Source: a virus. Taken from it: 64,000 nucleotides of DNA. The notes below the pieces were generated by a model. It saw only the letters and a program-made list of their open reading frames with translations, did not search any database and was not told where the DNA came from. Shown in pieces: positions 1-64,000 of this stretch. The position numbers were made by a program, and so were the translations under genes. The number at the start of each line of letters is the position of its first letter. Within the stretch, counting starts at the first letter, position 1. The stretch is taken from IMG/VR virus record IMGVR_UViG_3300035661_000025, positions 1 to 64,000 of that record. One strand, written 5' to 3'.

Positions 1-609
1 TTAATTGCTAGATTGGTAACTCAATATCATCTAACCGAAGCATTTAAAGCTATGAAAATTGACATGTCTGATGATAATGTAATGGAAGATTTATCATCTG
101 GAAATATTGGCACTCCTGGACGTATAGCAAAAGTTTGGATGGGTGCCAATTTAGATGATGATAGAGAATTGGGTGGAGGTCGTTGGAGCAGAAAACCAAG
201 ATTGGCATCATTCCCAAATACTAATGACACCAATATACCAATCACAAAAAGAGTTGACATTATAAGTAATTGTTCTCATCATTTCATTCCATTTACCACA
301 ATTGCTAGGGAAGAAAGCTATGCAATTATTAGTTACATACCAGATAAGTTTGTATTGGGAATTTCCAAACTACAAAGATTGGCTGATTGGGTGAGTCAAC
401 GTTTCTTTTTACAAGAAGATTTAACTAAAAAATTATATGAGGCAGTTTCAGAAGCTTCACAAACTGATTCCGTTTATGTTGGGTTATTCAATATGGTTCA
501 TGGATGTGAGAGTATGAGAGGTGCTAAATCAAATGATGGGTCTTTTACTTCAGAATATTACGGCGGTAAATTTGCAGATCCGGAATTGCGAAAACAAATT
601 AGATCTTAA
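1..609 (+). CDS. folE: GTP cyclohydrolase I (5'-truncated by window edge)
   Basis: CSHHFIPF zinc motif, GISKLQRL, LQEDLT, HGCESMRG; frame open from position 1. Confidence 0.92.
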   Translation, partial: LIARLVTQYHLTEAFKAMKIDMSDDNVMEDLSSGNIGTPGRIAKVWMGANLDDDRELGGGRWSRKPRLASFPNTNDTNIPITKRVDIISNCSHHFIPFTTIAREESYAIISYIPDKFVLGISKLQRLADWVSQRFFLQEDLTKKLYEAVSEASQTDSVYVGLFNMVHGCESMRGAKSNDGSFTSEYYGGKFADPELRKQIRS

Positions 610-627
610 GGATCTTTATGATATAAT
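606..627 (+). promoter_or_regulatory. Early/host-sigma70 promoter, representative of about 30 copies (TTAAG-N8-TGATATAAT)
   Basis: TGWTATAAT also at 4595, 7110, 9039, 11325, 12141, 12545, 12947, 14600, 15982, 20395, 23613, 23884, 29869, 30227, 34038, 35122, 35240, 35771, 38286, 40450, 42921, 50075, 54362, 55484, 57324, 59704, 60610, 62119 and 63364, nearly all at gene starts. Confidence 0.85.
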
Positions 628-638
628 AAAGGAAATAA

Positions 639-1070
639 ATGCAAAAATATTACGATGTTACTGATGAAGAATACAAAAATTTTATTAAGTTTTGTGTAGA
701 AAAAATCAATAATTACAAAGAAGAATATCCTGATATTCAAATAGTTTCCATTTATAGAGGGTCTTTAGGTATGGGAGCTCATTTGAGCAATCTACTCAAT
801 GTACCATTGAGCATCATAAAATTTCAAAAATATGATGGAAATGATGATTATCCAAAGTTTTTGACTTCTTACCTACAACCAAATTCATTAGCGGTAATAT
901 TGGATGATATTTATGATACCGGTGAAACAATGAATAGATGTATTGAATTCATAAAAATTTGCTCAGGTTCTGAATGTCTTCCAATAACTATGTTTGGAAA
1001 AGATTCTCCATTTTTATCATGGAATCATCATGATGGAGAATCTTGGTATAGATTCCCTTGGGAGGTTTGA
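639..1070 (+). CDS. Purine phosphoribosyltransferase (type I PRTase)
   Basis: PRPP-binding motif VILDDIYDTGETM, N-terminal SIYRGS, C-terminal WYRFPWE. Confidence 0.85.
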   Translation: MQKYYDVTDEEYKNFIKFCVEKINNYKEEYPDIQIVSIYRGSLGMGAHLSNLLNVPLSIIKFQKYDGNDDYPKFLTSYLQPNSLAVILDDIYDTGETMNRCIEFIKICSGSECLPITMFGKDSPFLSWNHHDGESWYRFPWEV

Positions 1071-1537
1071 TGGAAGATTTAGATGAATGGGGAATGAGTA
1101 AGCCCCCAAAAAATGAAGTACAAGAAGAAGTAAAAAAGAAAGCCAAAATCAATATTTTTGATGTAATGGCTTCTAGTTATGACCGAAAGAAACCCGAAGC
1201 TACCCCAGAAGAGATTGAGGCATTGAGTCCTTATATGTTTTGTAGATATTTAAGTAACAATCCAGTCGCGGTTTTTTGGGCAAATGAACTAAACAATCAT
1301 GATAATATTCCTAAATTATATCAATACAAGTTTGTGAGAATTAGCTTCCCAAAAGACAAAGTTAAATTCATTAGATATATAAAAAGTGAAAATATATTTG
1401 ATAAAGACACTATTGAATATGCTTGTATTGAATATAAATGTGGAAAAGAAATAGCAATAAAATATTTAGAAATGATGCCGGATGAAGAAGTGCAGAAACT
1501 AATTCAAAAATATACAGTCGGTGGTCGAACAAAATAA
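1070..1537 (+). CDS. Clamp loader small subunit (T4 gp62-like)
   Basis: IFD...SPYMFCRYLS...ANELN...QYKF pattern and size; GGAGG RBS before ATG 1070. Confidence 0.65.
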   Translation: MEDLDEWGMSKPPKNEVQEEVKKKAKINIFDVMASSYDRKKPEATPEEIEALSPYMFCRYLSNNPVAVFWANELNNHDNIPKLYQYKFVRISFPKDKVKFIRYIKSENIFDKDTIEYACIEYKCGKEIAIKYLEMMPDEEVQKLIQKYTVGGRTK

Positions 1538-1563
1538 ATTTAAACAAATATAAAGGATAAATA

Positions 1564-2550
1564 TTGGAAAATAATATTAAAGAAAAAATAATGTATTCTA
1601 CCATTTCACTTTCCCATATTGACCTTGATGGTATATCTTGTCAATTAGTTTTAGAACAAGTTTATAAAAATACTAAATTATATAATTGTAATTATGATAA
1701 GATACCAGAATATTTGGATTATATTGATGATAATTGTTCCGAGTATCGGCCAGATAGAGTTTTTATAACGGACCTTGCATTTGAGAAATCAAATGCTATA
1801 AAATTGGCTCACATAATCAAAAACCACCCAGATGTAAAATTTATCTATATAGATCATCATCCATATGATGAAGAGTTAATTAATGTTTTTAAAAAAATAA
1901 AAGATTCTTTAAAAAATTTCACATTTATTCACTCAACAAAAGCAAGCGCCACAAAATTAACTTATAAATTTTTAGATCGTTCAAAACCGTTTAACAATCC
2001 ACTCATGGAAAAATATGTAGAATCTGTAAACGCATATGATATATGGTTATTAGAATCAGAATTTTTCAAAGCTGGATTTGTGTACAATGAGCTGTTTTTC
2101 AATTACAAACTTAAAGCGTTTTATTTTGAAATGAGAGATAGTTTCAAATTGAAACAAAAACATAAAGATAGATATGTAGAATTAGTAAAAGAGAAAACTA
2201 AATATTTTGACAAAGTTAAAAAAGATAAATTGATTTTTAGTGACAATGATAAACTATTCATTTTTGCAGATGAGTTCAAATCTTGGATTACTTTAGATTT
2301 TCCAAATTTCAACTATTACGTTATAGCATCCACTTATTCTAGAATAAGTGTAAGAATCTCTGATAAAATTACAAGCGAACAAGCAGAAACCGTTAAAAAT
2401 TATATTATAAACAACAAAGATATGACTGGAATAATTTCTATAGGAGGACATCATCATGCATTTGGTCTAACATTAGAACCAGGAACTTCTATAGATAAAT
2501 TGATTATGCATGTCCAAGATTTATCAAGGCTTTTAGATAAAATTACTTAA
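1564..2550 (+). CDS. DHH-family phosphoesterase
   Basis: SHIDLDG, ITDL, IDHH, GGHHHAFG. Confidence 0.85.
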   Translation: MENNIKEKIMYSTISLSHIDLDGISCQLVLEQVYKNTKLYNCNYDKIPEYLDYIDDNCSEYRPDRVFITDLAFEKSNAIKLAHIIKNHPDVKFIYIDHHPYDEELINVFKKIKDSLKNFTFIHSTKASATKLTYKFLDRSKPFNNPLMEKYVESVNAYDIWLLESEFFKAGFVYNELFFNYKLKAFYFEMRDSFKLKQKHKDRYVELVKEKTKYFDKVKKDKLIFSDNDKLFIFADEFKSWITLDFPNFNYYVIASTYSRISVRISDKITSEQAETVKNYIINNKDMTGIISIGGHHHAFGLTLEPGTSIDKLIMHVQDLSRLLDKIT

Positions 2551-2559
2551 AGGAATAAA

Positions 2560-3930
2560 ATGGAAGAATTAATACTTCAAAACTTAATCATGGATAGTGA
2601 TTATTTCGGAAAAGTATTTGGGTATTTAGACAAAAAACATTTTTATTCATTTGAAAACATAGAAATTTTCACAGAATTAAAAACTATGTTTCAAGAATAT
2701 GACAACAAACCAACCGCAAGAGAACTTGGTATTAGATTAAAGACATCACCAAGAATTAAAAAAGATCATAAAGAACAAGTTATATCAAAATTCAAAGAAA
2801 TTTTGACTGCAGAACCCCAAAAAAATAAAACATTTTTGCTAGCAGAAACAGAAAAATATATCCAAAAAGTAGAGTTATCTGAAGCTATTCTTAAATCCGT
2901 TGACATTATTAATAAAGGTGAAGCATTTCAACCAGTCATAGGATTGATAGAAAAAGCTATTTCCATCAATTTCAATTATGACACTGGTTTGAATTATACC
3001 TCTGAATATGCAGATTTACGATTGTTTGAATATTATCAACAAGGTTTTCAGGGATTAACTACGGGTGTTCCTTCATTAGATACATTATTGGGTGGAGGTT
3101 TTAGAGCAAAAACATTAAATATAGTTGCAGCCCCTTCTCATGGTGGTAAATCTGTATTCCTTGTTTCTATTGCTGCAGCCCAATTGTTAAAAAAGAAAAA
3201 TGTTCTTTATCTAACATTGGAAATGTCTGAAGAAGAAATTGCTAGACGTATTGATGCTAACTTAATTCATCATAGCGCAAATGATATGAACGCTTTTACG
3301 TTTGAAGAATATAAACGTAAAAAAGATGAGATTAGAAAATATGCGGGAAAATTGAAAATAAAAGAGTATCCTTCAGGATACCTGAATACATTGAGATTAG
3401 AAAGTCTTTTGGTAGAGCTGGAAAATGAAGATGATTTCAAACCAGATGTAATAATCATTGACTATTTGACTCTTATGGCATCATCAAGAACGACGTTAGC
3501 TCAAGCTGGGAATAATTATAGTTATTACAAAAATGTAGCTGAAGAGCTACATGGGTTCGGTAAAAAATATAATCTTCCTATAGTTAGCGCAGCCCAATTG
3601 AATAGATCTGCTTATGGAAATTCAGATGTAGGTATGGAATCTATTGCGGATTCATTGGGGATTGTTCAAACTGCAGATACGTTTTTCGCTATTATTACCA
3701 CAGATCAATTAAAAGCGGAAAATTTAGCATTGATAAAATTTCTCAAAAATAGAAATACTGGTAAATTAGATACTGTTACTGTGGGAATAGATTACCCAAG
3801 AATGAAATTTATGGATTTTGAAGGAGATGAAGCATCTCACAAAGTCGATACGGGTATGAGTAATAAATCTGAGGACATTCCATCATTTTTTGGAACGGGT
3901 TCATCAAAATCACCTTTTAGTTTAGGATAA
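2560..3930 (+). CDS. Replicative DnaB-like helicase (T4 gp41)
   Basis: Walker A APSHGGKS, TLEMSE, IIIDYL, AQLNR, KNRN. Confidence 0.93.
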   Translation: MEELILQNLIMDSDYFGKVFGYLDKKHFYSFENIEIFTELKTMFQEYDNKPTARELGIRLKTSPRIKKDHKEQVISKFKEILTAEPQKNKTFLLAETEKYIQKVELSEAILKSVDIINKGEAFQPVIGLIEKAISINFNYDTGLNYTSEYADLRLFEYYQQGFQGLTTGVPSLDTLLGGGFRAKTLNIVAAPSHGGKSVFLVSIAAAQLLKKKNVLYLTLEMSEEEIARRIDANLIHHSANDMNAFTFEEYKRKKDEIRKYAGKLKIKEYPSGYLNTLRLESLLVELENEDDFKPDVIIIDYLTLMASSRTTLAQAGNNYSYYKNVAEELHGFGKKYNLPIVSAAQLNRSAYGNSDVGMESIADSLGIVQTADTFFAIITTDQLKAENLALIKFLKNRNTGKLDTVTVGIDYPRMKFMDFEGDEASHKVDTGMSNKSEDIPSFFGTGSSKSPFSLG

Positions 3931-3933
3931 AAT

Positions 3934-4290
3934 ATGGAAACAAATTGGAATGATATCTTAAAAGATATTGATAAAATTACGCTTGTAGATTATGAAGAGG
4001 TTAAAAGAAATAACCTCTTATCAGAATATAGAACTTATAAATTTGACTCTAAATCAGAAAAAACAGAAGATATTTTATATTCTATACATGAATGGTTAGC
4101 TAATTCAGGTGATGTTTATGTGTTAAGTGATAATCTTAATATTATTAAGATGGTAGAGAGTCATTCTTCTCCAAAAGAAGGTGAAACTCCTATTCCTATT
4201 ACTATGATAAATCCTAACACAGCTCAACCAACTATTGTAATGGGAATTCCTAAATATAGATATGGATTTTCTCTAAGAATAAAGGAATAA
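3934..4290 (+). CDS. Hypothetical protein
   Basis: ORF with AGGA RBS, in operon. Confidence 0.6.
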   Translation: METNWNDILKDIDKITLVDYEEVKRNNLLSEYRTYKFDSKSEKTEDILYSIHEWLANSGDVYVLSDNLNIIKMVESHSSPKEGETPIPITMINPNTAQPTIVMGIPKYRYGFSLRIKE

Positions 4291-4318
4291 ATACATAAAA
4301 TCCTTTATGGAGTGAAAC

Positions 4319-4573
4319 ATGTTATTTACTGAATTTTTAAATAATAGAGATAATATCTTAGAAGCAAGAACTATAAGAATATCCCATCACCTATCTAGCT
4401 CGGATAGAATGAAGCAAGCTAGACTAAGAAAATCATCATCATATAAAATGAAACAAAAAATCTTAGCTCGTTTGCGTGCTAGAAAACATTGTCCGAATGG
4501 TCAAGTTGTAGATTATGATGGAAAAGGGTGTCACAAACCTAAACATTTAGTCGGTCTTAAAAAGAGAGATTAA
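4319..4573 (+). CDS. Small basic late protein, capsid-targeting-like N-terminus
   Basis: AATAAATA at 4286; MLFTEFLN...ILEA; K/R-rich. Confidence 0.55.
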   Translation: MLFTEFLNNRDNILEARTIRISHHLSSSDRMKQARLRKSSSYKMKQKILARLRARKHCPNGQVVDYDGKGCHKPKHLVGLKKRD

Positions 4574-4603
4574 TTATAGCTGAAAAAAGAAACGTGTTAT
4601 AAT

Positions 4604-4834
4604 AGAACTAAATCAGTCAAAAAAATAAGAATAACGTTTACAGCTCGAAAATAGTTAAATGGGATTGTGTGTTAAATCATTAGTAGATATTAGAAAGAGA
4701 TTTTTAACATCTCCCCAAAGAATAAAAAATTCGTGGCGAAATGAATATGATTAACAAGTGAAGATATTGTGTCATTAGAAAACGTGAAAATACATATCAA
4801 AAAGGGTCTAAATTACTTAGCACCTTTTCCTTTT
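4604..4834 (+). ncRNA. Candidate structured non-coding RNA
   Basis: TGTTATAAT at 4595, no SD-led ORF, several stems, terminator-like hairpin 4800-4828 with U tail. Confidence 0.35.
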
Positions 4835-4981
4835 ACCCAACCTGAGGAAACTTCATCAAAGAATTTTCTCATTTCTTCCTCATCTAGCTCTGCTGGGCTA
4901 TCCACATTATAAGATTTCAAAATATTCTTGATATTCTGTTTTTAAGTCTTTTTCTTCTACGATTAAATCTTTGAATTTCAT
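4813..4981 (-). pseudogene. Frameshifted small head-associated protein (SPAEL...FF...W type)
   Basis: MKFKDLIVEEKDLKTEYQEYF, continuing in +1 frame as LKSYNVDSPAELDEEEMRKFFDEVSSGWVKGKGAK. Confidence 0.6.
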
Positions 4982-5313
4982 TACTTGTCTTTTTTGTTTA
5001 ATTCATTTACTTTAACATTAAAATCATTAATTGATTTTAGCAACAAATTATATTCTTTTCTTAAAGCACTAACTTCTTCCATATTTTCATAAAAATTATC
5101 AGGATTTTGAATGATTAAGGTTTGTTTATCATCTAACTCTTGCACCCAATACTTATAAGTAATAGGTGGCTTTTCAGAAAATACACTAGTGTCAAATGTA
5201 GGTCTGTATAAATCATCTTGAGGACATTGTACATCTGTATTACAAAATAATGAGCAACATCCAGTAAATAAAAATGGTAGACTAAATGCTACGAGTAATT
5301 GAATTTTTTTCAT
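4981..5313 (-). CDS. Lipoprotein, o-spanin-like
   Basis: Lipobox FTGC; overlaps the upstream TM/coiled-coil gene. Confidence 0.55.
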   Translation of the reverse strand: MKKIQLLVAFSLPFLFTGCCSLFCNTDVQCPQDDLYRPTFDTSVFSEKPPITYKYWVQELDDKQTLIIQNPDNFYENMEEVSALRKEYNLLLKSINDFNVKVNELNKKDK

Positions 5314-5677
5314 TCAGTTTTCCTTTAAGTTGATTTGAACAATTTGAATCCAATGGAGTAATTGTTTTATTGGAGTCATCTATTCGTATGACTTTGATTT
5401 CGGTTCTAACTTTTTCTATAATAGTAGTTTTTTCTTTAGCTGTTTTTAAATCATATTGATGTTGGTAATCTTTGAACTCATCTTCTTTCTCTTTTATTTT
5501 TTTATAATATTCTAAATTATTTTTTTGAATATTTACTTTATATTCATTAAATTCATTTTGAGTAGATTTTAGTTCCATTTTTAAAATACCTATATATCCT
5601 AAAACAATAACTACAATACTTCCTATAATTATCTCAGTTTTGTATTTGTTAAAAAATAACGAAAACACAGTGTACAT
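5282..5677 (-). CDS. i-spanin-like membrane protein
   Basis: Single N-terminal TM followed by coiled coil. Confidence 0.55.
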   Translation of the reverse strand: MYTVFSLFFNKYKTEIIIGSIVVIVLGYIGILKMELKSTQNEFNEYKVNIQKNNLEYYKKIKEKEDEFKDYQHQYDLKTAKEKTTIIEKVRTEIKVIRIDDSNKTITPLDSNCSNQLKGKLNEKNSITRSI

Positions 5678-5926
5678 TTATTCCCCTTTGTTTAGACCAG
5701 GATCATCTGAAGTTGCTTTAGTTCCTGTATAAAAACCAATAGCAGTACCTGCCAATCCTGCAAAAATTCCGTAGTATCCTAAATAACCATCTACAGGTAT
5801 CTTGTAAATAATCATTAATAATACTACAACTGATACTAATAAGAAAGTAAACACTACAGAAAAAAGAATAAGTTTTCTAGCCCGTGTTACATCCTTTTCA
5901 GTCCACTCAATTAATGTTTCCATCAT
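5678..5926 (-). CDS. Holin-like 2-TM protein
   Basis: Two TM segments, about 82 aa; late promoter CATAAATA (minus, 5955-5962). Confidence 0.45.
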   Translation of the reverse strand: MMETLIEWTEKDVTRARKLILFSVVFTFLLVSVVVLLMIIYKIPVDGYLGYYGIFAGLAGTAIGFYTGTKATSDDPGLNKGE

Positions 5927-5974
5927 AGTGTTTCCTTTCATAAATATTGATAATTATTTATGAAAAGGTTGATT

Positions 5975-6973
5975 ATGGATTTTACTGTATTTTATAATGG
6001 GCAAGAATTTGTATTATTTTTAGTGATAATAATGATTACTACTAATATAATTAAAGAAAATATGCTTATGATAGATCTTTTAGGAGTGTTTGGAAAATAT
6101 ATAAAAAATACAAAAATAGCAGTATTTTTGACGTCTATGTTTTTTGGTATATTGCCTATTCCTGGTAGAATAGTGTTAGGTAGTTCTATGATAAATTCAT
6201 TGTCTAAAGAGAAAATGAGTTACAAAATAGGTGTGTTAGAATATTTGAGCACCCATCATTATTATTTTTGGTCACCTTTAGAAAAAACTGTAATAGTTCC
6301 TATGAGTATATTAGGGATAAGTTATGCATATTATATAAGCGTGGTTTGGCCTGTTATATTATTGAGCATTTTATTTTTGGCTATTTATCTATGGTTGTTT
6401 ATAAAAGAAGAAGATATTAACATAAAATTTCCAACACAATTTCTGTGGAAGAATATTTTCTTATATGTTTTGCCTATTCTTATCTTTATTCTCATTATCT
6501 TCTTCACAGAAATGTTAGTATTAAGTTCAGTGGGTTTATTGTTATATTATTCATTTATGGTAAAATTGTCATTTGAAGATTTAAAACGACATATAAACTC
6601 CATAAATTTTAAGCTGATTTTTTTATTAATGAGCACCATAGTTATTGGAAACATAATAAAAGAATCTGGCTTCAATATAGTGGATCAAAAATTATTAATA
6701 TCTGCTCTTATTGTATCATTTGTATATTCATTTTTATTAGGATCTTCATCAAAATATGCAATGATTAGTGCTTTATTAATTAGCGCTTTTGGTTTAGAAT
6801 ATATGTTGTTATTTTTAGTAGTCGATTTTGCTGGATATATTCTTTCTCCCACTCACAAATGCTTTTGGGTCGCATTAAGTTATTATGAGATACAAGTTAA
6901 AAAATTTGTTTTTGTTATAGTATTATGGTTAAGTATTTTGTTGTTTTATTCAATAATTCAACTTTTATTATAA
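5975..6973 (+). CDS. Polytopic membrane transporter (DUF401/ion-transporter-like)
   Basis: About 10 TM helices; GILPIPGR and LSPTHKC motifs. Confidence 0.6.
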   Translation: MDFTVFYNGQEFVLFLVIIMITTNIIKENMLMIDLLGVFGKYIKNTKIAVFLTSMFFGILPIPGRIVLGSSMINSLSKEKMSYKIGVLEYLSTHHYYFWSPLEKTVIVPMSILGISYAYYISVVWPVILLSILFLAIYLWLFIKEEDINIKFPTQFLWKNIFLYVLPILIFILIIFFTEMLVLSSVGLLLYYSFMVKLSFEDLKRHINSINFKLIFLLMSTIVIGNIIKESGFNIVDQKLLISALIVSFVYSFLLGSSSKYAMISALLISAFGLEYMLLFLVVDFAGYILSPTHKCFWVALSYYEIQVKKFVFVIVLWLSILLFYSIIQLLL

Positions 6974-7145
6974 GCACATCGCAAGATATTCGGACTAATT
7001 AAAATAATTCTTTGTATTCATTATAGCGAACCACAACCAAGATCTATAGCTATTTTGGGTTTAGGAAACACTACAAATAACACAATTAACAAATATTTAA
7101 GCAAATAAATGATATAATATAAAATATATTTCAATAAGGAAATAA

Positions 7146-9026
7146 ATGACTAAAAAAACCGTAGAACAAACGTATAAAAAATTAACAGATATAGAACATG
7201 TACTACACAGACCAGGCACCTACGTTGGTAATACTAAACCACATAAAACTTCATTATTCGTTCCTAAATCGTTAGATTCATATGAGATGGAATACAAAGA
7301 AGTAAATTTTATTCCGGCATTCGTCAAATTGTTTGATGAGGTAATAACCAACGCTGTAGATGAATCTAAACGGCCGGGAACTAAACTTAATACAGTCCGA
7401 GTTAATATAGAAGATGGTAATATTACTGTTTCAGATAACGGGGGGATTCCTGTAGTAATTCATGAAGAATATCAACAATACATTCCAGAAATAATCTTTT
7501 TTGAGCTTCGTTCTGGAAGTAATTATGATGATAATGAAGAGCGTAAAGGTGCAGGAACTAATGGATTGGGGTCTAAATTAACTAACATTTTTTCTACAAA
7601 ATTCTCTGTTTCTACATGTGATGGCATTAACAAATTTCATCAAGAATCTACAAAAAATCTACATGTAAAAAGTGCCGTTAAAATATCTAAAGGTTCTAAG
7701 AACGGAACCACAATCTCATACACGCCAGATTATTCTTATTTTAAAATGTATAACGAAGCTGGTGAATTGGGATTAGATGATATTCACACTCGTTTGATTT
7801 ATAAACGTGTATTGGATGTTGCCGGGTGTAATGAAAATCTTAAGGTATATTTTAATGATGTTAAAATAGATATCAAAAACTTCCAAGAGTATTCAAAATT
7901 TTTCTATCCTGACGTTATATTCGATAAAGATAATGAATGGGATATTGGTGTTGGGTATTCAGAAGAAGGATTTTTACATAGCTCCTTTGTCAATTCTGTT
8001 TGGACTCACAAAGGCGGAAATCATGTTGAGTTCGTAAGTATGAACATTATTAATAAAATTCGAGAGTTTATTAATAAAAAATACAAAACTGATATTAAAC
8101 CATCAGATATTCGCAATCATTTATTTTTGTTTGTTAATTCAAGTGTAATCAATCCTGCATTTGATAGTCAAACTAAAGAATTTTTAATAACAGAAGCCAA
8201 AGAGTTTAACGGAAAAGGCGAAAGATATTCTTATGTACCTACTCAATCATTTTTAAATAAAGTATTTAAATCTGAAATTGTAGAAAGTATATCTGACTGG
8301 TTAGATAAAAAAGCTAAGGCAGATGAAAATAGAGAGCTTAGAAAATTAAATTCTTCTTTAAAAGCTAAAACAGTAGAAGGTTTGATTGATGCAACTGGAA
8401 CAGATCGTAAAAAATGTATCTTAGGATTATTTGAAGGTATGAGTGCATTAAACGGTGTTAGAAAATTCCGAAATGCACAAACATTCGCTGCTTTCCCTTT
8501 AGGTGGTAAATTCATAAATGTTTCTGAAATGAAACCGAAAGATGTAATTGCTAATGAAGAAGCTCAGAAGATTATGGCGGCGATAGGTCTTAAAATGGGT
8601 GAAGAACCTGATTGGGAAAATTTAAGATATGGAGAAATTCATTTTTATGTAGATGCGGATACTGATGGTACTTCTATTGCTGCATTGCTTATCAATTTCT
8701 TTTATAAATTTTGGCCTCAATTATTTGAAAAAGGCATGATGTATTTAGTCCTTACACCAATTGTAGTATCTACAAAAGGTAAAGAAATCAAACATTGGTA
8801 TTCTGAAGCAGATTTTGAAGATTTCGTAAACTCAGGTAATTCAAAAGGTTGGAATTCATTATACAAAAAAGGGTTATCTGCTCTTGATGATTACTCATAT
8901 AAAGAAATGTTAGATAACCCTAAGAAAGTTTTATTCTCTCCAGATGAACTTACCGCAAAAACTTTAGAAATTTGGTTCGGTAAAAAAGATAACACTGAAC
9001 GAAAAGTATTATTGTCTAAAGAATAA
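7146..9026 (+). CDS. Type IIA topoisomerase large subunit (gp39+gp60 fused)
   Basis: EHVLHRPGTYVG, GHKL motifs, EGMSA, PLGGK, DADTDG, KGL. Confidence 0.95.
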   Translation: MTKKTVEQTYKKLTDIEHVLHRPGTYVGNTKPHKTSLFVPKSLDSYEMEYKEVNFIPAFVKLFDEVITNAVDESKRPGTKLNTVRVNIEDGNITVSDNGGIPVVIHEEYQQYIPEIIFFELRSGSNYDDNEERKGAGTNGLGSKLTNIFSTKFSVSTCDGINKFHQESTKNLHVKSAVKISKGSKNGTTISYTPDYSYFKMYNEAGELGLDDIHTRLIYKRVLDVAGCNENLKVYFNDVKIDIKNFQEYSKFFYPDVIFDKDNEWDIGVGYSEEGFLHSSFVNSVWTHKGGNHVEFVSMNIINKIREFINKKYKTDIKPSDIRNHLFLFVNSSVINPAFDSQTKEFLITEAKEFNGKGERYSYVPTQSFLNKVFKSEIVESISDWLDKKAKADENRELRKLNSSLKAKTVEGLIDATGTDRKKCILGLFEGMSALNGVRKFRNAQTFAAFPLGGKFINVSEMKPKDVIANEEAQKIMAAIGLKMGEEPDWENLRYGEIHFYVDADTDGTSIAALLINFFYKFWPQLFEKGMMYLVLTPIVVSTKGKEIKHWYSEADFEDFVNSGNSKGWNSLYKKGLSALDDYSYKEMLDNPKKVLFSPDELTAKTLEIWFGKKDNTERKVLLSKE

Positions 9027-9069
9027 TTAAGATTATTATGATATAATATCATAACAAAAGGAATTAAAT

Positions 9070-9363
9070 ATGATTTATATCCCAACTGAAGCACGAAAAG
9101 CGTTGAAACAATATATATCTTTTAATGATATGGATGTAGTGATGCTTGAATGTAGAAAAAACTTAAAAGATAATGAATGGTATTGTGTCAAAGGTCAAAT
9201 AAATGAGTATAATACCAAGTACGTTTTTATAATGGATAATTATAAAATTCTCTTATATGTAAATGACGAATGTGTAATGTCTGTTAATGATAAAGACTAT
9301 GATTTTGAAGGGCTGCCAAAAGAAGAATTTGTAGAAGATTGTTCAATTATGATTGTTGAATAA
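9070..9363 (+). CDS. Hypothetical protein
   Basis: Own promoter at 9039 and RBS. Confidence 0.6.
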   Translation: MIYIPTEARKALKQYISFNDMDVVMLECRKNLKDNEWYCVKGQINEYNTKYVFIMDNYKILLYVNDECVMSVNDKDYDFEGLPKEEFVEDCSIMIVE

Positions 9364-9384
9364 ATAATCTAAAAGGATAATTTC

Positions 9385-9894
9385 ATGAATTTTAAAAATT
9401 TTATTCTACCTGAAGCTGTTATCTCAAAAAAAGTAGCAAGAGGAACAAACGAATATTCTTATGAAGGTAAATGGAATTATTTAAAAAGCAAAAATTATAA
9501 AAATACGAAACTTTTATCAGATAAATTGCCAGATCATATGAAGTTATATCTTTATGATGATATTTACTTTTTAATTTCAGAAAGAGAAGAATATCTTGGA
9601 TATATTGAGTTGCGAACGGATGGGGAAATACCTAGAATTGTTTACACGGACTCCAAACTTTCTGGAGGATTTTATCTAATAATGTTCACTTACATTTTCA
9701 AGTTAACTCATATAACTGAGATTTTATCAGATGTTAGTTTATCAGAAAATGCTATTAAATCATATACAAAACTTAGCAAAAATAAATCATTTGAAATAAG
9801 AGTATATACTAAAAACAAAGAATATTTACCATTTTCTTTAAGAAATTTAAAAAGTGATGAATTGAATAGAGTATCTATTAAGATGCGAGGTTAA
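9385..9894 (+). CDS. Late hypothetical protein, capsid-targeting-like N-terminus
   Basis: AATAAATA at 9359; MNFKNFILPEA. Confidence 0.55.
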   Translation: MNFKNFILPEAVISKKVARGTNEYSYEGKWNYLKSKNYKNTKLLSDKLPDHMKLYLYDDIYFLISEREEYLGYIELRTDGEIPRIVYTDSKLSGGFYLIMFTYIFKLTHITEILSDVSLSENAIKSYTKLSKNKSFEIRVYTKNKEYLPFSLRNLKSDELNRVSIKMRG

Positions 9895-9895
9895 T

Positions 9896-10423
9896 ATGAA
9901 AACATTTGAAGAGTATATGATTTTGGAAGAAATCCTAAAGATAGGGAACGCCGAAGATTATCGAAAATCTGGAGTTGATAAAAGAGATGATTTAACTAAA
10001 GACATTCATGATAAAGATATCAATGACACTAAAGATTCTTTAGAAAGTTATCGGGTGGGTGTAGTAAATGGTATCACTATATTTAAATCCATCCACGCTC
10101 ATGAAATTAGAGATGGTGAAGGATTACCTAGAGATTATGGATTGACTGATGAAGATGTGCTGAAAATTTTTGAAAAATTATTTTTAAAACCAGCTTATAA
10201 TCCAAAAAACAAAACCATGGTTGCTTATAAAAATCATAAAGGTAAATTTGATTTGATGGTTATCTCTCCATTAGAATACAAATACATAAAAATCATAACT
10301 ATCATACAAGGTAATAAAAATCGTAGCTATGATTATTTTACACAATCTCATCTTAAAGACCAGAAAGCCATTATAGAAAGCTCCGATTTAAATGGAGTTC
10401 AAGATTTTTTAATTATAGAATAA
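9896..10423 (+). CDS. Late hypothetical protein, capsid-targeting-like N-terminus
   Basis: MKTFEEYMILEE. Confidence 0.55.
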   Translation: MKTFEEYMILEEILKIGNAEDYRKSGVDKRDDLTKDIHDKDINDTKDSLESYRVGVVNGITIFKSIHAHEIRDGEGLPRDYGLTDEDVLKIFEKLFLKPAYNPKNKTMVAYKNHKGKFDLMVISPLEYKYIKIITIIQGNKNRSYDYFTQSHLKDQKAIIESSDLNGVQDFLIIE

Positions 10424-10429
10424 AGGAAA

Positions 10430-10588
10430 ATGATGAAAATCCAATACATTGGAAATGATGCTTACGAAATAACATCTTATGATAATCAAACGATAACTCT
10501 TACTAAAGATGAATTTTACGAATGCGTTCAGACAATAAATGAGTTAGAACAAGCATATATAAACAGCATTATGAATCGAAAGGTTTAA
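10430..10588 (+). CDS. Small hypothetical protein (52 aa, not in ORF track)
   Basis: AAGGA RBS; fills the gap exactly; MMKIQYIGND... Confidence 0.55.
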   Translation: MMKIQYIGNDAYEITSYDNQTITLTKDEFYECVQTINELEQAYINSIMNRKV

Positions 10589-11083
10589 ATGCAAAATAAA
10601 CACCATATACGAATGAAACAAGCTATAGAAACTGCTAAAAATTCTAAATGTATGTCAAGACATGTTGGGGCTTTGATTGTAGTTGAAGATAGAATAGTAT
10701 CAGAAGGATACAATGGTACTCCTAAAGGTTATGTAAACTGTAATGTCAAATGGAATAACATATGGCATGCTGACCATCATGAATGGTCAAAAACTCATGA
10801 AATACATGCAGAAATGAATGCAATTAATTGGGCAGCCAGAAAAGGTATCAAAATTGAAGATGGGGTTATGTATTGTACTACTAAGCCTTGTTTAGAATGT
10901 ACTAAAAATATTATAGCTGTTGGAATTAAAGCGGTTTATTGGTTGACTAAATATGAATATAATGAAGATCATATTTTGGATTCTTTTTTCAAGGAAAATA
11001 ATGTAATTTGTGAGCAAGTATTTTTACCAGAAGATTCTGATTATAGTATGATTTACGGCAATAAAGGAATTAAAGTAAAATGA
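10589..11083 (+). CDS. dCMP deaminase
   Basis: HAEMNAI, PCLEC, GYNGTP. Confidence 0.92.
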   Translation: MQNKHHIRMKQAIETAKNSKCMSRHVGALIVVEDRIVSEGYNGTPKGYVNCNVKWNNIWHADHHEWSKTHEIHAEMNAINWAARKGIKIEDGVMYCTTKPCLECTKNIIAVGIKAVYWLTKYEYNEDHILDSFFKENNVICEQVFLPEDSDYSMIYGNKGIKVK

Positions 11084-11301
11084 GAAGAATCATAACTGAA
11101 GTTCGATATGTAGAATATTATGACATTCCGGATGAAATAACAGATGATGGGATAATTGATTACATAAAAGACAAAAGTAGTAAAATTCAGATAAAATCAT
11201 CAATTAATATATTAAAAGCATCTTCTATAGAAGAGGATAACTTTATTGAATTGCCTGAAGATATTTTGTTTGATTTAGATAATGGTATTAATGATTATTA
11301 A
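11080..11301 (+). CDS. Hypothetical protein
   Basis: Start/stop overlap with upstream gene. Confidence 0.5.
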   Translation: MRRIITEVRYVEYYDIPDEITDDGIIDYIKDKSSKIQIKSSINILKASSIEEDNFIELPEDILFDLDNGINDY

Positions 11302-11359
11302 TAATCTATTCTTAAGATATTTGATGATATAATTAAATATAAAGAAAAGAAGGATACAC

Positions 11360-11665
11360 ATGAAAAAAATTACTGTTATGTTGTTCATAGCTGTTACTCT
11401 AAATGCTGGATGGTTTGGTAATAATGTAGAGAATTCTCTAGAAAATGTTAAAAAATTTCAATGCAAAAAACTAGAAGAAAGTATCCGAAATGATCTTAAC
11501 TTGCTACAAACTGAAAACTCTAAAGATGTGTATTCAAATGCTTTGTTTCGAGTTGAAAAAAACATTCCAATTATGGGAATGAAATGCGACAAAGATTATT
11601 CTGATTTACAACCATTGATTCGAGATATTCGTGATATGGTTTCAAGAACTACGGTTGAGCAATGA
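11360..11665 (+). CDS. Secreted hypothetical protein
   Basis: Signal peptide ending LNA; promoter at 11325. Confidence 0.55.
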   Translation: MKKITVMLFIAVTLNAGWFGNNVENSLENVKKFQCKKLEESIRNDLNLLQTENSKDVYSNALFRVEKNIPIMGMKCDKDYSDLQPLIRDIRDMVSRTTVEQ

Positions 11666-12132
11666 GATTCATAGATCAAAATCTCATTGAAAATGAGTCT
11701 ATAATTTATAACTCAAGAGTTCATTATTTTGTATATGAAGAATCTTTGTTATGGGGTTTAACATTTTTACTTATAGTTACCTTGAGTTTGATTTATAGTA
11801 ATGCATTAATTTATTTAGGAATGATGTTTTCATTTATAGCAGCTATTTATGCTTTTGTAGATGCGTTTATTCAAAGACATTTTACCGAAATATCAATAAC
11901 AAACCAGAGATTGATTGTAAAACGAGGTTTGATAAAAAGAGATGTTTTTGAAATTCCGTTAAATCGAATTGAAAGCGTTAATATAAATCAAAATATAATT
12001 GGACGCTTTTTAGATTACGGCTCTATCGATGTAAAAGGTGTTGGGACCGGTCTGGATAATTTATCTATGATTGACAAACCATTTTTTCTCAGAAAAGTTC
12101 TGTATAATAATATATCATCAAGCTTAATTTAA
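11662..12132 (+). CDS. Membrane protein with bacterial PH (bPH_2) domain
   Basis: 2 TM, then ITNQRLIVKRGLI...IPLNRIESV...GRFLDYGSI. Confidence 0.8.
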   Translation: MRFIDQNLIENESIIYNSRVHYFVYEESLLWGLTFLLIVTLSLIYSNALIYLGMMFSFIAAIYAFVDAFIQRHFTEISITNQRLIVKRGLIKRDVFEIPLNRIESVNINQNIIGRFLDYGSIDVKGVGTGLDNLSMIDKPFFLRKVLYNNISSSLI

Positions 12133-12178
12133 GAATTATATGATATAATTATTGTATCAAAAGTAAGAAGGATAAAAA

Positions 12179-12295
12179 ATGAGAGACCAAAACATCAAAT
12201 TGAGTTTAAGCCGTGAAATTAACATGAGACAGCGTTCAGTTCGTGACAGAACTAAATATTCAAGAAAAGAAAAACATTCAAAAGGTTGGAATTAA
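12179..12295 (+). CDS. 38-aa basic peptide, ArfA-like (not in ORF track)
   Basis: Promoter at 12141 plus AAGGA RBS; MRDQNIKLSLSREINMRQRSVRDRTKYSRKEKHSKGWN. Confidence 0.6.
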   Translation: MRDQNIKLSLSREINMRQRSVRDRTKYSRKEKHSKGWN

Positions 12296-12297
12296 AA

Positions 12298-12528
12298 ATG
12301 TGTTGGGATGATAACAAATCAGTAATTCGTGAGTATTTTTTACATACATTTGGATTGAATGCCAAAATTAGTGAAAACACTTTAGATGTGTATGGAAATC
12401 AAGAAGATCTTAATGAGCTGGTTGATTTCTTAGAAGAAAATGAATTGATTTATGAACATGACGGCGAATCGATTGTAATTGACTTGGATGAAGAAATGGA
12501 ATTTTGGGAATCTGAATTTCTTAATTAG
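12298..12528 (+). CDS. Acidic hypothetical protein
   Basis: ATG immediately after upstream stop; D/E-rich. Confidence 0.55.
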   Translation: MCWDDNKSVIREYFLHTFGLNAKISENTLDVYGNQEDLNELVDFLEENELIYEHDGESIVIDLDEEMEFWESEFLN

Positions 12529-12578
12529 TTTTTAATGTTCTTCTTGTTATAATTATACATAAACAAGAAGGATAATTT

Positions 12579-12938
12579 ATGAAAGTCGTATTTTTCAAAG
12601 GTAATCCAAATTACGGTCAGATAAAAAATGCAAAAATGACCAAACAAATTCTCCAAACTCTCCTATTAAAAACTAATGACATTACTGTTATTAGTTCTTC
12701 AAATCCTAATATAGAAATTCCAAATGCAGAAGTTTATGTAGGTTTTTCTAGAGGGTCTAGATATCTTAAAAAATGCGATGGAATAAAAATTTCTATTGGT
12801 GGCATATCAGGATCTGATATAAAATATATAAAAAACAAAAAAGATAATGTCAAACAAGGTAATTTATCCGAAGAATCTATAAATGCTCATTTTAATTTTG
12901 ATGATTCAATGAAGCTTCAATTATTAAATTCATTTTAA
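12579..12938 (+). CDS. Small alpha/beta-hydrolase-like protein
   Basis: VGFSRG nucleophile-elbow-like motif, C-terminal His. Confidence 0.4.
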   Translation: MKVVFFKGNPNYGQIKNAKMTKQILQTLLLKTNDITVISSSNPNIEIPNAEVYVGFSRGSRYLKKCDGIKISIGGISGSDIKYIKNKKDNVKQGNLSEESINAHFNFDDSMKLQLLNSF

Positions 12939-12982
12939 GAAACTTATGATATAATTATTGTATAAAAAGAAAAGGTTTACAA

Positions 12983-13435
12983 ATGAAACTGAATAAAATT
13001 TGTTCAACAGTGTTTTTGAAGACGTTATTTTGGAAACAAAATCATCATCATAGACACGGAGTGTTTTTGCACACGATAAAGGTTGCTTTCTATGCAATTA
13101 AACACGGTGATTACAAATTTATTGTTCCTGCATTGTTGCATGATATTGGAAAACCTTTCAGTGCATATCAAGATGAAAAAGATAAACTCAGAGGAACATA
13201 TTCATTCACAAACCATGAAGAATTAAGTTGGTATATTATCAAAGATTGGAAGTTAATTTCAGATTGGACCAAAGATATGGTTCGGTACCATTACTTAATT
13301 CGAGATATGCATTTATCAAAAAAGAATGGTAAATTTGCTAGATATAATCGAATTCATAAACGTTGGAATAAGTTATCAGATGAAATGAAAGCCGAATTAG
13401 GTCGGTTTTTAAAATATGATGATCTCGCTAAATAA
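12983..13435 (+). CDS. HD-domain phosphohydrolase
   Basis: H...ALLHDIGK...H...H...D. Confidence 0.85.
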   Translation: MKLNKICSTVFLKTLFWKQNHHHRHGVFLHTIKVAFYAIKHGDYKFIVPALLHDIGKPFSAYQDEKDKLRGTYSFTNHEELSWYIIKDWKLISDWTKDMVRYHYLIRDMHLSKKNGKFARYNRIHKRWNKLSDEMKAELGRFLKYDDLAK

Positions 13436-13458
13436 ATAAAATAAAAGTGGAGACTCGT

Positions 13459-13740
13459 ATGACCTTTAAAAAATTAATAGAAAGTGATTATGAAATATAT
13501 CATAATTCTTACTCTAGCGCTATTTCCGAAGTGGTTAGATTTATTGAGAAAAATGGATTTAGTTATAATGAAGATGACTTTTTCAATGATATAACTACTG
13601 GTCCTAAAAAACCTTCAGAGGGTAAAACTAATAAATTTCACTTACAATTGTTTAAAAATGGCGAGCCCACGAAAAAATATTTACATATTCAAATTTACGG
13701 AATGAAAAATAAGTACGAACTGAATATGTATATTAAGTGA
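13459..13740 (+). CDS. Late hypothetical protein, capsid-targeting-like N-terminus
   Basis: AATAAATA at 13431; MTFKKLIE; GPKKPSEGKTN...YELNMY. Confidence 0.6.
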   Translation: MTFKKLIESDYEIYHNSYSSAISEVVRFIEKNGFSYNEDDFFNDITTGPKKPSEGKTNKFHLQLFKNGEPTKKYLHIQIYGMKNKYELNMYIK

Positions 13741-13746
13741 GTTAAT

Positions 13747-14574
13747 ATGAATATCTTTAAAGATTTTGTTTTAGGTTTAAATGAAGTTCTTATAACTTTA
13801 GGTAAACAGCCATATCCTTTATTTGGGAATGTAGTAATATTAGCAGGTGGAGCTGCTTCTGGAAAAGGATTTGTCAAAAATAAGCTTTTAGCTATTGAAG
13901 GAATTAATTGCGATGTAGATGCTATAAAAGAATTAGCTCTTAAATCCCAGTTAATAAAACAACGAGCTAAGACAGAATATGGTTTAGATTTATCCTCGTT
14001 CAATTTAAAAAACCCAGATAATGTAAGCACTCTTCATTCATTAATGGTTAATATGAAAGTTTTGGACAAACGTAAATTAACTACATATATGAGCATTTTA
14101 GCATCTGATCCAGAAAGAAAACCCAATATTATTTTTGATGTTACATTGAAAGATATAACTAAACTCAACAATCTAACTACAGATTTATCTAGATTGGGTT
14201 ATGACAAAAGTAAAATTCACATTGTATGGGTAGTAAATGATGTAAAATTAGCTGCAATTCAAAATAAAGAAAGAGATAGAGTAGTATCTGATGATATTCT
14301 TTTAGATACACACGAAGGTGTAGCACTAACTATGAAGAAAATCATAGATATGGGGGATAAACTCAAATCATATATGGATGGCTCTATAGTTCTTGCATTC
14401 AACAAAAGAGGTGAAGACACTGATGTTGAAAAATCTAAGAATGGTGGAATGTTCGTTAAAGGGTTTAACTACGTTGTAATTAAAGAGCCTGGGAAGCCAG
14501 TTAATCTTTCTAAAATAACCGATGAGATTTTAGCGAAGATTAAAGAATACACACCAAAAATTAATACTTGGTAA
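13747..14574 (+). CDS. P-loop NTPase/kinase (zeta-toxin-like fold) with capsid-targeting-like N-terminus
   Basis: LAGGAASGKGF, IIFDVT, NKERDR; MNIFKDFVLGLNE. Confidence 0.65.
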   Translation: MNIFKDFVLGLNEVLITLGKQPYPLFGNVVILAGGAASGKGFVKNKLLAIEGINCDVDAIKELALKSQLIKQRAKTEYGLDLSSFNLKNPDNVSTLHSLMVNMKVLDKRKLTTYMSILASDPERKPNIIFDVTLKDITKLNNLTTDLSRLGYDKSKIHIVWVVNDVKLAAIQNKERDRVVSDDILLDTHEGVALTMKKIIDMGDKLKSYMDGSIVLAFNKRGEDTDVEKSKNGGMFVKGFNYVVIKEPGKPVNLSKITDEILAKIKEYTPKINTW

Positions 14575-14631
14575 ATTAAACATATTTTAATTAAAATTAT
14601 GATATAATATACAAAATATTAAAGGATTAAT

Positions 14632-15972
14632 TTGTTAATAAACGATTTTTTGAATACCGATTATAAAGACTATGCCTTATACACAATTGAAAATAGGGCG
14701 ATACCATCAGTTATTGATGGATTGAAACCTGTACAAAGAAAAATATTAGCCTGTTCTATTAAATTATGGAAGGGTGTTCCTGGTGAAAAAACCAAGAAAA
14801 TTTTCCAATTAGCAGGTTCTACAGCTGCGGATTTTAAATATCATCACGGTGACGCTTCGTTACAAGACGCTATCGTTGGTATGGCTCAAACATTTAAAAA
14901 CAATCTACCATTATTCGATAGAGAAGGACAATTTGGTTCTTTGCGTTCTACAGAAGCTGGGGCTCCCCGATATATTGGAGTAAAATTAAATCAAAATTTT
15001 AGTAAATTGTTCAAAGACAAAAATCTTTTGACTATCAAGAAAGAAGATGATGATTATATTGAACCAAAATATTTCTTGCCTATTATTCCTATGGTATTGC
15101 TTAATGGAACCAAAGGTATTGCCGTGGGGTTTGCCACTAGCATAAGCAATCGAGACCCTAAAGAAGTTACTCAGGCATGTATTGATGTTTTAGATGGAAA
15201 AGAAATTGGCCGATTAAAACCAAAGATTGAAGAGTTTTCTGGAACATTTGAGTTAGATTTGACTGAAAAAGGTAATGGTCGTAGATGGATAGCTAAAGGA
15301 CTTTATGAGCTTGTAAATTCAACTACAGTGAAAATAACGGAATTAGCTCCTAGCATAACATATGAAAAATATAAAAAAATGTTAGATGCATTAGTGGCAG
15401 ATAAAACTATTGTTTCATATGAAGATAAATGTTCAGCTAATATCCATTACGTCATTAAATTCACTAAAGAAAATCTTGCAAAGCTTATTGAAAAAAATAA
15501 ACTAACTTCAGTTTTAGGACTCGAGGAAACAATATCAGATAACATTAACACTTTAGATGAAAATGGAGAGCTTCTTTATTTTGATAATGAAGTAGATGTT
15601 ATAAAATATTTTGTTAATTTTCGTTTAAGTTATTATGTAAAACGAAAAAGTGTAACTCTTAGTGATTTATTAAATGATATGAAGATTGAAGGCTCTAAAT
15701 ATAAATTTGTAAAATCAGTAGTGGATGAAGTTATTGAGATTAGAAATATCAAAAAACCTGATCTTATTGCATTTTTTGATTCTCAAAAATATTATAACCA
15801 AGATGGTTATGATTACTTGTTACGAATGCCAATTCATTCTCTGACTGAGGAAACTATTGAAAAACTCAAAGAAGAAATTAAAAAATTAAAAGCTGAATAT
15901 GATTACATTGAAAAGAAAACTCCAGAGGATATGTATCGAGAAGATCTTCAAAATTTATTAAAAGAACTCTAA
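14632..15972 (+). CDS. Type IIA topoisomerase medium subunit (gp52)
   Basis: RAIPSVIDGLKPVQRK, YHHGD, APRY catalytic Tyr. Confidence 0.95.
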   Translation: MLINDFLNTDYKDYALYTIENRAIPSVIDGLKPVQRKILACSIKLWKGVPGEKTKKIFQLAGSTAADFKYHHGDASLQDAIVGMAQTFKNNLPLFDREGQFGSLRSTEAGAPRYIGVKLNQNFSKLFKDKNLLTIKKEDDDYIEPKYFLPIIPMVLLNGTKGIAVGFATSISNRDPKEVTQACIDVLDGKEIGRLKPKIEEFSGTFELDLTEKGNGRRWIAKGLYELVNSTTVKITELAPSITYEKYKKMLDALVADKTIVSYEDKCSANIHYVIKFTKENLAKLIEKNKLTSVLGLEETISDNINTLDENGELLYFDNEVDVIKYFVNFRLSYYVKRKSVTLSDLLNDMKIEGSKYKFVKSVVDEVIEIRNIKKPDLIAFFDSQKYYNQDGYDYLLRMPIHSLTEETIEKLKEEIKKLKAEYDYIEKKTPEDMYREDLQNLLKEL

Positions 15973-16013
15973 GCAAAAATATGTTATAATATAGTGAATA
16001 AGAAAGGAGTACA

Positions 16014-18650
16014 ATGCTCAATTATGAAAATGTCTTTATGTCTAAATTTACGCTTTATGAGCGTTTGTTTGACACAGACACAAAAGAGTCTATAATTAGA
16101 AAAGCTGATTATAAACCTGAGATTTTCACAAAATCAAAAGGAAATAGAGAAACTGGTTGGAAGTATTTTTTAGATGAGTCCATTAATTTAGAAAAACATT
16201 CTTTTGATGATGAAAGAGAATATAAAGATTTTTTAAAATTTCAAGAACAAATAGGCGCTACAACATACGGACAAATTCAAGCTCCGTATTCACACATCCG
16301 AAATAATTATTATAAAAACAAAACAGATTTCAAATCTAGAATTTGGTACTTTGACATTGAAACTAGAGTTCTACCAAATCAAGGATTTCCATATCCAGAT
16401 GAAACACCTTCAGCTATAAGCATGTTTCAGATTTATGATAACTTTTTGAATAAAATCATAATATTAGCTGATAAAAATATTTCTCCAGAGAAGAAAAATG
16501 AATTGATGGCTAAACATAAAAATTTAGTGTTTAGATCATTTAATACAGAAGAAGCTTTATTCAATGCTTTTTTTCAAATGATACACAATTTAAAACCATG
16601 TATTATTACTGCTTGGAATGGAAATAATTTCGACTTTCCTTATATCACTAATAGAGCGAAAAAGATAGGATTGCATGAAGGCAATTTGAGTCTAGTTAAT
16701 AATGCATCTACCAGAGTTAGTATCAATAAAGTAACTAATGAAAAAGAATATAGTACAAATTGGGATGGAATATATCTTTTAGATATGATGGAACTTTATA
16801 AAAAGTTCACATACATCACTCAAATATCATATTCATTGGAAAATGTAACTCAAGTTGAATTGGGTGTGGGTAAAGTAGATTACGGCAATTTTAAAAACAT
16901 TTCAGATTTTATGCATGGAGATTGGGATAAGTTTGTAGAATACGGTATTCAAGACGTTGTTCTTTTAGATCAATTGGATAAAAAATTGAACTTAGTAGAA
17001 CTTACTAGAATGATTGCATATAAAATGGGTGTTAATGTTGATGATGCTTTAGGGACAGTTAAACCTTGGGCTACATATTTAACTAACATTGGATATGACC
17101 GTGGTTTGATTATGCCTAACAAAAATGAATCAGATTATACAGGTATTGCCGGAGGTTGGGTAGCTAATCCTAAAAAAGGTAAACATGAATGGATTGTTTC
17201 TTTTGACTTCTCTTCTTTGTATCCAAGTACAATGAGATGGAATAACATGAGCCCTGAAACAATTTTAAGAGATGAAGAGCTAACTACAGATTTACGTTTA
17301 TTGAAAGAAAAAATTTATTACTTGGAAGATCCAGGAGATGGTTTAGAAAATGACCCATGGTCTAAAAATGAACGGTTCATTAACTTATATACAACTAAAG
17401 CAGATATATTACATAAAGCAGCAAAAGCTTTAGCTAAAAATGATGTATCTTGTGGAGTTAATGGTGTGTTTTTTAGAAAACACAAATTGGGAATTATTCC
17501 TGAATTGATTAAACAAATTTATGGCGGAAGAAAAGAAGCTAAGAAAAAAATGTTTGTTCATCAAAAAAACATTCAAGATTTTAAAGAGTTCGGAAAGTAT
17601 GATGAAATTACTGAACAAGAAAGATTAGTTTCTTTTTATGACACAGAACAAATGGCTCTAAAAATCTTGATGAACAGTCTTTATGGAGCCATGGCAAATA
17701 AACACTTTATGTTGTTCAATCAAGGACTTGCTGAAGCTATTACTGCAAACGGTAGAATGATTAATCAATTTTGTTCTCTTAAAATTGAAGAATATATGAA
17801 AGAATACACTGGAAAACCAGCAATGATTTATGGAGATACTGACTCGTGTTACATAACATTAAAACACGCTATTCCAGTTGAATTGCTTAAAGAAAATGAT
17901 AAATCTAAAATAACAGATTGGTGTAATGATTTTTGTTCTAATGAATTGCAAAAAGTTATAGACAATGCTTTGAGTGAAGTTTCAACATTAGTTAATGCAT
18001 ATGAACCTGAAGCACAAGCGGAGGATCGAGAAATTATTGCAGATTCTGGTTTTTGGGTAGCTAAGAAAAAATATGCTTGTAGAGTTTTGGATACAGAGGG
18101 TGTAAGATTAAAAGAACCTAAACTTAAAGTTATGGGTCTAGAAATCGTTAGATCAAACACACCGACATATTGTAGAAAGAAACTTAAAGAAAGTGTAGAA
18201 ATTATTTTGGATAAAGAAGAGTCCGAAGTTCAAGAATATATTTTAGATGTAAAGCATGAATTTTCCAATCAATCAATAGATATGATTTCACGTATCACTG
18301 GTGTTAGTAACCTTAATTATGAGTTAAACACAGCCAAGAGTATTCCTATAAACTCAAGAGCAGGATTGGTTCACAATGCATTAATGGATAAATTGGAATT
18401 ACAAAAAGATTATGAATATATTACGTCTTCAGATAAAATAAAGTACGTTTTTTTAAAAGTTCCTAATCCAGCATTTAATCAAAATGTAATTGGTTATAAA
18501 GATCCAAAATTTTTAGAAGATTCTGGATTGTATCAGTATATCGATAAAGATGAAATGTTTAATAAGTTTTTCTTAAGCCCTATGGATATTATGCTTAAAC
18601 CTTTGAATTGGAGCGCTTATAAGATAAATGATTTTTCAGAATGGGAATAA
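16014..18650 (+). CDS. Family B DNA polymerase (gp43)
   Basis: DIET exonuclease motif, SFDFSSLYPS, KILMNSLYG, YGDTDS, KKKY. Confidence 0.97.
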   Translation: MLNYENVFMSKFTLYERLFDTDTKESIIRKADYKPEIFTKSKGNRETGWKYFLDESINLEKHSFDDEREYKDFLKFQEQIGATTYGQIQAPYSHIRNNYYKNKTDFKSRIWYFDIETRVLPNQGFPYPDETPSAISMFQIYDNFLNKIIILADKNISPEKKNELMAKHKNLVFRSFNTEEALFNAFFQMIHNLKPCIITAWNGNNFDFPYITNRAKKIGLHEGNLSLVNNASTRVSINKVTNEKEYSTNWDGIYLLDMMELYKKFTYITQISYSLENVTQVELGVGKVDYGNFKNISDFMHGDWDKFVEYGIQDVVLLDQLDKKLNLVELTRMIAYKMGVNVDDALGTVKPWATYLTNIGYDRGLIMPNKNESDYTGIAGGWVANPKKGKHEWIVSFDFSSLYPSTMRWNNMSPETILRDEELTTDLRLLKEKIYYLEDPGDGLENDPWSKNERFINLYTTKADILHKAAKALAKNDVSCGVNGVFFRKHKLGIIPELIKQIYGGRKEAKKKMFVHQKNIQDFKEFGKYDEITEQERLVSFYDTEQMALKILMNSLYGAMANKHFMLFNQGLAEAITANGRMINQFCSLKIEEYMKEYTGKPAMIYGDTDSCYITLKHAIPVELLKENDKSKITDWCNDFCSNELQKVIDNALSEVSTLVNAYEPEAQAEDREIIADSGFWVAKKKYACRVLDTEGVRLKEPKLKVMGLEIVRSNTPTYCRKKLKESVEIILDKEESEVQEYILDVKHEFSNQSIDMISRITGVSNLNYELNTAKSIPINSRAGLVHNALMDKLELQKDYEYITSSDKIKYVFLKVPNPAFNQNVIGYKDPKFLEDSGLYQYIDKDEMFNKFFLSPMDIMLKPLNWSAYKINDFSEWE

Positions 18651-18729
18651 GTGTAAATACATAAAATATTGTTATTAACATTAAAAATAGCTTATAATTA
18701 ACAATATATTATTAATTAAGGCATAATTT

Positions 18730-19047
18730 ATGAAGATTTATTTTAACATAACAAAACTAGAAATGCATACATTCACTAAGAAAAATGATAAGGTGTTGTG
18801 TTTGGATTTTTTAGGTTCTTGGTTTTTATTCAAAAAACGAACTGTATCTGAGGGGATAACCCGAGATGCTATCTTGTATGATTACAATACTGGAGAACAA
18901 TATACCGGAGATGGTCATTACGGTGAAGTTAAAGTATTTCAATTATGTAGGGTTAATTGGAAAAACCCTATTAAATCATGGTTTTGGAATAGATATACAA
19001 TTCAATATTATATGTCTCATGAAAATTATTTAAAAATAAAGGAATAA
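18730..19047 (+). CDS. Hypothetical protein
   Basis: ORF with RBS. Confidence 0.5.
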   Translation: MKIYFNITKLEMHTFTKKNDKVLCLDFLGSWFLFKKRTVSEGITRDAILYDYNTGEQYTGDGHYGEVKVFQLCRVNWKNPIKSWFWNRYTIQYYMSHENYLKIKE

Positions 19048-19048
19048 A

Positions 19049-19849
19049 ATGGATTATAAAAAACCTAAAGTTACATTGCTTCAAGCATCTCCATTATTTG
19101 TATCAGAAATTGCAGCCAGAGTTTGTTATGATTCTTTTTCATTGTCAGAGAATAAAAACATCAAAAGTTTTTCTGAAGATGGATCTGGATTGACTGCTAT
19201 GCAAGTTGAAGATATAGAGGGAAGTGAGGTTTTAGATAAATTGACTTGGGCTTTTCAGCATGAATCAATTTTGGAGCATACTACTTTATCATTTTTTGTA
19301 GAAGATTTGTCTCGTGAAGTTTTGCAAGAAGTTGCTAGACATCGTATAGGAATGGCTATCAGTGTTAAATCAACTCGATATACAATTGAAAAATTGGTAA
19401 ATGCGGTTACAAATCATTTTGAGCTATTAGAAAATTCTAATAAATTGGCTATGACTAATGAAATTAGAGCTTCTTATGAATTAATAAGACAAATAGTAGC
19501 CGAAAATATCATAGTGTCAAATGATGCATGGATTGATATTGAGACTGATACTTTAATGAGTAAATTGGAATTGTATCACTTGGAAGAGCCTTTAGTAAAA
19601 GGATTGACTGGATCTAAAAAGAAAAAACAAAATGACCGTGTTAAACGTTGTCTTCCAGAAACTTGGACTACAAAATGTGTGCTTACATTCAATATTAGAG
19701 CTCTAAAACATTTTGTAGAACTTAGAGATTCTGGCTCAGCATATTATGGTATTAGAGAATTGGCATTAGGAATTATTTCACAAACTCCAGATAAATACAT
19801 GAGATTTATAAGAAAACCTAAAGATTTTAAGATTGTAGAAGGTCATTAA
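19049..19849 (+). CDS. thyX: FAD-dependent thymidylate synthase
   Basis: HESILEH, SREVLQEVARHR, STRY. Confidence 0.92.
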   Translation: MDYKKPKVTLLQASPLFVSEIAARVCYDSFSLSENKNIKSFSEDGSGLTAMQVEDIEGSEVLDKLTWAFQHESILEHTTLSFFVEDLSREVLQEVARHRIGMAISVKSTRYTIEKLVNAVTNHFELLENSNKLAMTNEIRASYELIRQIVAENIIVSNDAWIDIETDTLMSKLELYHLEEPLVKGLTGSKKKKQNDRVKRCLPETWTTKCVLTFNIRALKHFVELRDSGSAYYGIRELALGIISQTPDKYMRFIRKPKDFKIVEGH

Positions 19850-20392
19850 ATGAAAGTAATTGAGAAGGATTTTTTATCCTTCTATAAGGTAGCTCATTGG
19901 AATTATGGAGTGCTCATGACTCCATTCACTATTGGTTTGGGATTGATACCGGGACATTTCATGAGTGCTTTCTTTGTTTTAATTACATTATCTATGATAT
20001 TGTTATCACATTATTATGATAGAATATTAAATTCTATCTCTTATATGAAATTTGAGTTATTTTTATCATTTATAACAATATCAGCAACCACAATATTTTT
20101 ATTCTCAGATAATATAATGTATTATGCAGTATTGATTAAAATCTTCGATATATTTAAAGAATACTTAATAAGAGCAGAGAGCGCTATTTTTCAAAATTCA
20201 ATGCATGTTATCGTTAAAAAAGATTATTCAAAATTTTATATTTTGGCTGGATTATCCGCAAGCACCTTAATTTTTTGGATGTTTCCTCAAGACATCGCTA
20301 TCTTTTATTCAATTTTATTATTGATAGTTGGTGATATGATTCTTATATATTATAAAATTAAAATGTACAAAAAAGTTAATTTTAAGCAATAA
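19850..20392 (+). CDS. Multi-TM membrane protein
   Basis: 5-6 hydrophobic segments. Confidence 0.55.
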   Translation: MKVIEKDFLSFYKVAHWNYGVLMTPFTIGLGLIPGHFMSAFFVLITLSMILLSHYYDRILNSISYMKFELFLSFITISATTIFLFSDNIMYYAVLIKIFDIFKEYLIRAESAIFQNSMHVIVKKDYSKFYILAGLSASTLIFWMFPQDIAIFYSILLLIVGDMILIYYKIKMYKKVNFKQ

Positions 20393-20430
20393 TGTGTTAT
20401 AATTTAATAAGAATAGAAAGAAGGAATAAT

Positions 20431-21129
20431 ATGACAATTTTCGTAGATGCATCTTGGAGCACTACTAATTCACATGCTGGGTTTTATGTAGAATCAAAAA
20501 ATCATTTGTTGTCTATGCCAATTAAAGCAAGAACAAGTGTAAGAGCAGAAACAATTGCATGTTTATTGGCGTTAAGATATAAAAACTCAAAAGTATTAAC
20601 CGATTGTATGCCCGCTTATGATTACATAGCTACCAAATATCCAAAATATTGTGATAATTTGTCTTGGGTTCCTCGAAAACAAAATGCAATTGCAGACCGA
20701 TTATCTAGAATGTACGAGACAGTTCATGTTAAACCAGCTAAATCGAAACCTTTAGATTATCGTACTTATATTTTAACAAAATCAAATGACGAGAAATTAA
20801 ATCTTTATAAAAATTTAGCTACGGAATCATGGCAGTTTGAAATGGTAAAAGCTATTGAAAACCAATTCGTCGCAATTAAAACAAATCCAGATGCTATCTT
20901 TAAACACAAAGGAAAATTTTATTGCAATAATCCTTGGGTAAATTTGATTTGGATGACGAATGAACATAAAACTATTGGACGGGGCTTTTTTAAATTTCTT
21001 AAAAGCCGTGGACAACAAATGCAAACTCAATATAACGCCATTGAATTTAAAAATTTGTTAAATACCTTAAAACAAAAAAGAGAAGAATATGACAGACACA
21101 ATAGATCAACAAATGGAGAAATTATTTAA
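20431..21129 (+). CDS. RNase HI-like domain protein with C-terminal extension
   Basis: IFVDAS, AE, TDC, WVPRKQNAIADRLS. Confidence 0.75.
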   Translation: MTIFVDASWSTTNSHAGFYVESKNHLLSMPIKARTSVRAETIACLLALRYKNSKVLTDCMPAYDYIATKYPKYCDNLSWVPRKQNAIADRLSRMYETVHVKPAKSKPLDYRTYILTKSNDEKLNLYKNLATESWQFEMVKAIENQFVAIKTNPDAIFKHKGKFYCNNPWVNLIWMTNEHKTIGRGFFKFLKSRGQQMQTQYNAIEFKNLLNTLKQKREEYDRHNRSTNGEII

Positions 21130-21508
21130 GAAATATAACGACTTTGTCGTTTATGACTTAACTATTTTAGATAAAAAACTCCTTGAACTTCCCTTAATAA
21201 TATCTCATTATCAAAATTTATTTTACTCGATGCAGGCTAAATTAGATGAATATGATGCTCAAAAGGCAGAAATGTGGCAAGCTAAATATTTGTATTACAA
21301 ACATCAATTTGACCACGCGCTTAGTCACACCGAAATAAAGGTATTCATAGAGAGAGACCTTGAAGTTATAAATATTACAAGAAAAATGAATATAGTGAGG
21401 TTGATTGCTTCTAGAGCTGAAGATACTATAAAATCTCTTCGGGAATTTAGCTGGACCTTGAAACATTTGCTAGAATTTGAGAAATTCAAGGCTGGAATTG
21501 TAAATTAA
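21089..21508 (+). CDS. uvsY: Recombination mediator UvsY-like
   Basis: Helical 139 aa ending EFEKFKAG; adjacent to uvsW. Confidence 0.7.
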   Translation: MTDTIDQQMEKLFKKYNDFVVYDLTILDKKLLELPLIISHYQNLFYSMQAKLDEYDAQKAEMWQAKYLYYKHQFDHALSHTEIKVFIERDLEVINITRKMNIVRLIASRAEDTIKSLREFSWTLKHLLEFEKFKAGIVN

Positions 21509-21539
21509 TTCCAGAAAATAAACTATATTAAAACATAGT

Positions 21540-21547
21540 TATAAATA
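21540..21547 (+). promoter_or_regulatory. T4-type late promoter TATAAATA (representative)
   Basis: Also at 25130, 40086, 48095, 50599 (+) and 34048, 48091, 50084 (-); NATAAATA variants at 4286, 9359, 13431, 45801, 55091. Confidence 0.7.
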
Positions 21548-21670
21548 CTGATTCTAATTCAGATAATTCAAATGACTTCAACAATTCAAAAACATTATCT
21601 CACATCATTCAGCCGATTAGTTATTTGGCTAGATATTTTAAAAAAAAGTTATTTTATAAAAAGGCGTTAT

Positions 21671-23347
21671 ATGACGTTAAAAACTCAAGCTGTAAATGAA
21701 TCATATATTAAGGTATTTACAGATGATATAGAAATAAAAATCACTATTACAAATTTTCTTTCGGCTTATGCTGAAGGTTATCAATTTGCACCTAGCTTCA
21801 AAGCAGGTGTGTGGGATGGAAAAACTAAATTTTATAAACTAGCTCATGATGGGATTTTAGTGCCAAAAGGTTTGATTTTTCATTTGATAAAAGCTATGAA
21901 AAAACAAGATATAGAAATTGAGTATGAAGACCCCAGTGAATATGTAAAGACTAATCATGAAGAGTTTAATGAATTTATAAAAACGTTAAACCTGCCATTT
22001 GCTCCATATGATTATCAGATTGACACTTGTGTTACTTTTATTAATAAGGGAAGATTGACAGCTCAATTAGCTACAGGTGCTGGAAAATCATTGGTAGTAT
22101 ATATGTTATCAATGTTTTTTAAATCACATGATATGAAAACATTAGTAATAGTTCCAAACGTCTCTTTGACTAATCAAATAAGATCAGATTTTGATGATTA
22201 TGGGTTTAAAGAGCCAGAAAATATTCATTTGATTTCTGCAGGTATTGAGAAACATCTTAGATGTCCTATCACCATAAGCACATGGCAGAGTTTATATAAT
22301 TATCCTCACTTATTATCAGATGCGGATGTTATAATTGTAGATGAAGCTCACCAAGCAAAATCTGAAGTGTTTACTGAAATAATTTTACCAGCTAGTGTTA
22401 ATTGTAAATATAGATTAGGATTATCTGGAACCATTGTGGATTTAACATATGCAGATAGAATGAATCTGATTGGATCTATAGGACCAAATGTTAAGATAAT
22501 AAACTCACAAGGATTGATAGATAGAGGATTGGCTACACCCGTTCAGATAAATTGTTTATTTTTCAACTATTCTGAAGAGGAGAAAAAACTCTTCAAAAAC
22601 CTTGATTATAAAAAAGAAGTAAAAGCTTTAGAAGGTCATGAGCGTAGAAATAAAATGTTAGCCAAAATGACTAACAAGATAGCTAATTCAGGGAACACTA
22701 TATTATTATTTAACACAATTGCACATGGAAAATGGTTAATGGAATTGTTGCTTCAAGATAAATTCGGACTAGAAGATCTTGTGTTTTTAGAAAAAGGAAC
22801 CCCGCAAGCAGTTAAAGCTTTAATAAAAGATGGAACGTTACCTTTGAAAATTTTCACAAATACAGACTTTGATGAAAAACAAAGAAAATCTGTAATAAAC
22901 ACATTAGTGAAAAACAATATACCGGCTTCTTATATAGATAGATTCGATTCTTTAGAAAAATATGACATTTATATGATTTATGGAGCAATTGAAGGTGAAG
23001 AACGTGAACGAATTAGAAAACTTTTAGAACATAAAGAAAATGCTATTATTGTAGCTAACTATGCAACTATGTCTACAGGAGTAAATATAAAACGACTTCA
23101 TAACATAATATTGGGAGCACCTGTAAAAAGCTCCATTAGATTAAGACAAACCGTAGGCCGTGGATTAAGACTCCATTCAGAAAAAGAAGTCATGAAATTG
23201 TGGGATATAACTGATGATTTTTCGACAAAATCAAAAACGGGAAAGACTACAAATAAGAATCACACATTAAAACATTTTGAATCTCGGCTTCTTGTGTATC
23301 AAGAAGATGGTTTTCCGATGGTAGAAAAAGAAGTAAAAATTTCGTAA
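21671..23347 (+). CDS. uvsW: UvsW SF2 helicase
   Basis: WDGK, ATGAGKS, DEAH, GLSGT, STGVNI, QTVGRGLR. Confidence 0.93.
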   Translation: MTLKTQAVNESYIKVFTDDIEIKITITNFLSAYAEGYQFAPSFKAGVWDGKTKFYKLAHDGILVPKGLIFHLIKAMKKQDIEIEYEDPSEYVKTNHEEFNEFIKTLNLPFAPYDYQIDTCVTFINKGRLTAQLATGAGKSLVVYMLSMFFKSHDMKTLVIVPNVSLTNQIRSDFDDYGFKEPENIHLISAGIEKHLRCPITISTWQSLYNYPHLLSDADVIIVDEAHQAKSEVFTEIILPASVNCKYRLGLSGTIVDLTYADRMNLIGSIGPNVKIINSQGLIDRGLATPVQINCLFFNYSEEEKKLFKNLDYKKEVKALEGHERRNKMLAKMTNKIANSGNTILLFNTIAHGKWLMELLLQDKFGLEDLVFLEKGTPQAVKALIKDGTLPLKIFTNTDFDEKQRKSVINTLVKNNIPASYIDRFDSLEKYDIYMIYGAIEGEERERIRKLLEHKENAIIVANYATMSTGVNIKRLHNIILGAPVKSSIRLRQTVGRGLRLHSEKEVMKLWDITDDFSTKSKTGKTTNKNHTLKHFESRLLVYQEDGFPMVEKEVKIS

Positions 23348-23358
23348 AGGTAAAAAAC

Positions 23359-23610
23359 ATGAAGGCATTTGGAGATAAAATATTCGTAAAAGTTTTTGAG
23401 AAAGATGAAGTTACTTCATCTGGTATAATGCTTGTATCGAAAAGTAAGAAAGAAACACCTAGATTTGGAAAAGTAGTTAGCGTAGGTGATTTGGTCACTG
23501 AAGTATCAGAAAATGATATAGTGTCTTTCGGTAATTATGCATTAAAAAATCCTGTAAATGATCTATATGCTATGGTTATGGAAGATATTTTTGGTTACTT
23601 TAAAGTTTAA
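23359..23610 (+). CDS. GroES-like co-chaperonin
   Basis: TSSGI mobile loop, GKVVSVG, EDIFG. Confidence 0.85.
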   Translation: MKAFGDKIFVKVFEKDEVTSSGIMLVSKSKKETPRFGKVVSVGDLVTEVSENDIVSFGNYALKNPVNDLYAMVMEDIFGYFKV

Positions 23611-23639
23611 TATGTTATAATAAAGAAAAAAGGAACTCA

Positions 23640-23858
23640 ATGCAGTTGATTCTAAAAAATCTTCAGTATTTTCTACCAATGTTTTTATTATACATGTTGA
23701 ATTTGTTATTAGTGGGAATCATAGTAACTAATACAATGTTAGTTGGATTTGATCCATCACCATTAACAGAAATTGTTTTGTTAGGTGTAGCTTTTCCTCC
23801 TTTAGGTGTAATTTTAGGTGCATGGGAATTTGGATTTTTAATTCAAACAATGTTTTGA
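23640..23858 (+). CDS. Small membrane protein
   Basis: 2 TM, FPPLGVILG. Confidence 0.55.
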   Translation: MQLILKNLQYFLPMFLLYMLNLLLVGIIVTNTMLVGFDPSPLTEIVLLGVAFPPLGVILGAWEFGFLIQTMF

Positions 23859-23922
23859 TTTAAACAAAGTCTAAGCAAAATAATGATATAATTATTACAT
23901 ATAAAAAGACAAAAGGATAGAT

Positions 23923-24207
23923 ATGGCGATCTCAATCAATGTAGGTATTGTAACTAATCTAGAAAAAGACATCCGAAATTATGCACAAACTCTTTTAGAT
24001 GGTTCAAAATTAAGTGGGTTGGCTGAAGCGTTCAGCGCAAGTTTAAAAGTTACAAACACAAGGAATGTAAAAACAATCACTGCAGAATATGTGAAAAAAG
24101 TTGCCGATGATTTAATTTCACAAGGTATGCCAAAAGTTTCAGCCAAATCAATGGCTAAAAAATATGTTGAAGATCAAGTTAATGATATTATGAACAAAAT
24201 CAACTAA
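23923..24207 (+). CDS. Hypothetical early protein
   Basis: Promoter at 23884, AAGGA RBS. Confidence 0.6.
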   Translation: MAISINVGIVTNLEKDIRNYAQTLLDGSKLSGLAEAFSASLKVTNTRNVKTITAEYVKKVADDLISQGMPKVSAKSMAKKYVEDQVNDIMNKIN

Positions 24208-24221
24208 TTTAGTTCAACAAA

Positions 24222-24304
24222 TCCTCTTAAACCCTCCAGATAGACAGACTTCAAAAATAAGGGTTAATTTTTAACCCTCCTCTTAAACACTCCAGATAGA
24301 CAGA
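24222..24304. repeat. 27-nt direct repeat x2 separated by a 29-nt hairpin-bearing spacer
   Basis: TCCTCTTAAACMCTCCAGATAGACAGA at 24222-24248 and 24278-24304 (1 mismatch). Confidence 0.9.
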
Positions 24305-24416
24305 TTTATTACTAATCAGACCTAATTACGGTTCCTTTCCAAATATCATGCTTGAGCCTTTATCGTCTAGGCGATGTAAAGTCTCAACAATTTTATTTTA
24401 CGTTTAAGGAGTTATA

Positions 24417-25118
24417 TTGTTAGGAAAAAAAGTACAAGCAATATTGAGCGATTTGGCATCAATTTCAACCGCAGCAATTATTGATTATCCTATTACAGGT
24501 ATTCAAGATTCAGGCAAATCTATGGTAGCATTTATTGATCTTTCTCAATTTGGAGAAGACAAATTTGAGAAATTTGGGATCTTTAATCTTACAGAGCTTT
24601 TGTCAATCTTGGGTGTAGTAGACAATGCTGATGTTAAGATGAAAGACGGTGTTATCTCAATTTCAAATGATAACAGTTCTATCAAATATTTTACAACAAA
24701 CATTGATCTTTTGAGTCAATCATTTTCAGCTAATCCAAAAATCCCAGAAAATATCAAAGCGGCACCTACAGCAATGAGTTTTACATTAGAATCAAATGTT
24801 TTGGAAAAATTGAAAAAAACATCAGCTCTTATGAAGTTGGAACATTTGGTCGTAGAAACACAATCAGAAGATGGTATTCAATTAACAATCACTGGAATCA
24901 ATAAAGATTCATCTAATAATTTCAAAATCAAAGTAGCTAATGCGAGAAATGAAGGTTCTCACAAAATTATTCTTGATATGGAAAATATCAAAAAATTGCC
25001 AGCAGGTAACTATAGTGTAAAAGTAGCACAAAATGCTAAAACTAAAAGCTATATCACAATGTTTAGTTCAAATGACATTCCAAGTTTGGAAGTAGTGGTA
25101 AACGTGGTTTCTGAATAA
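24417..25118 (+). CDS. Sliding clamp (gp45)
   Basis: FGIFNLTELLSIL, MENIKKLPAGNYSVKV; size; AAGGAG RBS with TTG start. Confidence 0.85.
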   Translation: MLGKKVQAILSDLASISTAAIIDYPITGIQDSGKSMVAFIDLSQFGEDKFEKFGIFNLTELLSILGVVDNADVKMKDGVISISNDNSSIKYFTTNIDLLSQSFSANPKIPENIKAAPTAMSFTLESNVLEKLKKTSALMKLEHLVVETQSEDGIQLTITGINKDSSNNFKIKVANARNEGSHKIILDMENIKKLPAGNYSVKVAQNAKTKSYITMFSSNDIPSLEVVVNVVSE

Positions 25119-25262
25119 GATTTAAAAAATATAAATAAAATGATTACATAAAAGGAGACATCCAAAAATGTAAAAACATTTATTTACGTTGAACCCGTTT
25201 TAAAAAAGAGTTGATATTTTATATCCGTTAAAAATCGTTTAATAATCGTTAAGGAAACACAC

Positions 25263-26213
25263 ATGGTAAATTTATTTGAAGAATCATTTGAAGGTCTAGA
25301 AAAAAATATTGCAGATCATGCAAAAAACAACAAGAAAACTTTTGCTCCAGATGAAAGAGAATGGAAATTGACAAGAGATGATAATGATGAAGGACAAGCA
25401 ATTATTCGCTTGATTCCAGACAAAACTGGTAAACCATTTACTAAGGTTTACAATCATTCATTTGGTATTTTCAACAAAGCTAGAAATAAAAAATTATGGT
25501 ACATTGAAGACAGCCCATCTACAATTGGTCAACCTTGTCCAGTTTCAGAATATTGGGCTGAATTGAATTCTATTGGAACAGAAGAAGCTAAAGAAGAAGC
25601 TAAATTGTTCAGTCGTAAAGTAAACTATATCACAAACGTTTACATTGTAAAAGATCCAGCTTGTCCTGCAAATGAAGGAAAAGTTTTCTATTGGAAATTT
25701 GGTACAAAATTGTATGACAAATTCATGGCAACATTGAACCCATCAGAAAAAGATTTGGCAATGGGTGAAACCGCAATTCCATTGTGGAATGCATTGAAAG
25801 GTGCTAATATCAAATTGAAAATCAAAAAAGCTGCGGGTGGATTTTTGAATTATGATGATACAACAATTATGGCACCTAGCGCATGTTTTGATTCTAAAGA
25901 AGAAGCTACAGATGTAATTGTTAATCAAACAATCGAATTATCTGAATTTGAAAGCCCTTCTCATTTCAAAACTTATGAAGAATTGAGTGATAAATTGGCA
26001 TTCGTTTTGGGCAAAAAAGATGGAACTAAAACAACAAAAACCACTCCAAAAAAAGAACCAAGCATTGATACTGGATTAGATGATTTAGATGATATTGTTG
26101 AAAAAGCGGCGTCTAAAAAATCAGATGAAGAACCAGTACCAAAAGCAAAAAAAGAGAAAGAAAAAGAACCTGAATCAGATGATGATGATCTTGATTTCTT
26201 AAATGGACTGTAA
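25263..26213 (+). CDS. Single-stranded DNA-binding protein (gp32)
   Basis: DEREWKL, IIRLIP, WYIEDSPST, CPV, VKDPA, acidic tail. Confidence 0.95.
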   Translation: MVNLFEESFEGLEKNIADHAKNNKKTFAPDEREWKLTRDDNDEGQAIIRLIPDKTGKPFTKVYNHSFGIFNKARNKKLWYIEDSPSTIGQPCPVSEYWAELNSIGTEEAKEEAKLFSRKVNYITNVYIVKDPACPANEGKVFYWKFGTKLYDKFMATLNPSEKDLAMGETAIPLWNALKGANIKLKIKKAAGGFLNYDDTTIMAPSACFDSKEEATDVIVNQTIELSEFESPSHFKTYEELSDKLAFVLGKKDGTKTTKTTPKKEPSIDTGLDDLDDIVEKAASKKSDEEPVPKAKKEKEKEPESDDDDLDFLNGL

Positions 26214-26242
26214 TAGTCCATTAATTTAATAGAAAGGCGAAA

Positions 26243-27340
26243 ATGATCTTAGTAGACTATTCGCATTTATCTTCACGGAATTTGTACACTGCATTATCAC
26301 AAGCAAAACCTAAAAAAGATAAAGAAACAAAAAAGTTTTTAACCGAAGATTTCATACAATTTTATAAACATTTAATGCTAAATTCCCTGAGATTAATTCA
26401 GAAAAAATATCAAAAAATGTATGGTGAAATAGTGTTGTGTTTAGATGTTCGTGGCACTAACTGGAGAAAAGAAATATTTCCAGATTACAAAGCGCAGCGA
26501 GCAAAAGGTCGCGAAGAATCTGATATAGATTTTGAAAGTTTTTATAAAGAATCTAATAAATTTGTAGAAGAAATTGGTCAAATATTCCCATATAAAATCC
26601 TTGGAGTTCCAGGAGCAGAAGCTGATGATATTATAGCAACTTTGGCAAAATACTCTAAAGAAGCTACTTTAGTAATCTCATCAGATAAAGACTTTAAACA
26701 ACTATTATCATTAAACAATGTTGAGTTGTATGATCCGATTAAACTTAAAAAAATAACTATGTCAAAAAATGAATTATCAAAATGGATGACTGAACATATT
26801 TTGTTAGGAGATTCTTCTGATAATGTTCCTAATATAAAACAAGGAACAGAATTCAGCGATGCATTTTTAGCATACATCAAATCCAAAGACATTCATGTAT
26901 CTAAAGTTGACGAATTTAACAAATTGACCATTTCAAAAAAATTATATAGCGAATTTACTGTAGAAAAGAAATTTAAATCAGGACCTAATAAAGGTAAACC
27001 TACAGGAGAATTAGATATATTCAAAACTGTTCCTTTTGGAGAAAAAGCTGTTGAGAAATTTGCATTCGATCTTAAGGAAAGTTTAAAAGAGCATCCAATG
27101 TATCAGGTTAATTATGACCGAAATAAAACATTGGTTTTATTTTCAGAAATTCCTAAAAAAATTGAAGATGCAATCATAAAAAGTTTCTCAGAAACAGAAT
27201 TGTGTTACAACAAAAATAAATTACTTATGTTTTTGGGTGAAAACAATCTAGTAGAATTAGCTAGAAATGTCTCTGATTTTTATCTAGATGAAAATCAATT
27301 TAACGTAACAGAAAGTTCCAGTCTTGATGATTGGTTATAA
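26243..27340 (+). CDS. rnh: T4 RNase H / 5'-3' exonuclease
   Basis: MILVD, YKAQR, EADDII, SSDKDF, GDSSDNVP. Confidence 0.92.
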   Translation: MILVDYSHLSSRNLYTALSQAKPKKDKETKKFLTEDFIQFYKHLMLNSLRLIQKKYQKMYGEIVLCLDVRGTNWRKEIFPDYKAQRAKGREESDIDFESFYKESNKFVEEIGQIFPYKILGVPGAEADDIIATLAKYSKEATLVISSDKDFKQLLSLNNVELYDPIKLKKITMSKNELSKWMTEHILLGDSSDNVPNIKQGTEFSDAFLAYIKSKDIHVSKVDEFNKLTISKKLYSEFTVEKKFKSGPNKGKPTGELDIFKTVPFGEKAVEKFAFDLKESLKEHPMYQVNYDRNKTLVLFSEIPKKIEDAIIKSFSETELCYNKNKLLMFLGENNLVELARNVSDFYLDENQFNVTESSSLDDWL

Positions 27341-27381
27341 AAATAATGTTAAAAGCTGATGATAATTACTCAGTTAAAGGT

Positions 27382-27405
27382 GATCAAAGAAACGGTTCTT
27401 TGATC
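27382..27405 (+). terminator. Perfect 10-bp hairpin after rnh
   Basis: GATCAAAGAA-ACGG-TTCTTTGATC; no long U tail. Confidence 0.4.
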
Positions 27406-27469
27406 TTCATGAAATGGATTGTTTAAAGACAGTTCATATAAACAATTAAAATTAAAAAAAGGTATAAAA

Positions 27470-27679
27470 ATGGAAGAAAAAGTATTTGTATTAGACGGCG
27501 TTACATATGAAACAGAGAGTTTGCCGGAGCAAGCAAAACAAGTATTTGCTACAATTATTCAAGTTCAAGAAAAACAACGTCTTGAAAATATTATCCATAG
27601 CGCAGCTATTCAAGCATTAACAATTGAATTGTCATCTTTGAAAGATCAATTCACTGTAGCAACTCCTCAAGAAGATTGA
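27470..27679 (+). CDS. Small hypothetical protein
   Basis: AAAGG RBS; LDGVTYETESLPEQAK. Confidence 0.6.
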   Translation: MEEKVFVLDGVTYETESLPEQAKQVFATIIQVQEKQRLENIIHSAAIQALTIELSSLKDQFTVATPQED

Positions 27680-28110
27680 TCTTCAAATTTCTTTATAATA
27701 TGTTCTACAACTTTAGGTTTTAACCACACTTTTCGGTGTGGATTAAAATATGGTGTATAATCAAAATAATGATGAGCTTGGGTTAATTCAATTAAAACAT
27801 AAATTTCAGTTTGATCTTTATAATCATTGATTAATTTTAAAGTAACATCATCTAACTCATCTTTGATGGGTACTTTTTGTTTAGGATTAACTACATTAAA
27901 TGCATTTATTAAATTATTAATGCTGAATTTTATACCCTGAATAATCGCTATTTCAAAGCAAGCGAAAGCTATTTCATATGAGTTAATTTCATTAAATCGT
28001 GTGGATTCATAAAATAACTTTTTAAGATTAGTTTCAGATAATTCATTCTTATGAGATTTATAATACTCCGTATTCATAAACTCCATTAATATCAAATCAA
28101 ATCGTTTCAA
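27667..28110 (-). CDS. Late hypothetical protein
   Basis: Minus-strand AATAAATA at 28137-28144; AAGGA RBS; MKRFDLILME. Confidence 0.55.
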   Translation of the reverse strand: MKRFDLILMEFMNTEYYKSHKNELSETNLKKLFYESTRFNEINSYEIAFACFEIAIIQGIKFSINNLINAFNVVNPKQKVPIKDELDDVTLKLINDYKDQTEIYVLIELTQAHHYFDYTPYFNPHRKVWLKPKVVEHIIKKFEDQSS

Positions 28111-28154
28111 GTTAATCCTTTTAATTATATTAAATTTATTTATTAAGGTATAAA

Positions 28155-29849
28155 ATGAAAATTTTCTTAAGCATCATCCCAGCAGTTCTATCGGCTGAGA
28201 TTTTGACATTAGATCCAGTACTTGTAGAATCAACTACATATTCACCAATTTCTGAGTATAGAGACAATAAAGTTGATTTTAGCGCTATACAAACTAAAAT
28301 GAACATTCAACAAACTGCACCTGGAATGTATAGCCCGGTAATTCAAGGTCTTCAAGGCGAATTAGTTGGAGTGAAATTTGAAGATGTTATTATGAATAAC
28401 TCAAATTTTAGAAGTGGTCCAAATCAATATTTTTCATGGATACCAAATGAATTTGTAGATTACAAATTGGAAGCAGGCAATGCAATTGGGTTAAGTGTAG
28501 ACTCTCACATTACAGATGTTTCTCAAGTTTATGCAGAATATAGTTCATATGACCAAGGTAGAAAATTAATTGCTACAAAAAAATATGATAACACAACTGT
28601 AGGTTTGAAGTTATATAAAACTGGCGATTATAATAATATTGAACATACTGCATATAACCAAGATGCATTCTTTGTCAAAAATATCACTGGAAACAATACT
28701 TTTATCGCTTTATATAGCACATCATCAGATATTGACCGATTAGATAAATTTATTCAAAGAAAACCATATACATATCTTGACCAAGATTATGTTTTTATCA
28801 AAGATTCATACAAACTAACTAACAACGATACAGTTACAGGAAGTTATCAAAGATTCGTAGAAAATGTAAACGATAATGGAAAAGAAGTTGATTCTACTAA
28901 TAACGTTTATGGAGCTCAATATGTTCATAAATTTGAATCCGGAATTAGCGTTAAATTAATGGATTCATATGAAGATCTTATGTATAATCAAAAAGATTTC
29001 ACTTATAATACAACAACGGCCGGAATTAGTTATAAAAACGAATTATTTGGCATTAAATTGAAATCAAATATTGATGGCATATGGGCTCAAACTACAGACA
29101 AGCAAGATGATGTTACCAAGAATTTTAACACATATAGTTACAATATAGAATTGCAAAAAAATATTGTATATGGAAGTGTAAGAGGTGGATATAAGCTTCC
29201 TACAGCTAACAATCTTTATTATTCAAGAACCACAGGAAAAGGAAATGATGTACCAAATGCGTCATTAATTCCAGAAACATCAAAAACATATTCTTTAGGT
29301 ATTAAAGATGTAATTGATGATTTTACCTACAACATCAGTGGTTATTATATGTATCTTGATAATGCAATATCAAGTGTTAAAGTCGGAAATATATCAGGGG
29401 TAGATCAATATCAAGCCCAAAATGTTGGAGACGGCATGGTTAAAGGTGCTGATGTTACCTTGACATATGATAAAGATTTGTTCGGTTCATTATTTAATTT
29501 TCAATATGTGTATGGAGAAGATGGTTCAGATTATATGAGTAAAATCACTCCGTGGAAAATTTATTGGAAAAATGAGTACAATCATTATTTTGTAACTTGG
29601 AATTATGCTCATAAAGGAATTCACTTATCTAAATCAGATATGAATGATGTAAGAATTGTAAATCCAACTTACAATGAGTACAATAATAAAGGATATAACA
29701 CTATAGATATTGGTTATTCTAATAATTATAATAAATGGTTATATGGAATAACATTTAACAATATATTCAATAATGATGGAAGAGCAATGGGTTCATCAGT
29801 TGATGTTCCAGAACGTAGTGTAAATATTAGATTAGGATATGCTTTTTAA
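28155..29849 (+). CDS. TonB-dependent outer-membrane receptor
   Basis: Signal peptide, TonB box LDPVLVES, plug QQTAPG..SPVIQG..FRSGPNQY, PETSKTYSLG, NNIFN, terminal LGYAF. Confidence 0.88.
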   Translation: MKIFLSIIPAVLSAEILTLDPVLVESTTYSPISEYRDNKVDFSAIQTKMNIQQTAPGMYSPVIQGLQGELVGVKFEDVIMNNSNFRSGPNQYFSWIPNEFVDYKLEAGNAIGLSVDSHITDVSQVYAEYSSYDQGRKLIATKKYDNTTVGLKLYKTGDYNNIEHTAYNQDAFFVKNITGNNTFIALYSTSSDIDRLDKFIQRKPYTYLDQDYVFIKDSYKLTNNDTVTGSYQRFVENVNDNGKEVDSTNNVYGAQYVHKFESGISVKLMDSYEDLMYNQKDFTYNTTTAGISYKNELFGIKLKSNIDGIWAQTTDKQDDVTKNFNTYSYNIELQKNIVYGSVRGGYKLPTANNLYYSRTTGKGNDVPNASLIPETSKTYSLGIKDVIDDFTYNISGYYMYLDNAISSVKVGNISGVDQYQAQNVGDGMVKGADVTLTYDKDLFGSLFNFQYVYGEDGSDYMSKITPWKIYWKNEYNHYFVTWNYAHKGIHLSKSDMNDVRIVNPTYNEYNNKGYNTIDIGYSNNYNKWLYGITFNNIFNNDGRAMGSSVDVPERSVNIRLGYAF

Positions 29850-29868
29850 AGATAGTTTAAAGTTATTC

Positions 29869-29910
29869 TGATATAATTATTGTATAAAAAGAAAAGAAGG
29901 ATAGAAAATG
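29869..29910 (+). repeat. 42-bp promoter+RBS+ATG cassette, copy 1
   Basis: Identical to 38286-38327. Confidence 0.9.
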
Positions 29911-30207
29911 TCAGATAAAATCATCACACAAACAGGTTGGAGTAAATCAAATAAGGGAAATCTTAATAAAATTGATCCAACTGTTTTAAAAGAATTTTGG
30001 GCTAGCATATCAGTTGAATGGAAAAAAGAAACTCTTCTTGAAATTGCGGAAACATTTCGTAGCAAAATAAATGTGGATCGTTTTATTTTATCAATCAATA
30101 AAACGAGCAGCTCAACAAAACTTGATGAAATCATGACTAATTTGTATCTTTGTTCAGAAGATATGTCTACGTTTGGATCTAAGAAAAAATATAACTCACG
30201 TTATTAA
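29908..30207 (+). CDS. Hypothetical early protein
   Basis: Promoter/RBS cassette. Confidence 0.6.
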   Translation: MSDKIITQTGWSKSNKGNLNKIDPTVLKEFWASISVEWKKETLLEIAETFRSKINVDRFILSINKTSSSTKLDEIMTNLYLCSEDMSTFGSKKKYNSRY

Positions 30208-30256
30208 TTAAGATTTAATGTTCTTATGATATAATATACAAAAAGAAGGATAGATT

Positions 30257-30487
30257 ATGAATACAATTCTTTATTCAGAGTATAAAAAAACTCACAAACC
30301 AGTCACCTTGAATGATGTTTTAGAAGCTCAATCAGACAATGAATATGTTATGGTTAGCGTAGATGATAGAGTGTATTGTATTACAGAAATAGATCTTAAT
30401 TCCGAAGAATCTTTCGTTTGTATTGACAAAGAATGTAATGAATATACCTTTGCTTTTGACCAAATATCAAAAATAGAAGGTATTTAA
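30257..30487 (+). CDS. Hypothetical protein
   Basis: Promoter at 30227 and RBS. Confidence 0.55.
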   Translation: MNTILYSEYKKTHKPVTLNDVLEAQSDNEYVMVSVDDRVYCITEIDLNSEESFVCIDKECNEYTFAFDQISKIEGI

Positions 30488-30720
30488 TGAAGCCTTCATT
30501 ACCCAAAGTTATGGCGTTTGTCATTACAGATTTTGATACTGAATTGGGATACATCCGAACTGAGATAGAAGTGGAAGTTCTCACTGTTCATTTTAATACT
30601 GGCAAAATGCGTGTTAGATATTATGCAAACATTTTTAATTCCGGAATGTCAGTAAAAACTGAAGATGTTTCTAATGAACCGTTTATGAAAAAATATGATA
30701 TATTAGGAACCCAACAATGA
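30487..30720 (+). CDS. Hypothetical protein
   Basis: Translationally coupled. Confidence 0.55.
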   Translation: MKPSLPKVMAFVITDFDTELGYIRTEIEVEVLTVHFNTGKMRVRYYANIFNSGMSVKTEDVSNEPFMKKYDILGTQQ

Positions 30721-31130
30721 TATCTTTGGAAACTTTGTCAGATCTTTTCGGATTTAAGGTGATTAAATATAAGCTCATTCGTAATGACATTGTAGTCTAT
30801 GATGGATCTTCTTATGATATGTTTGAGTGGAATAAATCTAAGAATATCTATGAGCTTATGGCGAATTGTAAAGAGAGTTCTTATAAATTAGGTTATTCTA
30901 TGAGAACATTCAAATCTTCTAAAGGTTGGGTAATTGATTTGATTCATGAAGATCGATTGAAATCAATTTTAAATAAAACACAAATCAATCATATAGAAGG
31001 ATCTATTACTGTTGAAATTTTTGATAGAGATTCTGAAAACAATGAATTTCATCCCAAATATTTTGAATCTGAACAAGAAGCAGTTTTTTCTGCATATGAT
31101 TGGTTACTAACACACAAGGATAATTTATGA
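30717..31130 (+). CDS. Hypothetical protein, paralog of 43181-43537
   Basis: Shared NIYEL(M/A)..CKE and E.EA(V/I)F.A..W(L/I)L. Confidence 0.6.
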   Translation: MISLETLSDLFGFKVIKYKLIRNDIVVYDGSSYDMFEWNKSKNIYELMANCKESSYKLGYSMRTFKSSKGWVIDLIHEDRLKSILNKTQINHIEGSITVEIFDRDSENNEFHPKYFESEQEAVFSAYDWLLTHKDNL

Positions 31131-31672
31131 GACTATATGTTTTTAGTCATTTTATGATTTCTAGCATGGCGAAAGGAATTCAAACTCTTCATAGCACTGT
31201 AGAAATGTTTACAAAATATGAGAAGATAGATATTTCTGAATATGAACTGATTACTGGACGAGAACCTTCTGATGATTTGATTATGGAGGCAGACAAAGCC
31301 AATATCTTGTACAATTGGGCAAAAAATCACAAAACTTGTATTCATCTAAATGGAGGAACTAGTCCAGACCTTCAAGAGCTGAGAGATTTCTTAGATGATA
31401 CAACAAATCCATATCCATGGGCAGAATTTTATGAAGATGAATCTTTAGGGAATTTGATGACTGCAATAAGTATCGTTCTGCCAGAGAAAATTTATGAAAC
31501 AGTATCTGCCATGAAAACCGGCGTTTTAACATTCAATGGAGAATTTTTACATTGTGTAGATACTACACAATTAGATCCAGAAATGACGTCAAAATTAATG
31601 AGTTTTGGAAAATTCAATCAATTTGAACAAAAGTTGATAATGTCTATGGGAAATTATCGGCTAGCACAATAA
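31127..31672 (+). CDS. Phage peptidyl-tRNA-hydrolase-2-like protein
   Basis: GIQTLHS, W...HKTCIHLNGG, F.ED...TAI pattern. Confidence 0.5.
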   Translation: MRLYVFSHFMISSMAKGIQTLHSTVEMFTKYEKIDISEYELITGREPSDDLIMEADKANILYNWAKNHKTCIHLNGGTSPDLQELRDFLDDTTNPYPWAEFYEDESLGNLMTAISIVLPEKIYETVSAMKTGVLTFNGEFLHCVDTTQLDPEMTSKLMSFGKFNQFEQKLIMSMGNYRLAQ

Positions 31673-31681
31673 AGGAATAAA

Positions 31682-32701
31682 ATGGGAGCAGTTTTAAATG
31701 ATATTAATGTCAAATATTTTGAATTAGTCATACCTGCTTCTAATAGGGGAATTCGCAGATCTCAGGATTATAATGCAAAGTGCCCAATTTGTGGTGACAG
31801 CAAACGAAACAAATTATCCAAAAGATTTCATCTTTATACAAAAACTTCATTTGATGGAGATGTATTAAAATGTTTTAATGGAGATTGTGAGTACTCTGGG
31901 AATATGTATTCTTTCCTTAGAGATTATCACCCTTCTTTATTAAATTCTTATATTCAAGAAATGAAGGGCGAAAAAATTAATTTCATCCAAGAATTTCTCA
32001 AAGGTGAAGAACCTCAAATAGATACTTATATTCCAGATTCATTGTTTGTTCCAAAAATAATAACAGATGTTCCTGAAATATTTCAAAAAATAACTAAAGG
32101 TTCATATGCGTATGATTACTTGATTAAAAGAAATATTCCAGAAACATTACACAAATATTTCTTAGAAGTTGTTCCGCCTTTTGTGTTCAAAGAAGATGAT
32201 AAAGAGAAGAACTTAGAAAATTTCATAATTATACCATTGTATTATGGTAAAAAGATTTATGGGTTCACTTCTAGGAGCACTATAAACAAGGATTTTTATA
32301 CTAGAATTCCTGAAGAAAACACTGGATGGAAAGTTTGGAATTTACTAAATGTAGATTTATCAAAAACTTTATATATTTTTGAAGGAACTTTTGATGCATT
32401 AAGCATAGAGTCCGATAATGTAGTGGCTTGTTTGGGTGCAGATTTTCCAGATGAAATATTGAAAAAAGTAAAAGATCCAGTGTTTGTTTATGATAATACC
32501 AACATAGACAAGACTGGAGCTAAGAAAGCTTTTAAATACGCAAAACTAGGATATAAAGTTATGATATGGCCTGATATATCATATAAAGATTTTAATGCTA
32601 TATTGACTAAAGGTGCGACTAGAGAGAAACTTCAAAAGTTTCTAGAATCAAATATATATCAAGGGCTTTCAGCTCAAGTTAGATTAAAAATGGAAGGATA
32701 G
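31682..32701 (+). CDS. DNA primase (gp61)
   Basis: CPICGDS...CFNGDC zinc finger, EGTFDA, DN.D, KDFN. Confidence 0.93.
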   Translation: MGAVLNDINVKYFELVIPASNRGIRRSQDYNAKCPICGDSKRNKLSKRFHLYTKTSFDGDVLKCFNGDCEYSGNMYSFLRDYHPSLLNSYIQEMKGEKINFIQEFLKGEEPQIDTYIPDSLFVPKIITDVPEIFQKITKGSYAYDYLIKRNIPETLHKYFLEVVPPFVFKEDDKEKNLENFIIIPLYYGKKIYGFTSRSTINKDFYTRIPEENTGWKVWNLLNVDLSKTLYIFEGTFDALSIESDNVVACLGADFPDEILKKVKDPVFVYDNTNIDKTGAKKAFKYAKLGYKVMIWPDISYKDFNAILTKGATREKLQKFLESNIYQGLSAQVRLKMEG

Positions 32702-32704
32702 AAA

Positions 32705-33442
32705 ATGAGTAATTTCATAATTTTAAACAAACCTCATTATTCCACAAACATACAGCGAGAATTAATTCAATTGAGTGATGATGAACTTGCTGAGGAATTA
32801 TTCTATAGTACTGATTGGTTTACGGATGAATTGTTTGAAGCTCGCACAGATTTGTCAATGTCAATAGGAGCAGAATATAGCCGTCTTATGGTTGATTATG
32901 AAAAAATAAACAACATAAAAGAACCTGGAAATGCTATTGGTAGAGGTGTTTTGTATACTCATAATTATCAAGGGAAACTTATGAGATTAATTGATGATAA
33001 ATCCAATAAGTTTTTGGCTAGTTATGAAAAACGATTAAAATTTTTCAATGAGCAAATATCACTTGCTGAAAGTTTTTTTGATGAAGTTATCATAATAGAT
33101 TGTCATTCTTTTGATACACATTATACTAATGTAGTTAACAATACTCCGGGAATGAAACACCCAGATATTTGTATAGGATATAATGAAAAAAATTGTAATC
33201 TGTTGAAAATTCAAGAACTAAAAGAACACTTCAAATCTTTAGGTTATTCGGTTAACTTAAATTTTCCTTTTTCCGGAAGTTATTTGCCTGAATACAATAT
33301 AGAAAATCCTAATGTGTTTACGGTCATGATAGAAGTAAACAAAGATCTTTACATGAGTAAAGATGGATTTGTACCTCTTAAGAAAGATTCTTTTAATAAA
33401 TTAAAAGAAGATATAACTAATGGTATTATGATATTCGCATAA
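32705..33442 (+). CDS. N-formylglutamate amidohydrolase family
   Basis: PH, TDWFTDELF, SRLMVD, DCHSF, PDICIG, NFPFSG, MIEVN. Confidence 0.85.
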   Translation: MSNFIILNKPHYSTNIQRELIQLSDDELAEELFYSTDWFTDELFEARTDLSMSIGAEYSRLMVDYEKINNIKEPGNAIGRGVLYTHNYQGKLMRLIDDKSNKFLASYEKRLKFFNEQISLAESFFDEVIIIDCHSFDTHYTNVVNNTPGMKHPDICIGYNEKNCNLLKIQELKEHFKSLGYSVNLNFPFSGSYLPEYNIENPNVFTVMIEVNKDLYMSKDGFVPLKKDSFNKLKEDITNGIMIFA

Positions 33443-34010
33443 AAATAACTACTCTAGGGTCTTCAGGATGGACCTTTCCTTCATCATCTACAAAATCAGA
33501 AACTCCGTCTACAATAGCGTAAGCTTCTCCTGGAGTTCCTGAATTCATTGATTTATCAATTTTGAATCCATGTCTCGAGTATAATGAATATAATGGACCA
33601 TAAATTTCTTTACCTTTACGAAACGCAAAACAATCTAAATGTTTCGCCCCATTTTTCACAGCACTTTTCATAATAGCATCTCCAGAAGATCCCTTCGTAC
33701 TAAAAACCGAGACCAATTCATCTCCATGGTTTATTGCATAACCCGATGAGTTATTGTGACCCAAAAAACATTTCATTTTATTATAATCACTACGATTATA
33801 AACAGACAATGTCTCTAGACCTTTATGTGGCAACCCTTTATTGAGCTTAGCTATATCATTTTCTTTTATTTTAGAAATAGCTCTAAAGAACGTAGTCCCG
33901 TCCACTTCTGAAAAATCATTCTCATCAAATAATTTTTGACCTTTTTCTAATTGCTCAGGAGAAAGTCTCCCCATATCATAAAACTTTTCAAATAATTCTT
34001 TTAATGTCAT
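33426..34010 (-). CDS. Late hypothetical protein, possibly GNAT-like
   Basis: Minus TATAAATA at 34048; ELVSVFS, AVKNGAKHLDCF, LYSRHGF. Confidence 0.5.
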   Translation of the reverse strand: MTLKELFEKFYDMGRLSPEQLEKGQKLFDENDFSEVDGTTFFRAISKIKENDIAKLNKGLPHKGLETLSVYNRSDYNKMKCFLGHNNSSGYAINHGDELVSVFSTKGSSGDAIMKSAVKNGAKHLDCFAFRKGKEIYGPLYSLYSRHGFKIDKSMNSGTPGEAYAIVDGVSDFVDDEGKVHPEDPRVVIFMRIS

Positions 34011-34070
34011 CTTTTTATATATTCCTAAGGTTATAAATGTTATAATGTATTTATAAAAGGACAGAAAGAC

Positions 34071-34298
34071 ATGAAATTAGATTTTTTTAAACAGCCATTG
34101 AATGAAGGTGATTGTGTTGCTTTTCCATCATCTGGTAGTATGATGTTAGGAATTATAGAGAAGTTTAGATTTTTCAAATCTAGAAAAGATCAAACCGTTT
34201 ATCGAGTTGATGGATTTGTACGAAATAGCTCCGGAAACAAAAAATGGAAAGATTGTAGAGATCTTGTAAAATGTCCAGAATCATTTAAGGAGTATTGA
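34071..34298 (+). CDS. Small hypothetical protein
   Basis: Promoter at 34038; DFFKQPLNEGDCV. Confidence 0.55.
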   Translation: MKLDFFKQPLNEGDCVAFPSSGSMMLGIIEKFRFFKSRKDQTVYRVDGFVRNSSGNKKWKDCRDLVKCPESFKEY

Positions 34299-34906
34299 TG
34301 AAAATTATCTCTAAATTTCAAGACTATTATGACTTTTCTTGTGGATATTTCGATAATTCAACTTGTTACCCACGAGAAGTGTTCGCTGTTCAGGATAAAA
34401 ACATTCTTGCTAAATTGGAATCTATTGTTCCAAAATATTCATATCGAATTGATGATGAAATAAAACATCATGCAGGTATTGTAATTTTGAACAACATCAT
34501 GTATCCATTCGTTAGAGTTCTCATAAAAGGTAACTTATCTAGTATTTCATATGAGCCTATAGGTAACAGATATTTTGATAGAATTTTTAAATTTAAAGGT
34601 TCGGTTTTTGAAATTGATGCGCCTGTAGCAATATATGACCCATATGGAGTATCTTTACCAAAAGGTATAAAACCGATAAATTTTAATGGATCATTTTATG
34701 ATTGTAATTATGGATTTGAAAAGCGTTTTATTCATAATGCACCTTTGAAGCCTTATAAGTTTCCATTAGATGGCAGAATTGTGTTACAAGAGATTGAAAC
34801 ATTTCTTAATAAACACAAAGAAGAAATGATTCCACAAGTTTTATCAGATAATGATATTCGAGATGCTAAAGGGTTCGATAAAAATTCATTCCGGAGAACA
34901 AAATGA
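34298..34906 (+). CDS. Hypothetical protein
   Basis: MKIISKFQDYYD...GFDKNSFR. Confidence 0.6.
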   Translation: MKIISKFQDYYDFSCGYFDNSTCYPREVFAVQDKNILAKLESIVPKYSYRIDDEIKHHAGIVILNNIMYPFVRVLIKGNLSSISYEPIGNRYFDRIFKFKGSVFEIDAPVAIYDPYGVSLPKGIKPINFNGSFYDCNYGFEKRFIHNAPLKPYKFPLDGRIVLQEIETFLNKHKEEMIPQVLSDNDIRDAKGFDKNSFRRTK

Positions 34907-35085
34907 TTAAATTACCAATTACTGCAGAAGAGTTTGCTTTGAAATGTGAAGAATTGTGGAGAAATGTAGCAATTGCATATGTTTCAGCTAGCAATTCTTC
35001 AAACAAATATTCAATGAAAGAATGGGCAGATCAAGCAGTTGAAGATTATAGAAAATCTTTTTCATATTGGAATCCAACAAACTAG
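34903..35085 (+). CDS. Hypothetical protein
   Basis: GGAG RBS, coupled. Confidence 0.5.
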   Translation: MIKLPITAEEFALKCEELWRNVAIAYVSASNSSNKYSMKEWADQAVEDYRKSFSYWNPTN

Positions 35086-35259
35086 AGACAACATCATATT
35101 GACAGATATCTAAAACAAAACTGATATAATAAAAGCAGGGGTTTTAAATTCTGAAAAAATTAATATATTCTTAAGGTTAAACCTTAAGAAAAATTTAATG
35201 AGATATTATAAACGGTTTAATGTTTAATTAAGAAATTTATGTTATAATAAAGGATAAAA

Positions 35260-35403
35260 ATGTTAGACGAAACTATAGAATATTGGGTTCAAGAAGCTGT
35301 TTATTTTATCAATGAACTTAATTTTGAAACTGATAATGAAACCGAATTTTGGTTTTATCACAAAGCTGTAGATTATTACATTTTATATCACACATCAAAA
35401 TAA
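35260..35403 (+). CDS. Small acidic/aromatic protein (47 aa, not in track)
   Basis: Promoter at 35240 plus AAGGA. Confidence 0.5.
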   Translation: MLDETIEYWVQEAVYFINELNFETDNETEFWFYHKAVDYYILYHTSK

Positions 35404-35414
35404 AAAGGAATGCT

Positions 35415-35750
35415 ATGAAAATTATTTGTTTAGAACTAGATTGGGCAGACGAATTTCATTACCCAATCGTGTCATTAATTTCAAATGAGGATTTGGAAAG
35501 AATCAAAGAGAGGATTGACCATTTAAAAAATGTGGGAACGGATATGAATCACACCCAAGAATATTATTTTGGAACCAACGAAGCTTTTGATTTTTCTTTT
35601 AATGATATTATATCTATGATTGAAGATGCCAAATATATCTCAGAAGAAGAAGTTGATGTATTGATTAAATTTGGTGTTCTTGATTTTGGAACTGATATTG
35701 TAAGCAAATTCTTAGAAACATATGATTATGATGAAGAATGGGATGATTAA
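35415..35750 (+). CDS. Acidic hypothetical protein
   Basis: RBS; DWADEF, YFGTNE. Confidence 0.55.
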   Translation: MKIICLELDWADEFHYPIVSLISNEDLERIKERIDHLKNVGTDMNHTQEYYFGTNEAFDFSFNDIISMIEDAKYISEEEVDVLIKFGVLDFGTDIVSKFLETYDYDEEWDD

Positions 35751-35804
35751 TATTTATTTAATGTAATTTGTGATATAATAAAACAATTAAAAAGAAGGAT
35801 TTAC

Positions 35805-36716
35805 ATGAAAGAATATCTTCCAAAATTATACAAAAAAATTAATGAAATTGGTTTTAAATTTCATTCAGATATTTTTAAGAAAGCCGTTACAGAAAAAACA
35901 ACTAAATCTGAGTGGGTTGAATTAGAATTGATTTCTTCAAAAACAAACGGACCTATTTTTGAAAGTGAATTCTCTAGATGTATTAAAGATGTGTTAATGA
36001 TAAAAGGCTATCCAAATGATAGTTTTTTTAAATCTGACATTATTCAAGATGTTTTATCATTGTTAGATCACGCATCTGAATTGTTTAAAAGACATGTTTT
36101 TCCAGATGAAGTTTACGAAATCATGGATATTATGAGCCAATACAATACAAAAATGGTAGGCGGCTCTGTAAGAGATATTTTGCTTAATAAATCACCTAAA
36201 GATTTTGATTTTGTAACAGACGCTTCATATAATGAAGTTACAGAAGAATTAACCAAACATGGATATACAATCAAAGAGACTGGTAAACATTTTTTAGTCA
36301 TGATTGCTTCAAAAAATGGATGGGATTTTGAAATTTCTAATTTTCGTAAAGATGGCACATACTCAGATGGTAGACATCCAGAAGCTGTTATGATTGGAGA
36401 TATTTACGATGATGCATTTAGACGAGATTTCACAGTAAATGCTTTGTATTTGGATGTAAAAACATTTAACTTGCAAGACCCTACAGGTCAAGGGCTTGAT
36501 GATTTTCAAGAAAGAACATTGAAATTTGTAGGAAAGCCAAAGGAACGAATTAAAGAAGATTATCTTCGCTGTTTTAGATTTTATCGTTTCCTTGATAAAG
36601 GGTTTGAGCCGGATCCAGTTTCTCTTAGCGCAGTTAGAGAAATATTTTCCGAAGCTATTGCAAAAACATCACCAGAACGTATTCGTGTAGAAATTGAAAG
36701 AATGGTTAAACTATGA
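35805..36716 (+). CDS. tRNA nucleotidyltransferase (CCA-adding/poly(A) polymerase family)
   Basis: VGGSVRD, DFDF, RRDFTVNAL, EDYLRCFR. Confidence 0.9.
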   Translation: MKEYLPKLYKKINEIGFKFHSDIFKKAVTEKTTKSEWVELELISSKTNGPIFESEFSRCIKDVLMIKGYPNDSFFKSDIIQDVLSLLDHASELFKRHVFPDEVYEIMDIMSQYNTKMVGGSVRDILLNKSPKDFDFVTDASYNEVTEELTKHGYTIKETGKHFLVMIASKNGWDFEISNFRKDGTYSDGRHPEAVMIGDIYDDAFRRDFTVNALYLDVKTFNLQDPTGQGLDDFQERTLKFVGKPKERIKEDYLRCFRFYRFLDKGFEPDPVSLSAVREIFSEAIAKTSPERIRVEIERMVKL

Positions 36717-36931
36717 AATTGATGTTTGTAACAGGGCAGAATGGTGTAAAATGCATAGCACAAAAGGCTATATTTGATTATATAGATACAGCTGTTGTAG
36801 ATACAAATAATAAAGATTTATTTTTTAATTTTAAAGATTATGAAATAAAAATAGGTGATGTTCTTGTAACATTTAACAACAAAGAAAATTATACAAAAGT
36901 ATATGAAGAAATTTTAAAAAATATGAATTAG
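36713..36931 (+). CDS. Hypothetical protein
   Basis: Coupled ORF. Confidence 0.5.
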   Translation: MKLMFVTGQNGVKCIAQKAIFDYIDTAVVDTNNKDLFFNFKDYEIKIGDVLVTFNNKENYTKVYEEILKNMN

Positions 36932-36941
36932 AAGGAATTAC

Positions 36942-37409
36942 ATGAAATTACTAAAAGTACCTGGATCACGATTAATCAATTTAGAAGCTGTATCTAGCGT
37001 GGGATTTAAGCCTACACCCGAAGGCGAAACTAAGGTTATAGTGAATTATTCACACAGCATTACATTGAAAAATGGTAATATGGTAGCAGATTATACCTAT
37101 ATTTACTACAATAAAAACGTTCAAGAGACCACAAAGGCATTCATAAAAGCTTTGGGTGATACTGCACTAGTAAGTACGGATAAAAATCATTATGTGGTAA
37201 ATGGTGATAAAGTAGCCAACATTGCATTTGACAATGACAAAAGACGTATCATTTTTAATCTTTGTTACTCTAAAGAGATTCAATTGACTGGTGGGGTTTA
37301 CACAATTTCATCTGATTTTTGTTACTGGGATTACTCATCAGATGAAGAATATGAGAAAAATGTAAAAGCATTAGAAGAAAAATCAACACTAGCATCTTTT
37401 AAGGATTAA
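36942..37409 (+). CDS. Hypothetical protein with internal duplication
   Basis: Two similar halves (INLEAVSSVGF..KVIVN..DYTY / VNGDKVANIAF..RIIFN..DFCY). Confidence 0.55.
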   Translation: MKLLKVPGSRLINLEAVSSVGFKPTPEGETKVIVNYSHSITLKNGNMVADYTYIYYNKNVQETTKAFIKALGDTALVSTDKNHYVVNGDKVANIAFDNDKRRIIFNLCYSKEIQLTGGVYTISSDFCYWDYSSDEEYEKNVKALEEKSTLASFKD

Positions 37410-37410
37410 T

Positions 37411-37746
37411 ATGGGTCAACAATTAACCGATACAGAAATGGAAATGATTGACTCTTTTATAGATCAAAAGCGTTCTGAAGAACAGAATTTGACATTGCAA
37501 TTTGCTAATGAAATTTTAAATCACATGCTTCAGAAAAAAGAAATTGATGGATATATTAAAGACATCAAAACAGACGCCAAAGCAAATGGTATTTTGGTGA
37601 AGCAGGTCATGAAAGCTATTAATGATTTGAAAAAAGAATTAAAAACTACTGATGTGGAAAAATCTGAAGAAGATTTAATTATAACTCTTTTAGATAATGA
37701 TTTTGGTATTAAAAACAAAATTCAAAAATTGATTGAAAAGGATTAA
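37411..37746 (+). CDS. GapR/T4 DsbA-like dsDNA-binding protein
   Basis: KKEIDGYIKDIKTDAKANG..VK. Confidence 0.6.
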   Translation: MGQQLTDTEMEMIDSFIDQKRSEEQNLTLQFANEILNHMLQKKEIDGYIKDIKTDAKANGILVKQVMKAINDLKKELKTTDVEKSEEDLIITLLDNDFGIKNKIQKLIEKD

Positions 37747-37748
37747 TT

Positions 37749-38270
37749 ATGAAGAAAATTTTAACGTTAATGTTATTGGTAACTGGATTGTTCGCATTCC
37801 CAGCAACTGTGGTAAAAATTATAGATGGTGATACTATTACAGTAAAAACTATTGATGGTAATATCACTAAATTGAGATTTGCTGATATTGATACACCTGA
37901 GAAATATCTTGTATCAAATAAAGCTAAATATGATATTAAAACATGTGGTAAATCTACATATACTATGGGGAAAGAAGCAAGTGCTTATTTAGAATCAGTT
38001 GTTAAAATTGGTAATATTGTAGAAGTTAAACTATCTGGAAATACATCTTATGATAGAGATGTTGCTATTATATACTTCAACAATACAAATCTCAATGAAT
38101 TAATGGTTTTACAAGGATATGCTTATGTATGGCATACTGGTAATGATATAACTGATTTATCATATAAAACTATTTTATTAAATAGTCAAACTTCCGCTAA
38201 GGAAAATAAACTAGGTCTTTGGAAAAAATACCCAGATGTTATGGAATGCCTAATTAATTATCATAAGTAA
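37749..38270 (+). CDS. Secreted thermonuclease (SNase family)
   Basis: Signal peptide, IDGDTI, RFADIDTPE, YDR, NELMVLQGYA, GLW. Confidence 0.9.
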   Translation: MKKILTLMLLVTGLFAFPATVVKIIDGDTITVKTIDGNITKLRFADIDTPEKYLVSNKAKYDIKTCGKSTYTMGKEASAYLESVVKIGNIVEVKLSGNTSYDRDVAIIYFNNTNLNELMVLQGYAYVWHTGNDITDLSYKTILLNSQTSAKENKLGLWKKYPDVMECLINYHK

Positions 38271-38285
38271 TCTTTAAGGTTAATA

Positions 38286-38327
38286 TGATATAATTATTGT
38301 ATAAAAAGAAAAGAAGGATAGAAAATG
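38286..38327 (+). repeat. 42-bp promoter+RBS+ATG cassette, copy 2
   Basis: Identical to 29869-29910. Confidence 0.9.
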
Positions 38328-38501
38328 GACGAATCATTAATAAAAGGGCTTAGAAGAACTTCAGTAAAAACTCTATTAAGAAATGGAACATCATTTCTAA
38401 AATATGTAGCTAAGGAATTAGACATTGAAATTAATGATTTTATGTCTGATTTAGAAATAGCAAAATCAATTAAAATGAAAATTGAGAAGGATAGAAATTG
38501 A
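38325..38501 (+). CDS. Small hypothetical protein (58 aa, not in track)
   Basis: Follows cassette; MDESLIKGLRR... Confidence 0.55.
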   Translation: MDESLIKGLRRTSVKTLLRNGTSFLKYVAKELDIEINDFMSDLEIAKSIKMKIEKDRN

Positions 38502-38788
38502 CTCAAGGGATAGTAAAGCATAATATCAAAGCATTAGAGATATTAAAAAGGTCAACTCATATACTAGACAGTAGTGGAGCACCGATGTTTACAGATGACG
38601 AGATAGATGAAGCAATTTTAGAACTTGAAAAATTAAAAGATGTTGAGTTAGTGTTCGTTTTACTAAAAAACGAACCTTCAAATTGTGATGTCTGTAAATG
38701 GAAAAATAGTGGTTTATGGTCTAAATGTTTAACTTGTATTCGATACAGAGCACAAGGTCTAAAAGATAATTTTGAAAAGGAAAGATAA
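38498..38788 (+). CDS. Hypothetical protein with two CxxC
   Basis: CDVC...CLTC. Confidence 0.5.
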   Translation: MTQGIVKHNIKALEILKRSTHILDSSGAPMFTDDEIDEAILELEKLKDVELVFVLLKNEPSNCDVCKWKNSGLWSKCLTCIRYRAQGLKDNFEKER

Positions 38789-38790
38789 AA

Positions 38791-39846
38791 ATGACATTAT
38801 ACAAATTCCCAAGTATTGAGCAATTTCGCTCAGTGGTAAAACACGTTCGTGAACGTTCACAATTTGATGGGTTAGATGAAAATAACGAACCAATCTACAA
38901 TCATACAAAGAAAGCACCTAAGCTTATGTTTCACGGAACTACTAAGTTGCACGGAACAAATCATTCAATCGTAATTGATAAAGAGGATGGGTTTTATACA
39001 CAATCTCGGGAACGTATTAGTACACCAGAGAAAGATAATGCCGGTTCAAGTATTTGGTCTCATTCACATAAAGAGCATTTTGAAAAGGTAGTACTACCTT
39101 TTATGGAAGACATGCCAGACGCTAAAACTTGTATCATTTATGGTGAATGGTGCGGTGGCAATATTCAAGCAAAAGTAGCGTTAAATAAACTTCCTAAAAT
39201 GTTTGTTATTTTTGGTATCAAATTCATTAACCATGATGAATCTCAAGAATGGATTAATCTTGAAAATTTTAAAGGTCTTGCTGATTCACTAGCAGATGAA
39301 ACAAAAAATATCTATCACATTGAACAATTTCCTACTTGGGATATTGAAATTGACTTTGAGGCACCAGAAGAAGTTCAAAATAAACTGATTGAATTGACTA
39401 CAGAAGTAGAGAAACGATGTCCAGTTGCATTTAAACTTGGAGTAGACGGTATCGGAGAAGGAATTGTGTGGAAATGTGTTACTGATGTTGACGGTATGAA
39501 AACTCGTGATTTAATTTTCAAGGTAAAAGGTGAAGAACATGCAGGTAAATCTAAAACAAAAGTTCTTGCCCCAGTTGACGTTGAACGGATCAAGAACATC
39601 AATGAACTTGTTACTAAACTAACTCCTGATTGGCGTTTGGAACAAATGTATCAAAACGTATTTGATACATTAAATGGTGGAACTGGTGATATTAAACGTC
39701 TTGGTGAATTCCTTAAAGCGATTGTAGGTGATATTGTTAAGGAAGAATTAGATACAATCACTGCTTCTGGATTTGAAGTTAAAGACTTGACTGGAAATAT
39801 CAATAAAGTTAGTCGTGATTGGTTCATGAAGAAATTAGATATTTAA
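38791..39846 (+). CDS. RNA ligase (Rnl2-like)
   Basis: KLHGTN, YGEWCG, FVIFGI, EGIV, FKVK. Confidence 0.85.
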   Translation: MTLYKFPSIEQFRSVVKHVRERSQFDGLDENNEPIYNHTKKAPKLMFHGTTKLHGTNHSIVIDKEDGFYTQSRERISTPEKDNAGSSIWSHSHKEHFEKVVLPFMEDMPDAKTCIIYGEWCGGNIQAKVALNKLPKMFVIFGIKFINHDESQEWINLENFKGLADSLADETKNIYHIEQFPTWDIEIDFEAPEEVQNKLIELTTEVEKRCPVAFKLGVDGIGEGIVWKCVTDVDGMKTRDLIFKVKGEEHAGKSKTKVLAPVDVERIKNINELVTKLTPDWRLEQMYQNVFDTLNGGTGDIKRLGEFLKAIVGDIVKEELDTITASGFEVKDLTGNINKVSRDWFMKKLDI

Positions 39847-39847
39847 A

Positions 39848-40090
39848 TTACTTACAATAATTTTATCTATTCTCTTTATGGGATGTGATGAAAGAAACCG
39901 CCTATGTTGGATACAAATGATTCTATAGCATTAGTCACAAATAAAAGATTCAAAACAGTTGATGCCGATATAGCATGTGATAAACATGGGTTTACATATT
40001 ATCAATCATATTCAGCCGATGATGAATATACTTACCTATTTTTTTAGAAATGGAGTGTATAATACTTATCAACTAGAATGTAATTTATAA
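39848..40090 (+). pseudogene. Decayed lipoprotein gene
   Basis: LLTIILSILFMGC lipobox with no start codon; continuation needs two frameshifts. Confidence 0.35.
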
Positions 40091-40121
40091 ATAACCTAAA
40101 TAAACAAAAAAGAGGTTTAAA

Positions 40122-40373
40122 ATGACAGATTTTAAAACGTTTATTGCTGGTTCTATGAATGAAGCAGATGGTAAATTTGACAGTGTTGATTTTATGATGG
40201 CGTTTGAAGATGGTGATGTTAATGCAAAACAAGCAATTGATGGTTTCGCGGAACTTATCAAAAGTGGTATTGTTTGGAATCTTCAAGGTGTATATGGTAG
40301 AACTGCAAAAGCATTGATTGATGCTGGTTATATCAATAAAGCTGGTAAGGTTCTTAAATACCCAAAAGACTAA
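40122..40373 (+). CDS. Late hypothetical protein, capsid-targeting-like N-terminus
   Basis: TATAAATA at 40086; MTDFKTFIAGSMNEA; WNLQGVYGRTA. Confidence 0.6.
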   Translation: MTDFKTFIAGSMNEADGKFDSVDFMMAFEDGDVNAKQAIDGFAELIKSGIVWNLQGVYGRTAKALIDAGYINKAGKVLKYPKD

Positions 40374-40399
40374 AAAAGTAAGAGTACTCTTACTTTTTT
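40372..40399. terminator. Bidirectional intrinsic terminator
   Basis: Perfect 28-bp palindrome AAAAAAGTAAGAGTACTCTTACTTTTTT; second hairpin to 40430. Confidence 0.7.
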
Positions 40400-40483
40400 T
40401 AATAAAGAATTAATTATAGTTCTTTATTAAAAAAAGATTAAGAATATTATGATATAATTAGTGTAAAGATTGAAGGATAGAAG

Positions 40484-41173
40484 ATGAATTTACCTAAGCA
40501 TTTAATATTATCCATAAAACGAAATGTAGGTGGGTGTTGTAACCATTGTGGGCGAAGCCTTAAACATGTAGTTCAAATAAAAGAAACTGAATCTGGAGAT
40601 ATTTCAAATTTAGGTGCTGGATGTGTTAAAACTGTTACCGGAAAAACTTTAAAAGATATTTTCAAAGAGGAAAAAGTTTACAAAGAAGCCACAAGAATTT
40701 TGGATATTAACAATAAAGGTAAAATCCGAATCCAGGAATACAAAGAGCTAAATGAAGATATGATGAACTTCATAGAAAGCAATTTAGATAATCCATTTTT
40801 GAAATCTATGTACAAGACAATTGAAGAATTTGGAACTCTGTCACCAAATATGTACAACACCGTTTACTCAATGATGTTGCCATTGGAAACCGAAAAAAAT
40901 CCAAAAGATGTAGTAGCGAAAGTTATTAAAGTATCTAAAAAACAAACTGATTTTGGGACAAATTGGACTTTATTTGTAGAACAAAACAGAAAACTCTCTA
41001 GATTATTTTTCAGTTCTTTGAATGCAAAAAACCATGATTTATTTGTAGAATTAGGTTTGTTGGAACCGGATGGTAGTATTTTAATAGATCCACTATCTAA
41101 AGACATAAAGGTTATGTTCTCCGGAACATTTGATGGTTATAAAGTCAAAAGAATAAAAATTAAAAAGGGATAA
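40484..41173 (+). CDS. Hypothetical protein with N-terminal zinc-finger-like motif
   Basis: CNHCGRSLK...GAGC. Confidence 0.6.
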   Translation: MNLPKHLILSIKRNVGGCCNHCGRSLKHVVQIKETESGDISNLGAGCVKTVTGKTLKDIFKEEKVYKEATRILDINNKGKIRIQEYKELNEDMMNFIESNLDNPFLKSMYKTIEEFGTLSPNMYNTVYSMMLPLETEKNPKDVVAKVIKVSKKQTDFGTNWTLFVEQNRKLSRLFFSSLNAKNHDLFVELGLLEPDGSILIDPLSKDIKVMFSGTFDGYKVKRIKIKKG

Positions 41174-41175
41174 TA

Positions 41176-41724
41176 ATGTTTGGTTTATTTAAAAGAAAAT
41201 TAAATTTTGTTGACAAAACAGAAAGATTGGTCAATTACACATTTCCTAAAGCTATAGTATCGAGTTTCAATGATAAATTCCCAGGTAAGTTTGACGAAGC
41301 GGAAAAAGGTTTAAAGTTATTCTTCTTTTTGATATTGTGGAATGAAGAAGCCAATTTTTCTGATATGATAGAAATGTATAATAAAAACGCTAATGAGTTG
41401 TGGAATATATTTCTATCAGATGCTAAAGAATATGCAGATTTTTGTGACCATGTGTTTGGACACTTTATTCATTATACTTCATACGATACAGAAAAAGAAT
41501 TAGAGGAGTACTTCATTAAAGCTAGCCGAGAAGTTTTAATCGCTCTTGATAAAATTCAAAGAAGCGATAATGATTCTCACCTATATATGATAACGTGTTT
41601 GGATTTAGATACAAAAATCAAACCTTCAGGACCTATTATGTCATCTGAAACAGATGACTCTCAAACAGATACCCGTTATTCGGAAAATGCATTAGTTTAT
41701 TTATCTTCAGTATTATATATCTGA
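41176..41724 (+). CDS. Glycine-rich-domain-family-like protein, C-terminus decayed
   Basis: ELW..F......YADFCDHVFGHFIHY; broken SSCS/G-rich remnants downstream. Confidence 0.5.
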   Translation: MFGLFKRKLNFVDKTERLVNYTFPKAIVSSFNDKFPGKFDEAEKGLKLFFFLILWNEEANFSDMIEMYNKNANELWNIFLSDAKEYADFCDHVFGHFIHYTSYDTEKELEEYFIKASREVLIALDKIQRSDNDSHLYMITCLDLDTKIKPSGPIMSSETDDSQTDTRYSENALVYLSSVLYI

Positions 41725-41956
41725 TTCACCGTATCTTTAGTTATTTAAGTTCATCTTGTAGCTTAAGCTCATGTAGCGTTGGAGATGGTAAATGTGAATA
41801 GCGTTTATAGGCAACTTAAACTAATTTTAAGGTTATTAGACAGATTATGAAATGTATTCTTTAGAAGAAAAATCTAAAGAAACTTTTGGAAGCTCACGAA
41901 TACCTCAAACATAAAAAGGTAAGTTAAATTATACTTATGAAAAAAGGATTTCAAAA

Positions 41957-42895
41957 ATGATTAATGAATATATTAAACACTTGTCACTGAATGACAAGAA
42001 AACACTTACTCAAAAAACTCTAAAGCTTGCAGAAGAGCTTGGTGAATTGTCTAAAGTTATTCTTCCTTTTGAAGGAGCTTATGCTACAAATCATCGGATG
42101 TATGATACTCAGAAAATTTTAGAGGAGCTTGCTGATATTCATTTGGTAAATCAATCAATTTTATATTCTATGGGTTTTTCATATTCAGATTTTGATAATA
42201 TGGTTATCAATAAATCAAAAAAGTGGCAACAGCTTCAAATTAAGGAAGATTTTTCCTTGTCAAAAAGCGATCTTATGCCATATGAAATTCACATTACTGT
42301 AAATACTGAAGATGGTATTGATATTCAACAATACAAAGAAGATTGTGATGAGATTGGAGTTAAGCCTATAGTCCTTGCATTGCAAGATCAATCTGCAGTA
42401 AAAGTTATGAATGATGTTATGACTTCTAGTAAATTTGTTGGTAATAATGGAGAAGCTTTCAAAGAAATGACTAGTATATCAGACGCTTTAGCTAATAAAG
42501 GATACACCGTTATTAGAAATAAAATTGAGGCAAGTTATTGGCATCCTAAAGCTCCTTTTAAACAAGCGGGTGATACAAAAATGCCAGAGGGTTGTTATTT
42601 TGAATGTCATTTTAACGTAGAATGTACTGATGAAAAATTATCAGTCTTATCTGAAATTGCTAAGGCACGTAAATGTCATTTATCTCAAAATGTATTTAAG
42701 GTAAAAGAAGATGGTGTGTTTACAATAATGATGACTTATCGAAGTTATACCCAAATGTTTGAAGATTTTGATGAACATTTGAACTCAATAAAATATGATC
42801 TCAATATGTTTGGATTTCCGCTTGAAAAAGAAATTGTGGAGTTCTGCGTTTATGATTCCAAAATAACACATGATGCTAAATGGTTAGAAGCATAA
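41957..42895 (+). CDS. MazG-like NTP pyrophosphohydrolase fused to unknown domain
   Basis: KLAEELGEL...EELAD; YEIHITV / YFECH repeats. Confidence 0.75.
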   Translation: MINEYIKHLSLNDKKTLTQKTLKLAEELGELSKVILPFEGAYATNHRMYDTQKILEELADIHLVNQSILYSMGFSYSDFDNMVINKSKKWQQLQIKEDFSLSKSDLMPYEIHITVNTEDGIDIQQYKEDCDEIGVKPIVLALQDQSAVKVMNDVMTSSKFVGNNGEAFKEMTSISDALANKGYTVIRNKIEASYWHPKAPFKQAGDTKMPEGCYFECHFNVECTDEKLSVLSEIAKARKCHLSQNVFKVKEDGVFTIMMTYRSYTQMFEDFDEHLNSIKYDLNMFGFPLEKEIVEFCVYDSKITHDAKWLEA

Positions 42896-43024
42896 TTTAA
42901 TTTTAACTTCAATATTAATATGTTATAATTATGTTAAGAAAAGAAATAGCGAAAAATGTAAGAATACTAACGAAGAAACCTTAGGTTCAACCTATATTTT
43001 TTAATTTATGTTAAAGGAAATATC

Positions 43025-43180
43025 ATGCCAGTAAAAGATCTAATTGATTTTTTATCTACATTAGATTCAGAAACCATTCTATATAAATGTTATGTAGAAC
43101 AAACTCCTGGAAATTTTCAAGAACTGATTTTACCAGTTATAGATGAAACTGGAGATTTAATTTTCCAAAAAGGAAAATAA
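43025..43180 (+). CDS. Small hypothetical protein (51 aa, not in track)
   Basis: AAGGA RBS; abuts next gene. Confidence 0.5.
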   Translation: MPVKDLIDFLSTLDSETILYKCYVEQTPGNFQELILPVIDETGDLIFQKGK

Positions 43181-43537
43181 ATGGTATCTAAAAAAATATT
43201 AGATGCTGTTTTGGGGTTGAATATAAGACAATTTGAAATAGTTGGTAATGATATTATATATCAAGTTTTTGAAATGTCTAAAGATGAAAAAATTAACATC
43301 TATGAACTTGCACATAAATGCAAAGAATGGGCTGTTATGTTACAACCAAACAAACAAGCGCTTTCCTCTTACCCACGATGGGGTAATCATAAAGACTATC
43401 CAGAAACAAACGGACACTATTATATTTGTCAACATTTGGTTACTGGCGTACAATTTGAAGCAGAAACAGAGCCAGAAGCAATATTTAAAGCTTGTGAATG
43501 GATATTAGATAATTGTTTAAAAATCTCTTTTAATTGA
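43181..43537 (+). CDS. Hypothetical protein, paralog of 30717-31130
   Basis: INIYELAHKCKEWA...EPEAIFKACEWIL. Confidence 0.6.
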   Translation: MVSKKILDAVLGLNIRQFEIVGNDIIYQVFEMSKDEKINIYELAHKCKEWAVMLQPNKQALSSYPRWGNHKDYPETNGHYYICQHLVTGVQFEAETEPEAIFKACEWILDNCLKISFN

Positions 43538-43599
43538 TACAATTCAATACAGTAACATCAAAGGTATAGACTCCAATATTACAATGAATAAGGATTAAA

Positions 43600-44652
43600 A
43601 TGCCAGAAAAATACCACTCATATCGTAACCATATAAAACCTATGCTTATGAGAATAAAAGATGATATTCATCTTAACGGAATAGATGGGGAGTCTAAAAA
43701 ACGAATTTTATATTTAGCTGCAATATTTCATGATATATATAATGTTGCTGGGAATATCAAAAATGAAGAAAACAGTGCTGAATATTTTCTTCATTGTTAT
43801 CATAATAAACAATTCATTTTGCCGGCATTGTTTTTTGAGTCCTCATTTAAAGATAATTTATCTATAAATCATCAGTTTATTGTAAATGCTTATGAAGATG
43901 GTTTTATTCCTTTCAATATAATAGAAAATGTTACTGAAGAAGAAAAAGATAAAATCATTGAATTGATTATGAACACCAAAGATACTTTTAATAAAAGACA
44001 CGGAGATGAACTAGGTCATTATTTTTATTTGCTTGATACTTATATACTCCGAGAGGGATTTTATGATTTAATTCAATATGAACATGGCATTTATAATGAA
44101 TATAAAAACAAATATACTCTTGCTGAATATAAAAAAGGTAGAATTGAGTTCCTGCAAAAATGTCTAGAAGAAATTCAAACAGTAAATGAATATGGAATAA
44201 AACAATTAATAAAATACGTTGAAGAAAGAGATTATGGATCTGTAGGAATTTTTGCTGGATCTTTTAATCCATTTCATATTGGTCATAAAAATGTTCTAGA
44301 ACAAGCAAAACGAGATTTTGATAAAGTTATAGTTATACAAATGCAGGATTTTAATAAACCAGTAAATGAATATCGAATGCCTAAATTGAAAGATTGTTTA
44401 GTAATTACTTCAAATGAGACGTTAGTAAACGTATTTGAAACTTACAAACAAGGACATAGAAGCGCTAGCATAGTTAGAGCTCTAAGAAATGGAGATGATC
44501 TTCAACACGAACAAAACTTGAAATTGGTTGTACATGATTTTAATAAACATGTTAGATTTACATACTATCTTGCGGATGAAGGTTTTAGTCATATCTCATC
44601 ATCTCTTGTAAGATCTCTTCCTGATGATCTGAGAGGAAAATATCTTGTTTGA
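43600..44652 (+). CDS. HD domain fused to CoaD-like adenylyltransferase
   Basis: YH..FHD; FAGSFNPFHIGH, RALR, HISSSLVR. Confidence 0.8.
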   Translation: MPEKYHSYRNHIKPMLMRIKDDIHLNGIDGESKKRILYLAAIFHDIYNVAGNIKNEENSAEYFLHCYHNKQFILPALFFESSFKDNLSINHQFIVNAYEDGFIPFNIIENVTEEEKDKIIELIMNTKDTFNKRHGDELGHYFYLLDTYILREGFYDLIQYEHGIYNEYKNKYTLAEYKKGRIEFLQKCLEEIQTVNEYGIKQLIKYVEERDYGSVGIFAGSFNPFHIGHKNVLEQAKRDFDKVIVIQMQDFNKPVNEYRMPKLKDCLVITSNETLVNVFETYKQGHRSASIVRALRNGDDLQHEQNLKLVVHDFNKHVRFTYYLADEGFSHISSSLVRSLPDDLRGKYLV

Positions 44653-44914
44653 TAAATCTTACATATATAACTCATCTGAATTTAAAATAACAGAATCATT
44701 ACTTCAGAACTTAAAAAATAATGATGTAATAAGCGATTATGAAATAAAAGTAAATTCAGGATATGAAAATACTATAAATGATATAGAGCAGGAATTATCC
44801 GACATTCCCAAGCATGGTCATAGACACATTCATTTACTACAAAATCCATTAATAAATGTTAACATTTACCCAAAACGGGCTATAGAACACATCACTATAT
44901 CCATAAATATTTAA
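44645..44914 (+). CDS. Hypothetical protein, tail-sheath C-terminus-like
   Basis: ISDYEI...VNIYPKRAIEHITISI. Confidence 0.4.
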   Translation: MFDKSYIYNSSEFKITESLLQNLKNNDVISDYEIKVNSGYENTINDIEQELSDIPKHGHRHIHLLQNPLINVNIYPKRAIEHITISINI

Positions 44915-44926
44915 AAAGGATAAGAC

Positions 44927-45076
44927 ATGGAAAAAGATAATCGAGAAGAAAAATTACAAATTGAATTAGATGAATTATTGTCTCTTTATGAATACATGCC
45001 TGATGAAGATAAAAAGAAAATGCTGATAGATATTATTAGACTTGAAGATGAAATAGATTATTTAACCAAAGGATAA
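44927..45076 (+). CDS. Small acidic protein (49 aa, not in track)
   Basis: AAGGA RBS; MEKDNREEK... Confidence 0.55.
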   Translation: MEKDNREEKLQIELDELLSLYEYMPDEDKKKMLIDIIRLEDEIDYLTKG

Positions 45077-45079
45077 GTC

Positions 45080-45805
45080 ATAAAATTCGCTCCATATAGT
45101 TACTCAAAAATATCATCATTTGCCTGCCCTAACCGATTCAAATTATCTTATATAGATAAGATTAAGGTTTCCAACACTAGTCCTGCTTTAGAAAAAGGGA
45201 CTTTCGTACATCTTGTATTGGAGAATTATGAAACGTTTAAGCAATCTAATTTTCGAGATTTTCCTGATTTTAATTTTAGTGTCCTTACTTCAGACGAGCA
45301 AGAAACAGCTAAACAAATAGTTAAAAAGTTTATAGACTCAGACATAGGAAAATATTATCTAGAAAATAATGAAGTCATAGGTGAAGAAGTCGAATTTGGT
45401 TTAGATAAAAAATTAAATCCCGTTGGGTATTATAGCAAAGAAGCCATAATACGTGGAAAGATTGACAAACTAATCATCAAAGATTCTGAATATATCATAA
45501 TAGATTACAAAACTGGAAAATTTCCAGAAGCGCAATATCACGATAATGGTCAAGGTATTTTATATGCATTATGGTTTTTTAGAAAGTATCCAGAAATACA
45601 AGAAATAAAAATGACTTATGTGTTTGTGGAGCATCTAAAAGAACATGTGTACACATTCAAAAGACAATACCTTCAAAATTATGCAACATTATATAGCAAT
45701 AAAATCATAAAGATAGAAAAATGTGAAGATTATGTAAAAAATGAAACGAAGCTTTGTGATTATTGTGATTATAGAAAATCAGGGTATTGTTTTCCTGAAA
45801 CATAA
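45080..45805 (+). CDS. Cas4-like PD-(D/E)xK exonuclease with 4-Cys cluster; probable ATA start
   Basis: YSYSK...CP, GTFVH, GKIDK, IIDYKTG, Q..LY, CDYCDYRKSGYC. Confidence 0.85.
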   Translation: MKFAPYSYSKISSFACPNRFKLSYIDKIKVSNTSPALEKGTFVHLVLENYETFKQSNFRDFPDFNFSVLTSDEQETAKQIVKKFIDSDIGKYYLENNEVIGEEVEFGLDKKLNPVGYYSKEAIIRGKIDKLIIKDSEYIIIDYKTGKFPEAQYHDNGQGILYALWFFRKYPEIQEIKMTYVFVEHLKEHVYTFKRQYLQNYATLYSNKIIKIEKCEDYVKNETKLCDYCDYRKSGYCFPET

Positions 45806-45833
45806 ATAATTTAAATTTTATTAAGGATTTTCA

Positions 45834-46205
45834 ATGAAAAAATATATCGCAGAGTTAGACAGAGATTCAATAAGCTTAGATTTAGGTTTTAAAATCGCTG
45901 TAATTCATAATGGAACTGTTTATTCAGAATCTGAAGTTACAACTAAATTCCCAAAATATTTCAAAGAAGTAAAAGGTGAAGAAACAGATTCAGTTGCTAA
46001 AGAGGAAATTTTGTTAGTAGATGATTCATCTAAAGTTGAAGTTAAAACTGAAGAAGCTCCAGTTGAGCAATCGGAAGTAGATTCATCTACAGCGGAAGAA
46101 GCTCCAGTTGAAGTTAAAGTTGAAGAAATTCAAGAAGCTCCAGTTGAGTCATCAGAAGATGACTCAACTTCTGATGAGCAAAAAACTTCTCGTAAAAAAT
46201 CGTAA
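45834..46205 (+). CDS. Late acidic protein with (E/Q)EAPVE x3
   Basis: CATAAATA at 45801; repeated AAGAAGCTCCAGTTGA. Confidence 0.6.
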   Translation: MKKYIAELDRDSISLDLGFKIAVIHNGTVYSESEVTTKFPKYFKEVKGEETDSVAKEEILLVDDSSKVEVKTEEAPVEQSEVDSSTAEEAPVEVKVEEIQEAPVESSEDDSTSDEQKTSRKKS

Positions 46206-46214
46206 GGCTGATTT

Positions 46215-46943
46215 ATGGCTACCATAAAAACTAAAAATGATTTGTCTGAGTATATACTAAGAAAATTAGGTAGCCCGGTTATTGATGTAGAGGTTTCTCC
46301 TGACCAACTATCAGATATTATAGACTCTGTAATTAGAGAATATTCAGAATATGCTATGGATGGTCAAGAAGAAAAATGTTTTATTATACCTTTGGATAAA
46401 GATATAAAAACGTACATTTTAGATGACCATATTTACTCAATAATCAATCTTAGAACGGCATCTAATTATTCTCCGTTCTCTATTCCTGGTGGATATATTA
46501 TTAATAACACATACAATTTCTTAGGATTTGGAAACAACGGACCTATGAGTCTTAGTGATATTCAGATGTTGACTACACAGTTTCAAATGATTCAAGATTA
46601 TTTCAATATTCCTATAAATCATACTTATAACGCTAACAACAACAAATTAATCTTTTTAGATGAGACTAATATAACTAATACTCATATGTTAGTTCATTGT
46701 TGGAGTTATTATAACCCAGATGAAGTAGATGGTATTTTTAATCATCCTTGGATTAAAGACATGAGTGTAGCTAAAGCTAAATTGCAATGGGCTACAAACT
46801 TAGGCAAATATAATGCACCTCTTATAAATGGAGCTACTATAAATTATAGCGACATTTATTCTCAAGGTCAAACAGAAGAGGAACGTTTACATCAAGAATT
46901 GCTTGATAGATGGTCACCTCCATTAGGAATAACAGTAGGTTAA
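46215..46943 (+). CDS. Neck protein (gp13)
   Basis: YILRKLGSPVIDVEV, WIKD, QWATNLGKY, PPLGITVG. Confidence 0.9.
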   Translation: MATIKTKNDLSEYILRKLGSPVIDVEVSPDQLSDIIDSVIREYSEYAMDGQEEKCFIIPLDKDIKTYILDDHIYSIINLRTASNYSPFSIPGGYIINNTYNFLGFGNNGPMSLSDIQMLTTQFQMIQDYFNIPINHTYNANNNKLIFLDETNITNTHMLVHCWSYYNPDEVDGIFNHPWIKDMSVAKAKLQWATNLGKYNAPLINGATINYSDIYSQGQTEEERLHQELLDRWSPPLGITVG

Positions 46944-46945
46944 AA

Positions 46946-47170
46946 ATGAAAACATTTAAATATATAGCAGAAAATGATCTTAACGAAGCAATGAAGCTTC
47001 CTGATATTATTTCCAAATTAAATAAAATTCACAAACAAATAGGTGAATTAGCTAATCAACTAGATAAAGATCTTTATGATTCTTCTAAAGTTTCTAATAG
47101 TGTTAACCCGATTTTAAACGGAATTAAAGATCTAATTGAAAAATTGAGTAAAGGTAAATTAAACTCATGA
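46946..47170 (+). CDS. Late hypothetical protein, capsid-targeting-like N-terminus
   Basis: MKTFKYIAENDLNEA. Confidence 0.55.
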   Translation: MKTFKYIAENDLNEAMKLPDIISKLNKIHKQIGELANQLDKDLYDSSKVSNSVNPILNGIKDLIEKLSKGKLNS

Positions 47171-47511
47171 ATAAGTTTAAAGAATTTGTTCTAGACTCAA
47201 TGAATGAAGCTGGTGTTAAACCCTTCATCAAAAAAGTTGGTAAAAAAACGTGGGTAGTTAAAATAAATGCCTTGGGTTCAGACCAAGGATTTGCTGAGTA
47301 TAATTTCGGTCAACAAATCGATCCATTAAAAAAGGTAAAAGCTTGGAAAGAAGATGCTAAAAAAGAGTATGTTGATGCAAAAGGTAAAGCAACATTACAA
47401 GCTGTAAAAGATTGGATTAAAGTTAAAAATCCTTCTGAATTTTATGCTTCATGGGAATCTGATTCACCAACATATAAAGATGATTCTGTAGAAATCTTTT
47501 ACAAAGATTAA
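47167..47511 (+). CDS. Late hypothetical protein, capsid-targeting-like N-terminus
   Basis: MNKFKEFVLDSMNEA. Confidence 0.55.
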   Translation: MNKFKEFVLDSMNEAGVKPFIKKVGKKTWVVKINALGSDQGFAEYNFGQQIDPLKKVKAWKEDAKKEYVDAKGKATLQAVKDWIKVKNPSEFYASWESDSPTYKDDSVEIFYKD

Positions 47512-47972
47512 AACAGATCTTCCTCTGTAATAATACGAAATTCCAGTTTATTTAAATCACAAAATTCTCTAGCCGCTTTCCATTTACATTGGTTAGTGAT
47601 ATATGTTTTCATAGCTTTCTCAAAACCTAAAACGCTTTTAGATGTTTTCTTTTTGGGTGGTTTTGGAGGCATAGTTTCTTTTAATGGTTTTATTTCCACT
47701 AAACATCTTCTAATATTTCCCCCACTATCTTCATATTCCATATATAAGTCTACAAAATATCTATGCATTTTTTGATCTGCCTCATTAAAATAAGGTATAG
47801 GAAATGGTTCTGAGCTCCACTTTTTTACAGCTGGGTTCATGTCACAAAATAAGAAAAACCGTTCCTCCCAGCTAGACATATATCTTATTCCTTTTCCAGA
47901 AGTTAATGATTGTTTGGAGTTAATATATTTTTCTGGTTTTTTTAGGTTATACCATCCTTGTTTCGGTGCCAT
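47508..47972 (-). CDS. Head completion nuclease (gp4)
   Basis: PEKY, SSWE, WSSE, HRYFVD, VEIKP, NQCKW, ITE. Confidence 0.92.
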   Translation of the reverse strand: MAPKQGWYNLKKPEKYINSKQSLTSGKGIRYMSSWEERFFLFCDMNPAVKKWSSEPFPIPYFNEADQKMHRYFVDLYMEYEDSGGNIRRCLVEIKPLKETMPPKPPKKKTSKSVLGFEKAMKTYITNQCKWKAAREFCDLNKLEFRIITEEDLF

Positions 47973-48090
47973 GTTATTCCTTTTACAATGTAAGTAATTT
48001 GTATAACTGAATTATTCTTATAACTTCCAATGTGATAAAATTTTCCAGCTTAAAAAAAGTCCGATTGATATGAAAAATACCTTTTTTGAA

Positions 48091-48102
48091 TATTTATAAA
48101 TA
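48091..48102. promoter_or_regulatory. Bidirectional late promoter TATTTATAAATA
   Basis: Palindrome reads TATAAATA on both strands between divergent gp4 and capsid-paralog genes. Confidence 0.7.
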
Positions 48103-48128
48103 CATCAATTAATAACTAAGGACATTTT

Positions 48129-49067
48129 ATGAAGAAATCACAGTTAGATTTAATTATTGAAAATTCAATAAAAACAAAAATTCAAGAACTAGTGAAAATG
48201 GATGAAGCTACTACAAGTGCAGATATTGTACCTACGGATAGAATTATTGGAGAACTTATTAAAGAAGTTTACCCATCTTCACTTGCAGGACAAATTTGTA
48301 GTATACAACCATTAACAGGTCCAGAAGGTCATATTATTGCAATTGGCCGTAAACGTGATGCAAATGATAATGTTATTGAAGGACCTGGTTCAGGTATAGA
48401 AACACGTAGAACTTTAGTAACAGCAAAAGATCACATTTTAGAAACAGATTTCACTATTGAATTTATACAAGATATGATTAATTTGTATGGAGAAGATGGT
48501 TATAGTTTCCTAGCAGCTTGGTTGAAAAACACATTAATTGAAGATATGAATAGTGCATTAATTGCTGATATTCGTGCATGTGCAGGAGATGCAGGGCATC
48601 TCATTCCTAAAACAGATTCTGATTTTGATGGTGGTACACACTCAATCATCTATAAAGCACAAAAACTTTACGGGGAAATTCTATCAAAAACAAACCGTTT
48701 CTTTAACCCATTTGTAATCTGTACACCATCAATTGGTATGATGTTAACATTGGGTTCAGATTCAGTTGAGAAAACAGAACATAAAAACTACCTTGGGACT
48801 GTTGCAAATTTTCAGATTTATATCGATAACAATGCAACAGATGATTATGTAATCGTAGGACATCAAGGGAAAGACCCAGGTGATGCAGGATATATTTTCT
48901 CACCTTATGTAACACAGGTGTATGAATCCACATCAGGTCATGATGGTACAATGAAAATATTTGTTAATAACAGATACGCATTAACAAAAAATCCAGCAGA
49001 TCGTGATGAAACTGGCACAAATAGCGATTTCTTTTATAAATTTACAGTTGATCTTTCAGCGTTCTAA
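48129..49067 (+). CDS. Major-capsid-fold paralog (gp23/gp24-like)
   Basis: IQPLTGPEG, FTIEFIQD, DAGYIFSPY, RYALTKNP. Confidence 0.8.
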   Translation: MKKSQLDLIIENSIKTKIQELVKMDEATTSADIVPTDRIIGELIKEVYPSSLAGQICSIQPLTGPEGHIIAIGRKRDANDNVIEGPGSGIETRRTLVTAKDHILETDFTIEFIQDMINLYGEDGYSFLAAWLKNTLIEDMNSALIADIRACAGDAGHLIPKTDSDFDGGTHSIIYKAQKLYGEILSKTNRFFNPFVICTPSIGMMLTLGSDSVEKTEHKNYLGTVANFQIYIDNNATDDYVIVGHQGKDPGDAGYIFSPYVTQVYESTSGHDGTMKIFVNNRYALTKNPADRDETGTNSDFFYKFTVDLSAF

Positions 49068-49077
49068 GGAATAATAA

Positions 49078-49395
49078 ATGAATTTTTCTGAATTTGCATT
49101 AAAGGATTTTATCATTGAAGGTGCAGTACCTTCAATTAAAGCTGTTAGAGAAAGAATAAAGATAATTACATCTTTGAATGAAAAACCAAAAACAGATCCA
49201 GTTTTTGAGATTCAACGATTATTAAGAATATCTGGATATAAAATAAAAAACACTTCGTATGATGCTAAAGGAAATGCTTACATTGAATTAGCATTTTCAA
49301 GCGATATAAAAGATGCTATGAAATATTTAGAAAATCTCGACAATCTACCAACAGAAGTAGAAATAAAAGACAACAAAATATTCGTTCATGCTTAA
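49078..49395 (+). CDS. Late hypothetical protein, capsid-targeting-like N-terminus
   Basis: MNFSEFALKDFIIEG. Confidence 0.5.
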   Translation: MNFSEFALKDFIIEGAVPSIKAVRERIKIITSLNEKPKTDPVFEIQRLLRISGYKIKNTSYDAKGNAYIELAFSSDIKDAMKYLENLDNLPTEVEIKDNKIFVHA

Positions 49396-50042
49396 GCATC
49401 AGAAACCTTAATTGCAGGAACTTTAACACCTTTGTTATAGTAAGTTGTAATTAGGGTTTTTCCTTCTATCTTTTCAGTTCTCAAAATCTTATAATTAAAC
49501 TCTGCTTCTAATTCACCTGGCTTATTAAACTCTTTCATATCTTGTTTGGTTTTTTCAAAAAGTACCTGATCTGATGTTAAATGTCCTTTGACATATTTGT
49601 TAAACGCCATAGATAATTTCCAACGATGTGTTCCCATTTCATATATTTTTATACCCAAATCTTGTGACAATTTTCTAAGATCTTCATTACTTTTATATTT
49701 GAATATCACCATATAATCAGATGATAATGCTTCTGTCCAATAATCATTCATTACAAATTTAGAAATATTAGTAGCTGGATCTGTATCTCTTCTTAGAAGT
49801 AAATAAGCATCTTGAGATCGTTGCGGTACTATTGCGCTAACTAAATATCTCTCTTCAGCTTTTGGTTTAACATCAAAATCCACAAATTTAGGCATATCAG
49901 AGTCTGACACTTTTATATACCAATAATATGGAGGGCGAGTATCTACCCATTGAGAATATTCAATCCCATTATTTTGTAATGCGGATAACATTCTATTATA
50001 GTCAGAAACTTTATAATAAGGGTCTACCGTTATGTAAGCCAT
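49392..50042 (-). CDS. Late hypothetical protein
   Basis: Minus TATAAATA at 50084; AAGGA RBS. Confidence 0.6.
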   Translation of the reverse strand: MAYITVDPYYKVSDYNRMLSALQNNGIEYSQWVDTRPPYYWYIKVSDSDMPKFVDFDVKPKAEERYLVSAIVPQRSQDAYLLLRRDTDPATNISKFVMNDYWTEALSSDYMVIFKYKSNEDLRKLSQDLGIKIYEMGTHRWKLSMAFNKYVKGHLTSDQVLFEKTKQDMKEFNKPGELEAEFNYKILRTEKIEGKTLITTYYNKGVKVPAIKVSDA

Positions 50043-50105
50043 TTAAATCCTTCAATAGTTTTTAAGTTTTTTTATGTTATAATTATTTATAAAACAAGGG
50101 AAACT

Positions 50106-50603
50106 ATGGATAAATTTGTTGATTTAAATATACCAGAAGAGTTTAGTCTTGAAGAACGTCTAGAATTTATGTCTAAGATGTGTGAAGAATCTGGATTGGC
50201 TGCGGGGATTTATTATTCAGATATCCATCTTGGCGGAAGAAATGGAGACAAAGTAATCTATTTTAACATAGCTAGAGGTATTCACACTATAAAAGAATTA
50301 AATTTAGATGAAAACAATCGTGGTTTTTATGCTATAAGTTTCTATGAAGATATTAAAAAAGACCCTTTAGCATTGACATTTGTAGATCAAAATCAAGTTC
50401 ATCATATGGGTTTTAGGCTAATAGAAGGAAATTATATATTAGGATCTTTTATTGATAATTTAATTTTTATATATGAACGATTGAATGAAGAAATAAACAA
50501 AAATAGAAAAGTTTTTGTTTCTGAAACCGAAGTAGATCGCAATGCATTAAAGAAAATTTTAGCTGATAAAATTCACCCATTCAGACCTGAAGTTTTCTTA
50601 TAA
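50106..50603 (+). CDS. Hypothetical protein
   Basis: Promoter at 50075. Confidence 0.55.
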   Translation: MDKFVDLNIPEEFSLEERLEFMSKMCEESGLAAGIYYSDIHLGGRNGDKVIYFNIARGIHTIKELNLDENNRGFYAISFYEDIKKDPLALTFVDQNQVHHMGFRLIEGNYILGSFIDNLIFIYERLNEEINKNRKVFVSETEVDRNALKKILADKIHPFRPEVFL

Positions 50604-50625
50604 ATAATAAAAAAGGAGAGATACG

Positions 50626-51171
50626 TTGGCTAGTAATGACAGACAATTAGCTTTGGATTCTTTAAAAATGTTCAAAGAATTACTAAAAACTAACACCAAA
50701 CCTAGAGATAGAAATACATTTACCGTAGGAAACATGGTGGCGTATTCATATAATGCTAAAAACCAAGAAGCAATATTTGATAAATCTCCGTTGATATTTG
50801 TATTAAGATCTTCAAAATCATACGTTTTAGGCCTAAATTTTCACTGGTGCCCGCCTCCATCTAGAAAGATATTGATAAATTATGTGTTAAAATTAAATAA
50901 AGAAAATATAAAGAAAAATAAACCTTTAGTAATATCATATAAAATGTTAATGCCCGCAATTATTAGGCTGAGACTTAAGTATGTAATCCGTTTGTATATA
51001 AAGAACAGAATATCAAAACGCTGTTTGATTATACCTCATGAATATTTCTTAAAAGCTGTTCATTTGCCAGCAGAAAATTTCAATAATGGAATGTCATCCA
51101 CTCAATTGTATCAATGGGCTAAAGGTAAAGCCAAAAAACGAATGATTGACAGGAAACCTCGAAAAAAATAG
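50626..51171 (+). CDS. DNA end protector (gp2)
   Basis: G....YNAK, DKSPLI, GLNFH, LP..F; TATAAATA at 50599. Confidence 0.85.
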   Translation: MASNDRQLALDSLKMFKELLKTNTKPRDRNTFTVGNMVAYSYNAKNQEAIFDKSPLIFVLRSSKSYVLGLNFHWCPPPSRKILINYVLKLNKENIKKNKPLVISYKMLMPAIIRLRLKYVIRLYIKNRISKRCLIIPHEYFLKAVHLPAENFNNGMSSTQLYQWAKGKAKKRMIDRKPRKK

Positions 51172-51181
51172 AAAGGAAAGT

Positions 51182-53851
51182 ATGTATTCTCTAACAAAAT
51201 TCAACGCTAAGAAATCTACAGAGAAAGTTCCTAAATCACCATATGGAAATAAAGCGTACAAATTCACTACAGTCAAGTGCTTGACCTTAGAAGAATGTGT
51301 TTCTGTGCTTTCAGAAAATTGGATTTTATCTAATGCTTTAACTGTTGAAAGCATCATAGCTGAAAAAAACAAATCTGAATTAGCTCAATATCGTGACAAA
51401 TCTAACAATATCATGGTATTAGATTTGGATGAGATTACATGTTCAGATGATTATTATAAAATACGAGATTTTTTCAAAGATTCTGATTATACCTGTGTCT
51501 TAGCAAAGTCTAAATCTTTTAATGGATTAGACAATTTCAACATAAAAGGATTCTTAGTAATAAACACTGAGAACACTAATACAACGCTAAGAAAACATGT
51601 CCAATTCCTTCAAGCACATCTTCAAGATTTATGTAAAGTAGATTTGACAGTAAAAAATGATGTGTCTTTTCATGCACCAACATATCAAACTGAGATATTA
51701 TATGTAAATGAATTTGGATCTAATTTTATTGATATAGAAAAGGTCAAACACCGAGAAGTAAAAATCCAAAAACCCTCATTATCCATGGCACATAACTGCA
51801 TTTATAAATGCATCAATATTTACCAATCTATGGGTTATCATATGGTAGATGGTTCTATAAAAGAAAATGGTAGTATTAATTTTGAACATAACTCTGAGCA
51901 GAAATCTAAGGGCGGGTTTTTTATGTTTATTGAAAAACCATTTATAATGCATCATAACAATGAATCTAGAACAGTAAGCATATGGAATGCATTTAAACAA
52001 TCCGAAGAGGGTAAAGAATATTTAAAGAAGTTATTTAAAAAACAACAAGAAGACAATATTTCTGATTTAAACTCTTATAGTAATTTATTGTTGCTTAATG
52101 ATAGATACATAGATATTGAGAAATGTTCTGAATTCATCGATGAATTCATGGAAACAAATAATTCTGTATTGAAAATAAAATCAGCTATGGGGACTGGAAA
52201 GAGCTCAATTATTGATTACATAATAAAAAATACAGATGAACGGGTACTCATAATTTCAAATAGAATATCCGTAGCCATGGATTATAGTAACAAATATAAC
52301 ATCAAAACCTATTTAGATAAAGGTGATGATTCATGGACTCCAGGAGAGCATTTGATTGTTCAATTTGATTCTTTATATAAGTATCAAATTAAATATTTTG
52401 ATATTGTAATCTTAGATGAATTTATGTCTTTATTGTTTCAATCTAGATCTGAATTATCTAATGACAAAAATTATAATTTAAGTAAATTTTATAGTATATT
52501 AAATGGTTCCAAAAAAATAGTAATAGCAGATGCATTTTTAAATGGTTTTGAAAATTCATTATTAACTAAAAAATTTATGTATTATATAAGAAATGATTAT
52601 AAGGATGTAATAAAACATTACAATTATAAACACCGGGAAATGTTTTTTAGTTCTTTGCTACATGTTCTTAAAAACAAACAAAAAAATGAATCCGTTACTG
52701 TATCAGTTATGTCCAAAAACGCTTTGCATGCTATGGAAATGGAGCTTTCCAAATTAGGGTTTAATGTTCAGACGCTAACTGCAGAAACTCCAGAATTGAG
52801 AAAGAGAAAAATATATGAGATATTTCAAGAAGAAGAAGCTAAATGGGATGTTTTATTATTTTCTCCTACATTAACTGTAGGCGTGTCTAATCTAAATAAT
52901 GTAACACATCATTTTCATTTTGATACTGGATTATCCGCAGATGTTATTAGTTCATTACAAATGGTGAAAAGATCTAGAAAAGCTACAGTTCTTCATACAT
53001 TTTTAAAAGAGTCTCAACGATATAATCCTACAAATTCTGAAGATCTTGATACATTATCTAATTATGATATTGTCAATTACTTTAATGGGAGACAAAGCAC
53101 TTTATTGATAGAAATTGATGAAGAGGGAGATTTCAAATTATCTTGGCTAGGAAAATTTGCTAATCAAATAGAAGCTTATTACAATATTTTAGAAAACAAT
53201 CATTCTAATGCTTTTAAAATATTAATGGGGGAACAATTCAGCTACACAACTGAAGAAATTTCTGTTAATGATAATTCATTAAGCTTTTATAATATGATTA
53301 AAGAGCATAAAGATGCCCTAAAAGACAGCATAATTACTATGCTTAAAAATAACAAAGAATGTAATTACTCAGATGAATATCTAATGGAATTAAGATCCAA
53401 AACAATTGATTTAACAGATGAAGAGCGTACTGCACTGATATTGGGTGACATTAAAGAAAAATTTCCTAAGCTTAAAAGAAATGATGTATTAAAAATTGCA
53501 GAAATAAATGCTAGAGAATCTGGAAAATTCATAAAAGAATTGCAGTTATTAAAAGAATCATCTTTGGATGTAGAAGTAATTCAAAAGAAGCTATCTTTGA
53601 TTATCGCATCTTCTGTAAATTCTATTCAAAATAAAGATAAAATATCCTTTTATTCATATTTGATTCAATTAAAACTTTCAACCATAAAAACATGGTATTC
53701 TGAAAATGAAATCTTACAAATAGATTCAGATATAAATCAAGGTAGAAAATTTAAAAGTTTCTTAAAGAAAATAGGTTACAAACCCAAAAATGGAAGAATG
53801 GTCTTAAGCGAAGAACACATAAAATATTACAAATATTTTAATCAACATTGA
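51182..53851 (+). CDS. Primase-like N-terminus fused to origin-binding (UL9-like) SF2 helicase
   Basis: LDLDE; SAMGTGKS, SNRISV, DSLYK, ILDE, SPTLTVGVS, QMVKRSR. Confidence 0.7.
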   Translation: MYSLTKFNAKKSTEKVPKSPYGNKAYKFTTVKCLTLEECVSVLSENWILSNALTVESIIAEKNKSELAQYRDKSNNIMVLDLDEITCSDDYYKIRDFFKDSDYTCVLAKSKSFNGLDNFNIKGFLVINTENTNTTLRKHVQFLQAHLQDLCKVDLTVKNDVSFHAPTYQTEILYVNEFGSNFIDIEKVKHREVKIQKPSLSMAHNCIYKCINIYQSMGYHMVDGSIKENGSINFEHNSEQKSKGGFFMFIEKPFIMHHNNESRTVSIWNAFKQSEEGKEYLKKLFKKQQEDNISDLNSYSNLLLLNDRYIDIEKCSEFIDEFMETNNSVLKIKSAMGTGKSSIIDYIIKNTDERVLIISNRISVAMDYSNKYNIKTYLDKGDDSWTPGEHLIVQFDSLYKYQIKYFDIVILDEFMSLLFQSRSELSNDKNYNLSKFYSILNGSKKIVIADAFLNGFENSLLTKKFMYYIRNDYKDVIKHYNYKHREMFFSSLLHVLKNKQKNESVTVSVMSKNALHAMEMELSKLGFNVQTLTAETPELRKRKIYEIFQEEEAKWDVLLFSPTLTVGVSNLNNVTHHFHFDTGLSADVISSLQMVKRSRKATVLHTFLKESQRYNPTNSEDLDTLSNYDIVNYFNGRQSTLLIEIDEEGDFKLSWLGKFANQIEAYYNILENNHSNAFKILMGEQFSYTTEEISVNDNSLSFYNMIKEHKDALKDSIITMLKNNKECNYSDEYLMELRSKTIDLTDEERTALILGDIKEKFPKLKRNDVLKIAEINARESGKFIKELQLLKESSLDVEVIQKKLSLIIASSVNSIQNKDKISFYSYLIQLKLSTIKTWYSENEILQIDSDINQGRKFKSFLKKIGYKPKNGRMVLSEEHIKYYKYFNQH

Positions 53852-54329
53852 GTTCATTTTTAAGTTCTAATAATTGCTTAGTCCATTTTCCAGAGCTGGG
53901 ATATTTTAATGGTTTTCGTTTAGGATATTTTTCCGAATAAATTTTAGCTAATTTTTTGAATTCATTTTTACCTAATTTAGGTTCTTTAGGAACCTCAGTT
54001 GGGTGTATATATTCGGTTGGTTCTCTTTCTAAATAGTCTGCTAAATTTCTCAAAAGATCTGGCAAAGTTATATCTATTTTATGTAAACCTAATCGTCTCC
54101 ATGCATTGAAAACCTTTCCTTCAAAAGAGTTAACAGATCTATGCAAAACTCCTCTACAAAATCCTGCTCCATCTTCACCTAAAGGTTGATCTTTAAATAG
54201 TTTATGTTTATGATCTAGAACTGCTATCTCACCAAAAATGGGAATTTTTGATATAGGACAGATTCCACCTTGTTGCTCTAATAACATCTCTTTAATTTGT
54301 CGTATTTCGTTAGTTTTTAAATATATCAT
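53838..54329 (-). CDS. Endonuclease VII / Holliday junction resolvase (gp49)
   Basis: QGGICPI, LDHKH, CRGVL, NSFEGK, HP. Confidence 0.88.
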   Translation of the reverse strand: MIYLKTNEIRQIKEMLLEQQGGICPISKIPIFGEIAVLDHKHKLFKDQPLGEDGAGFCRGVLHRSVNSFEGKVFNAWRRLGLHKIDITLPDLLRNLADYLEREPTEYIHPTEVPKEPKLGKNEFKKLAKIYSEKYPKRKPLKYPSSGKWTKQLLELKNELNVD

Positions 54330-54389
54330 ATTTTTTCTTAATGTTGATTTAAACATATTTATGTTATAATATAAAAATAAGGAGATTCA

Positions 54390-54617
54390 ATGAATAGTAC
54401 AGAAGACATAGTAAAAACTTATCTCCAATGTCATTCAGTACAAGAGATGAGCCTACAATTGAAATACTTTATTTTATTAAGAAACTTGAATGAATTAGAT
54501 TTCACTTCTCGACATGCTTTGAATTTTATTCATCGAGAATATTTTGAGATGAATACGTATACTTATCAAGATTTTATTGATACAATTTTATTAGCAAAGG
54601 AATTACATGGTGTTTGA
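54390..54617 (+). CDS. Hypothetical protein
   Basis: Promoter at 54362; AAGGAG. Confidence 0.55.
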   Translation: MNSTEDIVKTYLQCHSVQEMSLQLKYFILLRNLNELDFTSRHALNFIHREYFEMNTYTYQDFIDTILLAKELHGV

Positions 54618-55095
54618 TAGAGAGATTGTCCAAAATGATTTATTTGAAGGAATCATGGGACAACATGAATTCAAAGAATATCATAAATTGTTATCTACTG
54701 AAGATAGAAAAAAATTAGTTCTTATATCTATAACCGAGCCCGAAGCTAGCGCTCCATATATGAGCGTAGATGACCCAACATCTACAATAGGATTCCATGA
54801 TGTTTTAGAAATAAAATTTTGGGATGTAGAATATAAGATAGGAAAATATGAACCATTGACTTGGGAACAAGGAAAAATTATCAGAGATTTTATTGTAAAA
54901 AATAAAGACAAAAAATTTCTCATACATTGCAGAGCTGGAGTTAGCAGATCTGCAGGAGTAGGTTGTGCAGTTGAATGTTTAGTTAATCATGATGGTGATG
55001 TATATAATTATTATCTATCAAAAAGTGATATAAAAAACATGCCTAGATATGACCCAAATCTTACAGTGTTTGATCGAATAATTAAAGCTCAATAA
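54607..55095 (+). CDS. Cys-based (tyrosine/dual-specificity-like) phosphatase
   Basis: IHCRAGVSRS. Confidence 0.85.
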   Translation: MVFDREIVQNDLFEGIMGQHEFKEYHKLLSTEDRKKLVLISITEPEASAPYMSVDDPTSTIGFHDVLEIKFWDVEYKIGKYEPLTWEQGKIIRDFIVKNKDKKFLIHCRAGVSRSAGVGCAVECLVNHDGDVYNYYLSKSDIKNMPRYDPNLTVFDRIIKAQ

Positions 55096-55128
55096 ATACT
55101 ACTGTATTTTTTTATACAGGAGAATGAT

Positions 55129-55350
55129 ATGATTTTAGGCATAATTCTAACACCCCACGTTTATGATGGAGTACGAAAAATAAAAGTTGAAACCGTTGGA
55201 TTATTTACTTGGTTTAAAGGACCTTATGAAATTCCTGCAACTAACGAACTTTTTAGTGAATTTGATATTGATGAATTGTATTCCAGAGGAATACCTATGT
55301 CTTTTCATATCGACAAAGAAAAGTTATTAGCATATCAGGATCCACAATAA
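55129..55350 (+). CDS. Late hypothetical protein
   Basis: AATAAATA at 55091; AGGAG RBS. Confidence 0.5.
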   Translation: MILGIILTPHVYDGVRKIKVETVGLFTWFKGPYEIPATNELFSEFDIDELYSRGIPMSFHIDKEKLLAYQDPQ

Positions 55351-55637
55351 CTTAACAATTTTACTATTTTTTCATAACAACAAAGGAGTTATGAACAAAC
55401 AATCAGCTAATCTTTCTGAGAAAAATATTGATTATAATCTCAGAAAATTGGTAAATAAAATTAATTTTCCTTTAAGATTATCATGATATAATTATTGTAT
55501 AGAAAGAAGAATTAAAAATACAATTTATGCTTTTCTCTATGAGTTAAACATACATTGGTTTTTGATGTGAATTGTTTAAGATTATAGTTTAGTAAATGGG
55601 ATTAGAGATTTTCAATTTGAGAATGAAGGATAACTAA

Positions 55638-56411
55638 ATGAAAATTAAAGCTATTGTAAATGTAAATGATCCACGTCAAGATTCATATATCAGATTTCTT
55701 TCCAAATCATTTCCCGAGATGATGAATGAAGAAAATCCAGAAATGTACTTTGTAGTGGGCGGTGATGGCAGCATGCTTCATGCCCACAAGAATTATAATG
55801 AAGCTATCCCGTTTTTTGGAAAAGGATTAGGCACTCTTAATTTCATCATGAACAATTTTGGCAATGATTTTCGTGTTATTGAAGGATTGCTTAATGATAC
55901 ATTAAAACCAACCATTATAAAAACTCCTAAAATTAAAATAATTACAAAATTTCAATCTGGTATGATTGGAGAATATGAAGCAATTAATGATGTTATTATA
56001 GGCTCAGACATTTCTGATTGGAATTCTTTTGAAATCTCTTCTAAGAATGGATCTTTTGAAGAATTTAAATTTAATGGAACTGGTATTTGTGTAAGCACTC
56101 CTTTGGGTTCCTCGGCGTTTAATATGAACAATGGTGGTAAATTATTGCCTATTGACTCTAATCTTTGGAGCATTACATCTGTGGTTTCTAATCATCGAAT
56201 AAATGAATTGATGAAACCACAGAAAGTCAAAATAAAAATTGAATCATTAAGATCAAATCCTACTTTATATGTAGATGGGGTTCCTATTACCGGTTTAGAA
56301 AAAGGTGACAAGGTTTATCTTAAAAAATGTCCGGAATCTTTTCAAATTGCATTTTTGGACCCAAAAGAATTTTTTGCTAAGCGTATGAAATTGCAGCAGG
56401 AGCGAAGATGA
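55638..56411 (+). CDS. NAD kinase
   Basis: GGDGS, GTLNF, AIND, STPLGSSAFN, VDG. Confidence 0.88.
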   Translation: MKIKAIVNVNDPRQDSYIRFLSKSFPEMMNEENPEMYFVVGGDGSMLHAHKNYNEAIPFFGKGLGTLNFIMNNFGNDFRVIEGLLNDTLKPTIIKTPKIKIITKFQSGMIGEYEAINDVIIGSDISDWNSFEISSKNGSFEEFKFNGTGICVSTPLGSSAFNMNNGGKLLPIDSNLWSITSVVSNHRINELMKPQKVKIKIESLRSNPTLYVDGVPITGLEKGDKVYLKKCPESFQIAFLDPKEFFAKRMKLQQERR

Positions 56412-56508
56412 TTAATATTACAGTTGTCATTGTCATAAGCTTATGGATTATGTCAGATGCTATGATTAAGATTGCCAAAATTAAATATAAAGCTAAAAAG
56501 GAAGAAAA

Positions 56509-56760
56509 ATGATAGATTATGAACAATTCAAACAGATAGTAAATCATTGTGGAGGTTCTAGACCATTCAATTCAGCAAAAAATGCAGATAATTTCTTTGT
56601 TTATTTAGATCATAACATTGGATTATATAATTTTGCTACAGTTAATGACCGATGTCAAGCACCGGAAAGATTGTATATGGATGCTCAAGTAGCTTTAGAT
56701 GTTAGAAATTTATTGAATGATTTGATTTTGAAACAAAAAGTTCCAAATGTGACATGTTAG
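56509..56760 (+). CDS. Hypothetical protein, possibly truncated by premature TAG
   Basis: Cys-rich in-frame continuation after the stop. Confidence 0.5.
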   Translation: MIDYEQFKQIVNHCGGSRPFNSAKNADNFFVYLDHNIGLYNFATVNDRCQAPERLYMDAQVALDVRNLLNDLILKQKVPNVTC

Positions 56761-56839
56761 AAGAAAGATTTATGTAAACATTACTTTGATAAAACATGTT
56801 TACATTGTGAGAATTTAAATTTATTTGAGGAAAAACCTA

Positions 56840-57139
56840 ATGAGATTTGTAATTGAATTTTTAGCTGTATTATTATTTTTTGTTATTATCGTAGTCATAG
56901 CTATTATTGAGCCTGATTTTATCGATAAGCGTTACATTAAATATACCGACAACAATAAAGAATATTTGACTCAAGAAGGTCAATGTGTAGGTACTTATTA
57001 TTTTGTAGGAGATACACAAGTATTTAATTTAGAAAAAAATCCTATCGAATGTGAATATACCGTGGTCAAAGGTAAAAAATTCAAAGATTTCAATACTTCT
57101 TATTATGTTGAAATGGTCAAAAAGAAATTTAATGAATAA
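56840..57139 (+). CDS. Membrane-anchored hypothetical protein
   Basis: N-terminal TM. Confidence 0.5.
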   Translation: MRFVIEFLAVLLFFVIIVVIAIIEPDFIDKRYIKYTDNNKEYLTQEGQCVGTYYFVGDTQVFNLEKNPIECEYTVVKGKKFKDFNTSYYVEMVKKKFNE

Positions 57140-57299
57140 AATATTTGTTTATGTTATTATAGGAATGTTGATATTATTTTCATTTCCTTATATTATAAGT
57201 TTCTTGTTTATGATTCTAGCATTGTTAATTAAATTGTCTTGGAATATTTTGTGGGTTTTTGTCATAGCTGGAGTTACAATTCTTTACATTAAGAAATAA
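57132..57299 (+). CDS. Small 2-TM protein
   Basis: Hydrophobic throughout. Confidence 0.45.
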   Translation: MNKIFVYVIIGMLILFSFPYIISFLFMILALLIKLSWNILWVFVIAGVTILYIKK

Positions 57300-57348
57300 C
57301 TTTATTTTAGGCTAAGTTTATTATGTTATAATTATAAAAAGGAAAATT

Positions 57349-57705
57349 ATGATTATTGACAAATTCAATTTAGAAATGGTTTTTTGTAAAAAGAACAACT
57401 CAGTAATCAAAGCTGTTCCAATGAGTTACAAAATATCTTCCGCATTGCAAGATAAAGAAATAGTCACATGTTATGACGTTATTTTGAAATTAGAAGATGG
57501 TGATTCTATAATTAGATCTTTTTTTGAAATTGATGGAATGCTAAAATCAAATGCTAAAGATATTTTTGTAAATGTTTTAGACTTAAAGGCAGATTTTTTA
57601 AAGCCGTTAGGTTTTGATACTTTACTAATGATTAGACAGAGAGAAGCTAAGTATAACCAATTTGTAAAAAAATATGGTAAAGAATTTCCAGAATTATATT
57701 TATAA
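57349..57705 (+). CDS. Hypothetical protein
   Basis: Promoter at 57324. Confidence 0.55.
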   Translation: MIIDKFNLEMVFCKKNNSVIKAVPMSYKISSALQDKEIVTCYDVILKLEDGDSIIRSFFEIDGMLKSNAKDIFVNVLDLKADFLKPLGFDTLLMIRQREAKYNQFVKKYGKEFPELYL

Positions 57706-57714
57706 AGGATTGAT

Positions 57715-58968
57715 GTGAAAACTGCAGGAAATAGATTTTATTTTGAAGAAATTGTAGCAAATATGATAGATCCTACAAATAATCTACAATTTTATGCACA
57801 TTTATTGGCTCAATGTAAAATTTCGATGGATAAATCTTTTAGAGCCCCTGCAGGTGTTTATTTTGATACTTATACATATGGTTTGGTTATAAATCCAATT
57901 CTGTTCAATAAATTTACAAAAAAAGAAAAAGTAGCTATTTTAATTCATGAAGCGTTTCATATAGCATACAATCATGTAACAGTTAGAAAAAAAGATGACC
58001 ATGAAAGATGGAATTATGCTACAGATATAGCTATAAATCAGCTAATCAAAGATCTTCCAAAAACAGCTCTTCATTATAGTCAATTTGATTTACCTGCAGG
58101 ATTTTCGGCAGAGCAATATTATATTGCATTACTTGATAATGAGAAATATAATCAGAAAAAAGAGCAAGATGAAAAGCTAAAAAAACAGATGGAAGAATTG
58201 TTTGAAGAAGCAATTAAGAAAGGATCTTTAGATGTAGATTCTGATGAATGTTTTGGAGATGGTTCTGAAATTGATATACCTTTTGATATACCGATTGATG
58301 CTCATGATAAAGAATCAGAAGGGGATGAAGAATATAGAAAAGAAGTTACCAAAAATATGTTAGAAAAAGCCTCTGAAAAATCTAGAGGAAATGAACCAAG
58401 CGATTACGCTGACATGATTTCTTTATATACAAAAAAAGCTGTGGTTGATTGGCGCAAAGAATTGAGACGGATCGTTGGAAACAAAAAAGCAAATAAACGT
58501 AGAACAATCATGCGTCCAGATCGAAGATTCCCTAATAGAGAAGAAATTAAAGGAATAACTAAAGATCGTATATTTGACTTAATTGTAGTCATGGATGTTT
58601 CTGGCTCTATGCAAGACAAAATGTTGGCTGATGGTTTGAATGAAATTAAAGAAATTTGTAAATTGACTAATTCAAATCTAAAAGTTATTCAAGTCGATAC
58701 AGATATTCATGAAGTAACTGAGGTAACAAAAACAACCACTAAATTTAATAGATCAGCTCATGGCGGAACTAGAATTTACCCAGCAATTGAATATATTAGA
58801 GATAATAAAATAGACCACAACGCTATAGTAATAATTAGTGATATGTGGATAGAATCATCAACAGAGTGGAAAATTCCTCCAAAAGTACCTTGTTTTTTCT
58901 TAAACACTTCAGGTAAAGATTGGGATGGATTTTCTAAATTTAAAAATTTTAAAAATTACCGTATATAA
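57715..58968 (+). CDS. HExxH metallopeptidase-like + VWA protein (DUF2201 type)
   Basis: HEAFH, WNYATDIAIN, DVSGS MIDAS, GGT, ISD. Confidence 0.88.
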   Translation: MKTAGNRFYFEEIVANMIDPTNNLQFYAHLLAQCKISMDKSFRAPAGVYFDTYTYGLVINPILFNKFTKKEKVAILIHEAFHIAYNHVTVRKKDDHERWNYATDIAINQLIKDLPKTALHYSQFDLPAGFSAEQYYIALLDNEKYNQKKEQDEKLKKQMEELFEEAIKKGSLDVDSDECFGDGSEIDIPFDIPIDAHDKESEGDEEYRKEVTKNMLEKASEKSRGNEPSDYADMISLYTKKAVVDWRKELRRIVGNKKANKRRTIMRPDRRFPNREEIKGITKDRIFDLIVVMDVSGSMQDKMLADGLNEIKEICKLTNSNLKVIQVDTDIHEVTEVTKTTTKFNRSAHGGTRIYPAIEYIRDNKIDHNAIVIISDMWIESSTEWKIPPKVPCFFLNTSGKDWDGFSKFKNFKNYRI

Positions 58969-58979
58969 AGAAGAAAAAA

Positions 58980-59711
58980 ATGAACATTAAATTGCGAGAC
59001 AATTTACATGAACTTAAACAAAAATTGCTACAGAACGTGTTATGTATTTCTGATACTCATTTCGGGCATGTAAAAGTCTTTGAGAAATTTGAACCAATTA
59101 GAAAAACTTATACATTATCTAAAGGTAAGCAAACATTAAAAGATTTTGAAGATCTTATGGTAGAAAACTGGAATGAAACTGTTTTTGATTCTGATACTTT
59201 AATTCATTTAGGTGATGTATGTATTGATAAAATGAACCCGACAAAAACTGAAGAAAACCTAGCAATATCTTTAAAGTTGGAAGGGGAATCATTAATCTTA
59301 ATTAAAGGCAATCATGATAAATCTGATAATTCTCTTTATTATCAAAACGGATGGAATTTCGTAATTGATTGTCCAGTAATTTTATTAGATAATCCTAAAA
59401 TCATAGACAATGCTCCAGGACTAGCTCATTGTATTATAATTGATATAAACGGCAAAAGGGTAATGTTTTCCCATTTTGGAATCCACCAATATAATGAAAA
59501 CTTTGAGGGAAAATATAGAGAACCATTTAGATATTTGACCAAATTATACAATGATTATAAATGTGATTATAATATCCATGGACATAGTCATTCAAATGCT
59601 ATTAACTCAGAAAAATCATTTAACTGTAGTGTTGAAGTAATAAACTTCACACCTAAAAAATTGACAGATATTTTCGCTGTTTTAACTAAATTTAAGAATA
59701 AACTGTTATAA
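58980..59711 (+). CDS. Calcineurin-like metallophosphoesterase
   Basis: SDTHFGH, LGD, GNHD, HGHSH. Confidence 0.88.
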   Translation: MNIKLRDNLHELKQKLLQNVLCISDTHFGHVKVFEKFEPIRKTYTLSKGKQTLKDFEDLMVENWNETVFDSDTLIHLGDVCIDKMNPTKTEENLAISLKLEGESLILIKGNHDKSDNSLYYQNGWNFVIDCPVILLDNPKIIDNAPGLAHCIIIDINGKRVMFSHFGIHQYNENFEGKYREPFRYLTKLYNDYKCDYNIHGHSHSNAINSEKSFNCSVEVINFTPKKLTDIFAVLTKFKNKLL

Positions 59712-59737
59712 TAATATACAAAATAAAAGGAAAGAAT

Positions 59738-60589
59738 ATGACCTCAAAAATTCAAGAAAAAGACCCATTCGGTCATAGAATTAAAGAATATGAAGCAAGT
59801 GCAGAGATTTATTTGGATAAATCCAAATACTCCATCATGCGAATTGATGGGCACGGCTTTTCTAAATGGACGAAAGGTTTCTCAAAACCTTTCGATGAAT
59901 TTTTAGCAAATGCATTAGCAGAAACAGCTAGAGCATTGATGGATGAATTTAAAGCAGTTTGCGCTTATTCTCAATCTGACGAAATCACCTTGATTTTTGC
60001 TCCAGATGATAACTTGATTTATTCTGGAAGAATTCAAAAACTAACTTCATTAGCGGCATCATTTGCTTCAATGAAGTTCAATGAATTAATCAGAGAAACT
60101 CTTAGTAAATTATACACTGAGAAAGAAGGTTTGATGCGTGTTAGATCTGCTTCTGTTGAATTATCTAAAGAATATGATAAAATTAACAATAAGGTTTCTT
60201 TTTTGGAGACAAAAATTGGAAGAGCATTTTTTGATGCTCGAGTTTTTCAAGTTCCAGATAAAACTGAGGCATTTAATTCACTTTTATGGAGAACCAGAGA
60301 TTGTGAACGAAACTCTAAAAACGTTTTTGCTCAAAGTATTCTATCCCATAAAGAATGTCAAAACAAAACAAGCAATGAACTAGTTGAGATATGTGAAGAG
60401 CTTGGTCATTTTTGGAGCGATATTCCAGATAAATACAAATATGGAATTCTTTGGAAAAAAGAAACGTATTTGAAACAGCCAGAAAACCCAGAGTTAGAAC
60501 CATGTTTCAGAACAAGATTCATCCAAATCATTAAGAGATTGAATTACTCAGACGAGAATGTTGAAATGGTGCTTTGTAATAAACTTTAA
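59738..60589 (+). CDS. tRNA-His guanylyltransferase / Thg1-like 3'-5' polymerase
   Basis: RIDGHGFS, YSQSDEI, GRIQKL, FDAR, WR..D. Confidence 0.92.
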   Translation: MTSKIQEKDPFGHRIKEYEASAEIYLDKSKYSIMRIDGHGFSKWTKGFSKPFDEFLANALAETARALMDEFKAVCAYSQSDEITLIFAPDDNLIYSGRIQKLTSLAASFASMKFNELIRETLSKLYTEKEGLMRVRSASVELSKEYDKINNKVSFLETKIGRAFFDARVFQVPDKTEAFNSLLWRTRDCERNSKNVFAQSILSHKECQNKTSNELVEICEELGHFWSDIPDKYKYGILWKKETYLKQPENPELEPCFRTRFIQIIKRLNYSDENVEMVLCNKL

Positions 60590-60736
60590 TAAGTTTCAAA
60601 GGTAATTTCTGTTATAATTAAATGTAAGAAAGAAGGAGTCCTATGGCGTATTTTTTAACAATTACATTCATTGCTATAATGATGTATGGCGTATTTTCAT
60701 CTTGTAATGTATTTTCAGAATTGAAGGGTAGAATAA

Positions 60737-61111
60737 ATGTTAATTAGCAATATACGAAGTGTATTAGAGATTTGTTTCAAATCTAATGAAACTTTAATGA
60801 TTGAAGGCCCTCATGGGATTGGAAAATCAGAGGTTGTAGCTAATTTTGCTACAGAAAATAATATGCATAATGAAACATTATTCTTGTCCAACCAAGAAGT
60901 GGGTGATTTGATTGGTATGCCACGTTCAATAGAACGTAATGGTGAGGTTATTCATACATGGACGAAACCTATTTGGTTACAAAAAATGGAAGAAGCGGTT
61001 ATGCCCGCTAAATTCGATGTAGATGATTTAGAATTTTCGGATGAGGACTTCAAGGCTTTCGTTTACTCAAAACTAAAGGAATTGAATGAAGTTAGTAAGG
61101 GACAAATATAA
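60737..61111 (+). CDS. MoxR-like AAA+ ATPase, N-terminal half
   Basis: Walker A GPHGIGKS, EVGDLIGMP, KPIW; no Walker B. Confidence 0.85.
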   Translation: MLISNIRSVLEICFKSNETLMIEGPHGIGKSEVVANFATENNMHNETLFLSNQEVGDLIGMPRSIERNGEVIHTWTKPIWLQKMEEAVMPAKFDVDDLEFSDEDFKAFVYSKLKELNEVSKGQI

Positions 61112-61613
61112 AGATATAATCCCAGAAGATAAGTTATTTTATATTGAACAAACAGATAAAAAAAGTTTAATAAAATATCTTTCTTTAAAACTAAAAGAGG
61201 AAACTCAAGAGTTTATAGATACTGGATTGACATCTCTAGAAGAACTAGCGGATATTATGGAAGTTTTAGATACCATAATGGAAACATTTGGAATCAATCC
61301 TGATGAGTTGGCGAATGTAGCTAAAAATAAAAATGAAGAAAAAGGGTCTTTTAAAGATTATCTTCTATATGATGATTCTGTTCCAGAAGAAGCAAAAAAT
61401 AATGGCGGAAGCACAGATTATTATAAACTTCCTGCGGGAGCTAAAGATTTGCAAGATCTCATTGAATTTAAAAATATGAACTTTTCTCAAGGTAATATAT
61501 TCAAAGCTATGTATAGATCTGGCGTAGAGCATCATTCGACATATGAAAGAGATTTGAATAAAATTATTTTCTTTGCAAAAAGAGAGTTAAACCGAATTAA
61601 AGGAGACTCATGA
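61086..61613 (+). CDS. MazG/PRA-PH-like pyrophosphatase fused to small DUF3310-like domain
   Basis: KLVRDK, EELADIMEV; GGSTDYY..DLIE..MNFSQGNIFKA. Confidence 0.75.
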   Translation: MKLVRDKYKDIIPEDKLFYIEQTDKKSLIKYLSLKLKEETQEFIDTGLTSLEELADIMEVLDTIMETFGINPDELANVAKNKNEEKGSFKDYLLYDDSVPEEAKNNGGSTDYYKLPAGAKDLQDLIEFKNMNFSQGNIFKAMYRSGVEHHSTYERDLNKIIFFAKRELNRIKGDS

Positions 61614-62134
61614 AAGTAATAAATTTTTTCGGCGGTCCAGGTACCGGAAAAAGCACTACAGCTGCAGGATTGTTTCATTTAATGAAAACAATGGGTTATA
61701 AAGTAGAATTGGTAACAGAATACGCCAAAGACGTAGTTTATCAAGAATCATTTTTTAAACTTAAAGATCAATTGTATATTTTTACTAAACAACATCATAA
61801 GCTGTGGAAACTTAGAGGAAAAGTAGATTATGTTATAACGGATAGCCCGTTATTGTTATCGTTACATTACTTTCAAGAAAACCCCATTTATAATGAAGAT
61901 AATTTCAAAGCTTTTGTTAAAAGCACATATGATGCTTATGACAATATAAATATTTATCTCATCAGGAATTTAGACCATCACCCATATCAGGGATATGGTC
62001 GAACTCAATCAGAATCTGAGGCGATACAGATAGATCGAGATCTTGTAGAGTTGTTGACACAAAATAAGGTTCAATATTCATCTAAACTAATTACTTCAAG
62101 TATTGTTCAGGATGTTTTTGATATAATCAAATAA
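61610..62134 (+). CDS. NadR/Ttd14-like P-loop kinase
   Basis: GGPGTGKST, EYAKD, ITDSP, GR.Q. Confidence 0.75.
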   Translation: MKVINFFGGPGTGKSTTAAGLFHLMKTMGYKVELVTEYAKDVVYQESFFKLKDQLYIFTKQHHKLWKLRGKVDYVITDSPLLLSLHYFQENPIYNEDNFKAFVKSTYDAYDNINIYLIRNLDHHPYQGYGRTQSESEAIQIDRDLVELLTQNKVQYSSKLITSSIVQDVFDIIK

Positions 62135-62279
62135 CCTAAAAATGTAAGGTTATGTAACTTTTGTTTTTCTGGCAAATGAAACAAAAAGATAGTTACAATG
62201 ATTGAAGCACTTTCTTAAGAAAGTAGGTAAAAGATGATAGGTTTCATCTTCCAACGAAATTGAAAAAAGGAGATCAATA

Positions 62280-62993
62280 ATGGTAATAAATCCAATTGAT
62301 AATTTACGGAAATCTATTAGAATTCAACGAAATTTAATAGTCGGTTTAGTAGCACTTGTTGCAGTGACAGTGTATAGCGCTAAATTGTACATTGATTCGT
62401 ATTATAACGACATTCGTATTGAGAATAAGAATGTAAAAGAACTCAATGATAAAAAAGCTCAAGAAATCGAGCGCCTTAAGAAAGATTTGGAAAGAAATGA
62501 AGCTGAGTTGAAGAAATTTAATGTTCAGAAACAAGTAATTTCAATGTATATTAAGGAGAAAAATCCTAAAGTTGATGATAAAGAAGCTGCTTATTATGCT
62601 ACTGAAATCATCAAATCCTCAAACAAGTATGAAAATGTTAAACATACGGTTTTAACCGGTTTAATAGATTCTGAATCTTCTTTTAAGAAGAATGTCAAAC
62701 ACAATGCTGGATCATCTATACACATTGGTGTAAAAGGATTTACAGGAGTTGCTTCAGGTATATGGTCTAAAGAATTGATTGCCAATCATGTTATCCGAAA
62801 ACCAAGTGATTTGGAAATTCCAAAATACGCTATAGCCGCCGGGGCATATATTTTGAACAAATATTCTAAACATCAGTCCACGTTTGAGGCACTAGTTGAT
62901 TATAAATCAGACTGTCCTTTAGGTAGAAAACAAGCTCTAGATGTTTTAGCTAGAGCTGATAAAATCAAAAGAATGGAAGAAAGATATGCTTAA
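62280..62993 (+). CDS. Membrane-anchored lytic transglycosylase (SLT-like)
   Basis: N-terminal TM, coiled coil, SESSF catalytic Glu, GAYIL, AL..Y. Confidence 0.75.
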   Translation: MVINPIDNLRKSIRIQRNLIVGLVALVAVTVYSAKLYIDSYYNDIRIENKNVKELNDKKAQEIERLKKDLERNEAELKKFNVQKQVISMYIKEKNPKVDDKEAAYYATEIIKSSNKYENVKHTVLTGLIDSESSFKKNVKHNAGSSIHIGVKGFTGVASGIWSKELIANHVIRKPSDLEIPKYAIAAGAYILNKYSKHQSTFEALVDYKSDCPLGRKQALDVLARADKIKRMEERYA

Positions 62994-63336
62994 TTTTTTC
63001 AAAAAAGAAAATCCCGATTTTACAATAATCGGGAAAGATTCTACATTTAAAGGCGAGATAACCAGTTCTCATCAAGTTTACATAAAAGGCACTGTAGAAG
63101 CTAATAAAATCATAGCTAAAAGTGTTTTTATTGAAGTTGGAGGTTCTTTAACTGCCGATATAGAATGTTCCGAAGTTTTTATCGCTGGAGTTTATAAAGG
63201 AAACATTAATTGTAGTAATATCACTATTGAACCTACCGGTGACGTAGAATCAGATATTACTTATACATCTATGTTGAATATAAATCCAAACTGCACATAT
63301 AATGGAACCATAAAAAAATCTTTAAATTCCGTTTAA
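62986..63336 (+). CDS. Bactofilin (polymer-forming cytoskeletal protein)
   Basis: TIIGKDSTFKGEI...YIKGTVEA...IAGVYKGNI...GDVESDI beta-helix repeats. Confidence 0.88.
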   Translation: MLNFFKKENPDFTIIGKDSTFKGEITSSHQVYIKGTVEANKIIAKSVFIEVGGSLTADIECSEVFIAGVYKGNINCSNITIEPTGDVESDITYTSMLNINPNCTYNGTIKKSLNSV

Positions 63337-63399
63337 ATTATCAGGTTGTTTTAAGCAACAACCTGATATAATAATACAAATAAACCTTCAGGAATGATT

Positions 63400-64000
63400 A
63401 TGATAATAACTCGAGAAATCCTTCAAAACTTATACAATCAGTATTATGAAACAGACCACAGTCTGTTGAGCAAACACAACACTCACGTTCATTATTCAAA
63501 AGGTAAACACACCTCATTATTACTAGATGAGTTAAATCGTGCACCATTGGATATAAGACAAGCTGCACTTCAATTAATCCTAAGCAAACAAATACATCAA
63601 CATACATTACCTTATTTTAAAGGTATTCCGGCTATGGTTACAGCTTGTATTAATCCAGAAGATGGATATCAAGTTGAAGCTATGGACCCAGCATTGCTAG
63701 ACAGATTTTTAACATTAAATGTTACTGTTGATGCAAACGCTTGGCTAAAATGGGCGGAAAATCATGATGTCTTAAAAGTTATTAGATCTTTCATTCGTGA
63801 TAATCCAGACAAATTACATTGGAGTTCAGTAGAAGTTCAAGATTCAAAATATCCTACTCCACGAGCATGGACTAAATTATCGGACGTTCTTAAAAACATC
63901 CCAAATGCCAAGAAAAATCCTTTGACTTTAGATTTAATAAAAGGAAAAATTGGAGAGAGTATTGGGACTCGTTTTTATACTTATTTTTGTAAATTTGATG
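63400..64000 (+). CDS. MoxR-like AAA+ ATPase, C-terminal half (runs off window; not in ORF track)
   Basis: Promoter at 63364, AGGA RBS; Walker B LLLDELNRA, sensor-1 INP, Arg finger DPALLDRF, PTPRAW; no Walker A. Confidence 0.88.
   Translation, partial: MIITREILQNLYNQYYETDHSLLSKHNTHVHYSKGKHTSLLLDELNRAPLDIRQAALQLILSKQIHQHTLPYFKGIPAMVTACINPEDGYQVEAMDPALLDRFLTLNVTVDANAWLKWAENHDVLKVIRSFIRDNPDKLHWSSVEVQDSKYPTPRAWTKLSDVLKNIPNAKKNPLTLDLIKGKIGESIGTRFYTYFCKFD

Follow-up and report, generated by a model that had tools for sequence, protein, structure and literature searches.

Organization of the locus

The window, i.e. the whole stretch of 64,000 nucleotides of viral DNA that was analysed, harbours one phage MoxR-type ATPase gene in two pieces, with a block of four unrelated genes between them (Table 1). 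The two pieces are colinear parts of a single AAA_5/MoxR-type ATPase and lie in different reading frames. The upstream piece (N-half) had been described in the initial annotation as encoding a Walker A motif and the stretch EVGDLIGMP...KPIW before it stops, and this is what is seen in the 124-aa ORF. It encodes β1, Walker A, α1, β2, the helix-2 insert hairpin and α2. Its Walker A sequence GPHGIGKS (G24-P-H-G27-I-G29-K30-S) fits the pattern GxxGxGK[ST], and G24, H26, G27, G29 and K30 are shared by all of 14 N-half sequences.

Table 1 Features of the split ATPase locus and of the upstream VWA gene
Feature	Position	Strand	Remarks
DUF2201_N (metallopeptidase-like) + VWA partner gene	57715..58968	+	DUF2201_N 2.3e-20; DUF2201 VWA-like domain 6.7e-12
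TGTTATAAT promoter-like site	60610..60618	+	3' of Thg1 gene stop
Second promoter-like site TGCTATAAT	60672	+	before N-half
N-half gene	60737..61111	+	124 aa; ORF, PHROG 1297 match
Cassette gene 1	61086..61613	+	175 aa; start overlaps N-half stop by 26 nt
Cassette gene 2	61610..62134	+	174 aa; AAA_28 P-loop kinase-like, PHROG 2107 'thymidylate kinase'
Cassette gene 3	62280..62993	+	237 aa; SLT lytic transglycosylase
Cassette gene 4	62986..63336	+	116 aa; bactofilin
Perfect 12-bp hairpin	63339..63368	+	just 3' of bactofilin stop
TGATATAAT extended -10 promoter-like site	63364..63372	+	28 nt before ATG 63400
C-half gene	63400..64000	+	passes window edge; ends at base 64353 of 96.4-kb virus contig

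The downstream piece (C-half) measures 317 aa from the ATG at 63400 or 319 aa from an ATG at 63394. The sequence AGGA stands 6 nt 5' of the former, and the database gene call (P0001, 317 aa) uses this same start. The elements missing from the N-half had been described as supplied here in order, and LLLDELNRA, ACINP, LLDRF and PTPRAW were indeed found. The C-half thus carries Walker B (D45 E46), sensor 1 (N87), the LLDRF (R104) and PTPRAW (R157) motifs, the lid and a helical C-terminal domain. D45, E46, N87, R104 and R157 are invariant in 9 sequences and follow the AAA+ order; by homology R104 is the putative arginine finger and R157 the putative sensor 2. The DE..NR, NP and DRF motifs align with those of the solved protein 2r44, at weak sequence likeness (E = 0.002).

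The four ORFs separating the halves were verified as intact. The N-terminal part of cassette gene 1 is MazG-like, judged by its likeness to an ORF at 7007-7465 of the related contig L004, while the last ~70 aa correspond to a domain with which several phage kinase PHROGs end; its PHROG matches were to kinase-annotated or unknown-function families only. The transglycosylase has a hydrophobic N-terminal stretch that was read as a putative membrane anchor. A hairpin at the position equivalent to that behind the bactofilin gene is also found in L004 and in L006, another relative.

Colinearity with intact homologues and position of the break

PHROG 1297 divides in sequence between the halves, its positions 11-96 corresponding to N-half residues 3-90 and positions 97-260 to C-half residues 36-199, and the colinearity of the halves is therefore exact. 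They also align end to end on the intact proteins of Alteromonas phage AD45-P1 (gp052, 435 aa) and of Vibrio phage phiKT1024 (369 aa), without an overlap or a gap of more than 8 residues, as had been anticipated for parts of one gene. The best intact relatives with DNA available are from marine Vibrio and Alteromonas phages and uncultured viral contigs; among 5.8 billion proteins the closest intact form is only about 39-41% identical. Two loci (L092 and L013) gave the impression of adjacent splits in tblastn, but were rejected as such since they hold intact, insert-bearing genes.

The initial annotation placed the break in an insertion between Walker A and Walker B. Alignments and a homologue model confirmed a lineage-variable insert at this place, present unbroken in some intact homologues and absent from others. 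The break coincides with the turn of this folded insert of ~65 aa, which lies between helix α2 and strand β3: the tail of the N-half (residues ~88-124) equals its first half and the head of the C-half (residues ~1-36) its second half, together about 65-70 aa. In the model of the intact homologue L013 (pLDDT 81.7) the insert is predicted with confidence as a small α/β domain (pLDDT near 90), and the split position maps to the insert turn at residues 109-111. The best Foldseek matches of this model, which is of the homologue and not of the split pair, were NorQ (E = 1.5e-8), whose structure was solved together with the VWA domain of NorD, and CbbQ.

The N-half alone gave no AAA_5 match in Pfam and the C-half scored 16.6 bits against AAA_5 (PF07728), under the cut-off of 22. 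Intact homologues pass this threshold (phiKT1024 45.6 bits, L013 31.1 bits, AD45-P1 22.1 bits). The score of each piece appears to be lowered by the split itself.

Conservation of the split in related phages

The layout of N-half, four-gene cassette and C-half is kept in three diverged IMG/VR lineages (5 contigs from 5 samples), within a conserved order of VWA gene, Thg1, N-half, small ORF, AAA_28, SLT and bactofilin genes, C-half and PIN-PhoH. The same layout occurs in a 22.6-kb contig assembled independently from a wastewater run, which is ~96% identical and covers positions 60600-64000, and sediment contigs join the N-half to the cassette. Stand-alone ORFs of split length are found for both pieces, the C-half-only ones measuring 313-317 aa (52-75% identity) and the N-half-only ones 119-125 aa (55-79% identity). 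Relatives of both halves at 73-79% identity lie on contigs of matching size (a pair of 11,659 nt and a pair of 14,697 nt). As the window comes from a metagenome-assembled viral contig, a misassembly might have placed the cassette inside the gene. The chance of this is negligible, however, considering that the arrangement recurs in the 5 IMG/VR contigs and in the 22.6-kb contig from another habitat and study, and that split-length ORFs appear in several protein sources.

Further searches yielded no additional lineages. The region had no Megablast match among GenBank phages, nor did a single-protein scan of viral contigs yield one, and scans of metagenome, viral (with an N-half profile) and genome contigs returned just intact genes or lineages already known. 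A host search by means of the TonB-dependent receptor gene of the phage found no relative, and a Campylobacterota host was not confirmed.

Comparison of L004 with L006 gave dN/dS ratios of 0.10 for the N-half, 0.056 for the C-half, 0.073 for the VWA gene and 0.23 for Thg1, values that are rough because these pairs have a dS near or above 1. Between the N-half and its ~96% identical relative, 10 synonymous and 8 non-synonymous changes were counted and the frame is open. The halves, said in the initial annotation to be unbroken, thus evolve under purifying selection in diverged relatives with the same split, at ratios as low as those of neighbouring genes, and not neutrally. This bears on the possibility that the gene block destroyed the ATPase gene and that the two ORFs are its decaying remnants, as might be supposed from the 2.3 kb of unrelated genes that interrupt it and from the position of each half under the Pfam AAA thresholds. 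Such decay is extremely unlikely: the ORFs have stayed open at 52-79% amino-acid identity in several lineages that are not near-clonal and have saturated synonymous sites, dN/dS is 0.06-0.10, and the catalytic residues are all invariant.

Promoter-like sites before both halves

The C-half was proposed to have its own promoter and ribosome-binding site, and each half is indeed preceded by a TGnTATAAT promoter-like site, which is conserved, and by a putative ribosome-binding site. In L004 and L006 the start of the C-half is preceded by the same TGATATAAT nonamer at about 27 nt. Upstream of the N-half the TGTTATAAT site is followed first by a small ORF that is not conserved (from 60644) and next by the N-half itself; L004 and L006 have TGATATAAT at the equivalent place. 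The window contains 18 copies of TGATATAAT versus 4.2 expected, all but one on the coding strand, and of the 33 TGnTATAAT sites located on the + strand 29 fall between genes, as a rule 17-31 nt 5' of an ATG. The sites before the two halves belong to this stereotyped class of the phage and have been kept in L004 and L006 despite the saturation of synonymous sites. A simple sigma-70 scan performed no better than shuffled sequence (20 versus 18.3 hits) and the TGnTATAAT analysis was used instead. The wastewater 'RNA-Seq' runs consist of contigs that are possibly DNA, and are uninformative on expression.

Predicted assembly of the two chains

In agreement with the initial proposal that the halves associate, complex prediction joined them with an ipSAE of 0.79, versus 0.00 for the best of 3 controls. 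Of 80 solved complexes 58 attain this mark, as do 2 of 110 mismatched pairs. The runs agreed in at least 97% of contacts, with a partner pLDDT of at least 85. In the model, N-half residues 44-48 pair with C-half residues 38-44, and contacts link the tail (87-117) to the head (2-18 and 30-36). The score may reflect likeness to solved single-chain AAA+ folds. From the model we infer that the two chains assemble in trans.

The halves might also have taken up separate functions, for example the C-half as a nucleotide-independent VWA adaptor and the N-half as a small P-loop regulator, and their separate promoter-like sites would suit such a division. We consider this unlikely. Every contig of sufficient length carries the two halves together, the residues of Walker A and Walker B are invariant along with the sensor and arginine residues, which is unexpected for an inactive adaptor, and the conserved tail and head are predicted to pack together.

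Likewise, processing could restore an intact product, the candidate routes being trans-splicing by a split intein, splicing of the RNA, and a programmed removal of the cassette. Environmental phage-like DNA is known to contain 'fractured genes' that combine split inteins with a homing endonuclease placed in between (PMC2677866). They have the same layout of an N-part and tail, one or more inserted genes, and a head with the C-part. However, the ATPase locus shows neither a Hint/intein domain nor an endonuclease, its tail and head are too short, and the matching insert of intact homologues is modelled as a small α/β domain that remains in the protein. The absence of intein termini noted earlier was borne out, as no intein family in Pfam matched either half (E < 0.01), and tail and head equal a folded insert that intact homologues retain. 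The region gave no Rfam family, hence no intron; no repeats were found flanking the cassette; no nuclease or recombinase family was matched among its genes in Pfam or PHROGs; and the halves lie in different reading frames. An extra 329-aa ORF in L004 has no Pfam family. One sediment contig of 134 nt links position 60982 to 63532, with 54 other letters between, and would thereby skip 2549 nt. It was rejected as a joined form: just 24 + 21 nt match, at conserved motifs, and its spacer of 54 nt (18 codons) is close to the spacing of insert-less homologues, for which reasons it most likely derives from the intact gene of another phage. Restoration by processing is therefore very unlikely.

Rebuilding of the enzyme from two chains is the most likely reading, because both pieces are intact and conserved in related phages. 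The locus is probably a stable 'gene in pieces' whose two products co-fold into one AAA+ protomer. It is proposed that an ancestral phage MoxR/AAA_5-type gene bore the folded insert of ~65 aa between α2 and β3, and that a block of unrelated genes broke this gene in the insert turn. The upstream piece would then have gained a stop codon, and the downstream piece a start codon together with ribosome-binding and promoter-like sites of its own. The 124-aa chain would contribute β1, Walker A and β2, and the 317-aa chain β3 with Walker B, sensor 1, the arginine finger, sensor 2, the lid and the C-terminal domain. In such a protomer β2 of the short chain would pair with β3 of the long chain and β1 would sit within the long-chain sheet, while the N-half tail and C-half head would rebuild the small α/β domain across the chains as a clamp. 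Splitting a Rossmann-like core in this way, with β1 inserting into the sheet of the other chain, would require co-folding and may be inefficient. The rebuilt protomers would form the usual ring and would cooperate with the DUF2201/VWA partner, whose gene lies 1.8 kb upstream, in the manner of NorQ-NorD and CbbQ-CbbO. ATPase activity, interaction with this partner, a chaperone or other cellular role and a gating of activity by two promoters are likewise proposed.

A broader hypothesis holds that the insert is a portable 'split-tolerance' module, a small domain in two pieces through which the AAA+ core would withstand a cut. Recombination would spread it among ATPase alleles of phages, with repeated splits at the same turn or a laterally moved junction, and the two promoters would gate activity through the supply of one of the chains. 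This is a tentative and rather doubtful suggestion. The split C-halves P0014, P0029 and P0032 have a Met start at the homologous position and fall in different core clades, P0014 adjoining in the core tree an insert-less protein with which it shares 79% core identity. The AU test rejected a single clade both of the split forms (p = 6e-5) and of all insert-bearing forms (p = 1e-4), the groups having been named after the first tree was seen; the other split forms are known from ORF calls alone.

Relation to known systems

The presence of a DUF2201/VWA gene near the ATPase gene was corroborated, both domains being matched, and in most of the related loci retrieved a relative of this gene is found no more than 10 kb from the ATPase gene. 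With NorQ-NorD, CbbQ-CbbO and RavA-ViaA the phage system shares the AAA_5 match (in intact homologues), the NorQ/CbbQ-like model and the nearby VWA gene. The phage partner differs from NorD and CbbO in having a DUF2201_N metallopeptidase-like domain instead. To our knowledge, the characterised MoxR-class ATPases with VWA partners are all single chains. A literature search of incomplete coverage, which is not proof of absence, gave no natural AAA+ or MoxR protein with Walker A and Walker B on separately encoded chains.

The closest precedent is the large subunit of ribonucleotide reductase of Aeromonas phage Aeh1, where inserted DNA likewise divides a phage enzyme gene into two that are translated separately. 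In Aeh1 this gene is split by the homing endonuclease gene mobE, and an active enzyme is formed from the two polypeptides NrdA-a and NrdA-b without RNA or protein splicing, the C- and N-terminal tails at the break having been proposed to act as interaction domains (PMC3045599). The present case differs in several respects. The enzyme is an AAA+ ATPase and the cut parts Walker A from Walker B within the nucleotide-binding core. The insertion consists of 4 to 6 non-nuclease genes in which no homing endonuclease was detected, and the tails are halves of a folded insert found in intact homologues and not sequence made by the insertion. Furthermore, the Aeh1 enzyme is active, while the split ATPase is known from sequence and a model.

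AAA+ ATPases are treated as single-chain modules. Split systems of this type are missed because gene callers and domain searches list the pieces as one small hypothetical protein and one ORF without annotation. The conserved natural split, if functional, would show that an AAA+ core can assemble from fragments and would offer a model from nature for AAA+ motors that are split or inducible. It would further be a second, mechanistically different case beside the one well-studied splicing-free phage 'gene in pieces'.

Two halves of one ATPase gene

The IMG/VR virus contig of 96.4 kb, whose first 64,000 bases form the window, is estimated by CheckV to be ~55% complete, has a G+C content of ~29% and carries nearly all genes of the window on the + strand. 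The two ORFs under study, the N-half with Walker A and the C-half with the motifs LLLDELNRA, ACINP, LLDRF and PTPRAW, are separated by four intact ORFs, here called the cassette. The division into a Walker A half and a half with Walker B, sensor 1, LLDRF and PTPRAW agrees with PHROG 1297 ('ATPase', 356 positions), in which N-half residues 3-90 correspond to positions 11-96 and C-half residues 36-199 to positions 97-260, and with intact homologues. All GenBank phages matching the N-half were found to match the C-half as well, within a single uninterrupted gene. In the 369-aa protein of Vibrio phage phiKT1024, N-half residues 1-92 align with residues 1-92 and C-half residues 35-319 with 89-368; in gp052 of Alteromonas phage AD45-P1 (435 aa), N-half residues 5-124 align with 2-126 and C-half residues 5-286 with 118-402. 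The joint alignment showed no gap or overlap of more than 8 residues, as expected for colinear halves. The observation made in the initial annotation is confirmed, and its interpretation as a two-chain ATPase is supported.

Features around the split ATPase gene and putative promoter sites
Feature	Position	Strand	Remarks
VWA gene	57715-58968		DUF2201_N + VWA
Genes between VWA gene and N-half	58980-60589		calcineurin-like metallophosphoesterase; Thg1-like tRNA-His guanylyltransferase
Hydrophobic ORF	60644-60745		33 codons; own AGGAG; overlaps N-half start
N-half ORF	60737-61111	+	124 aa; Walker A GPHGIGKS, then stop
Cassette gene 1	61086-61613		175 aa; C-terminal domain also ends several phage kinase PHROGs
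Cassette gene 2			AAA_28 kinase-like protein
Cassette gene 3			SLT lytic transglycosylase; N-terminal stretch hydrophobic
Cassette gene 4			bactofilin
SLT + bactofilin pair	62280-63336		translational overlap
TGnTATAAT site before C-half	63364-63372		directly 3' of a perfect 12-bp hairpin after the bactofilin gene
C-half ORF	ATG 63394 or 63400 to contig base 64353, beyond window	+	319 or 317 aa
PIN_4 + PhoH fusion gene	contig 64449 onward		directly 3' of C-half; L001 2950-3999
TGnTATAAT site examples	7110, 9039, 11325, 12947, 15982, 35771, 40450, 59704	+

Position of the break

The alignments to phiKT1024 and AD45-P1 indicated that the family has two intact forms, with or without an insert of ~65 aa between 'WLQRMxxA' (helix alpha2) and the Walker B strand. 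The N-half stops and the C-half starts in the interior of this insert, in a linker of 3-8 residues between '...F.D..F...V...L' and '.TR..L..LY..YY' in the joint alignment. In the AlphaFold model of L013, an intact insert-bearing homologue (mean pLDDT 81.7, ~90 over the insert), the insert forms a small domain of strand-strand-helix, turn and strand-helix-strand, and the break falls on its turn (residues 109-111). The break had been placed in an insertion loop between Walker A and B, and both alignment and model bear this out.

Splicing or excision could in principle rejoin the halves. An intein was rejected: no intein family was matched, in line with the reported lack of intein termini, the end of the N-half (tail) and the start of the C-half (head) are too short, and intact homologues keep this segment as a folded domain. 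A search of Rfam for an intron gave no match. Programmed excision was rejected as well; flanking repeats are absent, no gene of the cassette matched a family of recombinases or nucleases, and the reading frame differs between the halves. A 134-nt contig linking 60982 to 63532 was considered as a joined form, and matches over 24 + 21 nt only, at conserved motifs. The 54 nt (18 codons) between these matches are near the spacing of insert-less homologues; the contig therefore most likely belongs to the intact gene of another phage.

Conservation of the split

Searching 5.8 billion proteins with the C-half yielded, apart from itself, five clusters of proteins that consist of the C-half only (313-316 aa, 52-75% identity), followed by intact proteins at just 39-41% identity. 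The N-half retrieved N-half-only proteins of 119-125 aa (55-79% identity), all with a common end point. Five IMG/VR contigs from five samples represent three lineages (L004/L008, L005/L006 and L007), and in all five the two halves are distinct ORFs with 2.3-3.8 kb between them and a shared neighbourhood. The gene order is NAD-kinase-like, small membrane proteins, VWA, Thg1-like, N-half, cassette, C-half and PIN-PhoH, the cassette consisting of a small ORF, AAA_28, SLT and bactofilin, with two more ORFs in L004. In relatives at 73-79% identity, N- and C-half ORFs occur on contigs of equal length (pairs of 11,659 nt and 14,697 nt). Nei-Gojobori dN/dS between L004 and L006 was 0.10 for the N-half, 0.056 for the C-half, 0.073 for the VWA gene and 0.23 for Thg1; synonymous sites are near saturation, which makes these values rough while their direction is clear. 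Independent support comes from contigs of public runs: one of 22.6 kb, from wastewater, spans 60600-64000 unbroken at ~96% identity, its sole gap being a 5-nt intergenic deletion, and sediment contigs connect the N-half with the cassette. Compared to the wastewater relative the N-half has 10 synonymous and 8 non-synonymous changes, and its frame is open. The split is neither decay nor an artefact.

Among public runs X1-X12, near-identical DNA was present in microbial-mat and sediment metagenomes, and the ~96%-identical relative in wastewater runs of two studies. Hydrothermal-vent runs contained small shares, covering 61572-61995 only.

The SLT and bactofilin pair is kept in all split relatives (L004 8472-9915; L006 4997-6164), and the bactofilin measures 116 aa in the window, 155 aa in L006 and 247 aa in L004, where it has a long C-terminal extension. 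Cassette gene 1 appears to be a fusion of two L004 ORFs (7007-7465 and 7523-7804), one MazG-like and the other a 'GGxTDYY...' domain of ~90 aa, and only the latter is retained in L006 (4063-4335) and L007. Cassette content thus varies while the split persists. An extra 329-aa ORF, matching no Pfam family, lies immediately 3' of the N-half in one lineage (L004 6193-7182). L004 and L006 also have small ORFs, dissimilar in sequence, at the position of the hydrophobic ORF that lies between promoter-like site and N-half. The PIN_4 + PhoH gene keeps its position in L004 and L006; Thg1 is kept in relatives and the metallophosphoesterase occurs in the window phage only.

Family and proposed two-chain assembly

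Scores of intact homologues against Pfam AAA_5, 45.6 and 31.1 bits, lie above the threshold, and profiles of both halves weakly matched midasin AAA domains, CobS and the solved protein 2r44. The structures closest to the L013 model are CbbQ and NorQ, the latter with a structure solved together with the VWA domain of NorD. The DUF2201/VWA partner reported upstream was recovered by its domains. Its homologues lie <10 kb from the ATPase gene in most of the ~200 related loci examined, and directly upstream of it in AD45-P1. On the basis of the AAA_5 matches, the likeness to NorQ and CbbQ and the nearby VWA gene, 'MoxR-type ATPase with a VWA partner' is a fair class-level description.

The strand order of the AAA+ core is 5-1-4-3-2. 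The N-half would provide beta1 (Walker A) and beta2, and the C-half beta3 (Walker B), beta4 (sensor 1), beta5 and the lid; since the strands of one sheet are shared between chains, the halves would have to co-fold. Complex prediction, suggested in the initial annotation, joined N-half and C-half with a score of 0.79 (best of 3 controls 0.00). Of 80 solved complexes 58 attain this mark, as do 2 of 110 mismatched pairs. The runs share at least 97% of their contacts, with a partner pLDDT of 85 or more. Predicted contacts between N-half 44-48 and C-half 38-44 correspond to beta2-beta3, and tail residues 87-117 are predicted to pack on head residues 2-18 and 30-36, rebuilding the insert domain across chains. 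The score may simply stem from likeness to solved single-chain AAA+ folds; the prediction supports binding of the halves and is not proof of it. In such an assembly three chains would contribute to every ATP site, with N-half and C-half coming from one protomer and the arginine finger from the C-half next to it.

The closest precedent is NrdA of phage Aeh1, whose gene is split by the homing endonuclease mobE and whose break tails are needed for activity, with no splicing (PMC3045599). The window differs from NrdA in that its cut lies within an AAA+ nucleotide-binding core, the cassette yielded no endonuclease, and each tail is one half of a folded insert that predates the split, not new sequence. 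No AAA+ or MoxR protein with a natural split turned up in a literature search of incomplete coverage.

Possible origins of the split and promoter-like sites of the halves

Beyond the window's clade, proteins that consist of a C-half only (P0014, P0029, P0032) begin with Met, and those that consist of an N-half only (P0129, P0130, P0132-P0134) end, at the homologous turn, a position occupied by other residues in intact proteins. In a tree of the shared core, which begins at Walker B and extends to the C-terminus, the window's clade forms one well-supported group. The sister of P0014 is an insert-less protein (79% core identity), that of P0029 an intact insert-bearing protein, and P0032 adjoins another insert-less protein. 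AU tests, with groups defined once a first tree was known, rejected a single clade of split forms (p = 6e-5) and of all insert-bearing forms (p = 1e-4). These trees suggest either many losses of the insert with repeated splitting at the same turn, or movement of insert and junction between alleles by recombination.

The window contains 18 copies of TGATATAAT (4.2 expected), 17 of them on the coding strand. On the + strand, 29 of 33 TGnTATAAT sites lie between genes, as a rule with 17-31 nt to the next ATG. The separate promoter and RBS proposed for the C-half are matched by a promoter-like TGnTATAAT 28 nt and an AGGA 6 nt before ATG 63400, where database gene call P0001 also starts. In L004 and L006 a hairpin and an identical nonamer precede the C-half start, despite diverged surrounding DNA, and all three phages have sites of this class between the Thg1 gene and the N-half. 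A promoter-like site of this one class thus stands ahead of each half. Judged from their sequence and spacing, the putative TGnTATAAT promoters form a stereotyped, very uniform promoter-leader layout, which could serve to map the transcription units of this phage.

Follow-up and report, generated by a model that had tools for sequence, protein, structure and literature searches.

A bactofilin gene overlapping a gene for a predicted membrane-anchored lytic transglycosylase in an uncultured, distantly T4-like phage

What use would a phage have for a bactofilin? Bactofilins are cellular scaffolds that place wall enzymes, and to our knowledge the cytoskeletal proteins of phages are all of the tubulin or actin type and have DNA as their target. 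The question is raised by two overlapping genes, coding for an SLT-domain protein and a bactofilin, in a window of 64,000 nt, which is the whole stretch of DNA analyzed (positions 1 to 64,000 of the IMG/VR record IMGVR_UViG_3300035661_000025). The record spans 96.4 kb and represents ca. 55% of the phage genome, with ca. 45% missing. The original prediction of a TM/coiled-coil/SLT gene overlapping a bactofilin gene is borne out by Pfam matches, by structural models of the two products and by the 8-nt overlap itself (Table 1).

Table 1. Features of the SLT/bactofilin locus; coordinates are those of the window unless given as residues.
Feature	Coordinates	Strand	Details
Four-gene insert splitting a MoxR-type ATPase gene	61086–63393	+	N-half, 60737–61111; C-half, 63394–64353
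TGATATAAT extended −10 motif, candidate promoter of the pair, atypical	62119–62127	+	Motif count, upstream element
Intergenic leader, 145 nt	62135–62279	+	Ribosome-binding site AAGGAG, 8 nt upstream of the SLT ATG
Membrane-anchored lytic transglycosylase (SLT) gene, predicted	62280–62993	+	ORF of 237 aa; Pfam, alignment, model, hydropathy
SLT protein layout, predicted	Residues 1–237		Tail, 1–18; TM, ca. 19–38; helical stalk, ca. 39–95; SLT/GH23 domain, ca. 96–237
Codons S131-E132-S133, including the SLT-domain Glu presumed to be catalytic	62670–62678	+	
8-nt overlap ATGCTTAA	62986–62993	+	Bactofilin start inside the SLT stop
Bactofilin gene	62986–63336	+	116 aa; beta-helix, residues 12–111
Strong hairpin just 3′ of the bactofilin stop	63339–63368	+	12-bp stem; z −4.8
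Canonical promoter −10, TTAAGC-N8-TGATATAAT, for the downstream ATPase C-half	63364–63372	+	Right edge of the unit

The bactofilin and the SLT protein

The bactofilin matches Pfam family Bactofilin (PF04519) with 71.4 bits against a cut-off of 27.9 (E 7.5e-20), covering positions 1–97 of the 98 in the profile, and has 964 homologs at E ≤ 1e-3. Profile searches retrieved BacA (2n3d, 1.5e-23) and the Thermus bactofilin TtBac (6ria, 1.6e-22), and the structural model (pLDDT 93.9) superimposes on the Thermus bactofilin filament (6rib_A) with a TM of 0.87 and an rmsd of 1.8 Å, and on 2n3d with a TMt of 0.85. Judged by profile and model, the 116-aa product is a true, full-length bactofilin with the compact beta-helix fold of BacA and TtBac. 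Its N-terminus reads MLNFFKK, with MLNWFKK or MFNFKK in the nearest relatives, and resembles the membrane-targeting consensus of bactofilins, MFSKKKK (PMC12448750), making it a putative membrane-targeting peptide. The position of the polymerization-interface Phe (F130 in BacA) is occupied by Tyr105, a conservative aromatic change, and relatives P0007 and P0156–P0158 carry Phe. The original description was aware of no characterized phage bactofilin system, and our searches agree: megablast and tblastn gave no match among cultured phages (INPHARED, 50,697 records) when queried with the region, with the SLT or with each of three different bactofilins, PHROGs contains no bactofilin family, no viral structure in BFVD was similar to the bactofilin model (best TM 0.44), and no phage bactofilin was found in the literature searched. 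PADLOC and NCBIfam returned nothing meaningful.

The product of the SLT gene is predicted to be a bitopic protein of the inner membrane with its N-terminus inside. Its 18-residue N-terminal tail is basic, with a net charge of +3, and among the homologs the tail carries +2 to +5, as compared with 0 to −2 after the TM segment, which is the positive-inside pattern. The only invariant residues of the tail, at identities down to 37%, are N4 and P5, within an Asn-Pro-[Ile/Leu] motif. The hydrophobic segment (residues 20–38) has a mean Kyte-Doolittle hydropathy of 2.0; across all five homologs, this value ranges from 2.0 to 2.6, and Gly, Ala, Ser and Thr account for 4–6 of the 19 residues. In the AlphaFold2 model (pLDDT 86) a single helix spans residues 5–94 and is followed by a globular domain, so that a stalk of ca. 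57 residues parts the TM segment from the catalytic domain. The protein was also considered as a SAR endolysin, an identification that failed on this hydropathy, this residue composition and the 57-residue helix before the domain. P1 Lyz and phage 21 R, both SAR endolysins, are likewise muralytic and have an N-terminal membrane segment, but a SAR domain is only weakly hydrophobic and directly adjoins the catalytic domain, whereas the TM segment of the phage protein is strongly hydrophobic and a long stalk follows it; additionally, P1 Lyz and phage 21 R have a T4-lysozyme-like fold, and the phage protein an SLT fold.

The SLT domain was identified by Pfam with 26.6 bits against a curated cut-off of 21.3 (E 4.8e-6, residues 111–206), and the best PDB matches to the globular domain were Slt, MltE, MltC and phiKZ gp144, that is, lytic transglycosylases and other GH23 enzymes (Foldseek probability 1.0, E about 1e-2). 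Glu-Ser is the catalytic motif of family-1 lytic transglycosylases, in which GLMQ and AYNxG are also usual. Residues S131 and E132 are invariant in 5/5 homologs, with identities down to 37%, and in the homolog alignment GLMQ and AYNxG are absent from the domain, where the corresponding stretches read G-F-T-G-V and A-G-A-Y-I-L and only G153, G156 and Y190 are invariant. The domain is, from its sequence, a divergent family-1 member that keeps Glu-Ser and is predicted to have lytic transglycosylase activity. The protein matches SLT only, and no M23 domain was found in it or anywhere in the 96.4-kb record.

Conservation of the pair, transcription signals and genome setting

The position of the bactofilin start codon inside the SLT stop suggests translational coupling of both genes. 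The overlap appears to be kept in the relatives, whose SLT proteins end in ...RYA and whose bactofilins begin with MLN, which is what the overlap requires. Four members of the bactofilin cluster and four SLT homologs come from contigs of identical size and source (14697, 11659, 5931 and 2357 nt), from which we infer that SLT and bactofilin are adjacent on these four metagenomic contigs. Additionally, contigs of a wastewater relative are ca. 96% identical over the SLT gene, the bactofilin gene and both ATPase halves, in the same gene order. The co-occurrence of SLT and bactofilin, which had been proposed as a check on the original prediction, was found: by these comparisons the pair is conserved in the ca. 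96% identical wastewater relative and on no fewer than four further metagenomic contigs. No related locus was found in viral contigs searched with the bactofilin, the SLT alignment, protein P0009 and the ATPase C-half, or in metagenome contigs searched with the SLT alignment.

Sequence variation is not shared equally by the two genes: between the same lineages, identity is ca. 42% for the bactofilin as opposed to 69–80% for the SLT enzyme. Bactofilin type P0157/P0158 goes with two SLT tails that are just 28% alike, and an SLT tail conserved at 89% is nevertheless paired with bactofilins ca. 43% identical. In the sequences compared there is no co-variation of the SLT tail and the bactofilin, which counts against the enzyme being a bactofilin client.

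Motif TGATATAAT occurs 18 times in the 64-kb window, versus 4.2 expected, with 17 copies on the + strand, and across the 96.4-kb record 12 of its 19 +-strand copies have a TTAAG element 8 nt upstream; from this pattern it is a phage promoter element. The promoter originally proposed for the pair, at 62119, is a real copy of this enriched motif, but an atypical one: it is preceded by TTCAG and not by TTAAG, it lies inside the preceding ORF (61610–62134), and it is separated from the SLT ATG by 152 nt, as opposed to about 20–35 nt for canonical copies. Its description as an early-type promoter is not supported: this copy is atypical, and expression class is not readable from sequence. The intergenic leader is moderately structured (z −2.2), had no Rfam match and carries a 5-nt deletion at 62141 in the wastewater relative. 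The hairpin downstream of the bactofilin gene, at −13.7 kcal/mol as compared with 0 to −5 upstream of other promoters, is real and strong, but its original description as a closing hairpin does not hold: it lacks a U-tract, and its loop (TTAAGC) and 3′ arm constitute the canonical promoter of the next gene. Wastewater runs labeled as RNA-Seq have even coverage of genes and spacers and may be DNA, so they are uninformative on expression.

The pair belongs to a four-gene insert that also comprises a MazG-like/DUF3310-like ORF of 175 aa and an AAA_28 kinase-like ORF. Positions 11–96 and 97–260 of the PHROG 1297 profile fall on the two halves of the interrupted ATPase gene; Vibrio phage phiKT1024 and Alteromonas phage AD45-P1 carry this gene in one piece. 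The split is not explained by a recognizable group I or II intron, since an Rfam search of positions 60000–64000 identified no intron, riboswitch or other RNA family. A contig from a sediment run joins position 60982 to 63532 and could reflect a relative with an unsplit ATPase gene, with one side of just 21 nt that makes it too weak a clue.

By sequence comparison the uncultured phage is a distant T4-like phage. Its DNA polymerase shares no more than 35% identity with those of Vibrio phages, cyanophages and Campylobacter phages alike, and no link was found to Campylobacter or Helicobacter, the hosts around which the original prediction had been framed. A search of genome contigs with the TonB-receptor-like ORF, used as a host clue, gave no match. 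The phage is present in microbial mat, sediment and wastewater metagenomes; a match in hydrothermal-vent runs is small and largely unconfirmed. The pair had also been described as being far from the lysis genes, but no lysis genes were found in the 96.4-kb record (Phage_lysozyme, M23, Amidase_2, GH108, GH19 and GH25 were looked for). Apart from the SLT gene, the record has no free-standing muralytic gene, and the sole other muralytic domain, endolysin/M15-like, is inside a 948-aa tail/baseplate protein (G000 84014-86860).

A possible phage-borne bactofilin/wall-hydrolase module and its alternatives

The closest known parallel is BacA-LmdC, a bactofilin/M23 endopeptidase module of Hyphomonas neptunium and Rhodospirillum rubrum (eLife 2024, PMC10945521). 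LmdC consists of a short cytoplasmic region, a TM segment, a periplasmic coiled coil and a C-terminal hydrolase, and is a proven bactofilin client, its cytoplasmic peptide binding BacA (PMC10945521). As in BacA-LmdC, the phage genes are adjacent and co-oriented; like LmdC, the phage enzyme has, in the model, a cytoplasmic tail, a TM segment, a helical stalk and a C-terminal wall-cutting domain; and like BacA, the phage bactofilin is small, with an N-terminus that is membrane-targeting-like where that of BacA is membrane-binding. The order hydrolase–bactofilin is also common to the phage pair and to bacterial loci (L003-L017) in which a bactofilin gene follows an M23 peptidase gene after a 1-nt gap. 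The likeness to bacterial bactofilin/wall-hydrolase pairs is, on layout and gene order, stronger than originally claimed. Nevertheless, LmdC is an M23 enzyme that cuts peptide cross-links, whereas the catalytic domain of the phage protein is SLT/GH23 and would act on glycan strands; LmdC docks by a beta-hairpin, while the 18-residue phage tail has no beta-hairpin and carries NP[I/L] instead, which counts against a module of this type; and BacA-LmdC is cellular, whereas the phage pair is virus-borne.

Other systems share part of this arrangement. In Caulobacter crescentus, PbpC docks by a conserved peptide at its extreme N-terminus (eLife 2025, PMC12448750). The phage client candidate is similarly bitopic, with conserved residues near the start of its cytoplasmic tail, and its bactofilin begins with a peptide comparable to the membrane-binding consensus MFSKKKK, but PbpC synthesizes wall and has a long tail, and the phage enzyme is a predicted wall-cleaver with a minimal one. 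In Helicobacter pylori, as in the phage pair, the bactofilin CcmA is encoded beside peptidoglycan hydrolases, Csd1 and Csd2, which unlike the phage SLT are M23 peptidases. These neighbors of CcmA act on the cell shape of H. pylori. PhuZ and TubZ tubulins and actin-like partition proteins are, like the phage bactofilin, polymer-forming families borrowed from the cellular cytoskeleton, but they belong to other families, are nucleotide-dependent, position DNA or the phage nucleus and are not coupled to a wall enzyme.

The pair is best explained, with confidence a little short of an even chance, as a bactofilin/peptidoglycan-hydrolase module of the bacterial kind carried by a phage, in which the bactofilin would position the enzyme, by analogy with the cellular systems. 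This reading is based on the LmdC-like layout, the gene order, the conservation of the pair, the likeness of MLNFFKK to MFSKKKK, the predicted topology and the identities of both genes. The divergence of the SLT domain, with its low Pfam score, and the incompleteness of the record count against it. The bactofilin is predicted to be cytoplasmic; if it behaves like BacA with LmdC or PbpC, it would polymerize along the cytoplasmic side of the membrane, and the polymer would capture the cytoplasmic tail of the SLT enzyme, whose lytic transglycosylase domain would be held in the periplasm on its helical stalk of ca. 57 residues. Cleavage of glycan strands would then be focused on, or limited to, particular patches of the host sacculus during infection. 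The benefit for the phage, which is speculative, would be a local loosening or remodeling of the wall instead of bulk lysis by a soluble endolysin; speculative outcomes are an infected cell that is enlarged or reshaped, or future lysis sites that are pre-weakened. The originally suggested poisoning of host CcmA polymers and blocking of superinfection are likewise guesses. A complex prediction with two bactofilin copies and SLT residues 1–30 scored 0.01, which speaks neither for nor against binding. Because the SLT enzyme is built like the enzymes positioned by bacterial bactofilins, the phage may direct the site of wall cutting; that it uses its own bactofilin to position a glycan-cutter, dictating where the host wall is opened or remodeled, is a tentative proposal by analogy, which we consider possible and would not presume.

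As no second free-standing muralytic gene is present in the record, the SLT protein could simply be the lysis enzyme, membrane-tethered or freed at lysis, with the bactofilin being unrelated or tuning the place or time of lysis. This we consider unlikely. In T4-type phages the endolysin gene sits among non-structural genes, as gene e in T4, and the non-structural setting of the SLT gene fits such a placement; furthermore, none of the six lysis-enzyme families sought was found in the 96.4 kb, SLT-fold endolysins exist, such as phiKZ gp144, and a T4-type late-promoter-like motif, TATAAATA, is present at 61945 on the + strand. However, this motif lies 335 nt upstream and within an ORF, it is not enriched (11 versus 17.7), and the missing ca. 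45% of the genome may contain the real endolysin. A TM segment that is strongly hydrophobic in all five homologs, unlike signal-anchor-release domains, and the 57-residue stalk before the catalytic domain are at odds with this explanation, as is the lack of adjoining holin or spanin candidates, the neighbors being kinase-like and ATPase genes; it also leaves the conserved 8-nt coupling to the bactofilin unexplained. That same overlap, which persists in the relatives with their RYA ends and MLN starts, also argues against adjacent but functionally independent accessory genes, as do the co-occurrence on four further contigs, one of only 2357 nt, and the exact LmdC client architecture of the enzyme. 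If independent, the bactofilin alone could, for instance, co-polymerize with or displace a host bactofilin, or scaffold replication or assembly at the membrane, and the transglycosylase would act on the wall by itself. The mixed composition of the insert, two of whose four genes are of nucleotide-metabolism type, the far faster divergence of the bactofilin and its lack of co-variation with the SLT tail all favor independence, which on balance we deem improbable.

Two further explanations carry much less weight. The module might change the envelope of the infected cell, blocking superinfection or disturbing pili, flagella or receptors; exclusion genes are common in phage early regions, and other envelope genes are present, such as a TonB-dependent-receptor-like ORF (28155–29849, weak PHROG match). 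Yet we know of no exclusion system composed of an SLT protein and a bactofilin, PADLOC gave no match and the sequence holds no specific pointer to this role, which is very unlikely. Hardly credible is a role of the SLT protein in opening the wall at entry, as a component of the virion or as an ejected protein: internal virion proteins and tape-measure proteins often contain SLT domains, and the protein has a weak PHROG match to a large transglycosylase family (positions 654–756 of 980 in the profile), but it has an N-terminal stop-transfer TM segment with positive-inside topology, its gene is in a replication/nucleotide-metabolism block, outside the structural block, and the baseplate module already has its own endolysin/M15-like protein of 948 aa.

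What a phage bactofilin module would mean

If the pair is indeed a phage-borne bactofilin/wall-hydrolase module, it would be the first bactofilin system in a virus, and bactofilins would join the tubulin- and actin-like proteins as a third cytoskeletal family encoded by viruses. Its enzyme would be the first lytic transglycosylase among bactofilin clients, which would then include enzymes that cleave glycan strands besides synthases and enzymes acting on peptide bonds. Made up of two small proteins, with a client that has nothing but an 18-residue tail in the cytoplasm, the pair would constitute a minimal client-docking system. More generally, the locus raises the question of whether some phages may control the degradation of the wall in space, and not in timing only.

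The transglycosylase and the bactofilin

The first gene of the pair codes for a protein that matches the Pfam SLT family over residues 111–206 (26.6 bits, above the curated cut-off). An AlphaFold2 model of the 237-aa product (pLDDT 86) shows one helix (residues 5–94) followed by a globular domain; among PDB structures this domain comes closest to GH23 enzymes, lytic transglycosylases included (P. aeruginosa Slt, MltE, MltC and phiKZ gp144). Four homologues, with identities of 80, 69, 50 and 37 %, were found in a collection of 5.8 billion proteins. In their alignment S131-E132, which we take to be the catalytic Glu-Ser of family-1 lytic transglycosylases, is unchanged down to 37 % identity, and the GLMQ and AYNxG motifs usual in family 1 are not retained in the phage enzyme. 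In all five proteins a tail of net charge +2 to +5 precedes a hydrophobic segment (mean Kyte-Doolittle 2.0–2.6), which is followed by a charge of 0 to -2. From this pattern we predict a stable N-in bitopic membrane protein, with the stalk and the enzyme domain in the periplasm and an 18-residue tail as its sole cytoplasmic part; Asn4 and Pro5 (NP[I/L]) are the only residues of the tail invariant among the five. The combination of an SLT domain with a long N-terminal helix is also seen in small phage proteins from two Atlas viral clusters (62 and 66 members), which appear to represent a wider viral class, and the transglycosylase by itself is therefore not unusual.

The product of the second gene is a complete bactofilin, covering positions 1–97 of the 98 in the Pfam model (E 7.5e-20). 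An exhaustive HMMER scan retrieved 964 homologues at E<=1e-3, and profile searches matched C. crescentus BacA and the T. thermophilus bactofilin at about 1e-23; the structural model (pLDDT 93.9) lies 1.8 Å from the Thermus filament subunit. The N-terminus, MLNFFKK (MLNWFKK in relatives), resembles in both forms MFSKKKK, the membrane-targeting consensus of bactofilins (PMC12448750). Tyr105 occupies the position of a polymerisation-interface Phe, present as such in relatives. Matches and models thus support the gene identities of the original prediction, an SLT gene overlapping a full-length bactofilin gene.

Features of the pair and its surroundings (positions in the window unless indicated)
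Feature	Position	Strand	Remarks
ATPase N-half	60737–61111		Walker A; PHROG 1297 positions 11–96
Four-gene insert	61086–63393		Splits a gene for a MoxR-type AAA+ ATPase; the pair forms the right half of the insert
SLT/lytic transglycosylase gene	62280–62993	+	237 aa; AAGGAG ribosome-binding site upstream
Bactofilin gene	62986–63336	+	116 aa; 8-nt overlap with SLT gene
ATPase C-half	63394–64353 (runs past window end)		Walker B; PHROG 1297 positions 97–260
Canonical promoter copies, examples	619, 7110, 9039, 11325, 12141, 12947, 14600, 38286, 40450, 55484, 63364		TTAAG-N8-TGATATAAT consensus
948-aa protein gene	Record G000 84014–86860 (L020:14–2857), outside window		Endolysin/M15-peptidase-like domain, ca. 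residues 700–840

The split ATPase gene and transcription signals

The 2.3-kb insert splits the ATPase gene cleanly between Walker A and Walker B, leaving each half with an open frame and its own start; the two parts abut as one CDS in Vibrio phage phiKT1024 and Alteromonas phage AD45-P1. Neither intron RNA nor a homing endonuclease was detected in the insert. Its two other genes resemble nucleotide-metabolism genes, so the insert as a whole does not form a coherent wall module, and the unit is the SLT-bactofilin pair. The first gene (61086–61613) combines a weak MazG/PRA-PH-like N-terminal part with a C-terminal domain that several phage 'kinase' PHROGs (phrog_4521, 4897, 7063 and 236) also have at their C-termini. 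An unlisted 33-codon ORF (60644–60745), coding for a very hydrophobic peptide, is situated 3′ of a TGTTATAAT promoter-like site (ca. 60610) and AAGGAG, and overlaps the start of the ATPase N-half.

The motif TGATATAAT occurs 18 times in the window versus 4.2 expected, 17 of them on the + strand, and on sequence grounds we regard it as a genuine promoter element of this phage. In the canonical form an AAGGA ribosome-binding site and ATG follow about 20–35 nt on, and several copies have in common a near-identical leader (tattgtataaaaagaaaagaaggatagaaaATG). The promoter originally proposed for the pair, at 62119, does contain this enriched motif, but the copy is atypical, with TTCAG for TTAAG, and is located inside the preceding ORF, 152 nt from the ATG; read-through from the TGTTATAAT promoter may equally account for transcription of the pair. 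The late-type motif TATAAATA showed no enrichment, and its closest copy (61945) is poorly positioned. The hairpin thought to close the operon (63339–63368) is real and strong (z -4.8), but it has no U-tract, and its loop and 3′ arm constitute the canonical promoter of the next gene. This promoter is the sole copy within a strong hairpin (12-bp stem, -13.7 kcal/mol versus 0 to -5 at other copies), positioned exactly where the insert ends on the right. In a sediment-run contig of a relative (loose end at 63367) the hairpin at this place is another one, again with TTAAG as its loop.

The phage and the distribution of the pair

The window covers the initial 64 kb of a linear 96.4-kb IMG/VR virus record, with an estimated completeness of 55 %, a G+C content of ca. 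29 % and T4-type replication genes (DNA polymerase of family B, topoisomerase II subunits and a DnaB-like helicase). For the polymerase, identity reaches no more than 35 %, whether the comparison is with T4-like phages of Vibrio, cyanobacteria or Campylobacter; the phage belongs to a deep, poorly sampled lineage, and apart from low G+C nothing favours the Campylobacter/Helicobacter setting initially envisaged. Near-identical DNA is present in microbial-mat and sediment metagenomes, a ca. 96 % identical relative in wastewater runs, and small parts in hydrothermal-vent runs.

Three bactofilin queries found none among 50,697 cultured-phage records, and there was no bactofilin family in PHROGs and no bactofilin among the BFVD viral structures; in the larger ESM Atlas clusters, the nearest bactofilin clusters were all bacterial. 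The literature searched describes no phage bactofilin and no transglycosylase bactofilin client, in agreement with the original prediction, whose author was not aware of a characterised phage bactofilin system.

Contigs of 14697, 11659, 5931 and 2357 nt carry members of the nearest bactofilin cluster (120 aa, ca. 42 % identity), and SLT homologues occur on contigs of exactly these sizes and from the same sources. The co-occurrence that the original prediction had proposed to look for is therefore found on at least four further contigs, one of just 2.4 kb, as well as in the wastewater relative, whose contigs span both genes and flanks in unchanged order. Relatives retain the SLT C-terminus ...RYA and the bactofilin start MLN, which is what the ATGCTTAA overlap encodes. 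Between the same lineages (P0003/P0004, relatives of the enzyme, versus P0157/P0158, relatives of the bactofilin), the transglycosylase is 69–80 % identical and the coupled bactofilin just ca. 42 %; this gap points to very unequal rates or to replacement of the bactofilin.

A possible bactofilin/wall-hydrolase module

LmdC, a proven bactofilin client in Hyphomonas and Rhodospirillum (PMC10945521), has the same layout as the phage enzyme, although its catalytic domain is M23 where the latter has SLT. In Caulobacter, a conserved extreme N-terminal peptide of PbpC docks on BacA polymers (PMC12448750), and of the phage enzyme only a short tail, bearing a single invariant motif, is predicted to be cytoplasmic. 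Loci from marine bacteria (L003–L017, e.g. L008:107–2384) contain parA-parB, an M23 peptidase, a bactofilin and atpI, with 1 nt between peptidase and bactofilin genes; the phage pair has the same hydrolase-bactofilin order and coupling. The carriers are low-GC marine bacteria, in which this arrangement, with a membrane M23 peptidase and with ATP synthase after atpI, is conserved. Because of the layout, the lone-motif tail and the bacterial gene order, we tentatively read the pair as a phage-borne variant of such a module, a reading for which the present grounds are architecture, synteny and analogy. The bactofilin would polymerise on the membrane, the polymer would gather or confine the tethered transglycosylase, and glycan cleavage would thereby be spatially organised while infection proceeds.

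The SLT gene is the sole free-standing muralytic gene in the 96-kb record, so its product may be the endolysin of the phage; we consider this unlikely, because its TM does not resemble a SAR segment, TM and enzyme domain are set apart by a long stalk, neither a holin nor a spanin gene lies beside the SLT gene, and the record lacks 45 % of the genome. It is similarly doubtful that the two proteins are independent neighbours acting separately, as the fast evolution of the bactofilin and the lack of co-variation between it and the tail might suggest.

Superinfection exclusion or another envelope modification would fit with the other envelope genes in the genome; a PADLOC search gave no match, however, and we know of no exclusion system of SLT and bactofilin composition; we regard this role as quite improbable. 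Still less probable is that the SLT protein is part of the virion, since the baseplate block already includes the 948-aa protein, likely a virion-associated wall hydrolase, which adjoins the baseplate tube-cap and gp5-like hub genes; the hub (325 aa) is too short for a lysozyme domain.

Should the pair work as a bactofilin/wall-hydrolase module, the gain for the phage might, speculatively, be cell enlargement, reshaping, or pre-weakened lysis sites.
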